Below are positions 1-13,377 of a DNA stretch of 13,377 nucleotides, piece by piece. The notes under the pieces are model-generated. The model ran no database searches. It saw only the letters and a list, made by a program, of their open reading frames with translations, and was not told where the DNA came from. Source of the DNA: an uncultured archaeon (lineage in GTDB: Archaea > Asgardarchaeota > Lokiarchaeia > Sigyniarchaeales > SOKP01); the NCBI GenBank assembly GCA_964508365.1, contig CAZDTP010000082.1:1-13377 (forward strand), written 5' to 3'. The first letter of the stretch is position 1. Each line of letters begins with the position of its first letter. A program made the translations under genes and the position numbers.

Positions 1-2
1 TC

Positions 3-269
3 TTAGGACTAGTATGTGATCCAGTTGCGGGATTGGTAATATCACCTTGTATTAAGAGAAACGCGATCGGAGTTGTAAATGCATTTTTAGCCGCTGAAAT
101 GGCTCTCTCTGGTGTCACTTCCGTCATACCCGCTGATGAGGTAATACATGCAATGATGAAGGTAGGGATGAAATTACCATATGAATTGAAAGAAACGGGA
201 AAGGGTGGAATAGCAGCAACTAAGACCGGTAAGCAGATAAAGAAGCGTATCTTCTCAGATATTGAATGA
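3..269 (+). CDS. sdaAA: L-serine dehydratase, Fe-S-dependent, alpha subunit (5'-truncated by window edge)
   Basis: The frame is open from base 3 (LGLVCDPVAGLVISPCIKRNA), matching the SdaA-alpha motif LGLxCDPVxGLVxxPCxKRNA. It continues with IPADEVIHAM and LKETGKGGIAAT and ends at TGA 267-269. The track's start at 33 is internal. Confidence 0.9.
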   Translation, partial: LGLVCDPVAGLVISPCIKRNAIGVVNAFLAAEMALSGVTSVIPADEVIHAMMKVGMKLPYELKETGKGGIAATKTGKQIKKRIFSDIE

Positions 270-386
270 ATATATTAGATGTATATTTTTAAATAACCAT
301 ATATGAAAAGTTACAAGATTTTTTATCTAACTTATTTCTTTTTTTAAAATTAAGGTTAAAATATAGAATTGTAGAAATAGGAATCG

Positions 387-1844
387 CTATTTCTTATCTA
401 AATATTTATCCTGTAAATATTTGTCTATTGCATGTGCAGCTTTTTTTGCTGCTCCCATCGCTGTGATGACAGTAGCAGATCCTGTTACAATATCACCACC
501 AGCAAAAATTCCCTCAATATTTGTCTGACCATTTTCTTCTGTTTCGATGTAACCCCATTTATTCAATTTCAATTCGGGAATTGACTTTGTTAAGATAGGA
601 TTAGCTTTTGTTCCGATCCCGATGATAACTGTGTCGGTGTCTATTAGGTATTCAGAATCCTTAATTCTAATTGGTCTTCTCCTACCGGATTCATCAAGTT
701 CACCTAATTTCATTTTAATAACTTCCATTTGGCTTACATTATCGTTATCATCACCAATAAATCGAACTGGGTTAGTTAAAAATTGGAATTCTATACCTTC
801 TTCTAATGCGTGATGATATTCTTCCTTTCTTGCCGGCATTTCTGCTTCTGATCTTCGATAAACAACAATAACTTTTTCAGCTCCTAATCGTAAGGCGGTT
901 CTAGCAGAATCTAAAGCGACATTTCCCCCTCCTATAACAGTTATAATTTTTCCAATATTGATTGGAGTATCGTAATCAGGAAACTTAAAAGCCTTCATTA
1001 AATTTGATCGAGTGAGGAATTCGTTAGCAGTTAAGACGCCATTTAAGTTTAATCCTGGTACATTTATAAATATTGGAAGTCCTGCTCCAACTCCAATAAA
1101 AAAGGCTTTAAATCCCATTTCTTTCAAATCTTCTAATGTTAAAGTTTTACCAATAATTACGTTATATTCGAATTTAACCTTTAGCATCTCTAAAGTCTCA
1201 ATTTCACTTTTAATTATTTCTTTAGGTAATCTAAATTGGGGTATTCCATAACTCAGGACTCCACCACCGATGTGGAACGCTTCAAAAACAGTAACATCAT
1301 AACCGCTCATTGCTAGTTCTCCAGCACAAGTTAGTCCTGCCGGTCCTGCTCCTATAACTGCTACTTTAATCCCCTTTGGAACTGCGCATTCGGGAAACTC
1401 TTTAAGATTATTTTTTCTTTCCCAATCCGCGATAAACCTTTCTAGTTGACCAATAGCGATTGGTTCTCCAAGTTTATTCAAAACGCACGCTTGTTCACAT
1501 TGAGTTTCTTGAGGACACACTCTCCCGCAAATTGCAGGTAATAAATTATCCGTTTTTATCTTGTAGAGGGCTTTTATGTATTTTTTTTCTTTTAATAGTT
1601 TAATGAATTGAGGTATTTTGATGTTAACAGGGCACCCAGCAACGCAAAGAGGATTTTCACACTGTAAACAACGCTGAGTTTCTAATTCAACCATTTCTTC
1701 TGTTAATCCTAACGACACTTCTTCAAAATTTTTGATCCTTACACTTGGATCTTGTTCTATCATTTTAGGTCGTTTTTTAATCTTCCTTTTTTTTTCCCCC
1801 TTCTTATTATTTAATACGTCTATTGATGATCTCTGATTTTCCAC
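387..1844 (-). CDS. nfnB: NADH-dependent reduced ferredoxin:NADP+ oxidoreductase large subunit (NfnB/SudA/GltD-like)
   Basis: FEEVSLG..RCLQC, CVAGCP and CGRVCPQETQCEQAC (two [4Fe-4S]); FAD motif GAGPAG; second Rossmann GGGNVALD..VYRRS (NADPH-type); GGD..G..TVI.AM. GTG start with GAGGTGG 6 nt upstream. Adjacent to nfnA. Confidence 0.9.
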   Translation of the reverse strand: MENQRSSIDVLNNKKGEKKRKIKKRPKMIEQDPSVRIKNFEEVSLGLTEEMVELETQRCLQCENPLCVAGCPVNIKIPQFIKLLKEKKYIKALYKIKTDNLLPAICGRVCPQETQCEQACVLNKLGEPIAIGQLERFIADWERKNNLKEFPECAVPKGIKVAVIGAGPAGLTCAGELAMSGYDVTVFEAFHIGGGVLSYGIPQFRLPKEIIKSEIETLEMLKVKFEYNVIIGKTLTLEDLKEMGFKAFFIGVGAGLPIFINVPGLNLNGVLTANEFLTRSNLMKAFKFPDYDTPINIGKIITVIGGGNVALDSARTALRLGAEKVIVVYRRSEAEMPARKEEYHHALEEGIEFQFLTNPVRFIGDDNDNVSQMEVIKMKLGELDESGRRRPIRIKDSEYLIDTDTVIIGIGTKANPILTKSIPELKLNKWGYIETEENGQTNIEGIFAGGDIVTGSATVITAMGAAKKAAHAIDKYLQDKYLDKK

Positions 1845-1845
1845 T

Positions 1846-2730
1846 CTAATCCACCTCTTTGTTATATTTTTCTAACGCCCTACACTTTTCGTCGTACCAT
1901 TCTAATGAATGTTTTTCTTGTTCAAGAAACCTATTGGCGCGTTTTAAAAGATTATCAAAATCTACAATGTGTCCATCAACATCGGGACCATCGACACACG
2001 CAAACTGGACACCCCCATCAAGAGTAGAAAACCTACAACTTCCACACATCCCCGTTCCATCAATCATTATCGTGTTCAAAGAGACAAAGGTTTTTACTTT
2101 GGGTAAACCCCCTGATCCATTAGTTGTAAGGACAACATACTTCATCATTATCAAGGGTCCAATTGTGATAACTAAGCTTATTTTTTTTTTCTTAATAATC
2201 TCTTTTAATGGATCAGTTACTACACCCTTTATCCCTTCGCTACCGTCATTTGTAGTAATTATTAATTCATCGCTCACAGAATCCATCTTATCTCTCCAAA
2301 TTAATAATCCTTTACTTCTAGCACCCAATATCGTGATAATCTTATTACCTGCTTCTTTTAGTTCTTTTGCTTGAGGGTAACAAGCTGCTATCCCAACTCC
2401 TCCGCCAATTATTGCTATTGGATGTTCGTATTTCTCAATGTGAATTCTATTCCCTAAAGGTCCTACGACATCTAGAATCTTATCACCGACTCTTTGATTA
2501 CAAAGTAATTTAGTGCTTTTACCCACTACTTGAATTACAAGCGTTATCGTTCCATTTTCCCGATCGTAATCGGCAACTGTTAGCGGAATTCTTTCTCCCG
2601 TTTCATTAACTCTAATAAGAACAAAATTTCCTGCATAGGATTTTTTAGCTATTAGTGGCGTTTTTAATACCATTTCAAAAATTGTTCTACTATTTCCAAG
2701 TTCAATTTTCTCAAGAATTTCATAAGGCAA
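1846..2730 (-). CDS. nfnA: Nfn small subunit (NfnA/SudB, PyrK-like FAD/NAD-binding, [2Fe-2S])
   Basis: ERIPLTVAD, VVGKST, DVVGPLG, GGGVGIA, TIGPLIMM, and the [2Fe-2S] motif DGTGMCGSCR...ACVDGP. TTG start is uncertain (see findings). Confidence 0.9.
   Translation of the reverse strand: MPYEILEKIELGNSRTIFEMVLKTPLIAKKSYAGNFVLIRVNETGERIPLTVADYDRENGTITLVIQVVGKSTKLLCNQRVGDKILDVVGPLGNRIHIEKYEHPIAIIGGGVGIAACYPQAKELKEAGNKIITILGARSKGLLIWRDKMDSVSDELIITTNDGSEGIKGVVTDPLKEIIKKKKISLVITIGPLIMMKYVVLTTNGSGGLPKVKTFVSLNTIMIDGTGMCGSCRFSTLDGGVQFACVDGPDVDGHIVDFDNLLKRANRFLEQEKHSLEWYDEKCRALEKYNKEVD
1851..1857 (-). promoter_or_regulatory. Shine-Dalgarno-like GAGGTGG for nfnB, inside the 3' end of nfnA
   Basis: Lies 6 nt upstream of GTG 1844. 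The nfnA stop TAG (1846-1848) is 1 nt from the nfnB start, suggesting translational coupling. Confidence 0.6.
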
Positions 2731-2844
2731 ATTTCATCTATACTCCTATTTATTAAAATAATTATAACCAATTTCTAAGTGATGTAAAGTATAAAAATTA
2801 TTTAATGTTGTTATAATAGAGGGAAATAGAATCGGTTTTAAAAT

Positions 2845-5607
2845 TTACTGCATAAAGAGCATTCTACCAATAAAAGTTAGTAAGTCAATTACTTGAATTT
2901 TATTTTTTAGCTCTTTATTCTCGTTTAGATAACAATTTAAATGCGTTAAGCATTTTGGACAAGTTGTAATTAAGTAATTTGCACCAGTTTCGATTGCTTG
3001 CTTTATTCTCGATTCTTGCAATTTCTTTGAGTTTTGATTACATGAAATATAGGCAGATACTCCGCAACAATCAGCGTCAACCTTATTATGCTCCATTTCA
3101 AGTAGCTTTATGCCCTGAATTTGTTTTAGAACTTCACGAGGTGCGTCATAAACATCACTCATTCGACCAAGTCTACATGGATCGTGGTAAGTCACTTTAA
3201 TTTCTCCCAAATTTGGAAAGGATATATCTTCTAATAGATTCTCATTCATAATATACTCTGAAATGTGATATAGTTCGAAGTCAAACTCATCGCTTTTCTC
3301 AAAGAGATTTCGGTAATCATTATTCCAGGTGTAATAACCTTCAGGACAGCTAAAAACGATAGTTTTCACTCCAGCATCTTTAAACAACTTAACATTATAT
3401 CTTGCTAACTTCTCAAAAGATTCTGTATCGCCCTCCCAGATGATATCGTGTCCGCAACACTTTTCCTCTGGTAAAACAACAGGTATAATTTCGTTGTGAT
3501 TCAATATACCAATTACACTCTTAGGAATAGTAAGATAATCTGTAGCGTTGTATGAACGCATGTTATCTTGGTTTCCATAATTACAAACCATAATTCCAGT
3601 AGAATCAAGAGCGGCAGTATAATCCTCGGGGATCTGATCAGTATTACTGCAACAATTACAATTTAAACACCTATTTGCTTCCTTTTTCGCTTGTTCTTCC
3701 GTGTAACCTAATTCCATCTCTTCAAAACAAACTAAACGTTCTTCACCCGGCATAAAGTTCATTTCTTGACAGGCGTTTACTTGGATATTTTTTTTAGGAA
3801 TAGTAGATCTCTTAAGATCTTTTGTTCTAATCCTTCCTTCTTTTAAATCAATTCCACGTAAGTAGCGATCGATTGAATATGCGGCTTCTCTTCCGTCTCC
3901 AATTGCGTCAACAGCGCACATTAGCGAATCGAATATTATATCTCCCCCAGCAAATACTCCTGGAATGGTAGTTTCATAAGTTAACTCGTCAACTACTATT
4001 TTTCCCCTATCAATTTTTAATTTATTTTCAGTTGCGGCATTAATAGGAACCATATCAAGTCCTTGCCCGATAGCAATTACTACATAGTCCACAACAATCT
4101 TATAATCAGAACCTTCCACTTTATTTAGAGGTCTTCGTCCAGTTTCAGGATCAGGTTCTCCCCACTCAATCTTATAGCAATTTAGCGCTAACTTTCCATT
4201 AGGTTCTTGAGTAATATTCTTAGTCGAAGTAGTAAAATTATATTCCATAACTTCTCTCTCAGCCTCATGTAAGTCTTTAAGCACATTTTTAAGTGCTTCC
4301 TCAGTTAATATATCTACAAAATCGACTTTCGTAGCGCCCAATCTAACAGCAGTTTCGCCAACATCTACGGCAACTGCTCCTCCGCCGATAATTCCAAAAG
4401 TTTTACCTTTAAATTCTTCAGGATCTTCCGCACAATTATACTTTCTATCTAAGAGAAAATCTATAGCAACATGAACATTTGGTAAATCTTCGCCTTCTAA
4501 TCTCAAAGTTTTTGGTACATACAGACCTACCGCAATAAAGACAGCTTCAAAACTATCCTTTTTAAGATCTTCAAGAGTAAAATTCGGACCAAACTCTTTG
4601 TTCAGTACGATTTCAACTCCCATATGTTTTATGAAATCTACATCGTGATCCAACGCTTCGTCAGAGAGTCGATATTGCGGAACACCATATCTTACGACGC
4701 CACCGGTTTTATCCCCTTTCTCGAAAATTGTTGGTTTATATCCCATTCTCGCGAGGTAATAAGCAGCAGATAATCCTCCCGGTCCGGCTCCGATTATTGC
4801 TACTTTTTCCTTGGTTTGTTTAACTGGTTTTATTTTACTATTTTTTGGGTGAGCTGCTTCATAATCCGAAACAAACCTTTTGAGTTCTCTGATAGCTATA
4901 GGATCATCGTGATGTTGACGATTGCAATTCAAGGCGCACTGAGCTGTGCAAATTCTCCCACATAAATAAGGTAAAGGGTTCATTTCTCTTATCAAATCGA
5001 TAGACTCTTGAAACTTGCCTTCAGATATTAATGAAATATATCCTTGAACGTCCACTCCTGCAGGGCAACCAACGACACATGGCGCAGTTCCCGTTAAAAA
5101 TGGAGTGCAACCCATAAAATAAGCAATTTCTCCCTGGTTTTTTATTTTTAAACCTGTTCCTTCTAAGAATCCAAGCTTATTAGTGAATTTTATCTTATCG
5201 TCTGCCATTAATTTTGGTATACTGGAATAAACTCTGTCGTGATTACAACTACGCAAAGTCTCTTGTAATGGTTCGTATTCTGAAGTTAATGTTCGAAGTT
5301 CCTTAATAATTTCTGTAAAGTTGACCCCGGTTTTATCTTTAGTCATTGGACAATATTCTGTGCACAATCCACAAGTTAGACAATCCCAAATATTATTATT
5401 CTTTAGTGCTTCTTCAGGTGATAAAAAGGTTAAATCTGTGATTAAATTTCTCGGATAAAATAGATCTAAGTAAGATACTGGACATACATTTACGCAACGA
5501 TTGCAATTATAACAATAGTTTGCGTTAGCAATGACGTTTTTTATGATATCGCTTGAGAGTATCTTATCAGCTTTCTTATTTTGTGATGTATCCGTAGTTT
5601 CAGTCAT
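2845..5607 (-). CDS. HdrD-like protein (2x[4Fe-4S] + two CCG domains) with a GltD/NfnB-like FAD/NAD(P) module inserted in the first CCG domain
   Basis: aa 32-87: CYNCNRCVNVCP and CLTCGLCTEYCP. aa 163-167: YFMGC. aa ~175-650: APCVVGCPAG, CGRICTAQC, GAGPGG, GGGAVAVD, FAGGD, EANRCLNC. aa 717-757: CCGHD..SCPEG. aa 807-886: YHDPCRLGR..CCG..TCPKC. Confidence 0.85.
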   Translation of the reverse strand: MTETTDTSQNKKADKILSSDIIKNVIANANYCYNCNRCVNVCPVSYLDLFYPRNLITDLTFLSPEEALKNNNIWDCLTCGLCTEYCPMTKDKTGVNFTEIIKELRTLTSEYEPLQETLRSCNHDRVYSSIPKLMADDKIKFTNKLGFLEGTGLKIKNQGEIAYFMGCTPFLTGTAPCVVGCPAGVDVQGYISLISEGKFQESIDLIREMNPLPYLCGRICTAQCALNCNRQHHDDPIAIRELKRFVSDYEAAHPKNSKIKPVKQTKEKVAIIGAGPGGLSAAYYLARMGYKPTIFEKGDKTGGVVRYGVPQYRLSDEALDHDVDFIKHMGVEIVLNKEFGPNFTLEDLKKDSFEAVFIAVGLYVPKTLRLEGEDLPNVHVAIDFLLDRKYNCAEDPEEFKGKTFGIIGGGAVAVDVGETAVRLGATKVDFVDILTEEALKNVLKDLHEAEREVMEYNFTTSTKNITQEPNGKLALNCYKIEWGEPDPETGRRPLNKVEGSDYKIVVDYVVIAIGQGLDMVPINAATENKLKIDRGKIVVDELTYETTIPGVFAGGDIIFDSLMCAVDAIGDGREAAYSIDRYLRGIDLKEGRIRTKDLKRSTIPKKNIQVNACQEMNFMPGEERLVCFEEMELGYTEEQAKKEANRCLNCNCCSNTDQIPEDYTAALDSTGIMVCNYGNQDNMRSYNATDYLTIPKSVIGILNHNEIIPVVLPEEKCCGHDIIWEGDTESFEKLARYNVKLFKDAGVKTIVFSCPEGYYTWNNDYRNLFEKSDEFDFELYHISEYIMNENLLEDISFPNLGEIKVTYHDPCRLGRMSDVYDAPREVLKQIQGIKLLEMEHNKVDADCCGVSAYISCNQNSKKLQESRIKQAIETGANYLITTCPKCLTHLNCYLNENKELKNKIQVIDLLTFIGRMLFMQ

Positions 5608-5887
5608 AATAACAACACTAAAGTCTTTATTCTGTTGTTAAATATAATTTAAACCACTTTAAATATGCTATTATTATTGTTAAAAAGCATTTGATTAGAT
5701 AATAAGGTAAGCTGATATAAAATCAATAAATCAGAATGTTTACAGAAACCATTTCGGAACTTTAATTTGGGTGGATTTTATGAAGAGAAGAATTTAAATT
5801 TTAATTGTGGGTTTAATTTTATGTAAATTAAAAAATTTATAATTAATTATTAACTCTCTAAACTAAAAAAATCAAAAATAAAAATTA
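5608..5887. promoter_or_regulatory. AT-rich divergent intergenic region, likely holding promoters for both flanking operons
   Basis: 280-bp non-coding gap between divergently oriented genes, with several TTTAAA/TTTATA hexamers. No single promoter can be assigned. Confidence 0.45.
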
Positions 5888-7819
5888 GTGAAAAACATGA
5901 GTAAAGCTAAAGAAATCACTTTACCCGATAATGTCAAAGGATACTCCCAAGTGAGACTCGATGTCGATTTAACAAGTGGGAAAATAGCGAAATCTACTTT
6001 ATCTGGAGAATTTTGCCGCGATTGGATTGGTGGTTATGGATTTGGTGCAAAAATTCTCTGGGACGAATTAAAACCGGGCGTAGATCCATTAAGTCCAGAA
6101 AATGTATTTGTATGGGCGATAGGTCCCTTTCCAACCACTATTTTACCTACTAGTTCAAAGTACGGCGTATTTGCTAAATCCCCGTTAACAGGTATGTTTG
6201 GTATGGCCATTTCCTCAGGTTCAGTTGGAGCACAAGCGCGACGCGCTGGAATCAATGCAATCGTGATCAAGGGAAAAGCTTCTGAACCCGTTTACATGGT
6301 TGTAGACGACGATGATTATTACATAGAACCGTGTGAAAAAACTCTTTGGGGTAAAGGGAATTTTGAAACAGAAGAATTACTTCGAGAAGAATTTCAAGAT
6401 CAGAGATTAGCCGTAATGTCAATCGGACAGGCAGGAGAGAGATTAAGTAAACTAGCGTGTATTACGAACGATAGAAATAGACAGGCAGGTCGCACAGGAA
6501 TGGGTGCAGTTATGGGAAGCAAAAATCTGAAAGCAATAGCATTTCGGGGCACTAAAGGACTTAAAGTTGCGTATCCCGCTGAATTTTACAAGTTAGCTAA
6601 AAAATTAATTAAAGTAGCTAATGGTCCAGCAACAGCTAAATATCGTGATTTAGGCACTCCTTCTGGAATAACTAGTTACAATAAACTCGGAATGTTCCCT
6701 ACAATGAATTATCGCGAAGGTACATGGGAAGAGATTGACAATGGAGCCTTTACTGGAGATACGCTAAACGAAGATTGGGTTGTTAAAAAAGTTGCTTGCT
6801 CACAATGTTCAATCGCTTGTGATCATCTCGCGAGAGTACCAAAAACCCACCCTGAATATCCTAATTTAGTAGCTTCTATAGACGTTGAAATGTGTTATTC
6901 CTTTGGATCTAACACGGGTTGTAAGGATTGGCCAACTATTTTTAAATGCGTGTCTTTATGCGACGATTTAGGAATTGACGCAATTTCAGGTGGTGTTACA
7001 GCGAGCATGGCTTGTGAGTTGTACGAAGTAGGACTCATAACCAAGAAAGATCTTGGATACGAATTACCTTTTGGATCTACCACTAATCTGGCAAGGTTTA
7101 CAGAAGAAATGATTCTGGGCAAAGGTTTTGTTGGTGAAATCTTCGGAGATGGCTGTAGACAAGCCGGTATTCGACTAGAGGAATTGGGAAGGAAGAACGC
7201 TGGGTATTACGGAATGCACATAAAAGGCTTAGAAATGCCTGCTTTTGATCTCCACGGAATGAATAGTTTTGCTGTTGGTGAAAGTGTATCTATTAGAGGA
7301 GCTTGTCATTTAAGGAATGGTGCTTATGGACTTGATGCTAAAGGCAATTTCGATAGATTTGGATACGACAAACCACTTGAACGCGGTAAAGCAATCATAA
7401 AGCTTGAAGATATTTATGCTATTATTGACTCATATGTAATTTGTAAGTTCACGCGTGGAATTTATGAAAACGATGCAGAGATGGCGAAAGTCTATGAGTT
7501 AGTAACTGGTATTCCACACACTGAAGAATCTATTAATAAAAGAGGCGCTGCTATCTTAAACCTTTCAAAATGTTTCAATATTCGAGAAGGGTGGACCAGA
7601 GCAGACGACCATCCTCCAGAAAAGTTCTTTAAAGATGCACACACAAAGGGTCCTGCTAAAGGTGTCGTTTTAAAAGAAGAAGGATTTCAAAAACTTCTAA
7701 GTGGATATTACGAAGCTCGAGGTTGGGATACGAAAACGGGGATTCCTACGGATGAAACTCTAAAGAGTTTGGGTTTAGATTTTGTAATTGGTAAGTTAAA
7801 ACCAGCAGGAGGTAAATAG
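5888..7819 (+). CDS. aor: Tungsten-containing aldehyde:ferredoxin oxidoreductase (AOR/WOR) family protein
   Basis: KSPLTG, GRTGMGAVMGSKNLKAIA, CSQCSIAC (C304/307/311), CDDLGIDAIS, KGLEMPAFD, RGACH, DSYVICKF, YYEARGWD..TGIPT. The start may be GTG 5888 or in-frame ATG 5897. Confidence 0.9.
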   Translation: MKNMSKAKEITLPDNVKGYSQVRLDVDLTSGKIAKSTLSGEFCRDWIGGYGFGAKILWDELKPGVDPLSPENVFVWAIGPFPTTILPTSSKYGVFAKSPLTGMFGMAISSGSVGAQARRAGINAIVIKGKASEPVYMVVDDDDYYIEPCEKTLWGKGNFETEELLREEFQDQRLAVMSIGQAGERLSKLACITNDRNRQAGRTGMGAVMGSKNLKAIAFRGTKGLKVAYPAEFYKLAKKLIKVANGPATAKYRDLGTPSGITSYNKLGMFPTMNYREGTWEEIDNGAFTGDTLNEDWVVKKVACSQCSIACDHLARVPKTHPEYPNLVASIDVEMCYSFGSNTGCKDWPTIFKCVSLCDDLGIDAISGGVTASMACELYEVGLITKKDLGYELPFGSTTNLARFTEEMILGKGFVGEIFGDGCRQAGIRLEELGRKNAGYYGMHIKGLEMPAFDLHGMNSFAVGESVSIRGACHLRNGAYGLDAKGNFDRFGYDKPLERGKAIIKLEDIYAIIDSYVICKFTRGIYENDAEMAKVYELVTGIPHTEESINKRGAAILNLSKCFNIREGWTRADDHPPEKFFKDAHTKGPAKGVVLKEEGFQKLLSGYYEARGWDTKTGIPTDETLKSLGLDFVIGKLKPAGGK

Positions 7820-7823
7820 GAAA

Positions 7824-8381
7824 ATGTCAAGATCATCCTTGAAGAAACGCGGCGGAAAGATGCATCAATTCATAATTATAGATCCAGATTTATGTACAGG
7901 ATGCGAAACATGCGAATCAGTATGCTCATTTGTCCACGATGGCGAATTTAACCCTATTAACACCCGAATTCATAGAGTCCGAATTGAACCTGTTTTTAAC
8001 ATCGCTCTAGCGTGCCAGAAGTGCGAAGACGCACCATGTATTCGAAGTTGTCCAGAAAAAGCTTTAACAAAAAATGAAGAAACGGGATCTATAATTGTAG
8101 ACGATGATAAATGCAATGGATGTGCCTTTTGTATTAGAGCTTGCGATTTTGGAGTTATAAATTTACACATTGATTCTCAAAAAGCCTTGATATGTGACCT
8201 ATGTGAAGGTATGAAAGAAGATTTCATCGATCCTGAAGTTGGTAAAACAGAACCTCAATGTATTGCTGTTTGCCCAAAAGAAGCCATAAGTTTGAAAAAT
8301 GTCGAACAGATTGGCGAGGAAACCAGAATGGACGCTGTAAAGCGTTTATTTGGTGATGTTTCTGAATTTGGTAGCAAATAA
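7824..8381 (+). CDS. Four-cluster [4Fe-4S] electron-transfer subunit (AorA/CooF/HydN/DmsB-like)
   Basis: CTGCETCESVC, CQKCEDAPCIRSCP, CNGCAFCIRAC, CDLC..PQCIAVCP. Starts 4 nt after the aor stop, with AGGAGGT at 7807-7813. Alternative start ATG 7860. Confidence 0.88.
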   Translation: MSRSSLKKRGGKMHQFIIIDPDLCTGCETCESVCSFVHDGEFNPINTRIHRVRIEPVFNIALACQKCEDAPCIRSCPEKALTKNEETGSIIVDDDKCNGCAFCIRACDFGVINLHIDSQKALICDLCEGMKEDFIDPEVGKTEPQCIAVCPKEAISLKNVEQIGEETRMDAVKRLFGDVSEFGSK

Positions 8382-8385
8382 ATAA

Positions 8386-8412
8386 TTTTTTTTATCTATT
8401 TTTATTTTTTTA
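8386..8412 (+). terminator. T-rich putative archaeal terminator after the aor operon
   Basis: T8 at 8386-8393 plus further T runs just after TAA 8381. Confidence 0.45.
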
Positions 8413-8444
8413 TTCAATTCTTCTTATCAAATTTTAATAATGAC

Positions 8445-9035
8445 CTAATTATAGTCTTTTAGAGGACTCATAAAACCCCCCCTAGTTCTTTTTGTTAATG
8501 GAGTCATCTCGTTACAAATTTTTATAGCTGAGACTTGATTGGTTATAAATACCATTTGATCACACATCACGGAAATCACTGCCACAATGTCTTTTTGGGA
8601 AGAAAGAGCTTTTTTAATATCAGTCGTAGACATTTCCTTATTCTTTAATAATTCAAGTATTTGATTTGACAATGAATTATATTCTTCTCTTGAAATTCCT
8701 CTCATCTCTAGATATTTCTCGTCTCTTTTATCTGTTAGAGATTTAATGGAATTATAAACTAGAGGGATCATTTCTTTCGTTTCAATGAATAAAGTGTTAC
8801 GCATTCCACGGATTCTTCCCAAATTCTTCTCTTTATAGAGTGCTATATTCAAATCTTCTTTATTGAAGCTAATAGTTCTTGTAAAAAGAGTTAAATATGG
8901 TCCAAGAGTCTCTGTAGCATGTAAACCACACAGATCATCTGCAATTTGAAGGATATCATTAATTTTAGTGTCCTCTGTGAGATGTTGTTTTTTTAAAATA
9001 AACTGATTTGCACCATCTAATGTTAAGTTCTTCAT
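8445..9035 (-). pseudogene. HTH_42 (AlkZ/YcaQ-like winged-helix) protein, apparently 3'-truncated
   Basis: N-terminal pattern KQHL..GLHAT..PYLTLFTR..RIRGMRNTLF resembles HTH_42 proteins. At 196 aa it is about half the usual family length, and the last ~30 aa look non-homologous. Confidence 0.55.
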
Positions 9036-9194
9036 TAAAACTCATGAATCATAATTAGGTTTAATATTTAAAAGGATTATTTTAAAAAGTTATTATAAAA
9101 ATAAAATAAATCAATTTAATTGAATAACCTATATATACTAGATAGCTTCTATATTTGATTTGTCTACGTTACATTTAAAAATGGTGGTAATTAA

Positions 9195-9836
9195 ATGACA
9201 AATTTAAAAATTTTGGAAGATTTAAAAAAAGCAGTTCTTGAGGGGGACGATGATATTGCTCAAGAACTTGCTCAAAAGGCTTTAGAACAAGATATAGAAC
9301 CGATGATTATTGTAAACCAAGGTATTATCCCTGGAATTCAAGAAGCTGGAGAGCTATGGAAGCAAAATGAATATTTTCACACGGATATTATTTTATGTGC
9401 TGAAGCTTTCCGTTTGGCTATGGAAATTATCGAACCAAAACTTTCAGCGGGAGAAAGAGGTTCTTCTGGAAAAATAATAATCGGAACAGTTGCGGGAGAT
9501 ATGCATAATTTGGGTAAGATCATGGTTAATGCGACTCTTCGAGGAGGAGGTTTTGAAGTTATTGATTTAGGAGAAGATGTATCGAAAGAGACTTTTATAC
9601 AAACAATTAAAGAAGAAAAACCAGATATTTTGGGTTTAGGATGTTATATGACGACAACAATGCTAGAGATGAAAGAAATAGTCAAACAACTTGAAAATGA
9701 AGGATTGAGAAACAGTGTTAAAGTTTTAATTGGTGGAGTACCTTGCACTCAAGAATTTGCTGATGAAATAAAAGCTGATGCTTGGGGTAAAGACGCATTT
9801 GATGCAGTAGAAAAAGCGAAAGAGGTTATGGGGTGA
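9195..9836 (+). CDS. Corrinoid (cobamide-binding) methyl-carrier protein, MtaC/MtbC/MttC-like
   Basis: N-terminal cap (AVLEGD..GIIPGI..GELW); IIGTVAGDMHNLGK (DxHxxG, H104); GFEVIDLGEDV; MTTTM; KVLIGG. GGTGGT at 9183-9188 upstream. Confidence 0.92.
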   Translation: MTNLKILEDLKKAVLEGDDDIAQELAQKALEQDIEPMIIVNQGIIPGIQEAGELWKQNEYFHTDIILCAEAFRLAMEIIEPKLSAGERGSSGKIIIGTVAGDMHNLGKIMVNATLRGGGFEVIDLGEDVSKETFIQTIKEEKPDILGLGCYMTTTMLEMKEIVKQLENEGLRNSVKVLIGGVPCTQEFADEIKADAWGKDAFDAVEKAKEVMG

Positions 9837-9842
9837 TTTAAT

Positions 9843-11432
9843 ATGGCTCAAACAGGAGAAGTGAAAAAGGATTTAGGAAGTGTTCTTTCAGCTGGAGATA
9901 AAGGATATATTTCTATTTTAGCTCAATGCCATGATCATGTAATGTATTTAGCAGAAGTTCCAGCTAAACCCTTCTTTACTGATTTTAATTTAAATTTTGA
10001 AATAGGTGGATTAGTGGGAAAATATTATGATTTAGATGGTCCAGCAGGAGGATATGATTCCTATGATTTAGAAGTAGAAGCGTTAGGAGGTAAATTAATT
10101 TATGGCGAAAATTCTATGCCTACTATTGATTTCCGTCAACCATTAATTAAGAACTATGAAGATTTAGAAAAATTAAAAAATAAAAAAATCGATTTTCAGA
10201 ATGCTGGACGCTTTCCGATGATCTTAAATACTAAAGGCTCAATGGCGAGTGGAATGTGCATATTTTGCTCGCCTTTTAGCTTAGCAGTTGGATTGATGGG
10301 ATTTCCAAAACTCATTAGAGCAATGAAAAAGGACCCAAAATTATATCATGGAGTAATGAGTTTTGCTGTTGATGATGTTTTAGCACCTTGGATTAGGATT
10401 CAAAACGAGACAACGGGTAATTTATTGGGAATAGGCGCTGATGCTTGGGCTAGCGTTCCAAATCTATCACCCAAAGAAATGATGGATTGGATTGTTCCCT
10501 ATAATCAACGACTCGACAAAAAATGTAAAGAATTTGGATTAATAACTATGAATGTCACTGGAGATTATTGTGAAGAACGATTGGAAAAATTTGATCCAAA
10601 AATACTTCATGATAGTTTTGATGTAGAAATTGCGAGTATGGGTGGCCAACCAGCATTATTCTTAGTAATGGGTCGATGGCACGAATACCCTCTTAAGGCA
10701 GTACGCGACTACACTGAGAAATTCCGAAAAGAAGGTAAAAATGTATCAATAACAGCAGGGATAAATGCTCGATTACTCCGTGATGGACCCATAGAGAAAA
10801 TTGTAGATAATATCAAAAGATTCATTGATGCCTTTGGACGAGATCATAGCCTAAGTATTATATTATCAAACATTCCTGCAGATACTCCTTCGGAACACAT
10901 TCATGCGGCAGTAGCTGCAACTCATACCTATGGAAAGTTCCCTATCGCAGATAACCTAGACGAGATTGAATTAAAGATTCCAACAAAAAAACCATTTAAA
11001 GAATGGAGAATTGAGAACGAATCTATTGTAAAAGCTAAAATGAAAGAAGAAGCTAAAAAAGAAAGATGCGGTCTTGCTGGATTACTCTGGCAACAAATGG
11101 GACAGATAAACCAAAATAAAAAATTCAAAGAAAATTATGCCGATGCAAAGATGAGTTTTCTATACAATCTTACGGATCAACGCTATAGTGCGTTAATTAC
11201 AGTTGAAAACGGAACTCTAGATGTGAAACACATTGAAAACGACGGGGACACCATAAAGAATATGGTAGTTGATGGTTCAATAGCTTGCACTGCAAGTTTA
11301 TTTTTTGACTTTACGGGTGGTAAGATATCTAAGGTTTCAATGCTACTTAAGATGCTAACTGGTAAGTTAAAAGTTAAGGGAATGAAGAAAATGAAAGAAT
11401 TAGGTAACATTATGTCTCTTCTAACCGAGTGA
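9843..11432 (+). CDS. UroD/MtaA-fold (cobamide methyltransferase-like) protein fused to a C-terminal SCP2-like domain
   Basis: aa 1-365: DLEVEALGGK, SPFSLAVGLMG..LIRAM..DP, D..AS...LSP...WIVPY, L..GP.E.I, IPADTP.EHIHAAV. aa ~409-529: end in MLTGKLKVKG, typical of SCP2 folds. GGTGA at 9832-9836 overlaps the corrinoid gene stop. Confidence 0.75.
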   Translation: MAQTGEVKKDLGSVLSAGDKGYISILAQCHDHVMYLAEVPAKPFFTDFNLNFEIGGLVGKYYDLDGPAGGYDSYDLEVEALGGKLIYGENSMPTIDFRQPLIKNYEDLEKLKNKKIDFQNAGRFPMILNTKGSMASGMCIFCSPFSLAVGLMGFPKLIRAMKKDPKLYHGVMSFAVDDVLAPWIRIQNETTGNLLGIGADAWASVPNLSPKEMMDWIVPYNQRLDKKCKEFGLITMNVTGDYCEERLEKFDPKILHDSFDVEIASMGGQPALFLVMGRWHEYPLKAVRDYTEKFRKEGKNVSITAGINARLLRDGPIEKIVDNIKRFIDAFGRDHSLSIILSNIPADTPSEHIHAAVAATHTYGKFPIADNLDEIELKIPTKKPFKEWRIENESIVKAKMKEEAKKERCGLAGLLWQQMGQINQNKKFKENYADAKMSFLYNLTDQRYSALITVENGTLDVKHIENDGDTIKNMVVDGSIACTASLFFDFTGGKISKVSMLLKMLTGKLKVKGMKKMKELGNIMSLLTE

Positions 11433-11466
11433 GAGAACTTTTGATTAAAAATCTCTCTTTTTTTTT
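11431..11466 (+). terminator. Hairpin plus T9 putative terminator
   Basis: GAGAGA (11431-36) pairs with TCTCTC (11452-57), with an inner TTTT/AAAA stem, followed by nine T (11458-66). Confidence 0.6.
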
Positions 11467-11731
11467 AATTCAATAGTGTTTTATTACTTTTAGAGGCAAT
11501 GAAAAATGAGATAAATAAAATCGCTTCTACTATTACAATCATTATATAGTACAATACATTTTGCCCTGTAAAATCCAAATCTGAGAAGAGAAAGCTAAAC
11601 AGATATTCTCCTGATAACCAAAGTATTGATCCCACCAAGAGGATAGGATATATTCTTCCAATTAATGCTTTTCTTTGAACTGGATTAATTTCGTATCTTG
11701 ATTTCTTTTCTGATTTCTGAGATTCTACCAT
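11465..11731 (-). CDS. Small membrane protein (two hydrophobic segments), unknown function, possibly an N-terminal fragment
   Basis: ATG with AGGTGA 6 nt upstream (11738-11743). Hydrophobic stretches IYPILLVGSILWLSGEYLFSFLF and VLYYIMIVIVEAILFISFFIA. Confidence 0.55.
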   Translation of the reverse strand: MVESQKSEKKSRYEINPVQRKALIGRIYPILLVGSILWLSGEYLFSFLFSDLDFTGQNVLYYIMIVIVEAILFISFFIASKSNKTLLN

Positions 11732-12016
11732 GAATATTCACCTATTATACCTTTTTTTTAGTTTTATTAGTAAATGTTACACTCATTAGTTATAATCTTT
11801 ATTCCATTAAAATCTGGTTCGATTATTTTCAACTATAACAGTTCATGAAGAAAGTCTTAAAATCAAAATTAATCGTTTTAAAACTAATAACAATTGAATT
11901 TTAATAATAAGAACCATTTGCATGATCATAATTATTTAATCAAATACAATTAATACATATCGTTATAAGAAGAAACATTTAAAATTAGGAGGATATAAAT
12001 ATAAAAGGTGGAAAAT

Positions 12017-13377
12017 TTGTCTGAAGAACAGACCAATAGTAAACACAAAATCGGAGCATTTATATGTAGATGAGGAGTTAATATTGGAGGCATTTTAGAT
12101 GTGCCTAAAATTGTAGAAGAAATTGATAAACTCGATGATGTTTACGCTTACGAGTATTTAAATTTGTGTACGTCTGGAGGAGCTGAATTTATTAAAGAAC
12201 AAATAGACGAAAAAAAATTTGACAGAATAATTTTGGCTGCTTGAACTCCAATAACACATGAGCCAGTATTTCATGCCATTTTAAAAGAAGCAGGATTGCC
12301 ACAGAGATATTTGGAATTTGTAAACATTAGAGAACATTGTAGTTACGTACATCAAGCAATGGAAGTAAGAGATGAAGCTACACTTAAGGCAATAGAATTG
12401 GTAAAAGCAGGGATTTCAAGATCGCAATTTTTGGAAGAGATACCTACAAAAACAGTAAATGTAAAACCTACATGTTTGGTTATTGGTGGAGGGATTGCTG
12501 GTTTAAGTGCTGCAATTGATTTAGGAGATGCAGGATATAAAGTTTATTTAGTTGAAAAGAAAACTACTATCGGTGGTCGTATGTCTCAATTAGATCGAAC
12601 ATTTCCGACAGACGATTGCTCGATTTGAATTCTCGGACCTAAGATGCTTGAAGCTGATCGCCATCCAAATATTGAAATGCTTACTTATAGTGAAGTAGAA
12701 AAAGTCGAAGGATACATAGGTAACTTTAGAGTCCAAGTAAAAAGAAAAGCGCGATTTGTAATTGAAAGCGAATGTACTGGCTGTGGTGCATGTACGGAAG
12801 TATGTCCTATATACGTTCCTAATTATTTTGATGAAAATCTATCGGCTCGTAAGTGCATCGATATTTCATTTGCTCAAGCAGTTCCGGCAGTTTATGATAT
12901 TGTAAGAGAATCGTGTGTAGAATGTTTTGCATGTGTCGAGTCTTGTGATTTGGAAGCAATTGACTTTAGCCAACAAGACGAAATAATAGAACTTGAAATA
13001 GGAACAATAATAGTGGCAACAGGATGGGACATATATCAAGAAGACGATTATGGCTACGGAAAATACGAGAATGTAATCACACAGATCCAATTAGAAAGGA
13101 TCCTTGCTCCAAATGGTCCTATGTTCGGTCATTTGGTACGCCCCTCAGATAGAAAACGTCCAAAGAAAATATTATTCATTAACTGCGTAGGATCAAGAGA
13201 TATAAAAAAGAATGCATATTGTAGCGTAGTTTGCTGTAATTTATCTGTTAAGAATTCCAAACTTATAATCTCAGAATATCCCGATTCCGAAATTACCGTA
13301 TGTTATATAGATATGAGATGTGGGGGGAAGATGTATGAAGAGTATTATAAAAGAGCCAGAGACGCAGGAATTCTTTT
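12017..13377 (+). CDS. hdrA: Heterodisulfide reductase subunit A-like selenoprotein with three in-frame TGA (Sec19, Sec76, Sec204); 3'-truncated by window edge
   Basis: TTG 12017 (or GTG 12008) opens one frame whose only stops are TGA 12071, 12242 and 12626. Motifs: FICRUGVNI, LCTSGG, AAUTP, VNIREHCSYVH, GGGIAG, GGRMSQLDRTFPTDDCSIUILGPKM, CTGCGACTEVCP, CVECFACVESC, NCVGSRD, YCSVVCC, YIDMR. AGGTG at 12006-12010 fits as an SD for TTG 12017. Confidence 0.93.
12071..12073 (+). other. Predicted selenocysteine codon 1 (C-R-U-G-V-N-I)
   Basis: TGA sits at the second Cys of the HdrA N-terminal CxCGxNI motif. Confidence 0.85.
12242..12244 (+). other. Predicted selenocysteine codon 2 (A-A-U-T-P)
   Basis: TGA sits at the Cys of the HdrA AAC(S/T)P motif. 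Confidence 0.85.
12626..12628 (+). other. Predicted selenocysteine codon 3 (D-C-S-I-U-I-L)
   Basis: TGA sits at the second Cys of TFPTxDCxxCILxP, the position known to be Sec in Methanococcales HdrA. Confidence 0.92.

Follow-up and report, generated by a model that had tools for sequence, protein, structure and literature searches.

Three in-frame UGA codons of a Lokiarchaeal hdrA gene almost certainly encode selenocysteine at conserved cysteine sites

Selenocysteine (Sec)-containing HdrA proteins have been known from Lokiarchaeota since 2016. In that report, Lokiarchaeal HdrA carries up to four Sec residues at five possible positions, each of them a conserved Cys and the canonical one always included, and its gene stands in tandem with vhuD, with which it shares a single SECIS (Mariotti et al., PMC4989117). 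HdrA and FrhD/VhuD were the most numerous families among 1439 catalogued Asgard selenoproteins (PMC11227280), and VhuD/MvhD proteins of the FlpD family that contain two Sec residues are known from both Methanococcales and Lokiarchaeota. Cryo-EM has described the HdrA cluster HA3, or A3, as a mobile shuttle cluster that operates between FAD and the ferredoxin branch (PMC13580544; PMC13518236). The present analysis concerns an hdrA gene of the Lokiarchaeia with three in-frame TGA codons, its orthologues in related genomes, and the equipment of the source genome for Sec insertion.

The window, i.e., the whole stretch of DNA that was analysed (13,377 nt), is one entire contig, C82, of a 4.07-Mb genome that was assembled in 149 contigs and has a GC content of 31.8%. 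In the hdrA frame, a standard ORF listing gives only an ORF of 110 amino acids (12296-12628) and a second of 244 amino acids that is open at its 3' end (12644-13375). When TGA is read as Sec (U), the frame extends on the forward strand from 12017 to 13375, a length of 453 residues, and contains no TAA or TAG despite the 35% GC of this DNA. Its sole stops are three TGAs, namely codon 19 (nt 12071), codon 76 (nt 12242) and codon 204 (nt 12626). The original prediction, that the 110-residue fragment conceals a frame of more than 450 codons with stops at TGA only, was therefore correct. This frame makes up the 5' two-thirds of hdrA (12017-13377, forward strand), codons 1-453 of about 657 as judged from orthologues of 657 amino acids, and it exits the window at the contig end. 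Translation begins at a TTG (12017), a start that is supported by an ATG in one orthologue and by a Shine-Dalgarno-like GGTGG located 5 nt upstream (12007-12011, forward strand), which is kept in five of five close orthologues. The missing 3' part of hdrA, its vhuD and its SECIS were sought in the genome assembly, and this search yielded nothing beyond the contig end and one paralogue. An HdrC/GltD/HdrB-like fusion gene lies 6.4 kb upstream of hdrA on the opposite strand.

The best NCBIfam models for the translation were HdrA2 (579 bits) and HdrA (463 bits). The incompleteness of the gene and its origin from Lokiarchaeia, which are not methanogens, explain why the HdrA2 score falls under the equivalog cut-offs. 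A phmmer search of PDB sequences identified the protein as HdrA over residues 9-450 (E = 5e-148 for 9sfi_A and 4e-146 for 5odc_A). The N-terminal Fe-S domain, which belongs to the HA3 shuttle cluster, comprises residues 1-140 (12017-12436, forward strand) and adopts a flavodoxin-like β-α-β fold in an AlphaFold2 (AF2) model. Modelled alone, this domain reached a pLDDT of 80.8, and Foldseek aligned it with the HdrA N-domains of 5odh, 5odc, 8rvu and 7bkd at TM scores of 0.79-0.82 and rmsd values of 2.2-2.5 Å. The AF2 model of all 453 residues was poor beyond the N-domain (pLDDT 57), and a fold search with it gave thioredoxin-reductase folds only. The N-domain is followed by a thioredoxin-reductase-like domain with the FAD-binding motif GGGIAG (GxGxxG; 12485-12502, forward strand), which was recognized over residues 153-194 by the Pfam families NAD_binding_8, Pyr_redox_2 and FAD families. 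An inserted ferredoxin domain (12773-12946, forward strand) contains two CxxCxxCxxxC motifs, C253-C263 and C300-C310, and is supported by Pfam Fer4 families and by conserved Cys columns at residues 253, 256, 259, 263, 300, 303, 306 and 310. The thioredoxin-reductase-like domain also contains a cluster of conserved cysteines, Cys390, Cys402, Cys406 and Cys407 (13184-13237, forward strand), evident from the Cys columns and the 5odc alignment, which are probably the ligands of cluster HA4. A C-terminal ferredoxin domain was recognized by Fer4 families in orthologue L068, at residues 129-179 of its last 200 amino acids; the corresponding region of the window's copy lies past the contig end.

Alignment to the solved HdrA established the residue equivalences C17=C11, U19=C13, C51=C46, U76=C71, C201=C194 and U204=C197 (the second of each pair in 5ODC numbering). 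The three TGAs sit opposite the cysteines of the motifs C-x-C-G-x-N-I, A-A-C-x-P and D-C-S-x-C, as had been proposed from the sequence at the outset. UGA-Sec19 (12071-12073) is matched in paralogues by Sec in 28 of 34 sequences and by Cys in the remaining 6, and its neighbour Cys17 (TGT, 12065-12067) is Cys in 34/34 and never Sec in the homologues examined. At Cys51 (TGT, 12167-12169) other paralogues may have Sec (11 Sec, 24 Cys), while UGA-Sec76 (12242-12244) is a derived state found in just one subclade of the orthologues. UGA-Sec204 (12626-12628) occupies the canonical HdrA Sec site, equivalent to Sec197 of Methanococcus maripaludis HdrA (PMC13518236), and is Sec in 34 of 36 paralogues; the 9sfi sequence has an X (Sec) at this position. 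The first Cys of the DCSxU pair, Cys201 (TGC, 12617-12619), is Cys in 36/36 and never Sec, and the segment D200-C201-S-I-U204 is invariant in the alignment. All six codons are on the forward strand.

This alignment comprised 36 HdrA paralogues and orthologues from the source genome and 30 relatives. Within the protein body of these 36 proteins, TGA occurs only in columns 19, 51, 76 and 204, and the alternative is always Cys. Over a wider set of about 85 paralogues and orthologues, TGA again recurs at four columns (C13, C46, C71 and C197) and swaps only with Cys, the very alternation that genuine Sec sites had been expected to display. In orthologue L101, TGA also occupies a fifth column, C253, where a classical ferredoxin motif has its first Cys. 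Conserved Cys/Sec columns account for 18 of the 453 positions in the 36-sequence alignment, and three random codons would all land on such columns with P ~5e-5, a value that substantiates the earlier argument against three chance nonsense mutations at conserved cysteines. The paralogues of the source genome differ in their states at the four columns, which are UUUU for the one on contig C46 and UCCU for those on contigs C72 and C92.

The orthologue group comprises 48 named loci, nearly all labelled as Promethearchaeota or Promethearchaeia metagenome-assembled genomes (MAGs). Both sites are covered in 47 of the named loci, every one of which has U19 and U204; U76 occurs in 12 loci, and all three TGAs are kept in 11 loci of other Promethearchaeota MAGs. 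In the tree, a clade supported at 99% has 14 rows, of which 12 are the window's gene and those U76 loci that were included in the tree, and at least three Cys/Sec changes are needed at site 76. In comparisons with the four closest orthologues (dS 0.18-0.28), omega was 0.03-0.08 overall and 0.01-0.27 in each segment that follows a TGA. The gene is under purifying selection past every UGA, and its relatives show none of the degeneration that the original prediction had held up as a warning sign.

Since the contig end cuts the gene off, the rest of hdrA, vhuD and the SECIS were reconstructed from orthologues. At 95-97% identity, these have an hdrA of 657 codons that ends in TAA and is separated by a 13-nt gap from vhuD/mvhD, which matches FlpD (E = 6.5e-42) and contains two in-frame TGAs; hdrA stops among the orthologues are TAA or TAG. 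Downstream of vhuD are an FrhB/FdhB-like gene and then a ferredoxin gene, and no hdrBC adjoins hdrA. About 10-20 nt past the vhuD stop lies the lokiSECIS, which consists of AUGA, a 9-bp stem, an 11-12-nt loop that opens with A-runs, and GA. When 43 full-length orthologous loci were scanned by pattern plus pairing, hdrA-vhuD was followed by one lokiSECIS in 42 of them, 443-509 nt after the hdrA stop, and the stem exhibited many compensatory variants across loci. These observations apply to orthologues of 68-97% protein identity; the window's copy ends at the contig end, and the lokiSECIS pattern had 0 matches within the window. Bacterial-type hairpins after each of the three UGAs did not exceed chance expectation (z = -0.98, +0.35 and +1.19).

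By analogy with the orthologues, the complete hdrA would run to about 657 codons and end in UAA, and a vhuD/mvhD with two more UGA-Sec codons would start within about 13 nt. A single eukaryote-like lokiSECIS, 10-20 nt past the vhuD stop and ~2.4 kb from the first UGA, would recode all five UGAs. Within an HdrA-MvhD module that also has FrhB-like and ferredoxin partners, the product would most likely act as the flavin-based electron-bifurcating core. No CoM-S-S-CoB substrate is known from Lokiarchaeia.

The source genome possesses the complete Sec machinery for which a search had been advised, namely SepSecS, PSTK, EFsec, a selenophosphate synthetase (SPS) and tRNA-Sec. SepSecS (C19:8219-9595) was assigned by TIGR03531 with 477 bits against a cut-off of 225, EFsec (C19:1565-3007, reverse strand) had selB as its best match (238 bits vs 133 for EF-Tu), and PSTK (C7:22050-22790, reverse strand) matched over the full length of its model with 154 bits. 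The PSTK and EFsec scores are below the NCBIfam equivalog cut-offs, which were built on methanogens and bacteria. SPS (C6:91537-92388, reverse strand) has an in-frame TGA of its own and is itself a Sec-containing protein.

The tRNA-Sec gene (C19:8044-8191) lies between those for EFsec and SepSecS and was located by BLAST with the intron-less gene of a congener. Two introns interrupt it, one of 28 nt within the anticodon loop and one of 30 nt within the T-loop. After splicing, the RNA is 90 nt long and folds at -50.2 kcal/mol into an archaeal 9/4 cloverleaf, in which the UCA anticodon sits within the loop CUUCAAA, the variable arm is long and the discriminator base is G73; in comparison with the congener, base changes in the acceptor stem are compensatory. 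Neither ARAGORN, whether or not introns were allowed, nor Rfam RF01852 detected tRNA-Sec in the whole genome or in C19:1-20000 because the two introns hide the gene. A search of 40 genomes detected intron-less tRNA-Sec (51-67 bits) in 23 relatives and none in the source genome and its closest kin, and pattern scans for tRNA-Sec were empty or too noisy. A GC-rich candidate at C25:9846-10028 was rejected as an ordinary multi-intron tRNA. Mariotti et al. describe a Lokiarchaeum tRNA-Sec with a T-loop intron and linkage to EFsec (PMC4989117).

With HdrA identity, UGA codons only at Cys columns, purifying selection, Sec machinery and use of TGA as a stop all in evidence, the window holds a real Lokiarchaeia/Promethearchaeota hdrA, the three UGAs of which almost certainly encode Sec. 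We assign a probability of about 0.92 to the fuller reading, in which the 5' two-thirds of hdrA, with its UGAs read as Sec in place of Cys13, Cys71 and Cys197, continues into vhuD and a shared lokiSECIS, the role of selenium being excluded from this estimate. If the gene were a pseudogene, or the product of errors in sequencing or assembly, and the TGAs were real stops, its splitting by gene callers, the contig end within it and the SECIS not seen for the window's copy would all be understandable. However, such an origin is scarcely credible given that the same three TGAs occur in 11 loci of other MAGs, that omega stays at 0.03-0.08 downstream of the TGAs, that TAA and TAG are missing from all 453 codons at 35% GC, and that TGAs fall only on Cys columns. 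UGA might also be read as Cys or Trp, whether through near-cognate decoding or a reassigned code, and insertion of Cys would likewise explain the exclusive TGA/Cys alternation. This too is very improbable, as TGA is a regular stop in the source genome, where it terminates 13% of ORFs of at least 300 codons as well as two genes of the window (9195-9836 and 9843-11432), and genome-wide reassignment was rejected on this ground. Moreover, ARAGORN reported no tRNA with a UCA anticodon, with or without introns, the sole UCA-anticodon tRNA that was found is the tRNA-Sec adjoining SepSecS and near EFsec, and 42/43 orthologous loci have a conserved SECIS downstream of the operon. Sec insertion therefore remains the preferred reading of the three codons.

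The Sec motifs of VhuD, C-x-x-U-G and G-U-Y-P, resemble C-x-U-G and A-U-T-P in the HdrA N-domain, and both hhalign (E = 0.02) and BLASTP (E = 0.3) pair U76 of HdrA with the second Sec of VhuD at non-significant levels. A Pfam search for FlpD in the HdrA N-domain gave no match, and in Foldseek the N-domain model aligned with 5odc_D at a TM of 0.37, lower than with generic flavodoxin-like folds. That the N-domain of HdrA is specifically homologous to VhuD, with U76 as the counterpart of the second VhuD Sec, is suggested by the two alignments at a level that is not significant.

A summary of the crystal structure has the N-terminal cluster of HdrA held by cysteines of the N-domain together with Cys197 of the partner HdrA (PMC9012536). 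The only N-domain cysteines common to methanogen and Lokiarchaeal HdrA are C11, C13, C46 and C71, and the AF2 model places all four of these Cys/Sec positions at the C-terminal ends of parallel strands 1, 2 and 3. If HA3 takes three or four of them as ligands, then Sec19, Sec76 or, probably, both would be Fe ligands. Selenolate ligation of the N-terminal shuttle [4Fe-4S] cluster, for which the original prediction named C17, U19, C51, U76 and perhaps U204 as ligands, is plausible, and it agrees with the structural summary at the level of the domain. In the arrangement that we propose, Sec19 and Sec76 would join Cys17 and Cys51 in the ligand sphere of the mobile [4Fe-4S] cluster HA3, and Sec204 would belong to a Cys/Sec pair between HA3, MvhD and FAD, such that the low-potential branch would pass through selenium-ligated or selenium-bridged centres; we judge the chances of this assignment to be a little under even. 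More tentatively, all four Sec-variable columns may serve one cluster, with C13, C46 and C71 as the HA3 cysteines of the N-domain and Cys197 as the contact from the partner subunit, in which case the paralogues CCCC, CCCU, UCCU, UCUU and UUUU would represent a graded series of sulfur-to-selenium ligand replacement.

Such ligation has a serious competitor, which accepts Sec insertion and rivals only the mechanistic part, by casting the extra selenols as redox-active selenol/selenenylsulfide relay residues instead of Fe-S ligands. This is in line with Mariotti et al., for whom the extra Sec sites are conserved cysteines outside cluster coordination, viewed as "multiple catalytic Cys" (PMC4989117), although that statement is older than the 2017 structure. 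A relay would also resemble the Se-S bridge between Cys and Sec197 that was proposed for the DCSxC/U pair of M. maripaludis (PMC13518236), and other cryo-EM work treats this pair, which includes the U204 equivalent, not as part of the cluster but as a dynamic centre of its own to which an unknown ligand binds (PMC13580544); Cys16 of MvhD is similarly termed an "additional" Cys. Against it stand the binding of the N-terminal cluster by N-domain cysteines and Cys197' of the partner (PMC9012536), the position of all four Cys/Sec residues at strand ends in the AF2 model, and the argument that a cluster in need of three or four of the sole four shared N-domain cysteines must use Sec19 or Sec76. We regard the relay as a real possibility that falls somewhat short of an even chance. 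If selenolate ligation is instead correct, the cluster of the window's gene carries two or three selenolate ligands and that of the four-Sec paralogue has an all-selenium sphere. Such an Fe-S cluster, with Sec ligands of natural origin, would tune the low-potential branch in flavin-based electron bifurcation, and it would contradict the 2016 statement that the extra Sec residues are not cluster ligands.

Several features of this locus have wider relevance. It is a further example of Asgard selenoprotein genes being fragmented by gene callers. Its Sec sites cluster on the shuttle-cluster domain and on a Cys/Sec pair whose role in bifurcation is acknowledged as an open question (PMC13518236; PMC13580544). 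In addition, HdrA paralogues with 0, 1, 2, 3 and 4 Sec residues coexist in one Lokiarchaeal genome and provide a comparative series for the use of selenium in an Fe-S relay.

Among HdrA proteins of solved structure, those of M. thermolithotrophicus and M. marburgensis (5ODC, 5ODH and 8RVU) have the same domain order and are all-Cys, in contrast to the three Sec residues here, and each of their conserved cysteines is present in the Lokiarchaeal protein as Cys or Sec; the N-domain model fits theirs at a TM of about 0.8 and an rmsd of 2.4-2.5 Å. Methanococcales HdrA, exemplified by M. maripaludis (PMC13518236; 9sfi), belongs to the same family and has Sec at the identical DDC-x-x-U site. It differs in having a single Sec, Sec197, with Cys at the C13 and C71 positions, in using its own archaeal-type SECIS, and in reducing CoM-S-S-CoB. 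The two-Sec VhuD/MvhD of the FlpD family is encoded in the same operon as hdrA in the orthologues. The closest counterparts are the HdrA-VhuD pairs of Lokiarchaeota (PMC4989117; PMC11227280), which come from the same lineage and combine the canonical Sec near residue 200 with extra Sec residues at conserved cysteines. The orthologues described here share with the 2016 pairs a UAA or UAG hdrA stop, a two-Sec vhuD as the next gene and, after vhuD, a single SECIS made up of AUGA, a 9-bp stem, an A-rich loop of 11 nt and GA. The non-ferredoxin Sec positions of the 2016 report probably correspond to the four columns C13, C46, C71 and C197. The tRNA-Sec gene has two introns here vs the one reported in the 2016 work. 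Nothing essential separates the window's copy, which ends at the contig end, from the 2016 pairs. The expectation that Sec-containing HdrA would not be a new class is upheld by the multi-Sec Lokiarchaeal HdrA of the 2016 publication (PMC4989117), and the triple-Sec hdrA is a genuine and ordinary member of a class already known since that year.

The HdrA paralogues of the source Lokiarchaeial genome (GCA_964508365.1), taken together with the window's hdrA, form a complete selenocysteine (Sec) occupancy series built on the same four columns (C13, C46, C71, and C197 in 5ODC numbering). The paralogues on contigs C8 and C69 contain no Sec, that on contig C53 contains one, those on contigs C72 and C92 contain two each, and that on contig C46 contains four; the window gene adds the three-Sec member. 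A further position is suggested by the orthologue in Promethearchaeia BLK6-3.bin.141 (JAWOFX010000186.1; L101:3001-4347), which carries a fourth TGA where the window gene has C253, the Cys that opens the CxxCxxCxxxC motif in the inserted ferredoxin domain of HdrA. This TGA may be a sequencing error, since it is known from a single MAG; if it instead encodes Sec, a [4Fe-4S] ligand position that is not in dispute would be occupied by Sec.

Upstream of hdrA, a two-gene cassette (9195-11432, + strand) for a B12-binding corrinoid protein and a URO-D-family methyltransferase of 529 aa, both genes terminating at TGA, is flanked by AOR/ferredoxin genes on one side and hdrA on the other. This cassette is missing from a 97%-identical orthologous locus (L068), where its position is occupied by just one 270-aa ORF that had no match in a Pfam search. 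On the opposite strand of the same contig, positions 387-5607 encode what looks like a second, Sec-free module of the electron-bifurcation type. Its 920-aa fusion protein joins HdrC-like Fer4 and GltD-like FAD/NAD(P) domains to a pair of HdrB-like CCG domains, and adjacent to it lie an NfnB/GltD-like gene and one resembling NfnA, with FAD_binding_6 and DHODB Fe-S domains.

Because just 14 tRNAs were found without introns and 29 when one intron was permitted, a large share of the genome's tRNA set is hidden from standard finders. An ordinary tRNA with a 7-bp acceptor and standard D-arm (C25:9846-10028, +) reaches ~183 nt owing to several introns. The tRNA-Sec gene lies outside the window (C19:8044-8191, +), between EFsec (C19:1565-3007, −) and SepSecS (C19:8219-9595), and was not picked up by ARAGORN or Rfam in the whole genome or in C19:1-20000. 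Two introns interrupt it, one of 28 nt within the anticodon loop and another of 30 nt within the T-loop. The gene is intronless in 11 congeners, and the T-loop intron is the sole one that Mariotti et al. (2016; PMC4989117) described for Lokiarchaeum.
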